Assembly (NCBI GenBank): GCA_963711565.1
Contig: CAVQEQ010000001.1
Coordinates: 1,152,001-1,216,000, forward strand
Reading direction: 5' to 3'
Origin: an uncultured delta proteobacterium
GTDB lineage: Bacteria; Desulfobacterota; Binatia; Binatales; Binataceae
Length of the DNA: 64,000 nt
Position 1 is the first letter of the stretch. The number at the start of each line of letters is the position of its first letter. Below are positions 1-64,000 of this stretch, piece by piece. Below the pieces are notes generated by a model. It did no database searches, had not been told where the DNA came from, and was given only the letters and a program-made list of their open reading frames with translations. The position numbers were made by a program, and so were the translations under genes.

Positions 1-493
1 GCCAGACCTGACGGCCGCCCCAGCAAAAGCCGGTGATGCCGAGTTTGATCGTGTCGGCCTTACCCGTGCTTTTCGCCCATGCCACGGTCGCGTCGAGATC
101 GGATGCAACTTGTTGGTCGGGCACCTTCGCGACGACCATCGCGATGATCTGATGTATGTCACTCATGCTCGCGACATCGCCCTCGCGCGAATAGAGCAGC
201 GGCGCAACCGCGAAGAAGCCGAGCTTGGCAAGGCGCCGGCAGATGTCCTTGATATGTTCGTGGACGCCGAAGATCTCGTGCACCACCAGCACGGTCGGAA
301 AAGGACCGCCGCTCGCCGGCATCGCGCGATACGCGGGAGTCTCGCCTCCTTCGACCGGAATCTTGACCTCGCCGGCGATGAGTCCGTTGCTGTCAGTCGT
401 AATCGTGTCGGCCGACACCGGTATCACCGCCAGCGCGAAGCCGGCCGCGAGACTTCCTACAACGAACGCGCGACGCGAGAGTTGAGTTTTCAT
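1..493 (-). CDS. Dienelactone hydrolase family protein with Tat-like signal (3' end outside window)
   Basis: Not in ORF track. Manual translation from ATG at 493 gives [29 protein letters not shown]...[27 protein letters not shown]...[14 protein letters not shown], with the HEIFG and GFCWGG motifs of the DLH family. Confidence 0.85.
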
Positions 494-515
494 ATTTTCA
501 ATTTCTGCAAGACGG

Positions 516-1463
516 TTAGCTGGAACGCAAGGGAGTTTCGCGCATGAAGCGGATGGTGTCGTCCAAATCGCGGATGCCGGCGTCCGAGCCCAGGCCTTGC
601 GCAACCAACGCCGCGGCGGCATTGCCGAGCTTCATGCATTCCAACGGCGGCCATCCCAGCCGTAACGCGCGGATGAAGCCGGCGCAGTACGCGTCGCCGC
701 ATCCCGATGTGTCGACGACTGAAATATCGTGCGCCGCCAGATGCACCCGCTCGTGCGAGGTCGTCAGCAGGCTGCCGCCGCCGCCCATCGTAAGTACGAC
801 TCCACCCGCGCCGAAGAGCAACAACTGCATCGCCGCCTGTTCGGGTGTGGATGTCTCCGTCAAGTTGCAAGCTTGATCGGCGTTGGGCATGAACCAATCG
901 ACGAACGGCAGCGCCGGCTTCAGGATCGTGAGCAGTTTCGGCGAGCCTTCGCTCAGAATGTCCATGCTGGTGGTCGCGCCGCCGTCACGCGCGCGCCGCA
1001 ATATCTGCACAGCACCATCGCGCCCGAGTCCACGCATCGAATCGGTGCCGCCGAGATGCAGATGCGACGCGCTCTCGATCAACGGCCACGGTACATCGTC
1101 GATCGAATAGACGGCGTTGGCTCCTATCGCATGCAGCGCGGGCCGATCGCCGTTCGGCCTGATCGGCAGGATGCTCGCTGAGGTCTGGACGCCGGGCTTG
1201 CGGACGACGTGACTGGTATCGACGCCGTAACCGTTCAGCGCGCGGATGAGCACGTCGCCAAGCGCGTCGTCGCCGACCGCGCCGACAGTGGCAACCGAGA
1301 GTCCCAATTTCGCGAGGCCGACCGCAGTGCCCGCCGCGGATCCGGCCGGCGCGAGGCGAATCTCGTCGAGCAGCACGCTGCCCTGCCCCTCGGGGATGTG
1401 CGTGACGAAGCGGCCGAGGATGTCGAGGACGTGCGCGCCCAGCGTCACCACTTCGGCGTTCAT
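516..1463 (-). CDS. PfkB/ribokinase family carbohydrate kinase
   Basis: [19 protein letters not shown] and the C-terminal [13 protein letters not shown] PfkB signature. Confidence 0.9.
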
Positions 1464-2152
1464 CAGTGATTCGTCTGCTTGCGCGCGATTTCGCGATCCT
1501 GCCGCGCGATGACCGCGGCGTGAAGTTGCGCGACGGTTTTTTCAGGCAGAACGGTGATTGGTTTGCCGGTCGCGAGCGCCTGCATATAGATGTGCGCGGA
1601 TTTCTCGAGCAGCTCGACAAAGGTGAACGTCTTGTCGAGGTCGGTGCCGATACAGAGCGTGCCGTGGTTCTGAAGTATGTAGCAGTGGCATCGATTGGCG
1701 AGCTTGCGCGCGACGTTGTCGTGCAGCTCGCGCGTTCCCGAAAGGGCGTAAGGCACAACGTCGATCACGTTGCCTATCGCCAGCGTGACTTCGTCGAACA
1801 GCGGCGGGATCGGCTGATTCAGTATGCTGAGCGCGCTCGCAAACGTCTGATGAGTATGGATGACGGCGCTCACGTCGGCGCGAGCCTTGTAGGTCGCGAT
1901 GTGCATCGGAGTTTCGATCGACGGTTTGTGCTCACCCTCGATTGGCGCGAGGTCGAAGTCCACGACGCAGATATCTGCGACCGCCATCACGTCGTACTGC
2001 ATGCGCGTCGGCGTGACGACAACGGCGTCCTCGCCTTCGACGAGCATCGAGACGTTGCCGGCGCTGCCCGACTTTGATCCGAAGTAACCGTCTGCAGACA
2101 GCCGCTGGCTGATGCGCAAGACTCGCTGCTTGTAATCGTCGTAGCGTCCCAT
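1463..2152 (-). CDS. Class II aldolase/adducin family protein (fuculose-1-P aldolase-like)
   Basis: AGNVS, PSIETPMH, VIHTH and LQNHG metal-binding motifs. Stop/start overlap with the kinase. Confidence 0.88.
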   Translation of the reverse strand: MGRYDDYKQRVLRISQRLSADGYFGSKSGSAGNVSMLVEGEDAVVVTPTRMQYDVMAVADICVVDFDLAPIEGEHKPSIETPMHIATYKARADVSAVIHTHQTFASALSILNQPIPPLFDEVTLAIGNVIDVVPYALSGTRELHDNVARKLANRCHCYILQNHGTLCIGTDLDKTFTFVELLEKSAHIYMQALATGKPITVLPEKTVAQLHAAVIARQDREIARKQTNH

Positions 2153-2157
2153 CTCGG

Positions 2158-2209
2158 AAAAAAAGCGCCCCCGGGTACCGCTCGAATCTTACGATACCGC
2201 GGGGACGAC
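2158..2209 (-). terminator. Probable intrinsic terminator after the aldehyde dehydrogenase
   Basis: Minus strand reads GTCGTCCCCGCGGTATCG...CGGTACCCGGGGGCGC followed by T7. Confidence 0.55.
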
Positions 2210-2223
2210 TTTACTCAAACAGA

Positions 2224-3633
2224 CTACGAAAGCTTGACCGAGTTCACGACCTGGATTTCGGTGAAGCCCATCAGGCCCCAAGTGCCGTTCTCCACGCCGA
2301 TGCCGGACCACTTCGCGCCGCCAAACGGCAGATTCGGCGCGATCGCAAGATGCTGATTGACCCACGCCGAACCGCATTCGAGCTGCGACGCGACCTCTGC
2401 GCCGCGCGCCGAATCGTTGGACCATACCGAACCGCTCAGGCCGAAGTGAGTCGAGTTCGCACGGCGAACCGCGTCGTTGACATCCTTGTAAGGAATGATC
2501 GGCAGCGCGGGGCCGAACTGCTCTTCATCGACGAGCCGCACGCCGTCGGAAATATTTCCGACGATCGTCGGCGCGAAGAAGTAGCCTTCCTTACCGACGC
2601 GCGAGCCGCCCGTGACAATCTTTGCGCCGTGCTTCTTCGCGTCCTCGACCAGCTCGGTCACGCGCTCGAACTGCATTTTGTTGTTGATCGGGCCGAGCTG
2701 GGTGCCGGCCTCGAGCCCGTCGCCCACCTTGACGCCCTTCGCGATTTCGCCGAGGTTGTCGACCAACGCGTTGTACATCTGCTCAGGAACGTACACGCGC
2801 TTGATCGCACTGCAGATTTGTCCCGAGTTCTCGAACGCACCCCAGAAAATTTTCGGCGCGACGACCGCGGGATCCACGTCCGCCAAAATGATCGCGGCGT
2901 CGTTGCCGCCGAGCTCCAGCGTAACTCGCTTCAAATCGGGCGCGGCCGCGGCGGCGACTCGCTTGCCGGTCTCGACCGAGCCGGTGAACGAAATTTTTCG
3001 CGGTATCGGATGACTGGTCATCCACGAGCCGAGCTCGTCGCCGCCCGATACGACGTTGAGGACGCCGGGCGGAACGATGTCGCGCAGAATCTCGCCGAGC
3101 ATCAGCGTCGTAATCGGAGTGTACGGCGACGGCTTCAGCACGATGGTGTTGCCGGCGAGCAGCGCGGGCGCGATCTTCCACATCCCGAGCATGATCGGAT
3201 AGTTCCACGGCGTGATCGCGGCGACGACGCCGAGCGGTTTGCGCTTGATTTCGATTTTGCTGTCTGGCGTGTCCATCAGCACTTCGGCGGGCAAGTCGAG
3301 CATGGCGGTGAATGCGCACCACATCGAGGTGAGCATGATTTCCTGCGCCGCCTTGTCCAGCGGCTTGCCCTGCTCGAGCGTGAGAGTGCGCGCCAATCCT
3401 TCAGGCGGCTGTTGCAACGCGGCGGCGCAATCCTGGAGGACCTTGCGGCGCGCGTTGATGTCCTTGCTCCAACCGGGGAAGGCTTTTTGCGCGGCCGACA
3501 TCGCCTGATCGAGTTCAGCTTTCGAGCAATCGGGAACCTCGGCAAAGATTTTTCCGGTGGCGGGATTGATCACGCCAGTGGTTTTCGATCCCTTCACCGA
3601 CTTGCCGTCGATAGTCATGGTGTATCCGGGCAT
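2224..3633 (-). CDS. NAD(P)-dependent aldehyde dehydrogenase
   Basis: ITPWNYP, FTGS, LELGGND, catalytic GQICSA and EEQFGP motifs. Start moved to MPGY, which follows an AAGGAG RBS. Confidence 0.93.
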   Translation of the reverse strand: MPGYTMTIDGKSVKGSKTTGVINPATGKIFAEVPDCSKAELDQAMSAAQKAFPGWSKDINARRKVLQDCAAALQQPPEGLARTLTLEQGKPLDKAAQEIMLTSMWCAFTAMLDLPAEVLMDTPDSKIEIKRKPLGVVAAITPWNYPIMLGMWKIAPALLAGNTIVLKPSPYTPITTLMLGEILRDIVPPGVLNVVSGGDELGSWMTSHPIPRKISFTGSVETGKRVAAAAAPDLKRVTLELGGNDAAIILADVDPAVVAPKIFWGAFENSGQICSAIKRVYVPEQMYNALVDNLGEIAKGVKVGDGLEAGTQLGPINNKMQFERVTELVEDAKKHGAKIVTGGSRVGKEGYFFAPTIVGNISDGVRLVDEEQFGPALPIIPYKDVNDAVRRANSTHFGLSGSVWSNDSARGAEVASQLECGSAWVNQHLAIAPNLPFGGAKWSGIGVENGTWGLMGFTEIQVVNSVKLS

Positions 3634-3744
3634 GTGAGTCTCCTTGTACGCGGGAATCCGTGTGGGCAAACGTAATTGATTCATTACAACGCCGGTCGCA
3701 TTGCACGCAAACCGGCGTCGCGCCGACGATCAGCCGGCGGTTTC

Positions 3745-5115
3745 CTAGCTCAGGCCGGCGACCTTCAGCGCTTTTCGCTTGGCGCCTTTCAGGTCGTAAT
3801 ACCTGCGTGTGACGATTCGCTGCGCGTAGAGACCGCCGCCTGCCTGGACGTTGGTGACGGCCTTCCAGCCGCCGTATGCGTCGGCAGTCAGATCGCGGAT
3901 CGCGTGAAACAACCGCGCCCGATATTCGCCGTCGATTCCATTGCTCGTGCCCATATATTTGCGGACGAGCGGGCCGGTCACTTCGTTTTCGAGATCGGCG
4001 ACGCCCGGCGCAGTCAAGATCGAGCCGCCCGAGATGTCGTGCAGGTGCCGCACCATCAGGTTGTAGTTCGCCGCGCCGTGATACTTGCCGGCGTTGGTGT
4101 AGAGTTCGTCGGGAAACGCGCCTTGCTCCGTAATCTGGCAGTTCGCGATTGCGGCCTCGAGCGCCGCGCGAATCAAAGTGGCGTGGATCAGCATCTCGGA
4201 GATCTTCTCCTTGATGTGCCCTTCGCCCGCCAGACCGTTGGCTTCCGCGACGAGTTGCGCGAAGCCGACCAGCTGATCGCCTTCCTCCGCCATCGCTGAA
4301 AGACCGCCAAGTCGCTCCCAGAGCCCGAGCGAATGCGCGAAGACGGCGGCCTGCTGCACCGCACCATCGAGGAAGATGCGTTCATTCGGCACGAACACGT
4401 TGTCGAGGATTACGAATCCTTCGGCCATGTGGACTTTCGCCGAGACCGGGAACGTGCGCGTGTCGGGATGGCGCGGCGCAAAAGTCGTGTCGATAATCTT
4501 GACGCCGGGCGAGTTGACCGGCACCGCGCATCCGATCGCGTAAGCTTCCTCGCCGGGCTTCATCGCTTTGGTCGGGATCACCATCAGGTCATGCGCCATC
4601 GACGCGCCGGTGATGTGCAGCTTGGCGCCGCGGATCACGACGCCGTCGGCGCGCCGCTCAACCACGCGGGTGTAAGCGTCGGGATCGTCCTGCTTGCCGG
4701 GAGGACGCGAGCGATCGCCCTTCGCATCCGTGATGCATTCGACGATGCGCACATCCTTGCGCTGCGCGGCCTGCACGTAGTTGCGGATGCGCTCCGCATA
4801 TTCAGGCAGTGCGTCCGCGATACGCGTGGCCGCAGTGGTCAGCGTCATGATCGACTGGTAAGTCACGTTGGCAACGATGTCGGATTCGAGCAGCAGCGGA
4901 ATCCGGTCGCGCAATTCATTTGCCGAGCGCGGAATTCTCATCAGCGGGCTGACCGCCCCGGGCTCGGGCGAGTAAAATTTGTCGTAGCCCTCCGCTATTC
5001 GCGAGACGCATTCGCCGAGCAGCGGATGATTGACGATGTCGCGCACGCGCTCGCCTTCGAAGTAGGTTTCGCGGTTGTCATCGAGCGACTTCTTGTACTG
5101 CTGTCCGGTCATCAT
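3745..5115 (-). CDS. 4-hydroxyphenylacetate 3-hydroxylase (HpaB)/4-hydroxybutyryl-CoA dehydratase superfamily flavoprotein
   Basis: YFEGERV, ITDAKGDRS, GVVIRGAKLHITGA and VFVPNERIF motifs typical of the HpaB_N/HpaB fold. Confidence 0.85.
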   Translation of the reverse strand: MMTGQQYKKSLDDNRETYFEGERVRDIVNHPLLGECVSRIAEGYDKFYSPEPGAVSPLMRIPRSANELRDRIPLLLESDIVANVTYQSIMTLTTAATRIADALPEYAERIRNYVQAAQRKDVRIVECITDAKGDRSRPPGKQDDPDAYTRVVERRADGVVIRGAKLHITGASMAHDLMVIPTKAMKPGEEAYAIGCAVPVNSPGVKIIDTTFAPRHPDTRTFPVSAKVHMAEGFVILDNVFVPNERIFLDGAVQQAAVFAHSLGLWERLGGLSAMAEEGDQLVGFAQLVAEANGLAGEGHIKEKISEMLIHATLIRAALEAAIANCQITEQGAFPDELYTNAGKYHGAANYNLMVRHLHDISGGSILTAPGVADLENEVTGPLVRKYMGTSNGIDGEYRARLFHAIRDLTADAYGGWKAVTNVQAGGGLYAQRIVTRRYYDLKGAKRKALKVAGLS

Positions 5116-5289
5116 CGCAGCTATCTCTCCTTAAACGGTCGTTCAATTGGCCCAAGTCTCGCTCAGAACAAGCTCGCTGTACAAGCGCTGCGGCCCAACG
5201 AGCCTTAACTCGCGTTGACTCAGCGTAAACGAACCTGCGACTTCTAACGTCCAACGCCCTGTAACTCTCTTGAGGGGGACACCGGAACT

Positions 5290-6039
5290 TTGCGGCAGTA
5301 TAGAAATTTAATCGTGACGACCCTTGTTCTCTCGTGCTTGTTTCGAGCGTCAGCCTCCGCTGCCGCGCCTGAGTCGCAGTTCTTCGATGCCAAGGGCGTC
5401 AAGATTCACTACCTGGTTGATGGCACCGGCGAGCCGGTCATCCTGATCCACGGCCTGGACTCGAGTGCCAAGCTCAATTGGGAATTGCCGGGAATAATTG
5501 ACGGCGTGGCCGTGGACCACAGGGTCATAGCACTTGATCTGCCGGGCTACGGCCAATCGGACAAGCCGTCCGATCCCGGGGCCTATGGCCAACAATGGGT
5601 CGCGGACGTGATCCTGCTGATGGATCATCTGAAGATTGAGAAGGCGCATATTGTCGGCTACTCGATGGGCGGCATGGTCGCGTTGAAACTCATCGCTGAG
5701 CATCCCGACCGCGTTATCTCCGGGACGCTCGGCGGCATGGGATGGTTACGCGAGGGCAGCATTCTCCAAAGGATCTGGACCCATATGCGCAGCGTCGGTG
5801 CGAGGAGTATCAGCGAGCTGGCGTTGACCGAAGATGAATTGAAATCAATCCGCGTCCCGGTCGAAATCCTCGTCGGCGATCGCGACCCGATGAAAAAGTT
5901 GTACGTGATGCCGCTGCAGAGCGTGCGCAGCGATTGGCAGGTAATCGAAATTCAGGGAGCCGGTCATATTACATGCATCATGAAGAAACAATTCCTCGAA
6001 GAACTCGAGAAGTGGCTGGACTCGAATCGCCTTAGGTAA
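5290..6039 (+). CDS. Secreted alpha/beta hydrolase
   Basis: Signal peptide ending in ASA-AA, LIHG, DLPGYGQS, nucleophile GYSMGG, catalytic GAGH. TTG start after GAGGGGG. Confidence 0.85.
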   Translation: MRQYRNLIVTTLVLSCLFRASASAAAPESQFFDAKGVKIHYLVDGTGEPVILIHGLDSSAKLNWELPGIIDGVAVDHRVIALDLPGYGQSDKPSDPGAYGQQWVADVILLMDHLKIEKAHIVGYSMGGMVALKLIAEHPDRVISGTLGGMGWLREGSILQRIWTHMRSVGARSISELALTEDELKSIRVPVEILVGDRDPMKKLYVMPLQSVRSDWQVIEIQGAGHITCIMKKQFLEELEKWLDSNRLR

Positions 6040-6084
6040 ATTGATCCTTACGTCAAGTTTGGCAAAGCGCGACAATTGTGCGCG

Positions 6085-7491
6085 ATGCCTGAGTTTGATT
6101 TCGATCTCGCGGTCGTCGGCTCCGGGCCCGCCGGACATCATGCGGCCATCCAGGGCGCCAAGCTGCGCAAACGCGTCATCATGATCGAGCGCAAAGCGCT
6201 CGTCGGCGGCATCTGTGTCAATGTCGGCACGATTCCAAGCAAGACGATGCGCGAAGCGATCATGTATCTGTCGGGTTATCGCGAGCACGCGGTCTATGGC
6301 GATTCGTACCGGGTCAAGGAAAAAATCACGTTCCAGGACTTGCTGGTCCGGGTCGATCCGGTGGTGCGCCATGAGATCGACGTGTTGCGGCATCAGCTCT
6401 TGCGCAACGGCGTCGAGCTGACCACGGCGAGTGCGAGCTTTGTCGATCCGCACGTGCTCCACCTCGAAGATAAAGCGAGCGGAATGCAGAGACGGATTTC
6501 CGCCGCAACGATTGTTCTGGCCGTAGGGACCCACGCCGCTAAAGACAAGCGGACGCCGCTCGATGGAACCTGCATCTTCTCGAGCGACGACATGATGCAG
6601 CTCGACGAGCTGCCGCGCACGCTCGCGGTAATTGGCGCGGGCGTGATCGGATGCGAATACGCGAGCATGTTCGCGGCGCTCGGCGTGCGGGTGACGCTGA
6701 TCGACATGCGGCCGCGGCTGCTGGACTTCGTCGATGCGGAAATAGTCGAGAGTCTCATCTACCACTTGCGCGAGCGGCGCGTGACGTTGCGCCTGGGCGA
6801 AGAAGTCTCGAGCATCGAGGTGATCCGCGAGAACGGGATGAACCGCGTGCGCACCTGCCTGGCAAGCGGCAAACAGATCATCACCGACAAGGCTTTGTCG
6901 AGCACGGGCCGCAACGGTGCGACCAGCGAGCTGAATCTCGCCGCGGCCGGCCTCGCAACCGACGCGCGCGGCCGGATGAAAACCAACGGCGACTACCAGA
7001 CCGCGGTCGAGCACATCTACGCGGTCGGCGATGTCGTCGGATTTCCCAGCCTCGCGTCAACTTCGAAAGAGCAGGGCCGAATCGCGGTCTGCCGGGCGTT
7101 CAAGGTTCCCGCACATCACGCGCCGGAACTCTTTCCCTACGGCATCTACACGATTCCCGAAATCTCATTCGTCGGCGCAACTGAGGAAAGCCTGACCAAC
7201 CAGGGCGTCCCCTACGAGATCGGCAAGGCCGCTTACCGCGAAACCGCGCGGGGCCACATTATCGGCGACAGCAGTGGAGTCCTGAAGCTGCTGTTTCATC
7301 GCGAGACGCGCGAACTGCTCGGCGTGCATATCATCGGCGATGGCGCCGTCGAGCTCGTGCACATCGGTCAGGCTGTGATCTCGCTGAAGGGCACTATCGA
7401 CTACTTCGTGAATACGGTTTTCAACTACCCGACGCTCGCCGAATGCTACAAGAACGCGGCGCTCGACGGCATCAACCGCCTGAGCGCCTAG
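6085..7491 (+). CDS. sthA: Soluble pyridine nucleotide transhydrogenase
   Basis: GSGPAG, GGICVNVGTIPSKT (single Cys, no CxxxxC disulfide), GAGVIGCEYAS, GIYTIPEIS and FNYPTLAECYK. Confidence 0.92.
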   Translation: MPEFDFDLAVVGSGPAGHHAAIQGAKLRKRVIMIERKALVGGICVNVGTIPSKTMREAIMYLSGYREHAVYGDSYRVKEKITFQDLLVRVDPVVRHEIDVLRHQLLRNGVELTTASASFVDPHVLHLEDKASGMQRRISAATIVLAVGTHAAKDKRTPLDGTCIFSSDDMMQLDELPRTLAVIGAGVIGCEYASMFAALGVRVTLIDMRPRLLDFVDAEIVESLIYHLRERRVTLRLGEEVSSIEVIRENGMNRVRTCLASGKQIITDKALSSTGRNGATSELNLAAAGLATDARGRMKTNGDYQTAVEHIYAVGDVVGFPSLASTSKEQGRIAVCRAFKVPAHHAPELFPYGIYTIPEISFVGATEESLTNQGVPYEIGKAAYRETARGHIIGDSSGVLKLLFHRETRELLGVHIIGDGAVELVHIGQAVISLKGTIDYFVNTVFNYPTLAECYKNAALDGINRLSA

Positions 7492-10355
7492 CCAATCGCG
7501 CCGATCTCGTAAGTGATCGCGGTACCGATCCGGCGGGCCAAATCAAACAGCCTCAGCATCGGACCGAACACCGTATTGTGCTCGATCTCGTACGACAGCG
7601 CAGGCTCCGGCCGGTATTGTGATTTCTCGCCGAAGTCGTGGGGCGTATCCGCGACGCCCTCGTCATGCGGAAAAATCAGGCGCAGGCGTTCGACCGCGCT
7701 CGGCACGTCCAGCTCCAGGATTCGCGCCAGGATATCGTCGCGGGTCACGCCGAGCTGCGGACTGAAATTCGGAATCTCCATCGCCAGCAGGCAAATCCGC
7801 TGGATCACCGCGACCCGGATTCCGTGCAGCAATATCAGACGCCGTCGCGGCGCGGTCTCGGCCGGCTCGATCGCGTCGAGCAGCCACAATTGATCCGACT
7901 GCAGGCGCCGCACCAGCCGGGCCAGCCTGTCATGCCGGTCGAGCTGTTCCGTCAGCCGGGCCAATTCGCGCAACGCCTTGGCCCTTGCTGGCCGCCGCGC
8001 GCGCCCCGCGCCATTGAGCCACATCGCGGGATTGAGCGTACTGATGTATGCGCGCAGCACGTCGATCTCGGTGCGATCGAGCGCCGCCGCGACCATCTGC
8101 ACCGCGCGGCGAAAACGCGCCGACCGCTCGCGCATCGCCTGGAACATTTCCGGGTCCTTCGAGACCGCGCGCCCCACTCCGTGGAGCGTGACGGCCATGA
8201 AACCGAGTTGCTGCAGAATCGCGTTGTTCGGTATCGCCCGCAATTGCGACGGGTGCTCGATTTTCGACGGCCGCCCCCATTCTTCCGCCTCGCGCGCGAC
8301 CGGTCGCGACCCGGTCCGATAGAGCAGGTTCGTGCCGAACAGGCTCAGCAGCGCCGCATAGTCAGGATCGTCAACCAGGCTGCTGAACTCCTGCTGCACC
8401 GTCGCGAAGAATTCCGCCGAATAGTCCGGCGCTGCGTAAATCGGATCGTTGCCAGTCTCGTCGCTCACATCGAACGCGAAGTCGAGAATCTGCCGCATGC
8501 TCGCGGTCGCCGCGGCGGGAGTCAGGAACAGCAGGTAACCGTCGCCGCCCTGGAAACTGACTTCCTCTTTCACCCGCACCCCGCGCCGCTCGAACTCCGC
8601 GCGGCTGTTCGGCGGCGCCGCGTAGCGCAAGCGATCAGCGAAGGTCGATGGATGTCCGCCGCGGCCGATAGATTCTCCGTGGGTGTTGAACAGGATCGCT
8701 TCGAGCTTGGCCAGCCCATGCCGTTCGAGCAGTTGCGCGAGCCGCAGTCGCAGCCGCTCGATGCGAAACGTAGCCGCCATCTGGCCGATGAATCGCCCTG
8801 AATCTGAAAATCCGAATTGCACGCACAGCCGCCCCTGCTGTTCCAGGTACGCGCGATAGTGCGGGCTCTTCAGCGCCTCCTCGATCACCCGCTCGCCGCG
8901 CTCGAACGCCTCCTCGGTCTCGAACAGCGGCGAAATCTCGATGCGATCGGCCACCCCGAACAGCCGCGCATAGTAAAGCGCCGTCAGCAGCGTGAACCCG
9001 GTTTCCGTCTCCGCAATCAAAAACCGGATGGGCGTCTCGGCGTCGATGTACTTGACGATTTGCGCCACCGTCATCATTAGCCGCTTGGCCGACGCCCGTT
9101 CCTCCATCAGCGATTCGAAGCTGATCGTCAGCGGCCGCACGCGCCCGAGCAAATCGTTGATGATATTGAAGTACGATCGCCGATTCGCCGGATCCTTCGG
9201 CTCGGTCTCGAGGCCCACCAGGCGCCGCGCAGCGTTGTGCAACTGCGACGCGTTAAGCCGCACATGAATATGCGCCAGGCCCATGCCGTGCGTCCGCAAG
9301 CTCGCGCGTATTGCCAGCAACGCTTCGCGCCGTTCATCGTCGGGCGCCGCTACGAGGGTAGCTTCGATCGACGCGAGCATCGGCGCCGTCTCGACCAGCG
9401 CATGCGCGCGCCCCGACACCATCGCGCGGCCGAACGCCGCCGTGCATGCCGGATCGCGCTCGGCGGCGCCCAGCAATTCGATCTGACGCGCCACGGCTGC
9501 GCTCGCCGTCGCGAGCATCGCGGCGAGCGGTTCCAGTGACACCAGGAAATCGCCGCTCGCCGCGCGTTCGAGCGCGTCGACTTTGCCGCGATGGCGTTCG
9601 ATCATCGCGAGCTTGTCGGCCAAACGCGCCGCGATCGTCCGCGACCATGTGATATCAGTGCGCCCGTCCTGGTCGTATCCGACCCACGACGCCAGCGTGA
9701 CGAGGCGCGGTTCGAGTTTGGTCCAATCCTCCGGCCAGTGATCGCGAGCGACCCGCAGCGCCGTCCGATGCACTTCCTCGAGCGCATCATGCGCATGGTT
9801 GAGCGCCTCGGTCACCCATGCATGTTCGATCTCGAGCGACAGTTGGGCAGGCGGCCGATGATCCACTTGCGCCGCCGCTTCCATTCGCTCGTCGCGTCCC
9901 GCCTGATCGAGCGCGACGCCCGTGACCGTCTGATTCGTCGCCAGTTCGGCGAGGCTTCGCGCCAAGTCCAGCGTAATCGAAAACGTGGGATGAGCGGTGA
10001 AGACCACGCCGAAGACGACTCGGGAAATAGCCGCGCGAAAATCCTCGAAACCGCCCTCGCGCGCCTTTCTCTCGAGCAAATCCGCGAGCGCCCGCTCGTT
10101 CGCCGCGATCGCGGTTTCTCCAAGGTAATTCCTGAGCCGTTCGGCGCGGTCGGCAAACGTTTCCGCCGTCAATTGCCGCACCACGCGCTCGAGGCCGTCG
10201 AGATCGATCTCGCCGCGATCCATCCGCAGCATTAGATCGAGCGCGAACAGGAGAATTGGATTGCTGAACGGATCGGCCGACGCCTGCGTCCGCACACGAC
10301 TCATAATCGAGCCGAGCATCGCGGGATCGATCGCGCAGGGCGAAGATGTGGACAT
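7488..10355 (-). CDS. ppc: Phosphoenolpyruvate carboxylase, divergent type
   Basis: VFTAHPT, SWVGYDQDGR, PLFET, GFSDSG, GESIGRGG and LRAIP motifs. Confidence 0.85.
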   Translation of the reverse strand: MSTSSPCAIDPAMLGSIMSRVRTQASADPFSNPILLFALDLMLRMDRGEIDLDGLERVVRQLTAETFADRAERLRNYLGETAIAANERALADLLERKAREGGFEDFRAAISRVVFGVVFTAHPTFSITLDLARSLAELATNQTVTGVALDQAGRDERMEAAAQVDHRPPAQLSLEIEHAWVTEALNHAHDALEEVHRTALRVARDHWPEDWTKLEPRLVTLASWVGYDQDGRTDITWSRTIAARLADKLAMIERHRGKVDALERAASGDFLVSLEPLAAMLATASAAVARQIELLGAAERDPACTAAFGRAMVSGRAHALVETAPMLASIEATLVAAPDDERREALLAIRASLRTHGMGLAHIHVRLNASQLHNAARRLVGLETEPKDPANRRSYFNIINDLLGRVRPLTISFESLMEERASAKRLMMTVAQIVKYIDAETPIRFLIAETETGFTLLTALYYARLFGVADRIEISPLFETEEAFERGERVIEEALKSPHYRAYLEQQGRLCVQFGFSDSGRFIGQMAATFRIERLRLRLAQLLERHGLAKLEAILFNTHGESIGRGGHPSTFADRLRYAAPPNSRAEFERRGVRVKEEVSFQGGDGYLLFLTPAAATASMRQILDFAFDVSDETGNDPIYAAPDYSAEFFATVQQEFSSLVDDPDYAALLSLFGTNLLYRTGSRPVAREAEEWGRPSKIEHPSQLRAIPNNAILQQLGFMAVTLHGVGRAVSKDPEMFQAMRERSARFRRAVQMVAAALDRTEIDVLRAYISTLNPAMWLNGAGRARRPARAKALRELARLTEQLDRHDRLARLVRRLQSDQLWLLDAIEPAETAPRRRLILLHGIRVAVIQRICLLAMEIPNFSPQLGVTRDDILARILELDVPSAVERLRLIFPHDEGVADTPHDFGEKSQYRPEPALSYEIEHNTVFGPMLRLFDLARRIGTAITYEIGAIG

Positions 10356-10406
10356 TTCACGGCGATCGTAGCCGACGAAAAAAGTTATGGCACACGCCTT
10401 CCAGAG

Positions 10407-12266
10407 TTACTGATGAGTCTTAATGCACTCGACTACGCGCGCGCCGAAGTCAGTGATCTTTCTTTCGCCGAATCCGCGGATATGACGCAGCGCCTCGACT
10501 ATCGTCGGCTTGATGCTAGCGAGTTCGCGCAGCGTGGCGTCGTGAAGGATTACGTAGGCGGGCACGCCCCGTTCGGCGGCAATTTCGCGCCGCAGTTTGC
10601 GCAAACTCTCGAACAGCGCCTCGTCCACGTCGCGCCACGACGCTTCTTCGATTCGCGTGCGCTTCGATTTGGACTCTTTCGCCTGTAGCAGCGTGACCGC
10701 GCGTCCCCCGCGCATCACTTCCCATGACGAGGCGTTTAGCCTCAGCGTTGGACGATCGCCGGATGTGCGCTCCAACAGGCCGGCATCGACCAGCTGATAG
10801 ACAATGTTGGTCAAGGTCTTGCGCGGCACGTCCTTCAAGATGCCATAGGTGGAAAGTTTCTCGTGACCTAATCGACGCACGCGTTCGCTGCTGGCGCCAC
10901 TCAGTACGTCCACAACGTGCTCGACGCCAAAGCGCTGCTCGACGCGCGCGACGCATGACAAGACTTTCTGCGCGAGTACCGTAGAATCCGCGACGCCTTC
11001 GACTTCGGCGAGGCAAAAGTCGCACGCCCCGCAACTTGTTCCTTGATAAGTCTCGCCGAAGTAGGCCGACAGCCCGGCATGACGGCATCGTACGACCGTG
11101 GCGAAGCGGCGCATTTCCTCGAGCAATTGCTTGCCGCTCTCCAACACTTCTGCGGGAGTCGCCGACTCCTCCGCGCTCCGCTCCATCAGGTTGCGCCATC
11201 GAATTACGTCGGCCGCCGAGTAGAACAGCACGCACTCGGCTGGCAGACCGTCGCGTCCAGCGCGCCCCGTCTCCTGCTGATAGGACTCTATCGACTTCGG
11301 GAGCGCGGCGTGGATCACGCAGCGGATGTCGCTGCGATCGATTCCCATCCCAAACGCAACCGTCGCCACCACCACGTCGATTTCCTCGGCGGCGAAGCGA
11401 TCCTGCGTGCGCCGCCGCTCGTCCGCTTCCATCCCGGCGTGATACGCGGCCGCGCGCACGCCCTCCGACACCAGGTATCTCGCTATCTGCTCGGTGTCTT
11501 TTCGGCTGATACTGTAAACGATCGACGCCTCACCTTTATGCCGCCGGATCGTCTCCGCGATCTGCGCGTTCACGTCCAGCTTCGGACGCACGCGGTAAAG
11601 CAGATTGGGGCGATCGAACGATCCAACCAGCACCGCCGGATCGTTGAGCCCAAGTTGCTCGACGATGTCGCCACGCACGCGCTCGGTCGCGGTCGCCGTG
11701 TAGGCGTGGATGCTCGCGTTCGGAAAGCGCGTCTTGAGTTCCGCGAGTCTGCGATATTCCGGCCGGAAGTCGTGCCCCCACTGGCTGATACAGTGAGCCT
11801 CGTCGATCGCGAAGCTCGAAACCTTAAGGCGCGCGACAAGATCGAGAAATCGCGGCGTCAGCAACCGCTCCGGCGCGACGAATATAAGATGATGCCGGCC
11901 GCTGGCGAGATCGCGCTCAACGTCGCGAACTTCCATCTGGTCCATCCCGCTGTGGATCGCCGCCGCCGGATAGCCCGACAGCCGCAGCGCATCGACCTGG
12001 TCCTTCATCAGCGCGATAAGCGGCGAGACCACAACGTCGGTGCGTCCAGCGACCGCGGGCGGCACTTGGTAGCATAGCGACTTGCCACCCCCGGTCGGCA
12101 TGACGACTAGCGAGTCGCGCTGCTCGAGCCCAGCCTGTATCGCCTCCAACTGCAGCGGCCGCAAACCTTCGAATCCCCAGAAGCGCCGCAAAACCGCAAG
12201 CACTTCCTCGGACGCGCCCCCACCCGCGGCTCCCGCTCCGACCATCGCCTCTTCGAAACTCTTCAT
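10407..12266 (-). CDS. recQ: ATP-dependent DNA helicase RecQ
   Basis: MPTGGGKSLCYQ, DEAHCISQWGHDFRPEY, QETGRAGRDG, Zn-binding Cys cluster, RQC and HRDC domains. Start placed at MKSF. Confidence 0.95.
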   Translation of the reverse strand: MKSFEEAMVGAGAAGGGASEEVLAVLRRFWGFEGLRPLQLEAIQAGLEQRDSLVVMPTGGGKSLCYQVPPAVAGRTDVVVSPLIALMKDQVDALRLSGYPAAAIHSGMDQMEVRDVERDLASGRHHLIFVAPERLLTPRFLDLVARLKVSSFAIDEAHCISQWGHDFRPEYRRLAELKTRFPNASIHAYTATATERVRGDIVEQLGLNDPAVLVGSFDRPNLLYRVRPKLDVNAQIAETIRRHKGEASIVYSISRKDTEQIARYLVSEGVRAAAYHAGMEADERRRTQDRFAAEEIDVVVATVAFGMGIDRSDIRCVIHAALPKSIESYQQETGRAGRDGLPAECVLFYSAADVIRWRNLMERSAEESATPAEVLESGKQLLEEMRRFATVVRCRHAGLSAYFGETYQGTSCGACDFCLAEVEGVADSTVLAQKVLSCVARVEQRFGVEHVVDVLSGASSERVRRLGHEKLSTYGILKDVPRKTLTNIVYQLVDAGLLERTSGDRPTLRLNASSWEVMRGGRAVTLLQAKESKSKRTRIEEASWRDVDEALFESLRKLRREIAAERGVPAYVILHDATLRELASIKPTIVEALRHIRGFGERKITDFGARVVECIKTHQ

Positions 12267-12474
12267 CGTTCTGCCGCCGCCATATAGAAAGCCGTTTCGC
12301 ATTATTAGTAACAACATCACGATTGCTGGCAAAACCAGCCCAGGCCAGGATTCGTCGCGCACCAGTGCCGCAAGGCACAAAGGCGGCGAATGATCGCGAT
12401 CAGAATTTGATAAACACAGCTTCTGACTATCCGACTGATAGCGAATGCTAACAAACAGACAGCGATGGACGGCC

Positions 12475-12492
12475 TATACAATATTTTGTATA
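12475..12492. promoter_or_regulatory. Palindromic operator upstream of the XRE gene
   Basis: TATACAATATTTTGTATA is an AT-rich near-perfect inverted repeat 26 nt before the ATG. Confidence 0.6.
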
Positions 12493-12518
12493 TACTCTCG
12501 GCGGCGCAGGAATGAGAC

Positions 12519-12827
12519 ATGACGATGAAGATTCAGCGGTCCAGCGGGAACGTTTTCCGAGACCTTGGCTTCGAGGCGAAGGAGGCTGAGAGCTTGCGGC
12601 TTCGCGCGGAGCTAATGGTGGAAGTCAGGCGTCTTATCGAGGGGCGAAAACTTACTCAGCGTTCGGCGGCAAGCCTCCTGGGAGTCACCCAGCCGCGGAT
12701 CAGCGATCTTATTCGCGGCAGGATCGATCTGTTCAGTATCGATTCGCTCGTCAACATGCTCGCGCGCGCAGGAATGCGCATCCAGCTTCGAATCGCCAGC
12801 CGTCGCCGCCCTGCTCAAGCCGCCTGA
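12519..12827 (+). CDS. XRE/HTH_37 family regulator (HigA-like antitoxin)
   Basis: SSGNVFRDLGF...LTQRSAASLLGVTQPRISDLIRGRIDLFSIDSL, a typical HigA-type HTH. Confidence 0.85.
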   Translation: MTMKIQRSSGNVFRDLGFEAKEAESLRLRAELMVEVRRLIEGRKLTQRSAASLLGVTQPRISDLIRGRIDLFSIDSLVNMLARAGMRIQLRIASRRRPAQAA

Positions 12828-12947
12828 AAGCCCAGACAGCAGAACAACGTGTACGATAAGGCTACATCCTAGTTGACGCATGGCGGCCAAACTTTCAGTC
12901 TCTTTTACGTGGATCGGCCCAGGGACTCTCCGGGGAGGTGACGGCGC

Positions 12948-13889
12948 ATGCCCAACTTTCGAATACTGTCCTGCGATGGCGGCGGAATCCGCGGAGTATT
13001 GAGCGCGGTTCTGCTCAATCGGCTGTCAGCCGCGTATCCCAATCTGCTGCAGGATCGACCCGATACGATCTCGATGTACGCCGGTACCTCGACCGGCGGA
13101 ATCCTGGCGCTCGGACTGGCCGCCGGTCTTACCCCCGCACAGATCCGCGACCTCTACGTTACGGACGGAAAGCTGATTTTCGATTCGTCGTGGACGCGCG
13201 ACGTGGTCGAGCTGGGCGGGCTCAGCGGATCGAAGTACGACAACGTGAATCTCAAGCAGATTCTCCAGGAGACCTTCGGCGCCAGGAAACTCCAGGACCT
13301 GAAACCGCGCGTTCTGATCGCGTCGTTCAGCCTGGACAATCAGGCGTCCGATCCTGCCTCCCGCACCTGGAACCCGAAGTTCTTTCACAACTTCACCGGC
13401 CCCGACAGCGACGGCGATTCTCTGCTGGTCAACGTCGCGATGTCCACCAGCGCGGCGCCGACCTACTTTCCCTCGTACGGCGTGTACATCGATGGCGGCG
13501 TGATCGCCAACAATCCGAGCATGGCCGCCGTGGTGCAGGCGATGGATGGCCGCAATCAACCCGGCGAGCGCGCGACGCTGGACGGAATCAAGCTGCTATC
13601 CATAGGCACCGGCGCCTCGCTGCAATACATCGACGATGTCGACCACGATTGGGGCGACGCGCAATGGATCAAGCCGATCCTCAACGTGATGATGGACGGC
13701 AGCGTCGGCGTCGCCGATTTCGAATGCCGCCAACTGCTCGGCAACAGCTATTGCCGCGTCGAGCCGATATTTCCCGCCGGAAAGTCCTTCGCCATGGACG
13801 ATGTCAGCAAGGCCGTCAACCTGATGGACCAGGCAAATTCGTTCGACCTTGCCAGCACCGTCGCATGGCTCAACGCGTCAGGTTGGTGA
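12948..13889 (+). CDS. Patatin-like phospholipase
   Basis: DGGGIRG, GTSTG, SAAPTYF and DGGVIANNP motifs. GGAGG RBS. Confidence 0.92.
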   Translation: MPNFRILSCDGGGIRGVLSAVLLNRLSAAYPNLLQDRPDTISMYAGTSTGGILALGLAAGLTPAQIRDLYVTDGKLIFDSSWTRDVVELGGLSGSKYDNVNLKQILQETFGARKLQDLKPRVLIASFSLDNQASDPASRTWNPKFFHNFTGPDSDGDSLLVNVAMSTSAAPTYFPSYGVYIDGGVIANNPSMAAVVQAMDGRNQPGERATLDGIKLLSIGTGASLQYIDDVDHDWGDAQWIKPILNVMMDGSVGVADFECRQLLGNSYCRVEPIFPAGKSFAMDDVSKAVNLMDQANSFDLASTVAWLNASGW

Positions 13890-13902
13890 CGCGTCGCGCT
13901 GT

Positions 13903-14397
13903 TCAGTGCGGCGCTCGCTCACCGCGGTACTTGAGCGTCATCTCCGCGACTCCGGCCGCGACGTTCAGTCCGTTCTGCCCTTCGACGGACACCGGCTGAA
14001 GCGCGATCGACTTATCAAACCCTCCGACCAGCACGTTCGCACCCGCACCCACACCAAGCGCGAGGCTCGCGGTCGCACCGCCGTAATGACCCTCCAGTGC
14101 GCCGGGCTTGAGATCGTTGGTCGGCGCGGCGACGGCCCACAAGATCACGGCCGACTTGAGATAACCGATATCAGCGCCGAACTTGGAGACGCTTCCGCTG
14201 TAGTACTCGACTCTTCCGCCGTTGGACGAGTACGAGCATCTCAGCTCGCGCGAAGATCCGAACACGAATCCCCATCCCGAGGCTTCGTGACAAGTGAGAT
14301 AGCCGGTCTTGACCGTCGCGGCCTGCGCCGGCAGTGACCAGCAACTCAAGAGAAGAATACTGGTTGCGGCAAGAACGGTAAGAAGTCGTGGTTTCAT
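13903..14397 (-). CDS. Secreted DUF992 family protein
   Basis: Signal peptide, then GYLTC...GFVFGSSRELRC...GVGAGANVLVGG...LQPVSVEGQNGLNVAAG. Confidence 0.8.
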   Translation of the reverse strand: MKPRLLTVLAATSILLLSCWSLPAQAATVKTGYLTCHEASGWGFVFGSSRELRCSYSSNGGRVEYYSGSVSKFGADIGYLKSAVILWAVAAPTNDLKPGALEGHYGGATASLALGVGAGANVLVGGFDKSIALQPVSVEGQNGLNVAAGVAEMTLKYRGERAPH

Positions 14398-14607
14398 CTC
14401 TTTTTTCTCCTGAAGCAAAGGTCGTCGCTGTTGGCTCTCAGGGTTCATTCGCCCTGACTTCTATCAACGGTAGACCAAACTTCCTCTCCGAAACAAGTTT
14501 TTCGCCCACACGATTAGCGGCAGCAGCGAGCCTCAACTTGACCTTCAATGCTCGTTGGGCGACAGATCTGACCCTCTGTTTGAGGCCGCAGGGGAGGCTA
14601 ACGTTCT

Positions 14608-15525
14608 ATGAGCTCCGAAATCGCATCCAACAAACTCCTGGACAGGTCTAAGGCCCTGACGGCCTCGAAAAACTTCCTGCAGCAAGTGTTTCACGATTTC
14701 TCGAAAGACGAATGCCCATCGATGGCTGCGGCGCTGGCATACGCAACCTTGTTTTCGCTGCCATCTCTTTTACTGATCGTCATCTACATTGCAGGCCTCG
14801 TCCTGGGTCCCCAAGCTGCCAGCGGCCAGATCGAGTCGAAGCTAAGCGGCGCGATGGGACCGCAAGCCGCCGCACAAATCCAGACCATGGTCAGCAACGT
14901 GGCGCAGAACCATGCTGGTGGATTGATCGCAACTGTGGCGGGATTTGTCGGGCTGATACTTTCCGCGACCAGCGTGCTGCTGCAACTTCAGTTGTGTCTC
15001 AATAAGGCGTGGAAAGTAACCGCGGTCGGCTCCGGCTGGAAAAGTTTCGCGATGCAACGCGTCCGCTCGATTCTTCTGTTGATCGGCGCCGGCATCCTCG
15101 CGATGGTGTCGGTCGTGGCGGGTTCAGCGATTTCCGCGCTCGCGCACATGATTCCTTTCCCGGGGGCCGCACACGCCGGCGAGATTCTGACATCGTTGAT
15201 AATGTTCGCGCTGGTCTTCGCGGCGATTCTGAAAGTAATGCCTGATGTCCATCTGCGCTGGAGCGACGTATGGGTGGGAGGCTTGTTCATCGCCGTGTTG
15301 TTCGTGGTTGGAAAATTCCTAATCGGCCTTTACCTCGGCCACGCGAGCAAGGCCAGCGCCTACGGAGCCGCCGGCTCGCTGGCCGTGATCCTGCTATGGA
15401 CCTACTACTCGGCGCTGATCTTTTTGCTGGGAGTGGAATTCACCCAAGTCTGGGTCCGCAGCCGCGGTCAGGAAGCCCCGCCAAAACCAGGCGCCGTCCG
15501 ACGCGAGCCTCTACCCAGCAGCTAG
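14608..15525 (+). CDS. YihY/virulence factor BrkB family membrane protein
   Basis: AAALAYATLFSLP, multiple TM helices, YGAAGSLAVILLWTYYSALIFLLG. Confidence 0.9.
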   Translation: MSSEIASNKLLDRSKALTASKNFLQQVFHDFSKDECPSMAAALAYATLFSLPSLLLIVIYIAGLVLGPQAASGQIESKLSGAMGPQAAAQIQTMVSNVAQNHAGGLIATVAGFVGLILSATSVLLQLQLCLNKAWKVTAVGSGWKSFAMQRVRSILLLIGAGILAMVSVVAGSAISALAHMIPFPGAAHAGEILTSLIMFALVFAAILKVMPDVHLRWSDVWVGGLFIAVLFVVGKFLIGLYLGHASKASAYGAAGSLAVILLWTYYSALIFLLGVEFTQVWVRSRGQEAPPKPGAVRREPLPSS

Positions 15526-15543
15526 CAAACCGCGCGCGCCCGG

Positions 15544-16685
15544 CTACCTTAGGTCGCGGCCGGTGTAGCCGAGGATCGAGCGGGCGATAATCAGGCGCTG
15601 TATTTCGCCGGCGCCTTCGTAGATGTCGAAGATGCGGCCGTCGCGGAAGCATCGATCCAGCGGATGGTCCTCCGAAAGCGCTTCGGGGCCGAGGATGTCG
15701 ATGCATCCCTGAGTGATTTTTCGCGCCGCTTTGCCGCCCGCGGCTTTCGCGATCGATGCTTCCACTTTCGGCGGCACGTCCTGCTGCTCGAGCCACTTCG
15801 AGCGGAGCACCGTCAGCAACGCCGCTTCGTAGATGGCTTCCAGCCGGATGAAACGATCGACGACCGCCGAGCGGCTGCGCATCCCGCCGCGGTAGCTGAT
15901 TTCGATTCCGCGCTCGGCCAGCTTTTCGCGCGTGAAATCCAGCGCCGCGCGCGCGACTCCAAGCGCCATCGCGCCAACCATCGGCCGCGAGTCGTTGAAC
16001 ACCGACATCGTGGATTTGAAGTCGCCCTTGATGTGGTTGAATTCGGGGATCCGGCAATTCTCGAACAGCAGGTTGCAGGTATCGTGCGAGCGGATGCCGA
16101 GCTTTCTGAGTTGCGGCCCGACGGTGAATCCCGGCGTGCCCTTTTCAACCAGAAAGGTGGTCATGCCGCGGCTGCCGTCCGGCGCGATGAATCGCGACAG
16201 CACCATCGCCGCGTCGCCCGATTGCGCCTGCGAGATGAAAATCTTCTCGCCGTTGAGTATCCATTCGCCGGTCTCGCGATCGAAAGTCGCGGTGGTGCGG
16301 ATGTTCGCCGGGTCCGAGCGGCGCCGGGCTCGGTAATCGCGATCGCGATCGTGTGGTTCTTCCACTTCTCGAACTGCTCGGGCGTCGCGACTGTCTTGAG
16401 CACGGTGTTGCCGAGTCCCCATTTGCTACGATGCAGTGCGATTCCGCCCCAGTAGACTTCGAGCATCACCAGCGAATGGAGAATGCGCGATCCGCTGCTG
16501 CCGCTGAGGCTTTCCTCGGCTAGCGTAATCGGATTGGGCAAGTCTTTCGCTTCAGGAAACTCCTCGGGCTCGAGTTCGTCTTCGTGCTTGTCGTAGTAAC
16601 GCGCATAGCGCCGTCCGATGATCGCCTGCTCGTGCGCGCTACTCAGAACTTTCTCGTCAGCCGGAGTCAGTTGAAAATCTATCAT
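15544..16685 (-). CDS. Acyl-CoA dehydrogenase, split by a 1-nt frameshift near 16320
   Basis: MIDFQLT...AIAITEPGA | SDPANIRT...LNGEKIFIS...IYEGAGEIQRLII. One G is missing from GCC GGC in the TEPGAGSD motif. Confidence 0.85.
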
Positions 16686-16714
16686 CGCAATTTCCTCGTC
16701 GTAATTGTCGAACC

Positions 16715-17792
16715 CTAAACTCCGACCGCGCCTTCCAGCACCGACACCGTGCGCGTGTCGCGATACCACATCTCGACCGGGTTATCGCGCAGGTAGCCGT
16801 GGCCGCCGAGCATCTGGACGCCTTCATCGGCGATCCACATCGCATTCTCGCCGCAATAGGTGTACGCGAGTTGCGCCTGCCGCGCGGCGTCGCCGCTTTG
16901 CTCGAAGAATCGACGCCGCCTTCCAGGTCATCCAGCGCATCGCGTCGGTTTCGATCCGCATGTCAGCGAGACGGAATGCGATCGTCTGTTTCTTTGCGAG
17001 CGCGTCGCCATGAACCACGCGCTCCTTCGTATAAGGCATCACGAACTCCATCACGGCCCGACTGGTACCGGTCATGATCGCGGACAATGCGATGCGCGCC
17101 GAGTCGATGATGCGCTGAACGTCGCATCCCGCGCCCTCACCGAGCCGCGCGCTGGAGGGTAATTCGACATCCTTGAAGCTGACGGTCGCCATCTCGAGCG
17201 CGCGCAATCCGACATTCGGTTTCCTCTCGCCGACCGTCACACCTTTCGCGTCCCGCTCGACGATAAGCGCGTCGAGCGCGCCGTCACATTGCGCGACAAC
17301 TAGAAAGTGACTGCAATTCTCCGCCAGCGGAACGAGTCCCTTCACGCCCGACAAGCGATACCCGTCGCGCGTCTTGATTGCGCTGGTGCGAATCGACGAA
17401 ACATCAAAGCCGAAGTCAGGCTCCGTGATTGCGACGCCCGCGCATCGATACTTGTCGCCCGCAAACAGGGGCAGCAGATTTTTCTTTTGCGCGGGCGAGC
17501 CTTGAGCGGAGATCGCGCCGAGAAATCCGATCGGCGCCGCGGCGGCGATCGCGAATGAAGCATCCGCGACCGCAAGTTCCTCGAGAAGCAGCGCATTCAG
17601 CGTCGGCGAATAGCCGCCGGCCTCAGCCTGCGACTGGATGATCCCGGTGGCGCAAATCTCGTCGAGAATCGACGACGGGATGCACTCGCGATCGTCGGCG
17701 CCGCGCGCCGCGGGACGAAGCTGCGAGCCGGCGAGCTCCTGCACCATCGATTGCGCGAGCCTCTGTTCCTGGGTCAATTCAAAAGAGATCAC
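16715..17792 (-). CDS. Acyl-CoA dehydrogenase, split by a 1-nt frameshift near 16905
   Basis: GTG start after GGAGG. ISFELTQEQ...KQTIAFRLADM...WKAASIL | EQSGD...GVQMLGGHGYLRDNPVEMWYRD...LEGAVGV-TAG. Confidence 0.85.
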
Positions 17793-17844
17793 TAGCTTTT
17801 TCCTCCAATTCCGCTTGACATTCGGCGGTCTCTCGGGGTACCAA

Positions 17845-17855
17845 TGGTTGAACCA
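17845..17855. promoter_or_regulatory. FadR/GntR-type operator between divergent genes
   Basis: TGGT-TGA-ACCA matches the TGGT-N3-ACCA FadR-subfamily pattern. TTGACA lies at 17815-17820. Confidence 0.6.
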
Positions 17856-17864
17856 ATGGAACAT

Positions 17865-18656
17865 ATGAACGACACGAATGTCAAGCGCAAACGGCCGGTG
17901 CGGGTGGCGACGCCGCGCCGCGTCGAGTTCAGCCGCATCCGCAACCTGCGCGCGTTCGAGGAGATCGCCGATCAAATCCGCAAGGAACTTTCGGATCGCC
18001 GCCTGCGAGCGGGCGATCGGCTGCCGCCCGAGCGAGTGCTGGCCGAGCAGTTCGGCGTATCGCGCAACACCTTGCGCGAGGCGCTGCGGTCGCTCGAAAA
18101 TGCCGGGCTGCTGCGCTTGCAGAAGGGCGCGACCGGCGGCGCGTTCGTGCGCGAGAGCACCGGCGACGCGATAATCACCGGGCTGCGCGACATGTTCCAT
18201 CTCGGCGCGATCCAGCCCGAGCATCTGACCGAGGCGCGCGTGATGATCGAATCGATCGCCGTGCGCACCGCGTGCGAGCGCGCGACGGCCGAGGACATCG
18301 AGGCGCTCAACGGCAACATCGCGGCGGCGGAGCGGGCCGTGCGCGACAAGATCGATTTTTACGATCAGGCCGCGATCCATCTGGAGTTCCATCGCATCCT
18401 CGCGCGCGCGACCAAGAATCCGGTGATGGTGATCGTGATGGACGCGCTGATTGACGTGATGCAGCACTTCATCCGGGCGATCGGGCAGAAGCGGAATCCG
18501 TGGGTGATACCGTCGCGGCGGCGATTCATGAAGCAGTTTGAAGCAGGGGATGCCGACGGCGCCGTTGAGGAGATGGAGCAGCATCTCGAGCGCCTCAATC
18601 GCCACTACCTGTCGCTGATGAAAGAGAAGGACCGCACCGAGGCTGCCGGTGAGTAA
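17865..18656 (+). CDS. GntR/FadR family transcriptional regulator
   Basis: GDRLPPERVLAEQFGVSRNTLREAL wHTH plus an FCD domain (FHRILARATKN). Confidence 0.92.
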   Translation: MNDTNVKRKRPVRVATPRRVEFSRIRNLRAFEEIADQIRKELSDRRLRAGDRLPPERVLAEQFGVSRNTLREALRSLENAGLLRLQKGATGGAFVRESTGDAIITGLRDMFHLGAIQPEHLTEARVMIESIAVRTACERATAEDIEALNGNIAAAERAVRDKIDFYDQAAIHLEFHRILARATKNPVMVIVMDALIDVMQHFIRAIGQKRNPWVIPSRRRFMKQFEAGDADGAVEEMEQHLERLNRHYLSLMKEKDRTEAAGE

Positions 18657-19857
18657 CGACATCCTGAGCGGGGTGCGGGTGCTCGACTTCACGACGATTG
18701 TGTCGGGGCCGTATTGCACGCGCTTGCTCGCGGATCTTGGCGCCGAGGTGATCAAGATCGAGCCGCCCGAAGGCGACTTCATTCGCACGCAGCCGCCGAT
18801 TCGCGCGGGCAGGAGCGCGTACTTCGCTCATTTGAATTGCGGCAAGAAGAGCCTTGCGATCGATTTGCGGCAGGCTGGGGCGAGCGAGCTGGTGCAGCAG
18901 CTTGCCACGAAGTCGGATGTGGTCGTCGAGAATTCGCGGCCGGGCGTGATGCAGCGGCTCGGGCTCGACTACGCGACGCTCGCATCGATGAATCCGCGAC
19001 TCGTGTACTGCTCGATCTCGGGCTTCGGGCAAAGCGGCCCGTGGGCGACGCGCAGCGCGTACGCGCCGATGTTGCACGCGGCCAGCGGTTTCGACCTGGT
19101 CAACATGTCGTACCAGAACGGGCTCGAGCGGCCGCTCAACACCGGCATCTACGTTGGCGACGTGCTGGGCGGGACGTATGCGTTCGGCGCGATTCAATCC
19201 GCGCTGCTCGCGCGCGAACGCAGCGGCCGCGGCGATCGAATCGACCTGGCGATGATGGACGGGCTGCTCAGCATGCTCATCTATGAGTTCCAGGAAGCGC
19301 AGCTTCCGCCGATGAAGCGGACGAATACGTTTCAGCCGACGCGCGCGAAGGACGGATTTATAATGATCGCGGCGGTGAAGCCGAATAATTTCGAGGCGTT
19401 GGCGCGCGCCGTCGGGCATCCCGAATGGATGAACGATGCTCGCTACGCGACCGCGAAAGGCCGCGCTGCGAATTGGAGTTGGTTCATGTCGATGCTGGAC
19501 GAATGGGCGGCGACGCGAACGATGGAAGAGTGCGAGGCGATACTGACCGAGGGCAGCGTGCCGTGCTCGCGGTATTACACTGTGCGCGAGGCGCTTCAGC
19601 ATCCGCATCTCGAGGAGCGCGGAAGCTTCGAGGTGATCGACGACGGCGCGGGACCGCTCAAGGTGCCGAATCCCGCGTTCAAGTTCGGCAATGCCAACGC
19701 GCAGGCGCGGAACTATGTGGCGGCGCTCGGCGCGGACAACGCGAGCGTCCTTTCGAGCGTGCTGGGGTATTCCGAGGATCGCATCGCCGCGCTATACGAG
19801 AAACAGATCCTTCACGACGATAGCAGCCGAGCTTCGGGAGGACATGCAAATGGGTGA
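18649..19857 (+). CDS. Family III (CaiB/BaiF) CoA-transferase
   Basis: GVRVLDFT, GPYCTRLLADLGAEVIKIE, VENSRPG and SISGFGQSGP. Confidence 0.92.
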   Translation: MSNDILSGVRVLDFTTIVSGPYCTRLLADLGAEVIKIEPPEGDFIRTQPPIRAGRSAYFAHLNCGKKSLAIDLRQAGASELVQQLATKSDVVVENSRPGVMQRLGLDYATLASMNPRLVYCSISGFGQSGPWATRSAYAPMLHAASGFDLVNMSYQNGLERPLNTGIYVGDVLGGTYAFGAIQSALLARERSGRGDRIDLAMMDGLLSMLIYEFQEAQLPPMKRTNTFQPTRAKDGFIMIAAVKPNNFEALARAVGHPEWMNDARYATAKGRAANWSWFMSMLDEWAATRTMEECEAILTEGSVPCSRYYTVREALQHPHLEERGSFEVIDDGAGPLKVPNPAFKFGNANAQARNYVAALGADNASVLSSVLGYSEDRIAALYEKQILHDDSSRASGGHANG

Positions 19858-20893
19858 GATCCTGGCAGTTGGAATAACTCACTACCCGCCGCTTGCCGGC
19901 AGCGACGAAACGATGGCGTGGATTCTCAAGCGGATGCTGCAGAACCCGCAGCTGCCGGAAAAATATCGAAACGCTAACGGCTGGCCGGAGGCGATGCGCG
20001 CGGAATGGGGCAACGATGAGGGAACCAGCGCCGCGCACGCACATCGCGAGCACCTGGTGCGATCGCTGCGCAAGGCGCGCGCGCAAATCGACGAATTTCG
20101 CCCCGACTTCATCGTGGTGTGGGGCGACGACCAGTACGAAAATTTCCGCGAGGACGTGATTCCGCCCTACTGCATCTATGCGCACGAATCATTCGAGTTC
20201 GCGCCGCCGGCGCGTAACGTCTGGAACGAGCCGGCCGACAAGAAAGTTCATGCGACGGGGAATGTCGCGGCCGCCAAATATCTCGCGGGCGGATTGATCG
20301 AGGCCGGTTTCGACACCGCGTACTCGTACAAGCCGCTGCATCATCCGCTTGGCCACGCGTTCGCTAACGCGGTGCTGTACCTCGATTACGATCGTAAAGG
20401 ATTTCCGTATCCGATCATTCCATTCGCGATAAATTGTTATGGGCGCAAAGTGATCGCGCAGCGTGGCGGCCTGCCGGCGTTCGAGAATCCGCCGTCGGAG
20501 GCGCAACTCGATCCACCCGCGCCAACACCGCGGCGACTGTTCGATCTCGGCGCTGCGACCGCGCGAATCTTTGCGGACAGTCCGTGGCGGGTCGCGTTGA
20601 TGGCGTCGTCGGGATGGTCGCACGCGTTCCTCACGGCGAAAAATAATTTTCTCTATCCGGACACGGCCGCGGATCGCGCGCTGTTCGAGGCGCTGCGCGC
20701 GGGCAACTTCGAGGCGTGGCGGAACTATCCGGCGGCGTCGGTCGAGGCTAGCGGTCAGCAGGAAATTCTCAACTGGATGTGCCTGGCGGGAGTGCTCGCC
20801 GAATTGAAACGCAAGCCGGCAGAGGCCGAGTTTATCGACACGTGGATTTTTAATTCCTCGAAATGTTTCCTGACGGCGCCGCCGCCACGCTGA
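19850..20893 (+). CDS. LigB-like (class III extradiol) ring-cleavage dioxygenase
   Basis: GITHYPPL, PDFIVVWGDDQYENF, LGHAF and SSGWSH motifs of the LigB fold. Confidence 0.75.
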   Translation: MGEILAVGITHYPPLAGSDETMAWILKRMLQNPQLPEKYRNANGWPEAMRAEWGNDEGTSAAHAHREHLVRSLRKARAQIDEFRPDFIVVWGDDQYENFREDVIPPYCIYAHESFEFAPPARNVWNEPADKKVHATGNVAAAKYLAGGLIEAGFDTAYSYKPLHHPLGHAFANAVLYLDYDRKGFPYPIIPFAINCYGRKVIAQRGGLPAFENPPSEAQLDPPAPTPRRLFDLGAATARIFADSPWRVALMASSGWSHAFLTAKNNFLYPDTAADRALFEALRAGNFEAWRNYPAASVEASGQQEILNWMCLAGVLAELKRKPAEAEFIDTWIFNSSKCFLTAPPPR

Positions 20894-20898
20894 ATCGT

Positions 20899-21717
20899 AT
20901 GAAGCTGAGCGGAAAAGTGGCGCTGGTGACAGGGACCAGCACGAATATCGGCGGCGGAATCGCGGAGGGTTTGGCGAGCGAGGGCGCAGCGCTGGTGTGC
21001 GTCGATACGCGCGCGGAAAACGCGGCCGACTGCGCGCACTACATCAAGAGCACGGGCGGACGCGCTGCGGCAGTGACTTGCGATGTGACCGATGAGCGGA
21101 ACGTGATCGACGCGGTCGCGGCGGCGCGCGAACATTTCGGCGGCGTCGACGTCCTGGTGAACAACGCGGCCATCTTCAATAAGAAGGGCGTGCTCGAGAT
21201 GTCGCTCGACGAATGGCGGCGGCAGCTCGAGATAATTCTCGGCGGCACGTTCCTGTTCACCAAGCATGTCGCCAAGTCGATGATCGAGCAGGGTCGCAAA
21301 GGCGCCATCATCAATATCATCTCGACCGCGGGCCATCAGGGCGAGCCGAACAACATCGCCTACTGCACCGGCAAGGCTGGTCTGCTCAACTTCACGCGGT
21401 CGGCGGCGATGGAGCTGGTCGCGCACGGCATCCGCGTCAACAGCCTTACGCCGACAGCGACCGATCCAATGGAGTCGCTCGAGCGCGCCGCGCGATGGGG
21501 CCGTCCAGCTCGCAGCGGCGAGCAACTCAAGAATGCGTTCGAGCCGTTTCGAAAGGGCGTGCCGATGCAGAAGCTGCCGAGTCCAAGCGATTACGGACGG
21601 GCGGCGGTATTTTTGGCGTCGGAGGATGCCGGAATGATCACGGGCACAGATCTTCGCGTCGATGCGGGTGCGATCGCGCGTTACTGGGCGTGGAATCCGT
21701 CGGAACCTCTCCCCTAA
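20899..21717 (+). CDS. SDR family oxidoreductase (possible cis-dihydrodiol dehydrogenase)
   Basis: KVALVTG, VNNAA, YCTGK catalytic motif and GIRVN. Confidence 0.9.
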   Translation: MKLSGKVALVTGTSTNIGGGIAEGLASEGAALVCVDTRAENAADCAHYIKSTGGRAAAVTCDVTDERNVIDAVAAAREHFGGVDVLVNNAAIFNKKGVLEMSLDEWRRQLEIILGGTFLFTKHVAKSMIEQGRKGAIINIISTAGHQGEPNNIAYCTGKAGLLNFTRSAAMELVAHGIRVNSLTPTATDPMESLERAARWGRPARSGEQLKNAFEPFRKGVPMQKLPSPSDYGRAAVFLASEDAGMITGTDLRVDAGAIARYWAWNPSEPLP

Positions 21718-21765
21718 CCCCTCGCTCTTCAGGGGAGGGGAACGGAAGGTGGCAGGAGAAGAAAA

Positions 21766-23058
21766 ATGGATAAGTCGGTTGAGAGCTACATCTTAGACGA
21801 TCAGGACGCGGGGCTGTTTCGCGTGAATCGGCGCGCGTTCACCGATCCGGAGTGTCTGGCGGATGAGCGGCGGCGGGTCTTCGACAAGTGCTGGATTTAT
21901 GTCGGTCACGAGTCGGAGATTCCGCACGCGGGCGACTATCGCTCGCGCAACGTCGCGGGACGACCGATGATCCTGGTGCGCGGCGATGACAACGTCGTGC
22001 GCGTGCTGCTCAACACGTGTACCCATCGCGGGTCTCTCGTATGCCGCCAGAAGTCCGGCAACGCCAGGACTTTCCAGTGTCCCTATCACGCGTGGACTTA
22101 TAACTCGCGCGGTCAACTTGTGGGAGTGCCGGGCGAGGAGTCCTATAGCGAGGCGTTCAAGCGCGATGACATGGGTCTGGTCTCACCGCCTCAAGTGGAT
22201 AACTATCGCGGATTTATTTTCGCGTGCTTCGATCCGGCGGCCGATAGCCTCTATGACTACCTGGCAGGCGCGCGCGAGTACCTCGACCTGGTGGCAGATC
22301 AGTCGGAGCTAGGGATGAAGATCGTGGCGGGGCAGCAGTCCTATAGCGCGCGCGCTAACTGGAAGCTGTTAGTCGAGAACAGCTACGACGGTTATCACGG
22401 CCTGCCGACGCATCAGCGCTACTTCACTTTCCTAAGTGACATAGGCATAGACATGAGAGGCCGCGACGTAGCGGCGCCGTCGATTCAGAAGGCGGTAGAT
22501 CTCGGTAACGGTCACGCCGTTGTGGAATACCAGAGCGCGTGGGGACGGCCGATTGCGCACTGGGTCGCGCCGTTCGGGGAGCATCGCAAGGTGCATTTCG
22601 AGGAAGTGCGGCGCCGTTTCGACGCGCGCTTCGGTCCCGAGCGGTCGCGGCGCATCTGCGAGACCAGCCGCAATCTTGGCATCTTTCCGAATCTTGTGAT
22701 CAACGACATCATGGCAATCACGGTTCGCACCTTTTATCCCGTTTCGCCCGACTACATGGAGGTTAACGCGTGGGCGCTGGCGCCGGCGGATGAGAGCGCG
22801 GAGGACTCGGCGCTGCGGCTCGACAACTTTCTAACGTTTCTCGGACCCGGAGGATTCGCGACGCCGGACGATGTCGAGATGCTCGAGTCGTGTCAGCGCG
22901 GCTTTGCCAACCGCGAAGTCGGTTGGTCGGATATCTCGCGCGGGATGAAACGCGAGCATCCTTCGATCACCGATGAACTACAGATGCGCGCGTTCTGGCG
23001 CCGATGGAATCAACTCATGACAGAACCGAGGCTGAAGCGCGCAAGGAAAGCGGCATGA
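21766..23058 (+). CDS. Rieske aromatic ring-hydroxylating dioxygenase alpha subunit (p-cumate dioxygenase-like)
   Basis: CTHRG...CPYH Rieske motif, ENSYDGYHGLPTH mononuclear Fe site, FLGPGGFATPDD. Confidence 0.93.
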   Translation: MDKSVESYILDDQDAGLFRVNRRAFTDPECLADERRRVFDKCWIYVGHESEIPHAGDYRSRNVAGRPMILVRGDDNVVRVLLNTCTHRGSLVCRQKSGNARTFQCPYHAWTYNSRGQLVGVPGEESYSEAFKRDDMGLVSPPQVDNYRGFIFACFDPAADSLYDYLAGAREYLDLVADQSELGMKIVAGQQSYSARANWKLLVENSYDGYHGLPTHQRYFTFLSDIGIDMRGRDVAAPSIQKAVDLGNGHAVVEYQSAWGRPIAHWVAPFGEHRKVHFEEVRRRFDARFGPERSRRICETSRNLGIFPNLVINDIMAITVRTFYPVSPDYMEVNAWALAPADESAEDSALRLDNFLTFLGPGGFATPDDVEMLESCQRGFANREVGWSDISRGMKREHPSITDELQMRAFWRRWNQLMTEPRLKRARKAA

Positions 23059-23546
23059 GTAGCACAGACCTGCCTAGTCGCCAGGAAGTGGAGGACCTCC
23101 TATATAAGGAGGCGGCGTTGCTCGACGAATGGCGGCTGGATGAGTGGTTAGAACTGCTTACTGAAGATGCGGTCTATGAGATACCACCTACTGATGTTCC
23201 CGAAGGCGATTCGCGGAATACGTTGTTCATCATAGCGGACGACGCAGTGCGAATCAGATCGCGCGTCAAGCAGTTGCTAGGCAAGGCGGCGTGGTCGGAA
23301 AATCCTCGTTCACGCACGCGCAGGATGATAGCCAACGTGCGCGTCGTCGGCGCCGAGGGTGATAAGATTCTCGCGACCGCCAACTTTGCCGTGCATAGGA
23401 TGCGATATGAGTCGGTGGACACTTATATAGGGCACTACGACTATAAACTCGTTCGCCTAGGAAATGATCTGAAGATCCGCGAGAGAAGAGCTATTCTCGA
23501 TAACGAAGCACTGCGCCCGCACGGCAAGATCAGCTTCATTCTGTAA
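23055..23546 (+). CDS. Aromatic ring-hydroxylating dioxygenase beta subunit
   Basis: EAALLDEWRLDEWL, SENPRSRTRR. ATGA overlap with the alpha subunit. Confidence 0.92.
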   Translation: MSSTDLPSRQEVEDLLYKEAALLDEWRLDEWLELLTEDAVYEIPPTDVPEGDSRNTLFIIADDAVRIRSRVKQLLGKAAWSENPRSRTRRMIANVRVVGAEGDKILATANFAVHRMRYESVDTYIGHYDYKLVRLGNDLKIRERRAILDNEALRPHGKISFIL

Positions 23547-23579
23547 CGACAACGGTCGGCGAACACGTCGGAGGATGCG

Positions 23580-24562
23580 ATGGATGTCATCGACATGCAC
23601 AATCACTTCATCGCGCCCGCGGTAATCGAGTTTCTGGCGCGCGAAGGGAACCATTTCGCGACGAAGATCGTCGAGCGCGACGGGCGCCGGTTTTTTCTGA
23701 TCCGGGAGAAGGCGATGCGGCCGATCGACGGTCCGATCTCGAATGCGCAGGCGCGCATCGCGGACATGGATCGCGAGGAGGTCGCGGCGCAGGCGGTATC
23801 GTGCGTACCGTTCCTGATGTATCCGGACGTCGATACCGCGCTCGGACTTACGATCGCGCAGGTCAACAATGATGCGATGGTGGCTCTGGGAGCCAGCGAT
23901 CCCGATCATTTCGTGCCGCTGGCGAGCGTCCCGATGCAGAATCCAGCGGCGGCCGCGAGAGAATTGGAACGCGCCGCGAAGCTGGGACTTCGTGGCGTCG
24001 AGATTCCGCCGAAGGTCGTCGAACGTCAGCTCGATGAGCCCGATTTCGAAGTTTTCTGGGACGCGGCCGAGGCGCTGCGGATGGTGGTTTGCATCCATCC
24101 CTTTGAAGCCGCGCCGGCCGGAGCGCTTTCCAGATATTTTCTGGGCAACCTGGTCGGCAACCTTTACGACACCGGCCTCGCCGCCGCGCTGCTGATTTAT
24201 GGCGGCGTGCTCGAGCGGCATCCGAACCTGCGGGTCGTTCTGTATCACGCCAGCGGCGCCTGCCGGCGCTGGTGGGACGACTCGACATGGGCTATCGGCT
24301 CGTGCCGGAGTGCCGCAGCGCAATTCCGCGGCCGCCGTCCAGCTACGCAAATCAGTTCTACTTCGATATAATTGCGCACAGTCGCGGGATGCTTGGCTAT
24401 CTCGTGAAGACCTATGGAGCGGATCGATTCGTAGTTGGAACTGACTACCCGCTGCCTGCCGGCCTTGCGCATCCGGTGGAAGAGGTCAAAGCTCTCGGCC
24501 TCGAGCCTGGCGACGAAGATAAGATTCTCGGGGCGACCGCGCAACGTCTGCTACGCCTCTGA
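23580..24562 (+). CDS. Amidohydrolase_2 family (ACMSD-like decarboxylase/hydratase), split by a frameshift near 24260
   Basis: IDMHNH, IHP, YHASGA | LPALVGRLD...GTDYP. The two ORF-track pieces join with a 1-nt insertion. Confidence 0.82.
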
Positions 24563-24614
24563 CGATTACCGCTTCCAGCGCCCGAGTGCTATACAGATTG
24601 GGAGGTGACACGCG

Positions 24615-25874
24615 ATGGCGACGAAGCCGCAAATGCTGCAAGGCTACAGGGTTCTGGATTTCACGCAGTTCGTCGCGGGACCTACTTGCACTCGGCTACT
24701 GGCCGAGATGGGTGCTGAAGTTATCAAAGTCGAACTCGCGCCCTATGGCGATCGAGTCCGCGCCGACGGGCTCAAGTCGCTCAAGCCCGAATTCAAGGGC
24801 TCGAATCATAGCACCTACTACATGCAGCATAATCATTCGAAGCTGAGCTTTGCGATCGATCTGAAGAAGCCCGGCGCCAGGGAGATCGTGACGGCGATGC
24901 TTCCCCAGGTGGATATTGTCGTCGAGAACTTTGCGCCGCGCGTGATCGATCGGCTGGGGTTTGCCTATAAGGACGTCAAGAAGGTCAATCCTAAGATCAT
25001 TATGTGTTCGATCTCGATGGCGGGGCAAACCGGACCGCTCTCGAACAAGGCTGGCTACGATTTTATCGGCCAGGCCTACGCGGGCATTACTGACGGTATC
25101 GGGCAGGTCGATGGTCCACCGGCGCTTACTACTATGGCTATTGGTGATGTCTCGACCGGGGTAGCAGCGGCGATGGCTATCGGCTTCGCGCTGTTGCATC
25201 GCGAGCGCACGGGCGAAGGCCAGTATCTCGACGCGTCGCTGCTGGACACCTACTTCCATATGCACGAGAAGACCGTCCCGATCGTGTCGTTGCGCGGCGA
25301 GAAATTTCGTCCGACGCGGAGTGGTTCGTTACATCCGGACGGCGGCACTACCGGCATTTTTCATTTTCGCGGCAATGAATACATTCAGATTACTTCGACG
25401 CCGCATCAGTGGCCGCAGTTCGTGCGCGCGCTTGGGATGCCCGAATTGGCGAGCGACCCGCGGTTCAAGGATGCGCGGGGGCGGCGCGATAACAAGGAGC
25501 AGCTTCGAGATGTGATCGAGGAGTGGCTCTCGAAACTTCCGAGCCGTGACGAAGCGATCGCGAGGCTCGATGCCGAACGGGTCCCGTGTGCGCCGGTGTT
25601 GACAGTGAACGAGGCGGTGAAGCATCCGCATCTCAATGAGCGCAAGACGGTTCGCTGGGTCGAGGATCCTATGCTGGGGACAGTCGCGATTCCCGCGGTG
25701 CCGGTGAAGTTCTCGGCGTGGCCGGATAAGACGGAATTGCGTTCCGCGCGGCTAGGTGAGGATAACGAGCGGGTCCTGCGTGAGCTCCTCAAGATGCCGG
25801 CGGATCAGATCAGTAAGCGCTATGCGGAAGGAATCCTGGTTCGCGATCCTACGCTCGAAGGCAAGCGGTCGTAG
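24615..25874 (+). CDS. Family III (CaiB/BaiF) CoA-transferase
   Basis: GYRVLDFTQFVAGP, VENFAP and GDVSTG motifs. Confidence 0.92.
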   Translation: MATKPQMLQGYRVLDFTQFVAGPTCTRLLAEMGAEVIKVELAPYGDRVRADGLKSLKPEFKGSNHSTYYMQHNHSKLSFAIDLKKPGAREIVTAMLPQVDIVVENFAPRVIDRLGFAYKDVKKVNPKIIMCSISMAGQTGPLSNKAGYDFIGQAYAGITDGIGQVDGPPALTTMAIGDVSTGVAAAMAIGFALLHRERTGEGQYLDASLLDTYFHMHEKTVPIVSLRGEKFRPTRSGSLHPDGGTTGIFHFRGNEYIQITSTPHQWPQFVRALGMPELASDPRFKDARGRRDNKEQLRDVIEEWLSKLPSRDEAIARLDAERVPCAPVLTVNEAVKHPHLNERKTVRWVEDPMLGTVAIPAVPVKFSAWPDKTELRSARLGEDNERVLRELLKMPADQISKRYAEGILVRDPTLEGKRS

Positions 25875-25897
25875 GGAAGGCGTCGTCGGCGAATTGG

Positions 25898-27307
25898 TCA
25901 CTGAGGCTTGCATAGGTCTTCATTGTTGCCCTGACCCGTGTAGTTGAGAATTCCAGTCTGGAAAATCGGCGGTTCTACATTCCTATCAAGGTAGAGGTAA
26001 TACGGTAGTCGCGGTGCGATGGCATGGTTAGTTAGGAGGGCATCCAGGCCCGTTCGATGCGGATCGTCCCAACTCTGTCGGAGATAGGTTTCGTAAGTAG
26101 CGCAGAATTCCGTTCGGGAATTCGCCGATTGCAGCTTCGCGAAAAGCGCCGCGAGCTCACTCGATACCGTTCCGACATTGATCTGCAGAAACAGAATTTG
26201 ACAAGCCAGTAATGCCAGAAGGCCCATTGTAAGTCCTCGGTTGAAGGCGAAGACCTTGCCGGGTAGCTGTGCGCCGATAAGCCAGCACAAGCCAATCCAT
26301 ACGGCAGGATAAAGAAAGCGCTCTCCCGGACTTATCATACCGGCAAAGTCGTAGCCGCACGCGATAGCGGCGATTCCGCAGACGATTGCGGATGCGAGTA
26401 CTCCAAAGTTTCTTGCGCGGACTTTGACCCACGATAGGACGCAAAGGGGTAGCAGCAGAGTCAGAACGATCGCTGCGACCAGATTGAGGATCGCAAACAC
26501 TTTCATATAGGGAGCTTGGATGCCAAGCCATGGAAGAAATTCCGGAAAGGGGGAGAAGGCCGCGAGCCAGCGGCCCGCAAATTGATGCGGCGTCCAAAAC
26601 GTCCAGACTGGGCCGATCAGCTTTGGAGAAACGCGCTCGATTGCGTACCAAATCGTGAGACCTATCGATGACGCGAAGGAAGTGACGAAAGGACTCAGAA
26701 GGTCGGTCCGCGATTCAGCGAGGAGAAATGTGAGTGTGATGAGAATAGCGATCGCATAGGGCAGAAAGTGGCAAAAGAACATGGCGATGGATGCGCCGCC
26801 GACAAGCCACCAATTGATCGGTTCCCATCGGTAGATTCGACGAAACAAGTAGCCGCAATACAGGAATAGAACTGACAGCCCGAAAAGGTAAGCTAGCTCA
26901 CCCCAAAAGAAGTAGGTGTTCATCAGGAACATCAGTGGGATCAGCAGAAGAGGATTGTCGGTGTCGGTTCTGAGCGAAGTTAGCAAATAGGTCGAGGAAA
27001 GAGCTATCAAGATGATGCAGAGGGTCAATACGAGCTTTCCCGAGACCTCGGGCGGAAAGACCAGATCCAAGAGCCCAAGCAACGCAACCGTTGCTGTGTG
27101 AGGGACCGGGTAGTGCTTGAACGAGTAGGAAGGGAGCGTCTTGCCGTGAAGGAGTTCGGCGACGATGGAACCCTGGAAGACCCAATCGGGGTAATCCGAG
27201 AGCGGTAGAAAGCGGTGGCTCCAGATCAAAACCAGGGCGCTGATAACACAAGCCGCGAAGGTGCTTTGAAACAAGATGCGCCGGCGATCGAAGACGGAAT
27301 CCAACAC
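25898..27307 (-). CDS. Polytopic membrane protein, possibly GT-C fold glycosyltransferase-like
   Basis: About 10 hydrophobic segments, PLSDYPDW in the first loop and an ERF motif. AT-richer codon usage. Function is inferred only. Confidence 0.55.
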   Translation of the reverse strand: MLDSVFDRRRILFQSTFAACVISALVLIWSHRFLPLSDYPDWVFQGSIVAELLHGKTLPSYSFKHYPVPHTATVALLGLLDLVFPPEVSGKLVLTLCIILIALSSTYLLTSLRTDTDNPLLLIPLMFLMNTYFFWGELAYLFGLSVLFLYCGYLFRRIYRWEPINWWLVGGASIAMFFCHFLPYAIAILITLTFLLAESRTDLLSPFVTSFASSIGLTIWYAIERVSPKLIGPVWTFWTPHQFAGRWLAAFSPFPEFLPWLGIQAPYMKVFAILNLVAAIVLTLLLPLCVLSWVKVRARNFGVLASAIVCGIAAIACGYDFAGMISPGERFLYPAVWIGLCWLIGAQLPGKVFAFNRGLTMGLLALLACQILFLQINVGTVSSELAALFAKLQSANSRTEFCATYETYLRQSWDDPHRTGLDALLTNHAIAPRLPYYLYLDRNVEPPIFQTGILNYTGQGNNEDLCKPQ

Positions 27308-27396
27308 TCTGGTGATTTACCAGAGTGCTAGGGTGCACCGGGAATCGGAAGATGTCACCCCTTCGACGCTGTTGAGCTGACGAACCACAATCCCAT

Positions 27397-30300
27397 TTAC
27401 ATACCGGTGCCCGTGAGGCTGACTGTGTGCGGGCTGCTCGGATCGCTGCCGATTGTCACAGCGATGCTTGCGCTCTCCGCCGAACCGCCCCCGGTCGGCG
27501 TGAAGGTCACGGCTATGGTGCAGGATGAATTTGCCGGCAGGGTCGTCCCGCAGGTGCCGCCCGTCACCGCGAAATCGCCCGCATTCGCACCGCTGATACT
27601 CTCACTCAGCGGCAGCGAAGATCCCGACAAGTTAGTAACGGTAACGTCCTTGGTCTTCGAGGTTGTCGTCAGGGTGCCGTACGCAATGGTGGCCGGAGTG
27701 ACCGTCGCCGGGATCGTGGCGGCGGTGCTGAGCGCAATCGTGTACGGACTGAGCGGGTCGGGACTGTCGGCGAGCGACAGCGTCGCGGATTCCGTTCCGA
27801 GCATGCTCGCGGTGAAGGTGACGTCGAGCGTGCACGAGCTGCTGGCCGCGAGCGTCGTCGTGCAAGTACCGCCGGTTATCGAGAAGTCGGAGGCGTTGAC
27901 GCCGCTGAAGCTCTCGGCAAGCGTCACCGCCTGGTCCTGATGATTGACCACGTTGAGGGCCTTCACAGCAGTAGATCCGATTTTCACGTTTCCAAATGCC
28001 AGACTGCTCGCCGAAAATGTCAGATCCTCGATGCCGGTGCCGCTGAGCGCGGACACCTGCGGGCTGCTGGTGGCGTTGTCGGTGAGCGTCAGCGATGCGC
28101 TGGGCGAGTCGGCCGCGGCGGGGGTGAATGCGACCGCCAGCGTGCATGACGTCTTGGGCGCTACGGTCACGGGAATCGGGCCGCAGGTGCCGGTGCCGTT
28201 CACGGCAAATTCAGGGTCGGACGAGATCGCGCTCGAGACGATCAGCGAATAAGTCGCCCCGGTGTTTTTGATCGTCAGAGTCTTTGTAGATGTCTGGCCA
28301 ACGGGAACGTTGCCGAATGCGAGCGACGCCGTCACCGTCATTGTGGTGGTTGGCGTCGCGGTCGGCGTTGCGGTCGCGGTCGAAGTTGCCGTCTGAGTTG
28401 GCGTGGCCGTTGCGGTAACAGTCGGTGTCGAGGTTGCAGTGACTGTCGCCGTTGGGGTCGAGGTCGCTGTCGATGTCGGCGTAGCCGTCGCTGTCGCTGT
28501 CGCAGTAACCGTTGGCGTCGCAGTCGCCGTAGTCGTCGGCGTGGCAGTGGCGGTGTTCGTCGCAGTAGCTGTCGCGGTCGTCGTGGCCGTTGAGGTTGCG
28601 GTGACGGTCGCAGTGGCGGTCGGTGTTGACGTAGCTGTCTGAGTCGGCGTGACCGTTGCAGTCGCGGTGGCAGTCGCCGTCAAGGTTGCGGTGGCGGTCG
28701 GAGTGGCAGTAGCCGTCTGGGTTTGCGTCACCGTTGCAGTTGCTGTCGGTGTCGAGGTTGCAGTGACGGTTGTGGTGGTAGTCGTTGTAGCCGTAGCTGT
28801 CTGAGTTGGCGTCACCGTTGCAGTCGGAGTTGCGGTTACAGTTACGGTTGCAGTTGCAGTTGATGTCGCAGTGACGGTCGCAGTCGATGTCGGCGTCGAT
28901 GTAGCTGTCGCAGTAGTCGTCGAAGTCGCGGTCGCCGTTGGCGTAGTCGTCGCCGTGGCCGTTGCGGTCTTAGTCGCAGTAGCCGTCGCGCTTGCCGTCG
29001 CAGTTGGAGTTGCGGTGCGGGTCGCCGTAGCTGACGCAGTAGGTGTCGCCGTAGCGGTAGCCGTCGGCGTGGCAGTGGCGACGGGCGATCCGAATGCCAT
29101 CACCAGGTTATTGGCATTGACGGTGCCGATCCCCGTCGCAAAGTCCCAGCCGACACCCGCCGCGAATGCCGTCTCAAGCGTGGAATCCGACGATGACAGG
29201 CCGCCGTAAGTGCCTGATGGCTTGTAGCAGTTGTTGGAGCCCGTGCAGTCGACATCCATGTCGCCGAGCGTGACGTCATAGAAGATACAGGATGGATTGA
29301 CCTCGTTGCCGAGGCTCGAATTGCACGCCGAATCGCCGCTGGTTCCGTACTCGGCCGCTGCAAGCGAGTAGTAAGTTGGATTGGGGTTTCCTTGGCGGCT
29401 CGCGGTACGTTGATTTATGAGCGCCTGGACTCCGGCCATGATCGGCGACGAAACCGACGTTCCGCCGTATCCCGCCCAGGTGTCGGGAGCTCCCGAGCAT
29501 GACGCGCCCCCGTTTTTCGTATCCGAAAAGCAAACTACGTAGTAATGCCCCCACACTCCGTTTGCCGCGAACAGTGAGACGTCAGGGATGTCTCTCACTC
29601 CATCGGCGGGATTGCCGAATATCGATTGCCACGCAGGCTTGTGGTAGCCGGCGCAGGTTCCGCTGACGACATCGCTGGTGGAGGGCGATCCCGTGGCGCA
29701 TCCGCTCGGTCCTCCGCTCCCCGATGCGGTGGTCCGGTAATCCTCCTTTCCCAAGGTGCTGTTGCAGAACCCACTGGTTCCGAACGGCGACGAATAGCCG
29801 GCATACAGACTGAGCAGTTCGCCGGCGCACGAGTCATTCCAGGGAATTTCCGGAACGTAGGACAACGCCGATCCGTAGGTTGAGCCGTTGGCCGATCCCC
29901 AATAGCTATTCACCGTGCCGGCATAAGCGTCGCCGAAATCGGTGCCGCCGACCGACACGTTGTACGGCGTCGAGGTGAATCCGCTAACCGCGATGCCGTG
30001 GGTGGCAGTCGCCTCGTCCGCGTCGGCGCTCGCCGCGCCTTCGTCGCCCGACGATACGAACACCGACACGCCCTCGGTCACCGCCTGCTGATACAGTCCG
30101 CTGATGTAAGCGTTGGTGGTTGCGCCCAGTTCCGCCTCCGCTTCTCCATAGCTGATGCTCACGATCGCGGGCGGAGTGCCGGATTCGCTGAGCAGGTTTT
30201 GCAGTGCGATGAATCCGCCGAAGTTCGTGCTGGTATTCGCGCACGATGCCAGCTCGATCGCCGCGTTGGGCGCCGCCGCGCTGGCCCATTCCACGTCGAT

Positions 30301-31218
30301 AGCCGCTTCGCCGTCGTCGCTGTTGACTCCGGGATTCGTGCAGGCGCCCCCGGTGCCGGTCGGTTGGACCTGCGTCAAGGTGGCTGACGTATATGTGCTA
30401 AGCCCGAGGACGCTGCGGAACGTCGTCCAATCTGTGGTCGAATGAAGATTGGTGTCCTCGAGCGTTACGATTGTTTGTCCTTTGCCGGAATATCCCGCGG
30501 CGAACAGCGGATTGAAATCGTAGATGGTCGCCAGGTCCGCCGGCACCATCAACTGGTAGCCGGTGCCGGTGGTGTAGTCCGTGCGCTGTCGATACATCGG
30601 ATGCGGCCGGAAGTCGTTGAGCGACACGACTCCCACCAGCGCGGGCGCGAGCGCGGCCGGGATGCGCGGATCGCTCATATTGGCGAAATGGCTTCGGCCG
30701 TTCACGGACAGCCAATGAATCCCAGCGTGGAAGGCCTCACGTATCTCTCCCGCATTGCCCGAAAAGTCGATCAGCATTCCACTCGGATAAACGTAATTGA
30801 CCTGGAACCCGTGCGTTCGAAGCCATGCGGAAATCGTCGCGATGTCCCGCGGAGTCGCGCCGAAATGATTGCCGAACTCCTGCGCGGTCAGCCAACGATG
30901 GTAGTTTGGCGAGCTCGGATCTTCGAGCTCGCCAATCAATTGGTCCAGTTCGCGCTGCTGTTGCGGTGAGCGCCGAAGTTGGAGGAGCAGATGGTCAAGC
31001 GCAAAATCGTCGGCCACGCGCCCACGATCGTTGGCGGCCGTCGCCTCGAAACGCACATTACCCGGCACTGGGATAGTGTCGTTGTCGTTGATCGCGTCCG
31101 TGATTTGATCCGGCGCGGAGGTTGCGCCGGAAAGCGCCCGCGCCGGGACCGACAGGAGGCCCATCGCCAAACCGCCTATCGCCAGAACGATCGCTATGAC
31201 CCAAATCCGTTTACCCAT
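27397..31218 (-). CDS. Secreted S53 (sedolisin/kumamolisin) peptidase with pro-domain, Thr/Ala/Pro linker and three Ig-like (choice-of-anchor D/ASH) domains
   Basis: Signal peptide, pro-kumamolisin domain, EAAID (Glu/Asp), SSGDEG, GGTSVSSP (Ser), Ca site GWDFATGIG, repeated LAFG...CTLxVxFTP domains. Confidence 0.9.
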   Translation of the reverse strand: MGKRIWVIAIVLAIGGLAMGLLSVPARALSGATSAPDQITDAINDNDTIPVPGNVRFEATAANDRGRVADDFALDHLLLQLRRSPQQQRELDQLIGELEDPSSPNYHRWLTAQEFGNHFGATPRDIATISAWLRTHGFQVNYVYPSGMLIDFSGNAGEIREAFHAGIHWLSVNGRSHFANMSDPRIPAALAPALVGVVSLNDFRPHPMYRQRTDYTTGTGYQLMVPADLATIYDFNPLFAAGYSGKGQTIVTLEDTNLHSTTDWTTFRSVLGLSTYTSATLTQVQPTGTGGACTNPGVNSDDGEAAIDVEWASAAAPNAAIELASCANTSTNFGGFIALQNLLSESGTPPAIVSISYGEAEAELGATTNAYISGLYQQAVTEGVSVFVSSGDEGAASADADEATATHGIAVSGFTSTPYNVSVGGTDFGDAYAGTVNSYWGSANGSTYGSALSYVPEIPWNDSCAGELLSLYAGYSSPFGTSGFCNSTLGKEDYRTTASGSGGPSGCATGSPSTSDVVSGTCAGYHKPAWQSIFGNPADGVRDIPDVSLFAANGVWGHYYVVCFSDTKNGGASCSGAPDTWAGYGGTSVSSPIMAGVQALINQRTASRQGNPNPTYYSLAAAEYGTSGDSACNSSLGNEVNPSCIFYDVTLGDMDVDCTGSNNCYKPSGTYGGLSSSDSTLETAFAAGVGWDFATGIGTVNANNLVMAFGSPVATATPTATATATPTASATATRTATPTATASATATATKTATATATTTPTATATSTTTATATSTPTSTATVTATSTATATVTVTATPTATVTPTQTATATTTTTTTVTATSTPTATATVTQTQTATATPTATATLTATATATATVTPTQTATSTPTATATVTATSTATTTATATATNTATATPTTTATATPTVTATATATATPTSTATSTPTATVTATSTPTVTATATPTQTATSTATATPTATPTTTMTVTASLAFGNVPVGQTSTKTLTIKNTGATYSLIVSSAISSDPEFAVNGTGTCGPIPVTVAPKTSCTLAVAFTPAAADSPSASLTLTDNATSSPQVSALSGTGIEDLTFSASSLAFGNVKIGSTAVKALNVVNHQDQAVTLAESFSGVNASDFSITGGTCTTTLAASSSCTLDVTFTASMLGTESATLSLADSPDPLSPYTIALSTAATIPATVTPATIAYGTLTTTSKTKDVTVTNLSGSSLPLSESISGANAGDFAVTGGTCGTTLPANSSCTIAVTFTPTGGGSAESASIAVTIGSDPSSPHTVSLTGTGM
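28331..29085 (-). repeat. Low-complexity coding repeat (TATATPT-type), about 250 codons
   Basis: Degenerate T/A/P/V/S repeats inside the S53 gene, with varied codons. Confidence 0.9.
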
Positions 31219-31453
31219 AACCCCCGTCCACGTCCTTCAACAAATGCGCGGGAAGGACGTCGCCGCTAAGTAACGCGCAGCATATAATCACGCTACACTG
31301 TACGAAAGAGGCAATTAACTAGCAGATCGCCATCCTAGCGTCGAATGGCAAGCGATTCGTTACCAGACGCGACCCTGCCCTGCTTGCGCTACGAGGTAAA
31401 GTTGGGCTATCGGCGTCTTTGATTCGAGGCGTCTGAACAGAAGATTCGGGCTG

Positions 31454-32320
31454 ATGCGTTTCACATTAATGCTTTCCCGAGGAGAGTATCGGGACTTCCA
31501 GGCGATCGCTCAGGCCGCGGAGGCGTCCGGCTGGAGTTCGATCACAATTCCGGACAGCCTCTTTTTTCCGCGCGCTACCGAGTCCGACTATCCCTACGCG
31601 GACACCAACAACATCCGGGAATACATTTCGGCGACTCCTTTCATCGAACCTTTCGTCGCGATGGCCTGGATGGCGGCGGTAACGAAGACGCTGCGATTTT
31701 ATCCTGCGGTCATGAAGGTGCCGGTGCGCCAGCCGCTTGTGATCGCCAAGGCGCTGAGCTCACTAGCCGTTATTTCGGGCAACCGTGTCAGTCTCGGTGC
31801 GGGTCTCGGTCCTTGGCGCGAGGACTTTGGCTACAATGGCATCGCGTTCGAGAAGCGCGGCAGGCTCATGAACGAGTGCATCGAGATCATCCGCGGCGCG
31901 ATGCGCGGCGGCTACTTCGAGTTTCATAGTGACAACTACGACATCGGGCCGATGAAGATGAATCCCGTGCCTGACAAACCGGTGCCAATCCTGTACGGCG
32001 GGCATAGCAAGGCCGCGCTCGCCCGCGCCGCCAGCCTGTGTGATGGCTGGATTTCTGCGAATGCCGATACCGATACCCTCAAGCGTCTAATCGGCGAACT
32101 TAATGCTCAGCGCGAGCGGTACGGGACCTTGCGCAGATCCGATTTCGAGATTCATGTGATGGACGTCACGGCGAGCACTGCGGACGACTTCAGGCGTCTC
32201 GTGGATCTCGGCGCTACCGACATCGTCACGGGCTTCGCGAGTGAAGGCCAGGACATGATCGATCGGGTGCGCCGCTTTGGGGAAAAGATAATCTCGCCGA
32301 TCGGGACGCACCGTCCCTAA
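31454..32320 (+). CDS. LLM-class (probably F420-dependent) oxidoreductase
   Basis: AQAAEASGW, EPFVAMAWMAAVT, LGAGLGPWREDF, PILYGGHS and CDGWI. Confidence 0.85.
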   Translation: MRFTLMLSRGEYRDFQAIAQAAEASGWSSITIPDSLFFPRATESDYPYADTNNIREYISATPFIEPFVAMAWMAAVTKTLRFYPAVMKVPVRQPLVIAKALSSLAVISGNRVSLGAGLGPWREDFGYNGIAFEKRGRLMNECIEIIRGAMRGGYFEFHSDNYDIGPMKMNPVPDKPVPILYGGHSKAALARAASLCDGWISANADTDTLKRLIGELNAQRERYGTLRRSDFEIHVMDVTASTADDFRRLVDLGATDIVTGFASEGQDMIDRVRRFGEKIISPIGTHRP

Positions 32321-32340
32321 GCTGGAAATCGACCGAGGAG

Positions 32341-32769
32341 ATGCAAATGGCCGATCAAGAAGGACTGTACAAGGAGCTCGAGCGCGGCAAAGTACTCGCG
32401 ATCGAGATCGAAGCGGAGAGCCGCACCGCGCTTTTCGGCCGCGCCGCCACCGCGCTGTCGCGAATCATGGTCCAGCCCGACGACATCAAGGTCGTGGATC
32501 GGCGCGAGATCGAAATCGTCGCCGACACCGATGTCGAAATGATGCACGACATACTGGCCTCCGCGGTGAACGTGTACCTCCGCGGTTTCGTCTGGCGCGA
32601 TGCCGAGAGCGAGGAGCGGGGCGGCCCGATCGTCGTGTGGCTCTCGGGCGAGCAGCGCGATCCGGATCGCCATCATCTGCTCACCGAGATCAAAGGGGTC
32701 CAGATGCATGAACTGGTCGTCGAGAACAGTGATGGCAAGTGGCGCAGCCGGATCACGTTCGACATCTGA
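32341..32769 (+). CDS. Archease family protein (atypical N-terminus)
   Basis: GEQRDPDRHHLLTEIKGVQMH...WRSRITFDI C-terminus and ~140 aa length match archease (EIKAVTYH...FDI). Confidence 0.75.
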   Translation: MQMADQEGLYKELERGKVLAIEIEAESRTALFGRAATALSRIMVQPDDIKVVDRREIEIVADTDVEMMHDILASAVNVYLRGFVWRDAESEERGGPIVVWLSGEQRDPDRHHLLTEIKGVQMHELVVENSDGKWRSRITFDI

Positions 32770-32870
32770 GCGATAGCTTCTCAATACCGGCTCGCCGCTC
32801 CGCAGTACGCGAGCATTCTAGCCGACCTCCGGTTGTGCGAATCGCCGTAAGTCCTTAATAAATAAGGGCT

Positions 32871-32966
32871 GGAGGAGGAAGGGGCCCGGTGGCCCCACCG
32901 GTCTTCAAAACCGGCTTGGCGGCTAATATTGTTGCCGGAGGGTTCGACTCCCTCCCCCCTCCGCCA
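32871..32966 (+). tRNA. selC: tRNA-Sec (anticodon TCA)
   Basis: 8-bp acceptor stem, 6-bp D stem GGGGCC/GGCCCC, CCGGT-CTTCAAA-ACCGG anticodon arm, long variable arm, GAGGG-TTCGACT-CCCTC T arm and GCCA end. Confidence 0.95.
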
Positions 32967-33532
32967 AGGTTGTTCCCATGCCACGGAAGTTTTCCGACGC
33001 CCCGCGGGTCTTCAAGGTACGCGCCAGACGTGCGCACGCGCTAACAGGGAAGCGCGATGACTCGGGTCGATTTATCTCGACAGCGTGAGCCAAGCAGCCA
33101 ATGCAGCACCGCAACCTTTTTCGAACCTTTTCGGCTTTGGTCTTGCCGTTCGTAATTCAAGCCTGCATTGTGTCCGGTCCGTCCGGCGCGCCGATCGGTG
33201 GCGGTTCGCCCGCCACCGATGAACCCGCCGTTCGATTCGTATGACTTCTGCATTCGGAACATTCCTGCGGTACCCCTTTGGGAGTGGGGCAAGTTCGAGG
33301 ACGAGCGGCGCGCCTGCTTTAGGCAGACAATTCAGGTGAACCACCTGACCTTGCCTGCTGGCACTACTGCTGACCAGGCGTTTGCCAACTACGATGCCTG
33401 CCTCAAGAAGAACGGGCACATAACCATCGGTATCGGAGGGTTGAACTTCAATGGCAACAAGCAGAATACCGTCCGCGAGAACTGTTTCACGAGCGCCGTG
33501 CGATAGGCACCGACTCCCTCCCGTCTCCGCCA
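32945..33532. mobile_element. Small islet bounded by direct repeats of the selC 3' end (att-like)
   Basis: CGACTCCCTCCCCCCTCCGCCA (32945-32966) versus CGACTCCCTCCCGTCTCCGCCA (33511-33532), 20/22 identical. Confidence 0.7.
33101..33506 (+). CDS. Hypothetical Cys-containing exported protein/lipoprotein, probably frameshifted
   Basis: ATG 33101 gives MQHRNLFRTFSALVLPFVIQAC (lipobox-like). An adjacent frame continues PPPMNPPFDSYDFC...ENCFTSAVR-stop. Confidence 0.4.
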
Positions 33533-33543
33533 GCGGTCGCATG

Positions 33544-35082
33544 TTAGCCGCCGCTATGAACCGAATTTTGGCCAGGCGTGTTGACATTCGGATCCTGGTT
33601 CGGCGGCAGTAGCGGCATCTGCAGCGTCTTCAGAAAGGTTACTACCGCCAACTGATCGGAATTTGATAGCGCCTCGAACTCAGTCTCCGAGTCCGTCGCT
33701 TCACCGCCGTGGGCGGTGATTGCCGCGTAAATGGTATCGAGATCGCCGCGATGGCCCCACGGCCCCGAATTGCCGGTATCCCACAGTTTGGCAGTGAGGA
33801 ACTGATTGTTTGGGATAGCGTAATTGCTGTCGGACGCCTGCAACGGAGAGGCGGGCTCGTTGCAGTAGTGGGGCTTGTTGCTGTCGCAGATCACGTGGCG
33901 CTTCAAATCGGTATATGCCGCGACTGACTTCCCGCTGATTCCTGTCTGGGACAGATTGAAGCAGTACGACTGCGAGGTGTCGTTGAAGGTGCCGGCAGGG
34001 TTTTGCGGATCGGGATCGCAAAACTGGCTGCTGGTGAGCGGGAGCGACGGCAGATGGCATCCGGCGCATCCAACCTGGTTGAAGACCTCGGCGCCATGGG
34101 CCGCCATCGTACGGTCGAGGCCCTGGGTAGAGACTATGGGCGCCGGCAGCGCGGCCTGAAATATCGTCACGGCCGTGATGTCGCCGATAAGGAGTTCGTT
34201 GGTCACGCCGTCCTCGTCGGGGTCGGTGCCGGTGCCAAAACGCTCGACCGCCTGCATCCCATGATGCTGATTCATCGCGGTGACGGTGAACTCGCGCAGC
34301 GAGCGGAACACGCCCTTGCGCGAAAACGGTTTTATCACCAGGTCGGGATCGACTCCGACAACGGCGTCGGTATCCACGCTGCCGTCCGGATTGGCGGTTA
34401 GCGCACCAAATGAAACACCCTTGGTAAGCAGGTTCACGGTGACGCTCTTGCCGGATGCCTCGGCGCTGGTGATCGCGCCCTGCTGCTCGTTCTGCAAATC
34501 AGTGGTCATCTGGCGCCCGAGCATCTCGATTGCGCCGGAGCCGAACATCCCGAGCGTGTTTCGTTCGTCCCAGGTATTGCTGAAATCCTCGTTAAGGATA
34601 ATCCGGGAGACCGGATCGGCGGCCTGCGCAAGCACGAACACATTGGCGGCGAAATCTCCGGCGCCGCCAGGCTGTGGCTGATTGTGACACCCCGCGCACG
34701 AGCTAGTCTCGGGCGCCGACACGCGGGTGAAGCGCGGCCCCATAACCGGGTCTGGGGTGCGCTCAACGCCGGTTCCGGTGGTGGCGGGGCGTCCTGCTCC
34801 GTCGCAAGCGTTGAAATTGGTGACAAAGGTCTGCTGCCCAAGCGCGAACACCCGGTTCAGCGGCATGTTCAGGATCGACTCCTGGCCGTAATGCATCGGC
34901 ATAGCCGGTGTATCGTTGAATCCCGGCGGACACGAGCGCACGAAGTCACTTAGGTCGGGTCCTTTTTCCATGTGGGCAGGCCGGGCTTCGTTCGGCGGGA
35001 TCGCGAAGGGCTCGGCGATTGCGGAAAGCGGGAGTCCAAGCAGGCATAGTGCTGCAACGACGAGGAAAGAAAGCCGGTGCAT
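33544..35082 (-). CDS. Periplasmic di-heme oxidoreductase (DHOR/thiol oxidoreductase family)
   Basis: Signal peptide, two CAGCH heme-binding motifs, FGSGAIE, YTDLKRH, AITAHGGEA and FLKTL. Confidence 0.85.
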   Translation of the reverse strand: MHRLSFLVVAALCLLGLPLSAIAEPFAIPPNEARPAHMEKGPDLSDFVRSCPPGFNDTPAMPMHYGQESILNMPLNRVFALGQQTFVTNFNACDGAGRPATTGTGVERTPDPVMGPRFTRVSAPETSSCAGCHNQPQPGGAGDFAANVFVLAQAADPVSRIILNEDFSNTWDERNTLGMFGSGAIEMLGRQMTTDLQNEQQGAITSAEASGKSVTVNLLTKGVSFGALTANPDGSVDTDAVVGVDPDLVIKPFSRKGVFRSLREFTVTAMNQHHGMQAVERFGTGTDPDEDGVTNELLIGDITAVTIFQAALPAPIVSTQGLDRTMAAHGAEVFNQVGCAGCHLPSLPLTSSQFCDPDPQNPAGTFNDTSQSYCFNLSQTGISGKSVAAYTDLKRHVICDSNKPHYCNEPASPLQASDSNYAIPNNQFLTAKLWDTGNSGPWGHRGDLDTIYAAITAHGGEATDSETEFEALSNSDQLAVVTFLKTLQMPLLPPNQDPNVNTPGQNSVHSGG

Positions 35083-35159
35083 GAGGTCCCTCCCAAAGCG
35101 CTACGAACTTGCGGACGCGCTGCGACAGGCAAACGCCACAGCCGGGTCTCGGGGAGTAG

Positions 35160-35175
35160 AGCAAACGGTGTGCCC
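35160..35175 (-). promoter_or_regulatory. Putative sigma54 (-24/-12) promoter for the di-heme protein
   Basis: Minus strand GGGCACACCGTTTGCT has GG-N10-GC spacing, about 80 nt upstream of the ATG. Confidence 0.5.
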
Positions 35176-35320
35176 GAAGTCTTAGAACGGATCTTTCGCC
35201 GAATCCGGCATCTTGCAGGCGGGAAAAGCGCAGCCTCGAACTGCGCCACGGTAATTTTTACTTCATGCCCCCTCTACTTGCTGGTCAGTTGTCGTTTGGC
35301 GTTTGCCTCCGGCAGGGTTG

Positions 35321-35363
35321 TAGTTCATTCTCTTGTTGAACTATGTAGTTCGCTAGATGAACT
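35321..35363. promoter_or_regulatory. Tandem inverted-repeat operators, probably for the downstream HxlR regulator
   Basis: TAGTTCA-N9-TGAACTA immediately followed by AGTTC-N7-GAACT, just before the AGGAG RBS. Confidence 0.55.
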
Positions 35364-35376
35364 CAGGAGACTCGCC

Positions 35377-37628
<2,252 letters not shown>

Positions 37629-37629
<1 letters not shown>

Positions 37630-38090
37630 TGCGGCGAACTCGCTTCGACGATTGGCCGTGTCCGATCGCGCGCACCACCGATCTGGTTGGCGATTGGTGG
37701 ACGCCGCTGGTGATGCGCGAGGCGTTCGTTGGCCGCCGCCGCTTCGAGGATTTCCAGCGCGCGCTTAAAGTTCCGCGCGCGGTGCTCGCCAAGCGGCTCG
37801 ATCGATTGGTCGATGAAGGTCTCTTGAAAAAAGTGCCGTACGAAGAGCATCCGCCGCGTTACGAATATCGCCTGACCGACAAGGGCCGCGCATTCTGGGA
37901 CGTGCTCGCTGCGATGTGGCGATGGGGCAGCGACTGGCTGTGGGGCGAGAATGGTCCGCCGGTGATGCTGGTCGACAACGAGACGGGCCTCGAAGTTCGG
38001 CCGCTGGTAGTCGACGAAAACACCGGTATTCGCCTGACCGGCCGCCGCCTGCGCATGAGCCGCAAGCCGGATGTCGCGCCGCCGAAATAG
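37629..38090 (+). CDS. HxlR family winged-helix regulator
   Basis: CPIARTTDLVGDWWTPLVMRE...RYEYRLTDKG. TGATG overlap. Confidence 0.92.
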
Positions 38091-38211
38091 GTTCGCCCGC
38101 TCAGTCCACGATTCCCACGTTTCGCCGTCTCCTTTACCTCTCATCCCGTCGCCGCTAACATCACTTCGTCCGCGATTCCATTTTCAATTCATCATCAAGG
38201 AGAATTCGCTC

Positions 38212-38736
38212 ATGGCGGAAGAACGCAAAGGCGCAGTTACGATGCGGGGAAACCCGATGACGCTGGTCGGCCCCGAAATCAAGGTCGGTCAAAAGGCCCC
38301 CAACTTCAATGTCGTCGGCAAGGGGATGGCACCGGCGACGCTCGATCAGTTCAAAGGCAAGGTGAAAATCATCACGACCATCCCGTCGATCGATACACCG
38401 GTCTGCGACGCCGAGACGCGCCGCTTCAACGTCGAGGCGAGCAACCTTCCCGGCGACGTGCAGATCCTGTCGGTCTCGATGGATCTGCCGTTCGCGCAGG
38501 CGCGATGGTGCGGCGCCGCGGGTGTGGACAAGGTCACGACGCTGAGCGACTGGCGCAGCGCGAGTTTCGGCACCGGCTACGGCGCGTTGATCAAGGAACT
38601 GCACCTGCTCGCGCGATGCGTATTTGTCGTGGACAAGAACGACAACGTGACCTACGTCGAGTACGTCAAGGAAATAGCGGAGCAACCCAACTTCGAAGCC
38701 GCGCTTGCGGCCGCAAAGAAAGCCGCTGCCGCCTGA
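38212..38736 (+). CDS. tpx: Thiol peroxidase (atypical 2-Cys peroxiredoxin)
   Basis: PSIDTPVC and SMDLPFAQARWCG. AAGGAG RBS. Confidence 0.95.
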   Translation: MAEERKGAVTMRGNPMTLVGPEIKVGQKAPNFNVVGKGMAPATLDQFKGKVKIITTIPSIDTPVCDAETRRFNVEASNLPGDVQILSVSMDLPFAQARWCGAAGVDKVTTLSDWRSASFGTGYGALIKELHLLARCVFVVDKNDNVTYVEYVKEIAEQPNFEAALAAAKKAAAA

Positions 38737-38761
38737 CGGAGAAAAGTCCTTGTCCAAGTCT

Positions 38762-38889
38762 TACCTCTCCGTTCGGGAGAGGTCGTGCGGCGACAGTCGG
38801 TTGCGCACGGGTGAGGGCGCTCGCATCGCGACGAATTCATGCGCCCTCACCCGCGCCCGGAGGCGCGTCCTCTCCCGGGGGGAGAGGTA
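38762..38889. repeat. REP-like inverted repeat pair
   Basis: TACCTCTCC..GGAGAGGTCG...CGGGTGAGGGCGC (38762-38820) is inverted by GCGCCCTCACCCG...CCTCTCCC..GGAGAGGTA (38841-38889). Confidence 0.75.
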
Positions 38890-38900
38890 GGAACTTCCCA

Positions 38901-39680
38901 ATGGACACCTCGACACCCAATCGCCACGCCTTTACCGACGCGCTCAAGCGCGGTCTCTACGAGGCGATCTTTCGCCGCCGCGACATCCGCGAGTTCATCT
39001 CCGATCCGATTCCCGACGAGGTGCTCGCGCGCGTGCTGATTGCCGCCCATCATGCGGCAAGCGTCGGCTTCACGCAGCCGTGGGACTTCATCGTCGTGCG
39101 CAGCCTCGAGCAGCGCCGGCGCGTGAAAGAAATCTTCGAAGCCGAGCGGCAAAAGAATGCGAACCAATTCAGCGGCGAGCGCCGCGAGAAATATCTCTCG
39201 CTCAAGCTCGAGGGCATCCTCGAAACTCCGCTCAACCTCATCGTCACCTGCAAGCCCGAACGCTTCGGCCCTGCCGTGCTCGGCAAGACCAGCATCCGCG
39301 ACGTTGAGATTTACTCGGCGTGCCTGGCGGTGGAGAACATGTGGCTGACGGCGCGCGCCGAGGGTCTCGGCATGGGATGGGTCAGCATCATCCGCAACGA
39401 CGCGCTCGCCGAAATCTTCGGTATTCCTGGCGATGTTATTCCTATCGCTTATCTATGCATCGGCTACGTCCGCGAATTTCCCGACCGCCCGATACTGGCG
39501 AGCAAGGATTGGGCACAGCGCCTGCCGCCGAAGTCGCTGATTCATTTCGATTCGTGGAATGATGCAGGCGACCGAACGTCACCAGCCGCCGAGTCGTTGC
39601 TGAAAAAGATCGATGACCATTCGATCTGGCTTTCGATCTTTCCCGAAGACTCCCCCGAGAAGCCCCCTTCCCGCGATTAG
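38901..39680 (+). CDS. bluB: 5,6-dimethylbenzimidazole synthase
   Basis: RRDIREF, AASVGFTQPWDF, LKLEGI, NMWLTARAEGLGMGWVS and YLCIG. Confidence 0.9.
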   Translation: MDTSTPNRHAFTDALKRGLYEAIFRRRDIREFISDPIPDEVLARVLIAAHHAASVGFTQPWDFIVVRSLEQRRRVKEIFEAERQKNANQFSGERREKYLSLKLEGILETPLNLIVTCKPERFGPAVLGKTSIRDVEIYSACLAVENMWLTARAEGLGMGWVSIIRNDALAEIFGIPGDVIPIAYLCIGYVREFPDRPILASKDWAQRLPPKSLIHFDSWNDAGDRTSPAAESLLKKIDDHSIWLSIFPEDSPEKPPSRD

Positions 39681-39805
39681 CTGCGGGAAAGGGGTTCGGA
39701 GGATCGGGCATTTACTGATTATCGCGTTTAGCGACGCAACCGGCGATTTGCGAAATCCTTACAGGATTGTCAGTTGCTATCGAGAATCGCTGCCAAGGCT
39801 AACGT

Positions 39806-39943
39806 TTAACGATGATGCCAGTCACCGTGGTAGTAGTGGCCACCGCCCCAATAAGGGCCAGGACCCACAAAGCATCCTGTCGCCGCAGTCATTACGGACA
39901 GCATAACGAGAGCTTGTAAGAAAACGATTATTCTCCTTTTCAT
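39806..39943 (-). CDS. 45-aa small lipoprotein, His/Tyr/Trp/Gly-rich
   Basis: MKRRIIVFLQALVMLSVMTAATGCFVGPGPYWGGGHYYHGDWHHR-TAA. GAGGTG RBS and ATG-C lipobox. Below the ORF-track cutoff. Confidence 0.75.
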   Translation of the reverse strand: MKRRIIVFLQALVMLSVMTAATGCFVGPGPYWGGGHYYHGDWHHR

Positions 39944-39971
39944 GATATTCACCTCACACCCCCTTTAGTAG

Positions 39972-39987
39972 TGCATAGGGGATGCCA
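39972..39987 (-). promoter_or_regulatory. Putative sigma54 promoter of the small lipoprotein
   Basis: Minus strand TGGCATCCCCTATGCA (TGGCA, GG-N10-GC), 28 nt upstream of the ATG. Confidence 0.6.
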
Positions 39988-40176
39988 GCCGCATGGGGCC
40001 GTAAATCAGGGACAATTTCGAGACGCATCCCCGTTGCATACACGAATTGGGGTGTCGTTTTTTCAGAGTACCAACCCGGCTGGGCAGGTAGACCCAAAGA
40101 TCGACGAGAAAGCTGACAAATGTTTGCGTCTCACCGCGAAGAAGTAGAATCCGACGTATCTGCGCCGATTGAGACG

Positions 40177-41067
40177 CTACGTTGCAAGGGTCTTCTTCAA
40201 GAAGTAATGGGTGTGTCCTATCGGATGATCTTCCAGTGTGCCGAAAATTCTGTAGCCAAGCTTCTCGTAGAACGGGCGCGCCTGGAAACTGAAGGTGTCG
40301 AGATAGGTGTACCTGCATCGGCGTTCGCGGGCATAAGTCTCGATCGCGGTCATGAGTTTTGTAGCGTAACCCTTTCCGCGATTCGCCGTATCGATCCATA
40401 CGTCGGAAACGTAGAGCCATAGACCCCAGGTATTGCCGAGTGCTCCGCCGAGGATCTCGCCGTCGTCACTTTGCAGAAACACATTAGCCAAAACCCATGT
40501 CTGTTCGGGCAGTCCTATAGCAGCATGCCCATGGCCCTGGATGCCGCGTGCAATGATTCCCTGCACGTCGGCTGAAGCGTACGGCTGCATCACGATCTTC
40601 GCAGGGTCCTGCGGATCTCTACGCTTGTGCTCGATTCCAGCGAGCGGCCGCTTCGTCAGAAAATAGCGGCGATGTTCCTTCACCGGATGATCGTCAAGTT
40701 CAGCGAACACGCGGTAGCCCAACTTTTCGTATAATGGCCGAGCTTCGTAACTCGCGGTCTGCAGAAAACCCGCCAGGCATCTTTTCGCGATTGCGTATTG
40801 TTCCGCCGCCGCCATCAGCTCGGTCGCATAGCCGCGCCCGCGCCACATCGCATCGACCCATAGCGAGCGCACATGCAACCATCCGCCGCCGACGTTCCCG
40901 AACAGCCCGCTCGCGATTGCGCCGTGCGCGTCCTTGATAACAAATATCACCGGGTAGGATTCAACGATCCCGGTTGCCGCAGTATTGTGACTACGCAGCC
41001 CCCGCTCGACCACCTCGCTCCAGGCCCTGGGTGCCTCCGGCCCAACTATAATGCGCGGTTCACTCAT
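40177..41067 (-). CDS. Tandem GNAT acetyltransferase (two YhhY-like domains)
   Basis: Two repeats of LWV/VWI..RGxGYATxLM..E and YEKLGYRxF. Confidence 0.9.
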   Translation of the reverse strand: MSEPRIIVGPEAPRAWSEVVERGLRSHNTAATGIVESYPVIFVIKDAHGAIASGLFGNVGGGWLHVRSLWVDAMWRGRGYATELMAAAEQYAIAKRCLAGFLQTASYEARPLYEKLGYRVFAELDDHPVKEHRRYFLTKRPLAGIEHKRRDPQDPAKIVMQPYASADVQGIIARGIQGHGHAAIGLPEQTWVLANVFLQSDDGEILGGALGNTWGLWLYVSDVWIDTANRGKGYATKLMTAIETYARERRCRYTYLDTFSFQARPFYEKLGYRIFGTLEDHPIGHTHYFLKKTLAT

Positions 41068-41183
41068 CTGGCTTCCGGCAGCTACTGTCTTATGAACGCT
41101 TGCGGCTGTGCAAGCCGCCGCTCACCCCACTCGCGCGTCACCGACCTGTGTTGAATCAGTCTAATCCGAGGCGGACAAGCCGG

Positions 41184-42008
41184 TTAGACATTTCGGCGTC
41201 GAGCTAACGTGCGCGGTCCCCAAACGACGGTTACGATCGCGGTCACAAAAGTCATGATGAGGCTGGTGACACGCGGATCGTAATATGAACCGTGGATCGG
41301 AAACAGTTGCCAGCTGACGTTGATCGTTGTGTGGAACAGAGCCGCGGCGAACACGCTCTTGCCTGTGTTGTTGTACAGCCAGACCATCACGACCCGTATC
41401 ATTACCGTGCCGAGACACCACCAGGCGATCCACGCCGGCGACCTGTGCGCCTGCATCAACGGTATGACGTGCCAGGCAGCCCAGACCAGTCCCAGTAGAA
41501 CTCCGGCCTGAAGCGCTCCCCACCGATCCTGCATTGGGTCAGTGATGTATCCAGACCAGCCCAGTTCTTCACCGACAGCGCCGATAAAGAACGCGCAGAA
41601 CATGGCCGCTGCCGCCAGAATCTGGAATTGCGGAGTTGGGAGCTGCGCCCCCTTCAGGCGCATCAGTCCATACGACAAGACCGTCACGCCGGGCATCAGG
41701 AGAAGGATAGGGATGTACCAGACCTTTGCCGTGATTCGCTGGTAGTCAAAGGATCGCTTCAGAAGCGCGATCACGCCAGCAATCTTGTTCTCGTCGTAGA
41801 CAAGAATCAAAGCCGCTGTCGCTGGGCAGACGAACATCAGCGCTGCCAGCGGCAGCCCCGGAAACAACTGCAGCCCGGTCTCGGCGCCAGCCAACCAGAA
41901 TGGAATGGAGAGAGCGAAAATCAAGAAGAAGAACTTCAGCGGTAACCTGCGCCGCGATGTAGGGGTATTCGCGGAATCCCCGGCAACTGATTGGGGCAAT
42001 CGTGACAT
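41184..42008 (-). CDS. CPBP/Abi (CAAX-type) intramembrane metalloprotease
   Basis: GEELGWSGY, WAAWH and LFHTTIN motifs with multiple TM helices. Confidence 0.88.
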   Translation of the reverse strand: MSRLPQSVAGDSANTPTSRRRLPLKFFFLIFALSIPFWLAGAETGLQLFPGLPLAALMFVCPATAALILVYDENKIAGVIALLKRSFDYQRITAKVWYIPILLLMPGVTVLSYGLMRLKGAQLPTPQFQILAAAAMFCAFFIGAVGEELGWSGYITDPMQDRWGALQAGVLLGLVWAAWHVIPLMQAHRSPAWIAWWCLGTVMIRVVMVWLYNNTGKSVFAAALFHTTINVSWQLFPIHGSYYDPRVTSLIMTFVTAIVTVVWGPRTLARRRNV

Positions 42009-42096
42009 CTTCGGTTCCTTAATAAATTGGCGATCGAGTGCCGCGCTCGCCGCCCGTCCTTGAAAGCCGACGCCGCCCATGATGCGATCACGCGGC

Positions 42097-43161
42097 ATGT
42101 CTTTGCTCAAACAGACTATCGCCTCGATTCTTCCGCCGGACAATGAAGCGGCATGGGCGGCCGACGCGCGGCTGGACTCACTAACCAAGCCGCCGGGCAG
42201 CCTCGGCTATCTCGAGGAACTCGTGCGCCGGTACGCGGCAATTCGCCATGACGAATCCGTAAAGTCCGGACGCGGCGCAATCGCGGTCTTCGTTGCCGAT
42301 CACGGCGTTGCCGACGAAGGCGTCAGCGCGTTTCCCCAAGCCGTCACGGCCGAGATGCTGCGCAACATCGCAGGCGGCGGCGCGGCAATCAGCGTGCTCG
42401 CGCGACGCTTCGGCTACGCGCTCAAGGTGGTTGACGTCGGGGTCAAGGTCGATACCAGCGCGAAGCCGCTCGCGGGCGTGACTTATCGTCGCATCGCCGC
42501 CGGCACGCGCAACATCCTCGACGGCCCCGCGATGACGCCGGAGCAAACGACGCGCGCACTGGAAGCGGGAATCGAAATCGCACGCGAGCTAGCCGACGGC
42601 GGCGCGACACTGATCGGCATCGGCGAAATGGGCATCGCGAACAGCACCCCCGCCGCCGCATTACTCTGTGCGCTCACGGGAATCGCACCCGAGTCGATCG
42701 TAGGCCGCGGTACCGGCCTCGACGACGCCGGCGTTCGCCGCAAGACCGAAGTGGTTGCGCGCGCGCTCGAGATTCATCGCGCGGCGCTGACATCAGGCGA
42801 CTCGATGCTGGCCGCGCTCGGCGGTTTCGAGATTGCCGCGATGGCGGGCGCGTGCCTCGGCGGCGCCGCATCCAAAGTTCCGGTGGTGGTCGACGGCTTC
42901 ATCGCGACCGCAGCCGCCGCAGTCGCGGCGAAGATTCATCCCGGCATCTTCGATCATCTGTTTTTCAGCCATCGCTCGGCCGAAGGCGGCCACGCGCTCG
43001 CGCTCGATCATTTCAGGCTGCGGCCGATTCTCGATCTGGACTTGAGGCTCGGCGAGGGCACCGGCGCCGCGCTCGCGATGAACGTGATCGAATCCGCACT
43101 CGACCTGCTCCACAACATGGCGACGTTCGCGGGCGCGGGCGTGTCCGGCAAAGTGCGATGA
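42097..43161 (+). CDS. cobT: Nicotinate-nucleotide-dimethylbenzimidazole phosphoribosyltransferase
   Basis: LTKPPGSLG, ADHGV, GEMGIANST, DGFI and LRLGEGTGA. Confidence 0.95.
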   Translation: MSLLKQTIASILPPDNEAAWAADARLDSLTKPPGSLGYLEELVRRYAAIRHDESVKSGRGAIAVFVADHGVADEGVSAFPQAVTAEMLRNIAGGGAAISVLARRFGYALKVVDVGVKVDTSAKPLAGVTYRRIAAGTRNILDGPAMTPEQTTRALEAGIEIARELADGGATLIGIGEMGIANSTPAAALLCALTGIAPESIVGRGTGLDDAGVRRKTEVVARALEIHRAALTSGDSMLAALGGFEIAAMAGACLGGAASKVPVVVDGFIATAAAAVAAKIHPGIFDHLFFSHRSAEGGHALALDHFRLRPILDLDLRLGEGTGAALAMNVIESALDLLHNMATFAGAGVSGKVR

Positions 43162-43934
43162 ACGACGAGGCGAGCGCGCCGCCACCGAGTCGCGGTTTTC
43201 TCGACGAATTCCCTCTCGCAGTGAGCTTCCTGACGATCCTGCCGGTGATCGATCGCAGTCCAGCGTCGGAGGAGACCGTTGCGGGTTCGCTCACATGGTT
43301 CCCATTGGTCGGTTTCCTTCTCGGATTGGCACTGGTCGGTGAGGATTGGATTCTCGCTCACATCTTCGCGCAAGTGATTCGCTCGGTGCTTATCGTGATC
43401 TCGCTCACGGTCGTTACTGGCGCGGTTCATCTCGACGGACTGGCGGACACGGCAGACGCACTCGGCGCGGGACGCGATCGCGATCGCGCGCTCGACATTC
43501 TCCGCGACAGCCGCGTCGGCACTTTCGGCGCGAGCGCAATTTTCTTCGACCTGACGCTGAAAATCCTCGCGCTCTCGACGCTGGCCGGTCATCGCCGCTA
43601 TGCCGCGCTGATCGTCGCGCCGATGCTTGCGCGGTGGGCGATGCTACTGGTCGCCGCGGGACTGCCTTATCTGCGCACCTCGGGCTCAGGCTCGACGCTG
43701 CTCAGCGGAAGCAATTTGGGTAGGCGCGCGAGCGTCGTCGCCGTCTTCACACTTGTCGTCATGCTGATGCTCGGCGCGATGCGCCCGATCGCCCTCGCCA
43801 CCGCAGTCGCAATCGCAATCGTGTTAGCGATGCGACTCTTCTACCGGCGATGGCTGGGCGGAGTGACTGGCGACTTGATTGGCGCGTGCGGCGAGCTGGT
43901 TGAGATTGCGGTCCTCGTCACGATGGCGTCATAA
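43158..43934 (+). CDS. cobS: Adenosylcobinamide-GDP ribazoletransferase (cobalamin synthase)
   Basis: FLTILP, TGAVHLDGLADTAD, DSRVGTFG and GGVTGDLIGA. ATGA overlap with cobT. Confidence 0.93.
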   Translation: MNDEASAPPPSRGFLDEFPLAVSFLTILPVIDRSPASEETVAGSLTWFPLVGFLLGLALVGEDWILAHIFAQVIRSVLIVISLTVVTGAVHLDGLADTADALGAGRDRDRALDILRDSRVGTFGASAIFFDLTLKILALSTLAGHRRYAALIVAPMLARWAMLLVAAGLPYLRTSGSGSTLLSGSNLGRRASVVAVFTLVVMLMLGAMRPIALATAVAIAIVLAMRLFYRRWLGGVTGDLIGACGELVEIAVLVTMAS

Positions 43935-43943
43935 CGGTCACGC

Positions 43944-44465
43944 TCACTTCAATTTGAGCGGATATCCCGCAACCATCAGAATAACATCGTCAGCCACTGC
44001 CGCTATTTTCTGATTGGTCCATCCCAGCAGGTCGCGGAAGCGGCGCGACTCCGCGTGATCGGTCGGCACGATTCCCGATCCAACTTCGTCGGTGACGACG
44101 ATGCTCGCGAAGGGCGCATGCGTCAGCGCCGCCGCGAGCTTGTCCGCCTCCGCGAGCACGGGGCCGTCGTCCATCCCGTGACGCTGCATCAGGTTGGAAA
44201 TCCAGAGTGTCAGGCAATCGAGCACGACCAGGTCGGCATTTTTATCGAGCTTCTCGAGCGCGGCGACGACCTGGATCGGCTCCTCGACGGTTTGAAAGTC
44301 CGGCGGCCGCGTCGTGCGATGGAATTCGATTCGCGCCGTCATTTCGTCGTCGAGCGCCTGCCCGGTCGCGACGAAAAATTTTCGTTGATACGGGAGCGCC
44401 AGCTTCAGCGCCTGCATGCTCTTGCCGCTGCGCGCGCCGCCGGTGATTAGCGTGATCGTGCCCAT
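43944..44465 (-). CDS. cobU: Bifunctional adenosylcobinamide kinase/guanylyltransferase
   Basis: LITGGARSGKS, DCLTLWISN, EVGSGIVP and FRDLLG. Confidence 0.93.
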   Translation of the reverse strand: MGTITLITGGARSGKSMQALKLALPYQRKFFVATGQALDDEMTARIEFHRTTRPPDFQTVEEPIQVVAALEKLDKNADLVVLDCLTLWISNLMQRHGMDDGPVLAEADKLAAALTHAPFASIVVTDEVGSGIVPTDHAESRRFRDLLGWTNQKIAAVADDVILMVAGYPLKLK

Positions 44466-44531
44466 GCGAATCATCAAGCGTACACGATCGCGCCGCGCGT
44501 GACGAAATTTTTCGCCCGGCTCGCGCAAAGG

Positions 44532-44560
44532 TTGACTACTCGCGGTGCCGCGCGTAACTT
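44532..44560 (+). promoter_or_regulatory. Sigma70-like promoter upstream of the riboswitch
   Basis: TTGACT-17 nt-TAACTT, 9 nt before the riboswitch P1 stem. Confidence 0.55.
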
Positions 44561-44569
44561 CGGCGTCGC

Positions 44570-44703
44570 ACCCGGTGCACGGGAAGCCGGTTCAAATCCG
44601 GCGCTGCCCCGCAACTGTGTGGGGGGACGACGGCCCATCATGCCACCGCTTCGGCGGGAAGGCGGGCCCGAGGACGAACCCCAAGCCAGGAGACCGGCCG
44701 GGT
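44570..44703 (+). ncRNA. Cobalamin riboswitch
   Basis: GGGAAGCCGGTTCAAATCCGGCGCTGCCCCGCAACTGT, GCCAC..GGGAAGGC and the B12 box AAGCCAGGAGACC, upstream of btuB. Confidence 0.95.
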
Positions 44704-44758
44704 CACTAACTGTCTGCCTTCCGCGGGGAGGGTGGCCTCAGGCACGAATTTCCTGAAG

Positions 44759-44795
44759 CCCGATCCTTCGAGCCGCGAGGGGTCGGGTTTTTCTT
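44759..44795 (+). terminator. Riboswitch-controlled intrinsic terminator
   Basis: CCCGATCCTTCG-agccg-CGAGGGGTCGGG followed by TTTTTCTTCTT. Confidence 0.75.
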
Positions 44796-44855
44796 CTTCG
44801 TTGCCCCGACCGCTCCTCCGCGCGTGCTGGCAGCCTTTGAACTCGGAGGGAGTTC

Positions 44856-46958
44856 ATGCGGTTTCTCAATTCGTTCTTGTCGATGGTAGGTGCGATCTCG
44901 CTGTTGGTATCGATCGCACAGGCTCAAGCGCCCGCGTCAGTGGCGTCACCCACGCAGACTCAGATCAAGGCGGCGCCGGCAAATCGGGCCAAGTCCTCGA
45001 CGCCGACAAAAAAGAAAGCCGCACAGGCGACGACGACGCCCAAGAAGGAGGAGGCGCAGAAGCTAAATCCGATAGTGGTCACCGCGACGCGAATCCCGCA
45101 GCCAATCGGCGAGATCGGCACGACGATCACGGTCGTCGAGGACCAACAAATCGAGGAGCAGAAGATTCAACTGGTCTCCGACGTGCTAAGGCAAGTGCCC
45201 GGCGTGCAGGTTACTCAGAGCGGCTCGCCCGGCTCGGAGACCGACGTGTCAATCAGAGGCGCGACCGCAGCGCAGACGCTGGTGCTGGTTGACGGAGTCG
45301 AAGTCAACACAGGCGCGACCGGCGGCTTCGACTTTGCCAACCTGACGACCGGCAATCTCGATCGCGTCGAGATTCTGCGCGGCGCGGGCGGTTCGCTCTA
45401 TGGCTCGCAGGCCATTGGCGGCGTCGTCAACGTGCTGTCACAGGAGGGCGAGGGGCCCCCGACGGCAAGCCTGCTCTCGGCGGGCGGCAATCGCGCGAGC
45501 AGCCAGCAGGTCGCGAACGTCAGCGGCGCCGACGGGAATCTCCACTACTCGGGCGCGGTGTCGTACTTTTCGACTGAGGGTTTTCGTCCGGTCAACGACA
45601 ACTCCGACAATCTCTCGCTCAACGGGCGGCTCGATTACCACCTCGACGAGGACACGGTGATTCGGGCGTTCGCGCGTTACGCCGGCTCGAACGTGAGCCT
45701 GCCCAATTTTCTGGTGGATGATGCCGTGCCGCTCGATCCGACGGCGCATCAGCGCAACGAGTTCATGCTCTACAAGGGCGAAATCGAGCATCACTTCGGC
45801 GAAAATCTGGTGACGGACGTGAGCGCCTTCTTCGTGCGGCAGGACCTGCGCGTGAACGCGCCGCCATTTCCAGGAGGTGACGTATTCGGCACGCCCTATT
45901 ACGAGACCGATTCGATTCCGGAGGAGACCCGCGGCGGCAACGCCGAGGCGATCTACACCTGGCCTACCGGCTTGCCCGGCTTTCGCACGGTTGCGGGCTT
46001 CGACTTTCTCGACAGGTGGATCCGCACGAGCAGCTCGTGCAGCTTTTGCAATCCCCTGCCGCCGTTCGATGCGGGAGTCACGAAATTCCACGCGCGCCGC
46101 CAGGAGTACGCCGGCTACCTCGAGCAGGAGGGCAGTTTTCTCAAGGGGCATGTTCTCGTAACGGGAGGATTCCGCGTCGATGGCAACAGCCAGTTCGGCG
46201 AGGAGGTCAGTCCGGCGTGGTCGGTCGCGATTCCGATTAAGCAAATCTCGACCACCTTGCGCGGCAGCTACACCGAGGGCTTTCGCGCGCCGGACTTCGA
46301 CGATCTGTATTATCCGGACTTCGGCAATCCCAAGCTGAAGCCGGAGATTTCGAGCGAGTACGACGGCGGATTCACCACCAACTTCGGCGAGCGCGCTTCA
46401 CTTACTGCGACCTTCTTCTCGCGCCGCGTTAAGAACCAGATTGGTACAGTGCCGTGCCCATCTTGCGTCTTCGGATCGGAAGCGGGCAACGCGTCGCGCG
46501 TCGATACGCAAGGCGTCGAAGTCGTGCCTAGCGTCACCATCGTCAAAGGACTGACGCTCAGCGGCAACGTGACCGTGCTCGACCAGACGCACGTAAATTC
46601 CCCCGGCGCTACGGCGGACCCGGATTTGCGTGTGGCGAAGCATACGGCGTCGGCGCTGCTGGAATACGTGCGGAGCGGGAATTTCCTGCCTGACGACAAA
46701 TTCATGGCCAACGCGAGCTACGTTTTCGTCGGCGATCGCGACGACCTCACGACTGAGTCCACCATCGCGAATCACGACGCGTACAACCTGGTCAATGCGG
46801 TCGTGTCGTACGAGCTGGGAATCCCGCTCAACCACGTGCACAACGAGGAGATTTTCGCGCGCGTGAATAACCTGATGGACCGCGCCTATTCGCAGGCGTT
46901 CGGATTCAAAGCGCCGACGATCAACGTACTGGCGGGGGTGAAGCTGGATTTCGAATAG
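44856..46958 (+). CDS. btuB: TonB-dependent cobalamin receptor
   Basis: Signal peptide, TonB box IVVTATR, plug RVEILRG..SLYGSQAIGGVVN and beta-barrel. Lies under a B12 riboswitch. Confidence 0.88.
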   Translation: MRFLNSFLSMVGAISLLVSIAQAQAPASVASPTQTQIKAAPANRAKSSTPTKKKAAQATTTPKKEEAQKLNPIVVTATRIPQPIGEIGTTITVVEDQQIEEQKIQLVSDVLRQVPGVQVTQSGSPGSETDVSIRGATAAQTLVLVDGVEVNTGATGGFDFANLTTGNLDRVEILRGAGGSLYGSQAIGGVVNVLSQEGEGPPTASLLSAGGNRASSQQVANVSGADGNLHYSGAVSYFSTEGFRPVNDNSDNLSLNGRLDYHLDEDTVIRAFARYAGSNVSLPNFLVDDAVPLDPTAHQRNEFMLYKGEIEHHFGENLVTDVSAFFVRQDLRVNAPPFPGGDVFGTPYYETDSIPEETRGGNAEAIYTWPTGLPGFRTVAGFDFLDRWIRTSSSCSFCNPLPPFDAGVTKFHARRQEYAGYLEQEGSFLKGHVLVTGGFRVDGNSQFGEEVSPAWSVAIPIKQISTTLRGSYTEGFRAPDFDDLYYPDFGNPKLKPEISSEYDGGFTTNFGERASLTATFFSRRVKNQIGTVPCPSCVFGSEAGNASRVDTQGVEVVPSVTIVKGLTLSGNVTVLDQTHVNSPGATADPDLRVAKHTASALLEYVRSGNFLPDDKFMANASYVFVGDRDDLTTESTIANHDAYNLVNAVVSYELGIPLNHVHNEEIFARVNNLMDRAYSQAFGFKAPTINVLAGVKLDFE

Positions 46959-46999
46959 GACCTTCGCATTGTCGTTCTGAGGCAGCGAAGGAATCCGAC

Positions 47000-47260
47000 T
47001 CCTAACCTCTCCTTGTCGGAGGAAAGGTCGGCGCGAGCCGGAGGTGAGCGACGGGTGAGGTGCAACGCTGCTCGGAGCAGCAAAGCTTGTTTGCTTGTTG
47101 CAGCGTCTCTGAAAGTGGCGCTGCTGGCTGGCGGCGGACCGAGTGTCTAACAGTTGCGGCTAGACGAGTTGGGGTGGTGCGATGTCAGGCGTGGCACCTC
47201 TCCCGGCGCCGCCGCTGCGCGGCTTACGCCGACCTCTCCTCGGACAAGGAGAGGTTAGGA
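47000..47260. repeat. REP/MITE-like element with ~65-bp imperfect terminal inverted repeats
   Basis: TCCTAACCTCTCCTTGTCGGAGGAAAGGTCGGCG...GGGTGAGGTGC (47000-47063) is inverted at 47194-47260. Same family as 38762-38889. Confidence 0.8.
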
Positions 47261-50226
47261 TCAGATGCCGCTCGCTTGGGCGGCGGCGAAGTAGCGGTCG
47301 AAGATTGCGCGAATTCTATCGCGGCGCGCGGATAGTTCGGCGAGCATTCGGGCGGCGCCGTCGGCGCCATCGAAGCCCATCCGGCGCGCCAGCGGGCGCA
47401 GGCCAGTCACCGACGTCGGGATGGCCCAGGCCGGCTGATCGCTCTCGATGCGCAGACGATTTTCCAGGCGCGACAAAAACCGGTAGTCGTCTTCGAGAAT
47501 GGACGCGTCGGCCGCAGTCAGCAGATGGAGGCCGTCGAACGCCTCGAGCAAGCCTATCGTGTCGCGCACGCGCAGCTCCGGATGCCGATGGCCGTGAGAC
47601 AGCGCCATCATCTGCACGAGGAACTCAACGTCCACCAAACCGCCGTGACCCTGCTTGATGTTGAGCCGGGTCTTGTCCTCGGCGCCGATTTCCATTTCCA
47701 TTCGATGGCGCATCGCGGCTATTTCGCCGACCTCGGCTGCGGTCAATCCGCGGCCGTACACGAATTCCTGGCGCGCCGCTTCCACCTCGCGGCCAAGTTC
47801 GCGGTCGCCGGTTATCACGCGCGCGCGCACCAGCGCCTGCCGCTCCCATACCGCGGAACTTTGGCGATGATAGTCGCGGAAACCCTCGAGCGACGTGACC
47901 AGCGGGCCCGCGTTGCCCGACGGGCGCAGGCGCAGGTCGAGCTTGTAGGCGTAGCCCTCGCGCGTGCGCGATTCGAGGATCGCGATCAACTTCTGCGTGA
48001 TGCGCGACGCGATTTCGCGGCTGCCGGCGGCGACTTCGGCGCGATCGTCGTAGACAAAGATCAGATCGAGGTCGGAGTTGTACGACATCTCACCTGCGCC
48101 CAGACGGCCCATCGCAATTGCGCACAGACGCATCGTGGGAGGAATCGCGAAGCGCGCCTCGGTCTGAATCCGCGCGAGCGCCATCGCTTCGTCGAGCACC
48201 GTCTCGGCGAGATTCGTCAGCTCGCGCTCGACGCCGAACAGTTCGAGATCGCCGGCCAGGTCGGCGATCGCGATGCGCAAAAATTCCTGGTGCCGAAATG
48301 CGCGCAGCGCATCAAGCTTGCTCTCGAAATCCGGACTCGCCGCAATCAATCCCGCCAACTCGTCGCGCAGTTCGGACGGACTGCGCCGGGTCGCCGCGAG
48401 GTCGGAGCGCACGAGCGTGTCGAGCATGTCGGGATGCCGGATGAAGATAGTCGAGAGGTACGCGCTCGAGGCGAACAGCCGCAGCAGGATGCGCCGCGTC
48501 GCGGGATGCTGTTCGAGCAAGGCGAGGAACGAGGTCCGCGCGCCGATTGCGGCGATGAATTCGGCCAGGTTCATCAGCGCGAGGTCGGGATCGGGCAGCC
48601 CGCCGATCTCGTCGATCAGCATCGGGCCGAGGCGTTCGAGCAGCTCGCGGCGGCGCGGGCTGGTGGGCGCATGCGAGGGCCCGCGTGCGAGCAGCTCGAG
48701 ATGGCGCGCGCTTTCGTCGGCGCGCACAAAGCCAAGCTCGCGCAGGTAGCGGGTCGAGGAATCGGGATCGAGCGCCGAGTTCCACGCCAATTCAGCCGCG
48801 GAGGAAACCCAGCGCGTCGATTCTTCTTCGCCGCCGGCGAGGGTCTCGCGGAATTGCAGCTCGATCAGCGCCCGATGAGATTTCAGTTGCCGGCTGAATT
48901 TCGCGAGCGCTGCCGGCCCCTTGCCAAAACCCATCCGCGCCGCGAGCGCGCGCATCCCGTCTTCATCGGCCGGCAGCACGTGGGTCTGCAGGCGGCGATG
49001 ATCTGCAGCTTGTGCTCGACATCGCGCAGGAACAGGTACGCGTCGGACAGTTCGCGCGCGCGTTTTGACGGCAGGTAGCCGAGCGAGTCGAGCTTTTCGA
49101 GCGCGGCCACGGTCTGCTCGATGCGGAGCCGTGGATCGCGGCCGCCGTAAATCAGAGTGAGCGCCTGCACGATAAATTCGAGCTCGCGGATTCCGCCGCG
49201 GCCGAGCTTGATGTTGCGCTCGATCATCGCGGGCGTTTTCAGCTCGGCCTCGATCTGATGCTTCATCGCGCGCAACTGGCGCAGCGTGTCGAAGTCGAGG
49301 TAGCTGCGGAACACGAAATGATTCAGCTCGGCGCGCAGTTGGTATCCGATTTCGAGGTCGCCCGCGACCGGCCGCGCACGCAGCAGCGCGGCGCGCTCCC
49401 ACGGCTCGCCGAGGTTCTCGTAGTAGTTGATGGCGCCGTCAATCGGCGTCACCAGCGGCGCGGAACGGCCGCCCGGACGAAGCCGCAGATCGATTCGAAA
49501 GCATCGCGCCGACAGAATTTCGGTAAACCATTCGCCGAGACGCGACGCCGCCTCGGAGCTGTCCGGCGAACCCGACGACGCGTGAAGATAAATCAAATCA
49601 ACGTCCGAGCTCAGGTTCAGTTCGCGCGCGCCAAGCTTGCCCATCGCGAGGATGCAGAATCGCCCGATCGCCCGCGCGCGTTCACCCATAAACCGGGTCG
49701 CGAGATCGAGCGCCGTGCGAATGCATTCGTCGGCCAGCTCCGACATCGCCAGCGCAGTCTCGCCGACGCTCAGCCGGTCAAGCAGATCGGCAATCGCCAC
49801 CTGGACCATCATCCGGCGCACGAAACCGCCGAGCGTGGCGGCAGCGGCCTGACGGTCGGGCGCGTCGATCGTGGCGCGCTCCGCGCGCATCGCGGCGACC
49901 AACCCTTCGATAGTCTGGGCGCGCGCCTCGAGAAAAATTTCCGCCCATCGGGGTCCGGCCAGAGACAGCTCGGTTGCGATCAGCTCCGATGAGCCGAGGC
50001 AGAAAATCAGGTCGGCGGCCGCCTGGCGATCGCGCAATACGTCCTTCAGCGCGGCGGCGGAATTCTCGGTGAGCTTGGTCAGAAACGCGAGCGCCAACTG
50101 GTCGTCCGGCGCGCGAGCCTTGACGGTGGCCAGCGCCTGCAGCGCGAGGCGATCGTTGCCGAGCCGGTCCTTGAGCCTTCTACCGAGGACTGCGAGCTGC
50201 GGGGATTGCGCGGCCGTGCGTGGCAT
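47261..50226 (-). CDS. glnE: Glutamine synthetase adenylyltransferase, split by a 1-nt frameshift near 48992
   Basis: Two nucleotidyltransferase domains (MGKLGARELNLSSDVDL and MGRLGAGEMSYNSDLDL, each with DLRLRP and WER). The frames join at IIA[G]LQTH. Confidence 0.92.
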
Positions 50227-50313
50227 CAGGTAAACGATAACAGACGCGAGCGTATTCGCGCCGCAGGTGCGATCCGGACTGAGGCTGTTGATGTTTGGCG
50301 AACGCGCGGGCGG

Positions 50314-51399
50314 TCAGGTGTTCTGGGCGACGGTCTTTTTCGAGTGATGGGTCTTCGAGGCGGTATGGTGAGAATGTGACGTGTGCGACTTCTTCACGTG
50401 TTTCGGCGCGAAGTCGGCCTTGATCGGCGTGGGCCGAATCTCAGGCTCGTCCTCGATGCCGGGGAAGTACTTGTCCTCGTCGCGATGCACCTGCAACGCG
50501 GCCAGGAACTCCGCGTAGTAGTTCTTTACCGCGAAGCCGAAATGCGGCCCCTGGTAGTGCTCGACCATCTCCGAATAGTCGCCGCCGTAAATTCCGGCCG
50601 CGCGCGCCACTCCCCCGGTGCCGTAGTTGTACGCAGTAATCGCCAGCGGCCAATCGCCGAGTGTGTCGTAGTTTGAGCGCAGCAGTTTGGCGGCCGCGAT
50701 CGTCTCGCGCTCCGGGATCAGGCGATCGTCGTGATAGCGCGTGATTTTCATGTAGTGCTTGCCGGTGTCGCGCGTGAACTGCCAGATGCCGACCGCGCCC
50801 GCGCTCGAGCGCGAAGCGCCGTGGAAGCCCGATTCGACGTGCGCGAGCGTCGCCAGCTCGGGCGGCAGCCCGGCGCTGCGGAAGATGCGCTCCATCGACG
50901 GCATGTAGTAGCGGCTGCGCAGCAGACCGTCGTGGAATTGCTCGCGCAGTCCTTCCTGCACGCGGAGGTTCTGCGCGGCGGCAGCGAAAGCGCTCGGCGG
51001 CTCGCCCTTGAACATCGCGGCGATTTCGCGCTCTTCGTCGTCGGCCGGCGGCCGCGTCGCGAGGCGATTTAGCATGTCGGAATATTTGGTCTTGAGGTAG
51101 CCGTTCGCCCAGTCGATATCGGAGCGCGTCGGCTGGCCTTCACCGGGAAGATGAAACACGTGGTAGATGCGCGAGACGTTGTCGCGATCGACGACCACGA
51201 AATCCTGCTCCGAGTACTTGGTGAAAACGTCGACCCAGAAATTCACGTTGGGCTCGATCGACTTCGGACGCGGGAATGTGATCGTGGTTTCCGAGAACGC
51301 GTTGGGCGGCGCGGCGAAGGCAAACGCGATCGCGAGCATGAGTGCCGCGACTGTTCTTGCGATTCGGTTTGCCGACAACCTGATCTCGAGCAACGCCAT
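50314..51399 (-). CDS. Lytic transglycosylase (SLT domain, MltD-like, no LysM)
   Basis: HVESGF, SAGAVGIWQF and LAITAYNYG. Basic/His-rich tail. Confidence 0.9.
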   Translation of the reverse strand: MALLEIRLSANRIARTVAALMLAIAFAFAAPPNAFSETTITFPRPKSIEPNVNFWVDVFTKYSEQDFVVVDRDNVSRIYHVFHLPGEGQPTRSDIDWANGYLKTKYSDMLNRLATRPPADDEEREIAAMFKGEPPSAFAAAAQNLRVQEGLREQFHDGLLRSRYYMPSMERIFRSAGLPPELATLAHVESGFHGASRSSAGAVGIWQFTRDTGKHYMKITRYHDDRLIPERETIAAAKLLRSNYDTLGDWPLAITAYNYGTGGVARAAGIYGGDYSEMVEHYQGPHFGFAVKNYYAEFLAALQVHRDEDKYFPGIEDEPEIRPTPIKADFAPKHVKKSHTSHSHHTASKTHHSKKTVAQNT

Positions 51400-51524
51400 C
51401 TCCCCACGATGAACAGGACTTCTGAAGTTAGCCGCGATTGCTCCAGTAGTCAACGAATTTCATGCTGTGGCTAAAGGTGAATTCTGCAATCATCCGTTCG
51501 GCTGTTGAACAGATCCGGCGGGAA

Positions 51525-51629
51525 TTACTTGTTGCGCGCTGCGAATTGGCATTCGTCCGTTGCGCGGATCAGTTCGGCCGCGATGCATTCGACGCGTCGT
51601 AGCCCGCGTCGTCGACGATCGTAAGTCGA
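51525..51629 (-). pseudogene. Displaced, degenerate copy of the pip 3' end
   Basis: Translates as RLTIVDDAGYDASNA/IAAELIRATDE(CQ)FAARNK-stop versus pip KLVIVDNAGHDASNASITGELIRATNEFA. By manual alignment, 51551-51626 matches 57031-57110 at about 62/76 nt with a 4-nt gap. Confidence 0.8.
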
Positions 51630-51635
51630 GTTAGA

Positions 51636-52007
51636 TTACATTCCTGATCTGAGCACGAAAAAAAGATCGACTACACCGAAAATCACGAAGCACACGCCGC
51701 CAACGGCATATCCCCACCTGTAGATTGGTATCTCACTTGACGTATCTTTACGACCGAGCCACTTATTTGGTCGGGCGGCCTGCCGCGCGGCGTCCTCGTT
51801 GCGAACTGCACAGAACAATCCGAACACAATCAGAAACAGGTCCTTGAAAGCTCTAAACTTCACTGGTCCGAGGTAGTGCTGACCCAGAATGAAAATGAGC
51901 AATGTCAGTAGGCCGTATAGCCAATAGCGATGAGCTGGCTGCTCGATGCCGGCAGACGCGTTGAGCAACCTGCCAGAGGAAAATAAGAGCCGCCATTTGC
52001 TTTTCAT
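51636..52007 (-). CDS. Small membrane protein, candidate orphan immunity protein
   Basis: Three hydrophobic segments, GGGGAG RBS, downstream of the RHS toxin/immunity pair, AT-richer. Confidence 0.5.
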   Translation of the reverse strand: MKSKWRLLFSSGRLLNASAGIEQPAHRYWLYGLLTLLIFILGQHYLGPVKFRAFKDLFLIVFGLFCAVRNEDAARQAARPNKWLGRKDTSSEIPIYRWGYAVGGVCFVIFGVVDLFFVLRSGM

Positions 52008-52120
52008 CTTGGTCTCCCCTCTCCCCTATTCCACCGCTTTGTCGGCTCGCTGTTCCAGGTGGCTACAAATTCTTTGGTGGAGCGAATGAGTTCCAGCTAA
52101 ATCAATGGCTTTGATGTCGT

Positions 52121-52597
52121 TCAGGTCGCTTTCGCCTCCCCCCTACGCCTTACAGTTCGAGCGATTGATCTCAGAGCCAGAGCAGAAAACGCAACCGACG
52201 GTAAGATGAAGAGGGCGTTACCAATGCGAAGGGCAAAAAGAAGATTGATTGCTGCCCACAGAATGAGAATCGTGGGAACAACGAAGGCGACTGGGATCAG
52301 GCCGAGTATGAAGACAGCCGCCACGAGATCGAACAGGATAAAACCAATTGAAACGCAGAGAAGCAAAGGTTCGCCCATAGATACGGTTAGGAATGCCGTA
52401 TGTATGACCGGGATGGTGGCAGCGAGTACGCTGCCACCTAGGATCGCGCCTGTGAAGCGCTGGGGAGGAGAATCGCCGCGCCGTCGGCGCGCAATACCAT
52501 AGGCGATCATCGCGTAAGGCTGGGCGGCGATCGCGATCGCAGAGATTAGGTATTGTCCTGAAACAGCCATGAAAATCACCACTTCTCCTAAGGTCAC
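52121..52597 (-). CDS. Membrane protein, candidate cognate immunity protein of the RHS toxin
   Basis: Four to five TM segments. The start overlaps the RHS stop (GTGA). Confidence 0.6.
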   Translation of the reverse strand: MTLGEVVIFMAVSGQYLISAIAIAAQPYAMIAYGIARRRRGDSPPQRFTGAILGGSVLAATIPVIHTAFLTVSMGEPLLLCVSIGFILFDLVAAVFILGLIPVAFVVPTILILWAAINLLFALRIGNALFILPSVAFSALALRSIARTVRRRGEAKAT

Positions 52598-55500
52598 GGC
52601 GAGGCCGTCGGAGGCGCACTGGGATTGACAGACGGCGCTCCTGCTCTCGTTCCAATTGTCGCTACGCCCTGGATCCCAAAATTAGCGGGGTTGTTAATTC
52701 CTTCTGCGATCGCCATAGCACTCTCACCAACCACAACAGTCGCGGTTCCTACTGCATAGGCTGTTAGGCCAAAAGCACTAATCTCTCCGCCTGAGCCTTC
52801 AGCAGTAAGCAGAACTAAATCTCCAACGATGATCCCCGCGTCAGCCAAGGCCATAAACTCCTGAGGCGACAAACCTGATATTGTCGAATTGCTTCCTTGT
52901 TGGCTGCTGTTGTTTCTCGCAGTAGCCGCAGATATAGATAGGCCGTCGTCGCTCGACCCTCCGCCGACCTGCACGTCTGTGAATGTAGGGTCGCCGCCGG
53001 GGGCGCTAATTGTGGCAATATTTCCTCCTAGTAAGCCTATCGCATCCGACCAAGCATCTGACAGTCCACCAAATGATCCAAACGTAAATTCTCCCGTGGG
53101 GTCGGTTCCATTCAATGGCGAATTTCCCACATACGCATACAGCGTCGCGTAATTCCCTCCCGACAGTCCTTGCGGGTCGCGCGCCATGAAGCGGTTCAAT
53201 TCCAGAGAATCATAATATCGCGCCCGGAAATAGTATATTCCGTTGCCGCCGTTGGGGTCGAGTTCACGGCCACCGAATTGGTACGGATTGTCGCTGGCGG
53301 TGCCGGTGCTCGTAGTCTGCCCAAATGGGCCGTAAGTGTATTGCGTCTGTACCACGCCGTTTTGATCGGTCAGCGCGACTACTGAGCCGACCGCATCGGT
53401 CAGATAGTACTGATACACCCCCGAGCTATAGCGCGCGAAACGATCGTCCGGAGCGAGGCCGGTCATCACGTAGGCGGAGCCGACGCTGCTCTCCTTTGCT
53501 ATGTTGCTACCGTCATAGAGGTAATTTGTGACGAGCGGACTGCCTCCGTTGAGACTCAAACTGTTGCTCACTCGGCGACCGAAGGGATCGTAGGTGAGAT
53601 TCTCCGCAAATACTGGACTGCTTAAATTAGCGATCTGTTTCACCTGAGCGCGCCCATTATACTGATATGATACTCCGAGATCGATGGTAACGTCGCCGTC
53701 ATCGTCATTTGTAGTAGCCGTCGAAGACCCGTCCTTGTTGTACGCGAAGCTCTGCGAATTGTTGCCTCCAAAATTGGGAAGAACCAAGCTGGCGAAGCTT
53801 CCGGTAACTTCCGTCCTTCGGCCGTCGGCATCGTAGCTGTAACCGAGATTTCCAATCTGGGTATCATTTCCGTTGGTATACGTAATCGTAGTAAGGTGGG
53901 AATCCTGGTCGTAGCTATAAGCCTCGGTTACAGAATTGGGCAACTGAACCGAACTGCGGCGATTGTCCAAGTCAACTACGATTTGGACGGTGCCGAAATA
54001 TGAATTGTATTCGCTTGTGAGATTGCCGTTGTTGTCGTAGCCATAACTGACACTGGGACCAGCGCCCGACATGGTGGTGCGGCGCTCATCGAGGTCGTAC
54101 TGGTAGGTGATCGTGCCGTTTGAGGCTTGTTGGTCGGTCAGAATCCGATCCTGGCCGTCATAGGTTCTGGTAGTGGTTCCAGCGACCGAGTCCACAACCT
54201 GTGTCATCCGATTGCCGAGATCGTACGTATAGGCATCTTTGATGCCGGTCGTTCCGGTAGTTGAGTTATAGGCCCATTTTTCCGTTACCTTGCGGTTAAT
54301 CTTATCATAAATGAATACGTCGGTGGTTCCGCTGGCATTTGAGAATTGGGTAACGTTGCTGTTGTTGTCGTAGGTAAACTGTGTGCAGTTCGAGTTCGGA
54401 TCGCAGACTTTCGCTAGCCTATTTCTGTCGCCATATTTCCATGTCCAGGAGTGGTTATTTGGATCCACCATACTGGTCATGTTGTACACGTTGTCGTATC
54501 CGTAGGTCGTAATCGACGGGCTGGCGGCCGCGCCGGGGACGCTCCGCTGGGTCACGTGATCCAGGTTATCGTATTGATATACCGTTGTGTTCATCAGCGG
54601 ATCGGTCGTTTGTGTAAGGCGACCTGCGGTGTCGTAGGAATTAGCTGTCAGATTGTCGAGTGGATCCTCGACTTCGGTAAGGTCACCAAAGCTGTCGTAA
54701 GTGTACCAGGTGAAGTTGCCTTCGGCATCTATACTAACATTCAGCGTGCCGTCGTTATTGTAACCCAGAAGATGGGTTGGATTATTGTTGCGATCGATCG
54801 TCAAGCTCAGGTCACAAGGATCACCGATAAAGACCCCGTACTGATAAGAGAGACTGAAACCCATCGGATCAGTGATCTGCGCCACCTGATAGCAATTGCC
54901 AGCGCCGTTGTAGGTGAACGAGGTCAGGGCAGCATTCGAGGTGCCGTAGAGGGATGTAACGGTGAGGGGTTGTCCAATTGTGAAGTCGTACGTGGTATGA
55001 GTGTCACGATTCAACGCGTTGACTGCATCGAGTATGAAATTCGTGTTTGCGTCGCGTGTATAAGTCGTCAATTGCTTTGTGGTTCCAGTAGTGTTGGAGC
55101 CGAGAGTGTCCGACGTTTCATAGCCGGCGGAATTGAATGTAACCGCCCTTTGCGTGCTGTTTCCATCGGTGATCGTCACAGCAGTGATCAGGCCGGAGCT
55201 AAGCGTGTAGGCAAATTTCCATGCGCTGCTGGCTGCATCGGGCATCGTCATCGTCTTTAGAGCGCCCAGCGGACTCCCGCTCGTTACGTAGGCAAGCTTG
55301 AGGGTATTTAGATTCGCATCCTCAATTGACGCCAAGTTGTCTGTTTGGCCTGAAGTTGTGCTGTACTTGTAGGTCGTCACATTGTTGTTAGGATCTTCCA
55401 CGGTCGAAAGTCGGCCTGAGCTGTCGTAACCATATTGAATGGTGCGTCCGGCCTGGTCCTGGATGCTCGTGGGAAGATTGTTAGTGTAGGATACCGTCAG

Positions 55501-56184
55501 GTATCGGCCGTTGGAAGACGTTATCGAGGTGATGTTGCCTGTCTGACCGTTGGTTCGCGATATTGTGATGGAGTTACCGTGTCGATCTTGTATCATCTGC
55601 AAAGGCGCGGCCGTGCCGAATTCATATTCTGTTTCGTCTTTTCGCTCGAGCCACCACGCCTCGCTGCCGGTGTCGTACCAGATATTCGATGCATACCAGA
55701 CCGGATCGTCGTTACTCGTGCAGGAGAATGTGGCATCCGTGTAGTCGGTACAACCGTTTTGGGTGCACGACGAAGTTCGATTGCAGAAGAGATTAGCGCC
55801 GTCGGGCATAACGACCTCGACGTTCTGGAAACCCTGCCCTGCGGCCTGGCTTGGAGAATAAAGATACATTCCATAATCAAAGTTCCAGCCGGGCCCGAAC
55901 ATTCGAGAGGTGCTGTCGTTTTGACGGTACGTTCGGCGCAGCACGATGGGCATCTGCCCCGGCACGGTCAAGTCCGTATGCGAGTAGACGAAGAGTCCTT
56001 GGGCAAGACCGCACGCGGACCAGCCCGCGCCTTCCCACAGCGCTTGCTTGGCACAGGTTGGGTCTTCTGTCGGAGCGGCTGGAGGAGGAGAGGTCCAGTT
56101 GATCTGGGCATGGGCAGTTCCGAAGAACGTGAAAAAAACACAAATGGCGCACACCGTACGAAGTGCAGCGGCCTTGGCTGTCAT
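52594..56184 (-). CDS. RHS/YD-repeat polymorphic toxin with signal peptide
   Basis: Signal peptide ending in AHA-Q, DUF6531-like RTY..FGPGW, many YD repeats, core YYFRARYYD...PLNGTDPTG and a ~165-aa C-terminal tip. Confidence 0.92.
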   Translation of the reverse strand: MTAKAAALRTVCAICVFFTFFGTAHAQINWTSPPPAAPTEDPTCAKQALWEGAGWSACGLAQGLFVYSHTDLTVPGQMPIVLRRTYRQNDSTSRMFGPGWNFDYGMYLYSPSQAAGQGFQNVEVVMPDGANLFCNRTSSCTQNGCTDYTDATFSCTSNDDPVWYASNIWYDTGSEAWWLERKDETEYEFGTAAPLQMIQDRHGNSITISRTNGQTGNITSITSSNGRYLTVSYTNNLPTSIQDQAGRTIQYGYDSSGRLSTVEDPNNNVTTYKYSTTSGQTDNLASIEDANLNTLKLAYVTSGSPLGALKTMTMPDAASSAWKFAYTLSSGLITAVTITDGNSTQRAVTFNSAGYETSDTLGSNTTGTTKQLTTYTRDANTNFILDAVNALNRDTHTTYDFTIGQPLTVTSLYGTSNAALTSFTYNGAGNCYQVAQITDPMGFSLSYQYGVFIGDPCDLSLTIDRNNNPTHLLGYNNDGTLNVSIDAEGNFTWYTYDSFGDLTEVEDPLDNLTANSYDTAGRLTQTTDPLMNTTVYQYDNLDHVTQRSVPGAAASPSITTYGYDNVYNMTSMVDPNNHSWTWKYGDRNRLAKVCDPNSNCTQFTYDNNSNVTQFSNASGTTDVFIYDKINRKVTEKWAYNSTTGTTGIKDAYTYDLGNRMTQVVDSVAGTTTRTYDGQDRILTDQQASNGTITYQYDLDERRTTMSGAGPSVSYGYDNNGNLTSEYNSYFGTVQIVVDLDNRRSSVQLPNSVTEAYSYDQDSHLTTITYTNGNDTQIGNLGYSYDADGRRTEVTGSFASLVLPNFGGNNSQSFAYNKDGSSTATTNDDDGDVTIDLGVSYQYNGRAQVKQIANLSSPVFAENLTYDPFGRRVSNSLSLNGGSPLVTNYLYDGSNIAKESSVGSAYVMTGLAPDDRFARYSSGVYQYYLTDAVGSVVALTDQNGVVQTQYTYGPFGQTTSTGTASDNPYQFGGRELDPNGGNGIYYFRARYYDSLELNRFMARDPQGLSGGNYATLYAYVGNSPLNGTDPTGEFTFGSFGGLSDAWSDAIGLLGGNIATISAPGGDPTFTDVQVGGGSSDDGLSISAATARNNSSQQGSNSTISGLSPQEFMALADAGIIVGDLVLLTAEGSGGEISAFGLTAYAVGTATVVVGESAMAIAEGINNPANFGIQGVATIGTRAGAPSVNPSAPPTASP

Positions 56185-56212
56185 GATTACCCCCTGTGAA
56201 AGGCGACCCCCT

Positions 56213-56797
56213 TTAGTTCTGGATCACTGTGAAGTTGAACGTGCTGGTAGCCAGTCCATTGGGCAACGTCACCTGGATGACTCCGGTGCCGCAGGCCGAC
56301 GGAACGCTGGTCGTGAGTGTCGAAATGGTCGAGGCGGTCACTGTTGCCTGGACTCCGTTGATTGTGACCGTGTTCTGTGACGGTGTGGAACTGAAACCGT
56401 CGCCGTAGATAACTACCGTCGCACCGACGGGGCTTTGTGCAGGAGAAATCGCAAAGAGGGCCGTCGTGTTAGCAAAGGCCAGGGAGACTTGTGTAATATT
56501 CCCGCCCAGGTCGTAGGCATACGACACGCCGTTTGTTCCACTTTGGACGGTATTATTAATGGCTGCCACTATCCGCCCCTGCGGATCATACGCGTAGGTC
56601 ACATCTCCCGCGTATGCTGGTGGGATCAACCAGTTTGACAGCACCAACAGTCCGACGATCACAAGGGTTCCGAGGGCAACGCCATCTGATCGGGGTTCGT
56701 GTGATGGCCGCTGGGTCTCCGGCAGACACGCGGCAAGATCTCCGGAAAACTGTTGCAGTTGGCGTCGTGCGTTTCGACGCGATAAGAGCGGGAACAT
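56213..56797 (-). CDS. Exported YD-repeat + IPT/TIG domain protein
   Basis: Hydrophobic segment ending in AYA, YAYDPQGR and YAYDLGGN repeats, ISP..VGATVVIYGDGFS..NTVTING...FTV IPT domain. GGAGG RBS. Confidence 0.8.
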   Translation of the reverse strand: MFPLLSRRNARRQLQQFSGDLAACLPETQRPSHEPRSDGVALGTLVIVGLLVLSNWLIPPAYAGDVTYAYDPQGRIVAAINNTVQSGTNGVSYAYDLGGNITQVSLAFANTTALFAISPAQSPVGATVVIYGDGFSSTPSQNTVTINGVQATVTASTISTLTTSVPSACGTGVIQVTLPNGLATSTFNFTVIQN

Positions 56798-56998
56798 GGT
56801 GCACCTCCCCTTTCGCAAAGCGAACTCAGCGCAAGAATCTATCCGCCGACAGTGCAGCAGAAGCACTCACAACGGGATACATTCCACAGAGGGCCTAATT
56901 TGCAAAAACGACGATATCAGTCAAGTCTAGCAGTGTACTAAAGTTAACAGTGCGCTTAGCTCATTGTTGCTCGTCTCACTAGCAACCCGAGCAGCGAG

Positions 56999-57979
56999 TC
57001 AGCTGTTCTGCGGTTCGCCGATTTCTGCGAATTCGTTTGTTGCGCGGATTAGTTCGCCGGTGATGCTCGCATTCGATGCGTCGTGGCCGGCGTTATCGAC
57101 TATCACAAGTTTGGCGCGCGGCCATACGCGCTTGAGGTCGTACGCCCATCCGATCGGCGCTTGAAGATCGAAACGTCCGTTCACCATGATGCCGGGGATG
57201 TCGGCAATCGCGGCGGCATCGCGAAGAATGCTCCCGTCCTCGAGCCACGCATAGTGCCGAACGTAATGAGTCACGATGCGCGCGAACGCCATTCCGAAAA
57301 CGGGATCGCGAAACCGCGGCGACAATCCTTGAGCGGGCGGCCAGGCCGGCGTCGCGGACTCCCATGTACACCACGCCAGTGCGGCTTGATTGCGAATCGA
57401 CGCGTCGGGATCGTTGAGCATTCGGCAGTACGCCTCGATGATATCAACGTCCCGCAGCGCGGCCGGCACCGCATCGCGCAGACGCTCCCATTGCTCGGGA
57501 AACAGATCGGACAAGCCGCCGCGAAACAACCAGTCGAACTCTTTGCGGCGCCCGGTCGTGACGCCAAACAGAATAATCTCCCTGACGCGATTCGGGTACC
57601 GCTCCGCATAAGCCAGCGCGAGCGTGCTGCCCCACGAACCGCCGAGTACCAGCCATCGCTCGATGCCGAGATGCTCGCGGATTCGCTCGATGTCGGCGAG
57701 GAGGTTCGCAGTGTTGTTGCTCGCGAGATCCGTGTCAGGCGCGCTCGCATGCGGCGTGCTGCGTCCGCAATTGCGTTGATCGAACAGTACGACGCGATAG
57801 GCGGATGGATCGAACAGCCTGCGATGCCACGGCGTGCATCCCGATCCGGGACCGCCGTGCAGCACCACCGCCGGCTTGCCGCGTGGATTGCCGCACGTCT
57901 CCCAGTACACGAGGTTGCGTTCGCCAACGTCGAGCATGCCGTGTTGATAGGGTTCGATCGCTGGATATAGCTGCGTCAT
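56999..57979 (-). CDS. pip: Proline iminopeptidase
   Basis: LHGGPGSG, DQRNCGRSTP, GGSWGSTL, GRFD and AGH. Confidence 0.93.
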   Translation of the reverse strand: MTQLYPAIEPYQHGMLDVGERNLVYWETCGNPRGKPAVVLHGGPGSGCTPWHRRLFDPSAYRVVLFDQRNCGRSTPHASAPDTDLASNNTANLLADIERIREHLGIERWLVLGGSWGSTLALAYAERYPNRVREIILFGVTTGRRKEFDWLFRGGLSDLFPEQWERLRDAVPAALRDVDIIEAYCRMLNDPDASIRNQAALAWCTWESATPAWPPAQGLSPRFRDPVFGMAFARIVTHYVRHYAWLEDGSILRDAAAIADIPGIMVNGRFDLQAPIGWAYDLKRVWPRAKLVIVDNAGHDASNASITGELIRATNEFAEIGEPQNS

Positions 57980-58045
57980 GCGGGATTGCCAGCTTTCCCT
58001 ACTTTCGCATCAACGAGGCTTTCCGCAAAACGGCGGAGTTGCCTC

Positions 58046-58095
58046 TTGACACGATCCCTGGTTGCTGAGTATATACTCAGTGAGTAGAAGCTCAG
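58046..58095 (+). promoter_or_regulatory. Promoter with a perfect palindromic TetR operator
   Basis: TTGACA at 58046. Perfect palindrome CTGAGTATATACTCAG (58065-58080) over the -10 region, followed by a degenerate copy TGAGTAGAAGCTCAG. Confidence 0.75.
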
Positions 58096-58112
58096 TAGAG
58101 ACGAAGCAATCG

Positions 58113-58700
58113 ATGCAGGCAGCGACGCGGCGGGAACAGAAGGAGGTAACGCGGGACCGGTTGGTCAACGCGGCGATGGCGCTGTTCGCGCGCAAGGGTA
58201 TCGTCAATACGACGACTGCCGATGTCGCCAAGTCGATTCGAATGTCGCATGGCGTCGTGTTCCTGCATTTCCCGACGCGCGACGACCTGGTGATCGCCGT
58301 AATCGACGAGTTCGGGCGCCGTCTGGCCACCGAGTTCCGGCAGGCCTTCGAGCGGGACCTTGGCCTGCGAGCCGTACTGCATGCACATCTGCGGGTGCTC
58401 GCTGAGTTCGAGCCCTTTTACGCGCGGCTGGTGACTGAGGCTCCCATGCTGCCGCCGAAAGTGCGCAGCACTCTGATGATGCTGCACGCGGCTGTGTCCT
58501 ATGAAATCTTCATGGCGCTCGAGCGCGAGCGTAAGGCGGGCCGCGCGCGCAAGATCGAGCGTCCGCTGCTGTTCAACACATGGATAGGTCTCGTGCATCA
58601 CTACCTGGTCAATCGCGACGTGTTCGCCACCGGTGACTCAGTGATCGCCGAGCAGGGCGATGTTCTGGTTAATCATTTTATGACGCTCGTGAAACCATAG
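58113..58700 (+). CDS. TetR/AcrR family regulator
   Basis: TRDRLVNAAMALFARKG...DVAKSIRMSHGVVFLHFPTRDDL. Confidence 0.92.
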   Translation: MQAATRREQKEVTRDRLVNAAMALFARKGIVNTTTADVAKSIRMSHGVVFLHFPTRDDLVIAVIDEFGRRLATEFRQAFERDLGLRAVLHAHLRVLAEFEPFYARLVTEAPMLPPKVRSTLMMLHAAVSYEIFMALERERKAGRARKIERPLLFNTWIGLVHHYLVNRDVFATGDSVIAEQGDVLVNHFMTLVKP

Positions 58701-58713
58701 AAGGAGTAAGACT

Positions 58714-58968
58714 ATGCCTGAAAAATGTCCCGCTTGTGGTTCATGCGGAATGCCGCTGGAGAAGCCCGAAGACTACGCGCTCGGCGACGCGACGCGCCCG
58801 TACTGCCGCTATTGCACCGACGCGCGCGGCGAGTTGCTGTCCTATGAGCAAGTGTTAGAGACCAACGCGCGCTTCTACGTCGAGTCCCAGGGTGTCACTC
58901 CGGCCGCGGCTAGCGCGATGGCGCGCGCGATGCTCGCGGACATGCCCGCGTGGCGCGGGCGGCATTAA
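58714..58968 (+). CDS. Putative zinc-ribbon protein
   Basis: CGSCGMPL...YCRYC...MPAW pattern. AAGGAG RBS. Confidence 0.8.
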   Translation: MPEKCPACGSCGMPLEKPEDYALGDATRPYCRYCTDARGELLSYEQVLETNARFYVESQGVTPAAASAMARAMLADMPAWRGRH

Positions 58969-59017
58969 GAGTTTTGGCAGATCGAAGAACGAAACTTACT
59001 AAGAAGGAGAGAGAGCT

Positions 59018-59380
59018 ATGTTTGATCACATCCAGATTAAGGTGAAGGACCTCAAAGCGAGCAAGCGCTTCTACACGGCTGCGCTGGCGCCGCTGGGATT
59101 CAGCGTGCAGTACGAAGGCGACGGCGTCTTAGGCTTCGGTCCCAAGGGCGCGCCGGCCTTGTGGTTGGCTGAGGGCGAATCGCGTGGGCCCGTGCATATC
59201 GCGTTCTCGGCCAAGGATCGCGCTTCGGTGCGGGCATTCTATGCCGCCGCGCTGCCGGCGGGCGGCAAGGACAACGGTAAGCCGGGACTGAGGCCCGACT
59301 ATGCCGCCAACTACTACGGAGGCTTCGTGAAAGATCCCGACGGCAACAACATCGAGGCCGTTTGCCATCAGGAAGAGTAG
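59018..59380 (+). CDS. VOC/glyoxalase family protein
   Basis: FDHI, HIAF, GGKDNGKPGLRP and DPDGNNIEAVC. Confidence 0.92.
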   Translation: MFDHIQIKVKDLKASKRFYTAALAPLGFSVQYEGDGVLGFGPKGAPALWLAEGESRGPVHIAFSAKDRASVRAFYAAALPAGGKDNGKPGLRPDYAANYYGGFVKDPDGNNIEAVCHQEE

Positions 59381-59389
59381 CTAAGCTAT

Positions 59390-59428
59390 GGGACTGCCTT
59401 GATAGGTCTGTTCGATCAAGGCAGTCCC
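59390..59428. repeat. Perfect 14-bp intergenic hairpin
   Basis: GGGACTGCCTTGAT-11 nt-ATCAAGGCAGTCCC, with no U tract. Confidence 0.7.
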
Positions 59429-59453
59429 TCAGATTGAGTCCCAGGAGCGTCCT

Positions 59454-59930
59454 ATGAATCTCGAAGGTGGATGTTCATGCGGAGCGATCCGCTACAAGCT
59501 GACTAACAGCCCGCTTATCGTTCATGCGTGTCACTGCCGCGATTGCCAGCGCGTAACCGGTAGTGGCTTCGTGATCAATATCTGGATCGAGAAGCGATTC
59601 GTCGAAAGCAGCGGGGCGACGCCGAAATCAGTCGTACTCAAGGGCGGCACCGGCAAGGATCACGAGGCGTTCTTCTGCGAGCGGTGCGGCACCTACGTAT
59701 GGAGTCGCTATCAGGTCGCGCCCGGCGGCGAGGCTTTGTTCGTTCGCGCGGGAACGCTCGACGATGCCGACGCCGTCACGCCCGACGTTCACCTCTTCAC
59801 GAGAAGCAAGCTGCCGTGGGTAAGACTCCCGGAAGGTGCGAGGGCGTTCGATACGGCCTACAAAATCGACGACGTATGGCCGGCCGCGAGCAAGGAGCGC
59901 CTACGCCGGAACGTCGAGGCGCGGAGTTAG
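59454..59930 (+). CDS. GFA (CENP-V/glutathione-dependent formaldehyde-activating) family protein
   Basis: GGCSCG, CHCRDCQR and FCERCGT. Confidence 0.92.
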   Translation: MNLEGGCSCGAIRYKLTNSPLIVHACHCRDCQRVTGSGFVINIWIEKRFVESSGATPKSVVLKGGTGKDHEAFFCERCGTYVWSRYQVAPGGEALFVRAGTLDDADAVTPDVHLFTRSKLPWVRLPEGARAFDTAYKIDDVWPAASKERLRRNVEARS

Positions 59931-59946
59931 CCGATCCGGGTCCGCG

Positions 59947-60468
59947 TCAAAAAGTGTTGATCGCGTTGGCGCTGGTATCCAGTCCGTTCGCGTTGTCGTT
60001 GAATGAGCTGGCAGGAAAGCGATCCGAAGATGACGACAGGGCGCTCGTTTGGTTGAATCGATCCGTCGCGGAGAATCTACCGGAATCGGCGCCGGAGGAA
60101 TCGCCGAACCTGCTCGACGTGTCGCCGCTGCTAAGCTGGGATGCCGCGGGCCAGCGCGACTCCCCGGTCGATCCGCTCGCCATTGAGCCCGCGCGCGCTT
60201 CGAAATCCGATGCCCCGGAAGACGAGGCGGCCCCGGCCCTTTCGTCAAAACTCGCGCCGGTCGAGCTGGCTCCCCACGTGCTGGAGCTCCCGCCGAGATC
60301 GACGTTGCTGACTGCGCCCCCGATGCTGGTGCCCATCGAGGAGCCGCCCCCGCTGCCGACTCCCGCCGTCGTCGCGTACTCGCCCATCGTTTGCGCGTCG
60401 GCGTGCGGCGCGAATAGTGCGACCACCGCGATAAGCACGCCCGGTACAATCAGGTTGATGAGTCTCAT
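59947..60468 (-). CDS. Secreted Gly/Ser-rich low-complexity protein
   Basis: Signal peptide ending in ADA-Q and a GGGAGG RBS. The mature part is S/G/A-rich with recurring RF/RW motifs. Confidence 0.65.
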   Translation of the reverse strand: MRLINLIVPGVLIAVVALFAPHADAQTMGEYATTAGVGSGGGSSMGTSIGGAVSNVDLGGSSSTWGASSTGASFDERAGAASSSGASDFEARAGSMASGSTGESRWPAASQLSSGDTSSRFGDSSGADSGRFSATDRFNQTSALSSSSDRFPASSFNDNANGLDTSANAINTF

Positions 60469-60625
60469 GGCGTTCGACCTCCCCTGAGCCTACTGCCAGT
60501 AACGTTAGATAGTGTAATCGTAGCGTCAAGCATGAGGCAATAACCCCGTAACGCGGGCCTACGTGGGCATCCGCGCTTGTGACCGATCTACGCTCACGGT
60601 TAATCTGGATTGGATACTGAAAACC

Positions 60626-61909
60626 GTGGACGAAATCGAAATAATTCCTCTGACCGGCCCGCTCGACGCCCGCGTCGTGCTGCCCGGCTCCAAGAGCATC
60701 ACAAATCGCGCGATGGTGCTGGCCGCGCTGGCGCAGGGGCGCTCGGTCCTCGACTCGGTTTTACTGAGCGACGACACGCGCTACATGAGCGACGCGCTGC
60801 GGGTGATGGGTTTTGCCGTCGAGATCGACGAGCCGGCGCGCCGAATCACGGTCAGCGGGCGCGGCGGCACCATCCCGGCGCATGGCGGCGAGATCTTCGT
60901 CGGCGGCGCGGGCACTGTGATGCGATTCCTGGTCGCGATGGTCACGCTCGGTGAGGGACGTTTTCGCGTCGATGGAAATCAGCGGATGCGTCAGCGTCCG
61001 ATCGGGCCGCAGCTCGACGCGATGCAGCGCCTCGGCGCGAGCGTGTACAGCGAGCGCGACAACAACTGTCCGCCGGTGATCGTCGATGCATCGCGCACAC
61101 GCTTTGAGGGGGGCGAGACTTCGGTCGATGCGCGCGCGTCGTCGCAGTTCGTTTCGGCGATGCTGATGCCGGCGCCGATTTGGAAGGCCGGCCTCAAGCT
61201 GCAGGTGATCGGCGATACCGCGCGGCCCTTCATCGATATGACGCTCAGGCTGATGGAGGCGTGGGGAGCGCGGAGCACCGTCGAAGACGACATGATTGTC
61301 GTGCCCGGCGGACAATGGTATCGCGCTCAGCGTTTCATCGTCGAGCCGGACGCGTCGAGCGCGAGCTACTTTGCGGCCGCCGCGGCGCTCGTCGGCGGCC
61401 CGGTGCGAATCGAGGGCCTCACCTCGAGCTCGGTGCAGGGCGACCTCGGTTTTCTCGGCGTGCTTCAGCAGATGGGCGCGCGCGTTATGTGGCATCCCGA
61501 TCACGTCGAGGTAGTAGGAACGGGGCGGTTCACCGGCGTCAACGTCGCGATGAACTCGATGCCGGACATGGTGGCGACGCTCGCGGCGATTGCGCCGTTC
61601 GCCTCAACGCCGACTACAATTCGCAACGTCGCCTTCATCCGGCATCACGAAAGCGATCGCATCCGCGCGCTCGCGACCGAACTGCGGCGGCTGGGTGCAA
61701 CGGTCGTCGAGAACGACGACGGACTCGAGATTGCGCCGTCCGCGATGCATCCGGCGGCCATCGAGACCTACGACGATCACAGAATCGCGATGAGCTTCGC
61801 GGTAACGGGCCTGAAACTCAGCGGCGTGAAGATCAAGGATCCCGGATGCGTCGCGAAAACGTTCCCGGATTTCTTCGAAAGGCTCGCCGCGCTTCAGACT
61901 GCCTCCTAA
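60626..61909 (+). CDS. aroA: 3-phosphoshikimate 1-carboxyvinyltransferase
   Basis: PGSKSITNR, AGT..RF, RPIG, SSQFVS, DASSASYF, HESDR and DHRIAM. GTG start assumed. Confidence 0.95.
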   Translation: MDEIEIIPLTGPLDARVVLPGSKSITNRAMVLAALAQGRSVLDSVLLSDDTRYMSDALRVMGFAVEIDEPARRITVSGRGGTIPAHGGEIFVGGAGTVMRFLVAMVTLGEGRFRVDGNQRMRQRPIGPQLDAMQRLGASVYSERDNNCPPVIVDASRTRFEGGETSVDARASSQFVSAMLMPAPIWKAGLKLQVIGDTARPFIDMTLRLMEAWGARSTVEDDMIVVPGGQWYRAQRFIVEPDASSASYFAAAAALVGGPVRIEGLTSSSVQGDLGFLGVLQQMGARVMWHPDHVEVVGTGRFTGVNVAMNSMPDMVATLAAIAPFASTPTTIRNVAFIRHHESDRIRALATELRRLGATVVENDDGLEIAPSAMHPAAIETYDDHRIAMSFAVTGLKLSGVKIKDPGCVAKTFPDFFERLAALQTAS

Positions 61910-61927
61910 GCGGGAGCCGGCGGCAAA

Positions 61928-62962
61928 GTGAAACGCGATCGAACTTCCCTGATCGACAAGTTGCTGCATAGCGACGAGCCCTCGATTCGATGGAAGGCGA
62001 TGGTTCGCGTCGTGGGCGAAGATCTTCATTCGCGGAAAGTCAGGGACCTGCAGGAGGAGATCAGGAAGTCGCCGCGCGCGCGAGCGTTGATCGCCGGGCG
62101 CGACAATCGGTTCGTGCGCGAGTCTTACGTTTACGCCAACTGGCGCGGGGCGCATTGGACGCTGTCGACGCTGGCCGAGATTGGCTATCCGGCGGGCGAT
62201 GAGTCGCTGATGCCGATGCGCGAGCAGGTGCTCGACTACTGGCTGGGCCATCAGTTCTACATGGAGATCGAGTCGAACAAGGCCGTACCGAAGCATCGCA
62301 GCGCCGAGGGCGTTCCGATAATCCAGGGGCGCTACCGGCGATGCGGATCGCAACAGGGCAACGCGCTGTATTCCATCACGAGGCTCGGTCTTGCGGACAA
62401 GCGCAGCGACTCGCTGGCGGAGCGCCTGATGCGTTGGCAATGGCCGGACGGGGGATGGAATTGCGACCGGATGCCGTCGGCGCATGTCTCCTCATTCAAC
62501 GAATCGTTGCTGCCGATGCTTGGGCTCGCGGCTCATGCGGAACGCACAAAAGATGCGGCAGCGCGCGCGGCGGCGATGAAGGCGTCGGAGGTCTTTCTGT
62601 GCCGGCGGCTGTTCAAGAGTCGAACGGACGGGACAGTGATTTCTCCGCATTGGTTGAGGCCGAAGTATCCGCGGTACTGGCATTACGACATGCTGGGCGG
62701 ACTCGTGGCGATGGCGGAGATGGGGCTCATCAACGATCCGGGCTGTGCCGATGCGCTCGACCTGCTCGAGCGCAAGGAGCTGCCGCGTGGAGGCTGGGCC
62801 GCGCAGGGGCGGTTCTACAAGGTGTCGACGAGCATGGATATGAGCACGCGGTTCGGGTCCATTTCCCAAGTTGACTGGGGCGGGAGCAGCAACGCTCGCA
62901 TGAACGAATGGGTCTCGGCGGACGCGCTCCACGTACTGCGCGCGGCGGGCCGAGTCTTTTAG
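61928..62962 (+). CDS. Hypothetical protein with prenyltransferase/squalene-cyclase-like alpha-alpha repeats
   Basis: QWPDGGWNC QW-like motif, YPRYWHYD and GGW. Coding-like codon usage. Confidence 0.6.
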   Translation: MKRDRTSLIDKLLHSDEPSIRWKAMVRVVGEDLHSRKVRDLQEEIRKSPRARALIAGRDNRFVRESYVYANWRGAHWTLSTLAEIGYPAGDESLMPMREQVLDYWLGHQFYMEIESNKAVPKHRSAEGVPIIQGRYRRCGSQQGNALYSITRLGLADKRSDSLAERLMRWQWPDGGWNCDRMPSAHVSSFNESLLPMLGLAAHAERTKDAAARAAAMKASEVFLCRRLFKSRTDGTVISPHWLRPKYPRYWHYDMLGGLVAMAEMGLINDPGCADALDLLERKELPRGGWAAQGRFYKVSTSMDMSTRFGSISQVDWGGSSNARMNEWVSADALHVLRAAGRVF

Positions 62963-62966
62963 AATG

Positions 62967-63389
62967 TTAGCGGGCGGTGGATTTCAGATTCGCGGCTTCA
63001 ACCCTGGCGCGGGCTAGTTGTAGGGCTTCATTGGCTGATTGGTAGGTTGGGTCGTAGAAGCTCAGGGTTGAGAATTGAGCGTCGGCTTCTTGTACTTGCT
63101 CGGCGGCGGCTGCTGCGTCGATCACTTCGGGGGATTCGGCGCTGCTCGCCAGCACTGTCAGCACGCTGTTTTTCACTTCGGCCAGGCCGCCGGAGACTAC
63201 CCAGTGCATCGCGGTGCCGTCGGGGAGCTTGGCTTCGAGGACGCCGGGCACCAGCGATGTGATGAAGTTGATGTGTTCGGGCAGAATACCGAATTCGCCT
63301 AGCGGGCCTATCGCCGAGACTTCCGCGGCCTCGCCTTCGAAGACTATGCCGGTGGGAGTTACCAGTACGAATGGGAAGGTTGAGGCCAT
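62967..63389 (-). CDS. atpC: ATP synthase F1 epsilon subunit
   Basis: LVTPTG, GEFGILPEH and VSGGLAEV. Follows atpD. Confidence 0.95.
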   Translation of the reverse strand: MASTFPFVLVTPTGIVFEGEAAEVSAIGPLGEFGILPEHINFITSLVPGVLEAKLPDGTAMHWVVSGGLAEVKNSVLTVLASSAESPEVIDAAAAAEQVQEADAQFSTLSFYDPTYQSANEALQLARARVEAANLKSTAR

Positions 63390-63404
63390 CGTGGGATTCC
63401 GGAG

Positions 63405-64000
<596 letters not shown>

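What the first reader, a model, noticed from the sequence alone, without database searches (positions are those of the whole stretch)
51525..57110. RHS toxin cassette flanked by two copies of the pip 3' end, with no integrase
Seen: the last ~30 codons of pip (57031-57110) recur in the same orientation at 51551-51626 (about 62/76 nt identical by manual alignment). The copy has many third-position changes, a 4-nt deletion, and its own stop at 51525. Between the copies lie only the IPT gene, the RHS gene and two membrane ORFs, all visibly AT-richer than the flanks. Established: integrative elements that target a gene duplicate or replace its 3' end. Inference: the toxin module arrived by recombination inside pip, with one 3' end coming from a diverged allele. 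This would make pip an unrecognised hotspot for toxin cassettes mobilised in trans or by homology-facilitated recombination.
Basis: partly seen in the sequence, partly recalled or inferred. Interest (0 to 1): 0.72.

Follow-up and report, generated by a model that had tools for sequence, protein, structure and literature searches.

The report
Toxin cassettes stacked behind peptidase gene
Behind an ordinary peptidase gene of a soil bacterium, a likely antibacterial toxin and likely immunity genes sit in two blocks, each followed by a leftover copy of the peptidase gene's end, likely scars of the cell's own recombination rather than of a mobile element, and 18 other genes of the genome carry a similar leftover end.

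Summary
The repeat is real: 62 of 80 columns, E 8e-11. A third, decayed copy lies between the two membrane genes (E 2e-5), so the interval holds two blocks. The repeated unit is the pip tail plus the end of a convergent gene that G000 has lost. Among 31 pip-to-SLT intervals in 30 genus genomes, 12 are empty, 11 hold only a three-gene block, and 8 carry extra cargo with overlapping junction copies. The two membrane genes occur in opposite order in G000 and G020. The dead copy matches an empty-site allele (G059), while the live end keeps a remnant of the other allele type. No integrase was found. pip is not unique: 19 of 3170 genes have a displaced 3' copy downstream, against 4 upstream. Most likely this is host recombination anchored in pip with a short out-of-register second crossover; an excised circle is the main rival. 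The scar type is published (insertion with long target duplication; Rhs tip displacement), and this scan noted it in other genomes. What is new is toxin and immunity-like modules stacking on a non-toxin gene.

The parts
56999..57979 (-). pip, intact prolyl aminopeptidase gene (326 aa); anchor gene of the array
   Evidence: TIGR01249 339 bits, cut-off 259.75; single close copy in the genome
56999..57110 (-). Live pip 3' end (junction copy 1). Its last 8 nt before the stop (57002-57009) match the end of the convergent gene that follows pip in relatives; inferred to be the incoming allele
   Evidence: profile positions 2-93, E 6e-17
56213..56866 (-). IPT/TIG-domain protein with an RHS-repeat hit and one hydrophobic segment; homologs precede Rhs genes at other loci. 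True start probably later than 56866
   Evidence: PF01833, PF05593
52594..56184 (-). Intact Rhs gene, 1196 aa: hydrophobic N-terminus, DUF6531, YD repeats, core ending DPTG at 1028, then a 165-aa Gly/Ala-rich tip of no known family (toxin role inferred)
52121..52597 (-). mem2, multi-pass membrane ORF directly behind the Rhs stop; inferred cognate immunity gene. Homologs stand without any Rhs in G020 and G055
52033..52102 (-). Decayed middle junction copy (pip tail plus convergent-gene tail); aligns with the copies that follow mem2 in G055 and G020 and begins a few nt after the mem2 stop
   Evidence: nhmmer E 1.8e-5 and pairwise alignments
51636..52007 (-). mem1, small membrane ORF; inferred orphan immunity-like gene. 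A homolog lies inside an Rhs orphan module in G006
51525..51626 (-). Long dead pip 3' copy (4-nt gap, own TAA), continuous with the DNA upstream of SLT; inferred to be the recipient's old pip end
50314..51453 (-). SLT lytic transglycosylase, conserved downstream boundary (found in 44 of 47 genus genomes)

Best explanation
The interval holds two blocks behind the intact pip gene, each followed by a leftover copy of pip's end, and they were most likely added one after the other by the cell's own homologous recombination with DNA from related lineages, without an integrase. Shown: three junction copies; empty, block-only and cargo-bearing alleles in relatives; the same two membrane genes in opposite order in G000 and G020. 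Inferred: donor DNA reading pip - cargo - junction copy pairs first through the roughly 1-kb pip gene, and its downstream junction copy (30-110 nt) makes the second crossover out of register with the recipient's live pip end. The cargo lands directly behind pip and the old end is pushed downstream to decay. In G000, mem1 would have entered an empty-type chromosome first and the IPT-Rhs-mem2 block second. Toxin genes then tend to be lost while immunity-like genes stay (inferred). How a cargo is first captured at the junction is not explained.
For: Copies and significance. Of 31 intervals, 12 are empty, 11 block-only and 8 carry cargo. All 23 cargo-free intervals give one junction-profile hit (11 of them built the profile); all 8 cargo intervals give 2-3 hits with overlapping profile positions. 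Allele mismatch: the 125 nt after the dead copy match empty or remnant alleles best (G059 and G047 0.71, G042 0.69; block-only genomes 0.53 or less), while the live end keeps the convergent-gene remnant. Order swap mem2-mem1 versus mem1-mem2. Left edges of displaced copies differ at pip and at a Clp ATPase gene (about -55 in G000, about -136 in G017), unlike a fixed att crossover. Contigs of near-identical strains carry the cassette with 0-4 differences per piece, but the pip-TetR contig of X3 differs at 64 of 1287 nt, which points to a recombination tract at the anchor. Genome-wide polarity: 19 downstream, 4 upstream, 0 inverted (p 0.003); 8 of 9510 mid-gene controls (p 9e-7). No integrase or transposase family in 75 ORFs at the 18 other sites or in 15 cargo ORFs from relatives. 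ComEC and DprA are present.
Against: No crossover in pip could be mapped: all relatives are about equally distant (80-90%). A single crossover with a circle gives the same final structure. One metagenome locus has 1.86 kb of cargo at this junction with no detectable pip-tail copy (L072). Three relatives with other fillers behind the RNase E/G gene show no displaced tail. The G003 second hit is weak (E 0.028), and the live end of G048 lacks the convergent-gene tail. ComEC and DprA are common (10 and 11 of 14 control genomes), so competence is not shown. Variable left edges could come from later deletion. Toxin and immunity functions are untested; in G006 a small ORF may lie between the Rhs tip and the mem1 homolog.
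Confidence: 0.5

Rival explanations
1. Modules leave a donor array as small circles by recombination between two junction copies, move to another cell and insert by one crossover in the last 30-110 nt of pip, as Jackson et al. proposed for Rhs tips.
For: Gives exactly the observed order, the variable copy length and the mem1/mem2 order swap. Model read in PMC2935791, Discussion part 1. One contig in X9 joins the Rhs core back to a second mem1 copy, and the mem1 region has about double contig depth in X3, which fits amplification between repeats.
Against: It needs a crossover in 30-110 nt at 75-85% identity without a long anchor, which is inefficient by general knowledge of RecA (recalled). No contig joint closing a circle at the junction copies was listed in the 8 runs laid, though contigs drop rare forms.
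Confidence: 0.25
2. The copies arose in place as target duplications during repair of a break (insertion with long target duplication in the strict sense), diverged afterwards, and deletions pruned a longer ancestral array.
For: Young cases elsewhere are 93-99% identical. Deletions are frequent here: a 2026-nt loss inside IPT-Rhs appears in contigs of 3 runs from 3 studies. This may well explain the first capture of a cargo.
Against: The two long G000 copies have different downstream contexts that each match a different allele class in relatives. Deletion alone cannot reverse the order of mem1 and mem2.
Confidence: 0.15
3. A site-specific integrase, acting in trans or since lost, targets the pip 3' junction as attB; the copies are attL and attR of decayed islands.
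For: Islands restore the target gene and leave a displaced fragment (PMC4383910, abstract start in the listing). A short junction motif recurs ahead of most cargo. The genome has 9 tyrosine-recombinase matches and 1 resolvase match.
Against: The nearest tyrosine recombinase on this contig is about 640 kb away. None of 8 cargo intervals and none of the 18 other sites gave an integrase family. The host genes are unrelated and the left edges vary. The motif is simply the last codons of the convergent gene.
Confidence: 0.1

Closest known systems
Insertion with long target duplication (Furuta, Abe and Kobayashi 2010, PMC2853133; passages and sections 15 and 18 read; Nobusato et al. 2000 seen only as its reference)
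   Same: Insert under 20 kb, flanked by direct repeats over 30 bp, no other mobile element, empty site in a relative, repeats spanning a start or stop codon, mostly naturally competent hosts.
   Different: Described for restriction-modification cargo, with near-identical repeats in the table rows I saw (43-47 of 46-47 bp). Here the copies are 77% identical, match different alleles, and stack; cargo is a toxin, immunity-like genes and enzymes.
Rhs C-terminal displacement (Jackson et al. 2009, PMC2935791; passages and Discussion part 1 of 2 read)
   Same: A new 3' end replaces the old one, which is pushed downstream; fragments of variable length; low-GC tips; no integrase.
   Different: There the shared handle is the Rhs core. 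Here it is the end of an unrelated peptidase gene, and a whole Rhs gene is the passenger.
Sequential displacement of T6SS effector-immunity modules in Vibrio cholerae (Kirchberger et al. 2017, PMC5361080; passages read)
   Same: Homology-facilitated illegitimate recombination is proposed; new modules enter upstream and older immunity genes are kept downstream.
   Different: Their anchor is vgrG or an adaptor inside the secretion locus. Here the anchor is a non-toxin gene, non-toxin cargo uses the same site, and each module carries a junction tag.
Integrase-carrying genomic islands with a displaced target fragment (Islander, PMC4383910; only the abstract start in a search listing)
   Same: Target gene restored, displaced fragment at the far end, tandem arrays.
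   Different: No integrase in any cargo scanned, no fixed left edge, many unrelated protein-coding hosts.
Recombinase-associated orphan immunity arrays (rAID) of Bacteroidales (recalled; bioRxiv 10.1101/2025.05.03.651265 seen as a listing only)
   Same: Arrays of immunity-like genes without their toxins.
   Different: No recombinase gene adjoins this array, and the repeats are pieces of the host gene.

Membership tests
Insertion with long target duplication | Direct repeats longer than 30 bp flank the insert | tested here: met
   80-column repeat, E 8e-11; middle copy about 70 nt
Insertion with long target duplication | Insert under 20 kb with no other mobile element | tested here: met
   5.4 kb; no integrase or transposase family
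Insertion with long target duplication | Empty site with one copy of the repeat in a relative | tested here: met
   12 of 31 intervals are empty, each with one profile hit; these are other species, not conspecific strains
Insertion with long target duplication | Restriction-modification cargo (a criterion of Furuta's screen) | tested here: not met
   No such family in the pip cargo; one HNH gene at another site
Insertion with long target duplication | Both repeats derive from one recipient target | tested here: inconclusive
   Downstream contexts point to two alleles; no conspecific pair was available
Rhs C-terminal displacement array | Displaced fragments are Rhs core pieces with tips | tested here: not met
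   In the window the repeats are pip ends and no orphan core follows the Rhs gene. G003 has an orphan core at this site, and strain contigs hint at one
Rhs polymorphic toxin | YD repeats and core ending in a DPxG motif before a variable tip | tested here: met
   PF05593, DUF6531, TIGR01643, TIGR03696; DPTG at 1028
Rhs polymorphic toxin | Tip is toxic and the downstream gene neutralises it | not testable with these tools
   The tip has no family; one homolog at 31% identity among 7998 scored candidates
Integrase-mediated genomic island | Integrase gene inside the element | tested here: not met
   large serine recombinases and transposases were not searched genome-wide
Integrase-mediated genomic island | Fixed crossover site | tested here: inconclusive
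   Left edges differ between events, but later erosion is possible
Homology-facilitated illegitimate recombination | Long RecA-dependent anchor on one side and a short join on the other, in a transformable cell | tested here: inconclusive
   Anchor length could not be mapped; divergent tract at pip in strain contigs; ComEC and DprA present

The most novel reading that the evidence does not exclude
Rhs-style end displacement is not tied to toxin genes here. In this genus many ordinary gene ends serve as recombination handles, cargo travels tagged with a piece of the gene end it was captured at, and modules are added and reshuffled in arrays with no recombinase. That would be a general, overlooked route of gene gain, with the pip site acting as an integrase-free store of toxins and orphan immunity genes.
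Probability: 0.3. Interest if true: 0.75.

Novelty: new variant of a known kind. Interest (0 to 1): 0.48.

Why it matters
Many gene-gain hotspots lack a mobile element, and how genes are added there without deleting residents is usually inferred, not seen. This site gives an ordered record: allele-tagged scars, empty alleles, two modules in swapped order, and variants among near-identical strains. It shows that toxin-locus-style displacement can run on a non-toxin gene. It also gives a simple signature (a diverged gene end stranded downstream) that can be counted in any genome. The scar type itself is published, so the gain is in scope and testability rather than a new class of element.

Tried and rejected
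Segment-wise identity to 35 relative loci could not place a crossover in pip, because all relatives are about equally distant; no tree was built. Of 80 metagenome loci, 21 reached the convergent gene or SLT: 14 empty, 6 block-type, 1 with cargo but no pip-tail copy; the other 59 were too short or in another context. The empty-site test at the trigger-factor gene was inconclusive. The 3.5-kb inserts between TetR and pip in 5 relatives show no flanking duplication. The protein-atlas query for the Rhs tip did not complete, so the tip's fold is open; no structure was predicted. No RNA holder was listed. No contig joint from pip straight to the window's SLT-upstream DNA was listed in 8 runs; contigs show presence, not absence. 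X2 may be the source sample and is not counted as support. A sequence look-up of pip among earlier findings gave nothing. Seven literature searches gave no paper on this site or on genome-wide counts of displaced gene ends; subscription papers are mostly not covered and no supplements were read. PMC11375855 and PMC2884548 (passages) gave background only. Rejected: chance repeat, pip paralogue, a shared att motif, and a single cassette.

Full report
Observation. The last codons of pip (57031-57110) recur at 51551-51626 on the same strand: 62 identities in 80 columns with a 4-nt gap, E 8e-11 against the whole 4.84-Mb genome, and a local score of 67 against 16.9 +/- 3.1 for 634 background windows. 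Seven of the 14 mismatches are at third codon positions. pip is intact (TIGR01249 above cut-off) and has no close paralogue. Between the copies lie an IPT/TIG gene, an intact 1196-aa Rhs gene with DUF6531, YD repeats and a 165-aa Gly/Ala-rich tip after DPTG, and two membrane ORFs, mem2 and mem1. This DNA is 53.5% GC against 63-64% in the flanks.

Relatives. pip was found in 33 of 47 genus genomes and SLT in 44 of 47. In 30 genomes both lie on one fetched stretch, giving 31 intervals because G004 has two; G006, G024 and G045 could not be classed. Twelve intervals are empty. Eleven hold only a 1.85-kb convergent block: a cupredoxin, a haem-binding protein and a gene with no Pfam or NCBIfam family, whose last codons abut the pip stop. 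Eight carry extra cargo directly behind pip. The cargo differs: an orphan Rhs core with tip and membrane ORFs (G003), mem1 and mem2 (G020), mem2 (G055), one membrane ORF (G049), serine hydrolases (G043, G051), and a DUF1326/copper-chaperone pair followed by a tip-like ORF and membrane ORFs (G048). The three-gene block also lies next to SLT in pip-less relatives, so it looks ancestral and the empty alleles look like deletions (inference).

The repeated unit. A profile of the pip-tail/convergent-gene junction, built from the 11 block-only genomes, hits the G000 genome three times below E 0.04, all at this locus: the live end, the dead copy and a middle copy at 52033-52102 (E 1.8e-5). All 23 cargo-free intervals give one hit. 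All 8 cargo intervals give two or three with overlapping profile positions; the weakest is G003 at E 0.028. The interval is therefore pip - IPT - Rhs - mem2 - copy - mem1 - copy - SLT. The copy after mem2 aligns with the copies after mem2 in G055 and G020, so that join is inherited. G020 has mem1 before mem2 and G000 the reverse. Deletion from one ancestral array cannot give both orders, so the modules likely moved separately.

Which copy is old. The dead copy and the DNA after it align along 200 nt with the empty site of G059. The 125 nt after the copy match G059 and G047 at 0.71 and block-only genomes at 0.53 or less. The live end finishes with 8 nt of the convergent gene's tail, a gene G000 does not have at this site. 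I read the dead copy as the recipient's end and the live one as a donor's. A crossover point in pip could not be mapped.

Near-identical strains (assembled contigs only, so these are hints). Pieces of the cassette occur with 0-4 differences in soil runs. A 2026-nt deletion removing most of IPT and the Rhs N-terminal part appears in 3 of 4 runs from 3 studies, with 255, 30 and 22 letters on the short side. One X3 contig joins pip's end to the start of mem2 (30 letters on the short side), the arrangement seen in G055. The same alternative sequence lies ahead of mem1 in X1, X8, X9 and X10, and one X9 contig joins the Rhs core back to a second mem1 copy. The pip-TetR contig of X3 differs at 64 of 1287 nt while its SLT and cassette contigs differ at 0-3, apart from one variant of the Rhs core end; this fits allele exchange at the anchor.

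Not only pip. With a crude gene caller, 19 of 3170 genes have a non-genic copy of their last 120 nt lying 0.2-15 kb downstream on the same strand, 4 upstream and none inverted; mid-gene controls give 8 of 9510 downstream (p 0.003 and 9e-7). Queries with more than 8 hits were dropped as dispersed repeats. For 5' ends the count is 8 upstream against 2 downstream (p 0.11). Hosts include RNase E/G, trigger factor, a Clp ATPase, peptidyl-tRNA hydrolase, an acetyl-CoA carboxylase subunit and an LptF/G permease. Cargo includes a PemK toxin, GrpB, carbonic anhydrase and an HNH protein. None of 75 ORFs scanned (75 of 79 listed; four short ones left out) hit an integrase or transposase family. In five relatives, empty sites were seen at RNase E/G (1 of 5), a sigma-54 regulator (3 of 5) and the Clp ATPase (cargo missing in 3 of 5); G017 has its own displaced Clp end with another left edge; trigger factor was inconclusive. 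Against generality: three relatives with other fillers behind RNase E/G show no displaced tail, and metagenome locus L072 has cargo at the pip junction without a pip-tail copy. No baseline from other bacteria was computed.

Mechanism. I favour host recombination with a long anchor in pip and a short out-of-register crossover at the junction copy (0.5). The circle model of Jackson et al. gives the same product (0.25). Duplication in place with later pruning (0.15) may explain first capture but not the allele mismatch or the order swap. An integrase in trans (0.1) is disfavoured: the nearest tyrosine recombinase on the contig is about 640 kb away, the one resolvase is on another contig, and the edges vary. 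ComEC and DprA are present but common. Toxin and immunity roles are inferred from position. mem2 follows the Rhs stop directly. A mem1 homolog lies 245 nt behind an orphan Rhs tip in G006, possibly with a small ORF between, in a module flanked by a 77-nt, 99% direct repeat.

What is known. Furuta et al. (PMC2853133; passages, sections 15 and 18) describe insertion with long target duplication for restriction-modification genes: repeats over 30 bp, no other mobile element, often at start or stop codons, mostly in competent species. Jackson et al. (PMC2935791; passages, Discussion part 1) and Kirchberger et al. (PMC5361080; passages) describe displacement arrays inside toxin loci. This site meets the first three structural criteria of the former and works like the latter, but its handle is a peptidase gene end. 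Seven searches found no paper on this site or on a genome-wide count. Earlier unchecked notes of this scan report the same pattern in other genomes, and one led me to the Furuta paper.

Verdict. Real, correctly seen and more complex than reported; a new variant of a known kind; interest 0.48.

Noticed in passing
G000:C1:814000-835500 (L027, L028) and G000:C4:790000-793000 (L029): Two further Rhs loci with arrays of core fragments, tips and small downstream genes. In L027 two tip-plus-partner units appear twice and the array changes strand; a repeat or assembly effect was not excluded.
   Followed up: partly
L173:7243-8466 (G006): A mem1 homolog lacking its first residues is fused in frame to the 3' end of a glycosyltransferase-like ORF, a possible chimera made by the same process.
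   Followed up: partly
L172:8583-11081 (G006) and L001 (G003): Orphan Rhs core-tip modules are flanked by their own direct repeats (77 nt at 99%; 60 nt at 88%) that are not Rhs core sequence.
   Followed up: partly
window 56999-59930: pip, TetR, a zinc-ribbon gene, a glyoxalase and a GFA gene form a block that is whole, eroded or missing in different relatives (remnants in G002, G014, G042, G047). pip was not found at E 1e-30 in the 16 genomes of other families searched.
   Followed up: partly
L002, L004, L005, L007, L033, between TetR and pip: Five relatives carry about 3.5 kb of extra DNA between TetR and pip with no flanking duplication; content not annotated.
   Followed up: no
G004:C10:43820-46061 and 373749-375996: G004 holds two diverged copies of the aroA-pip-SLT region on one contig; duplication or mixed assembly.
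   Followed up: no
L166, about 3830-4380 (G000:C4 near 1017800-1018400): A segment of about 550 nt between dispersed 75-nt repeats is inverted in G000 relative to G003, G049 and G059.
   Followed up: no
L003:6191-7840 (G001) and many relatives: A conserved three-gene block next to SLT (EfeO-like cupredoxin, haem-binding protein, and a 268-aa protein with no Pfam or NCBIfam family) may be an undescribed metal-uptake unit; G000 lacks it at this site.
   Followed up: partly
window 47261-50226: The glnE-like gene is read as two overlapping ORFs in different frames (47261-49402 and 48883-50226), which suggests a frameshift or sequencing error.
   Followed up: no
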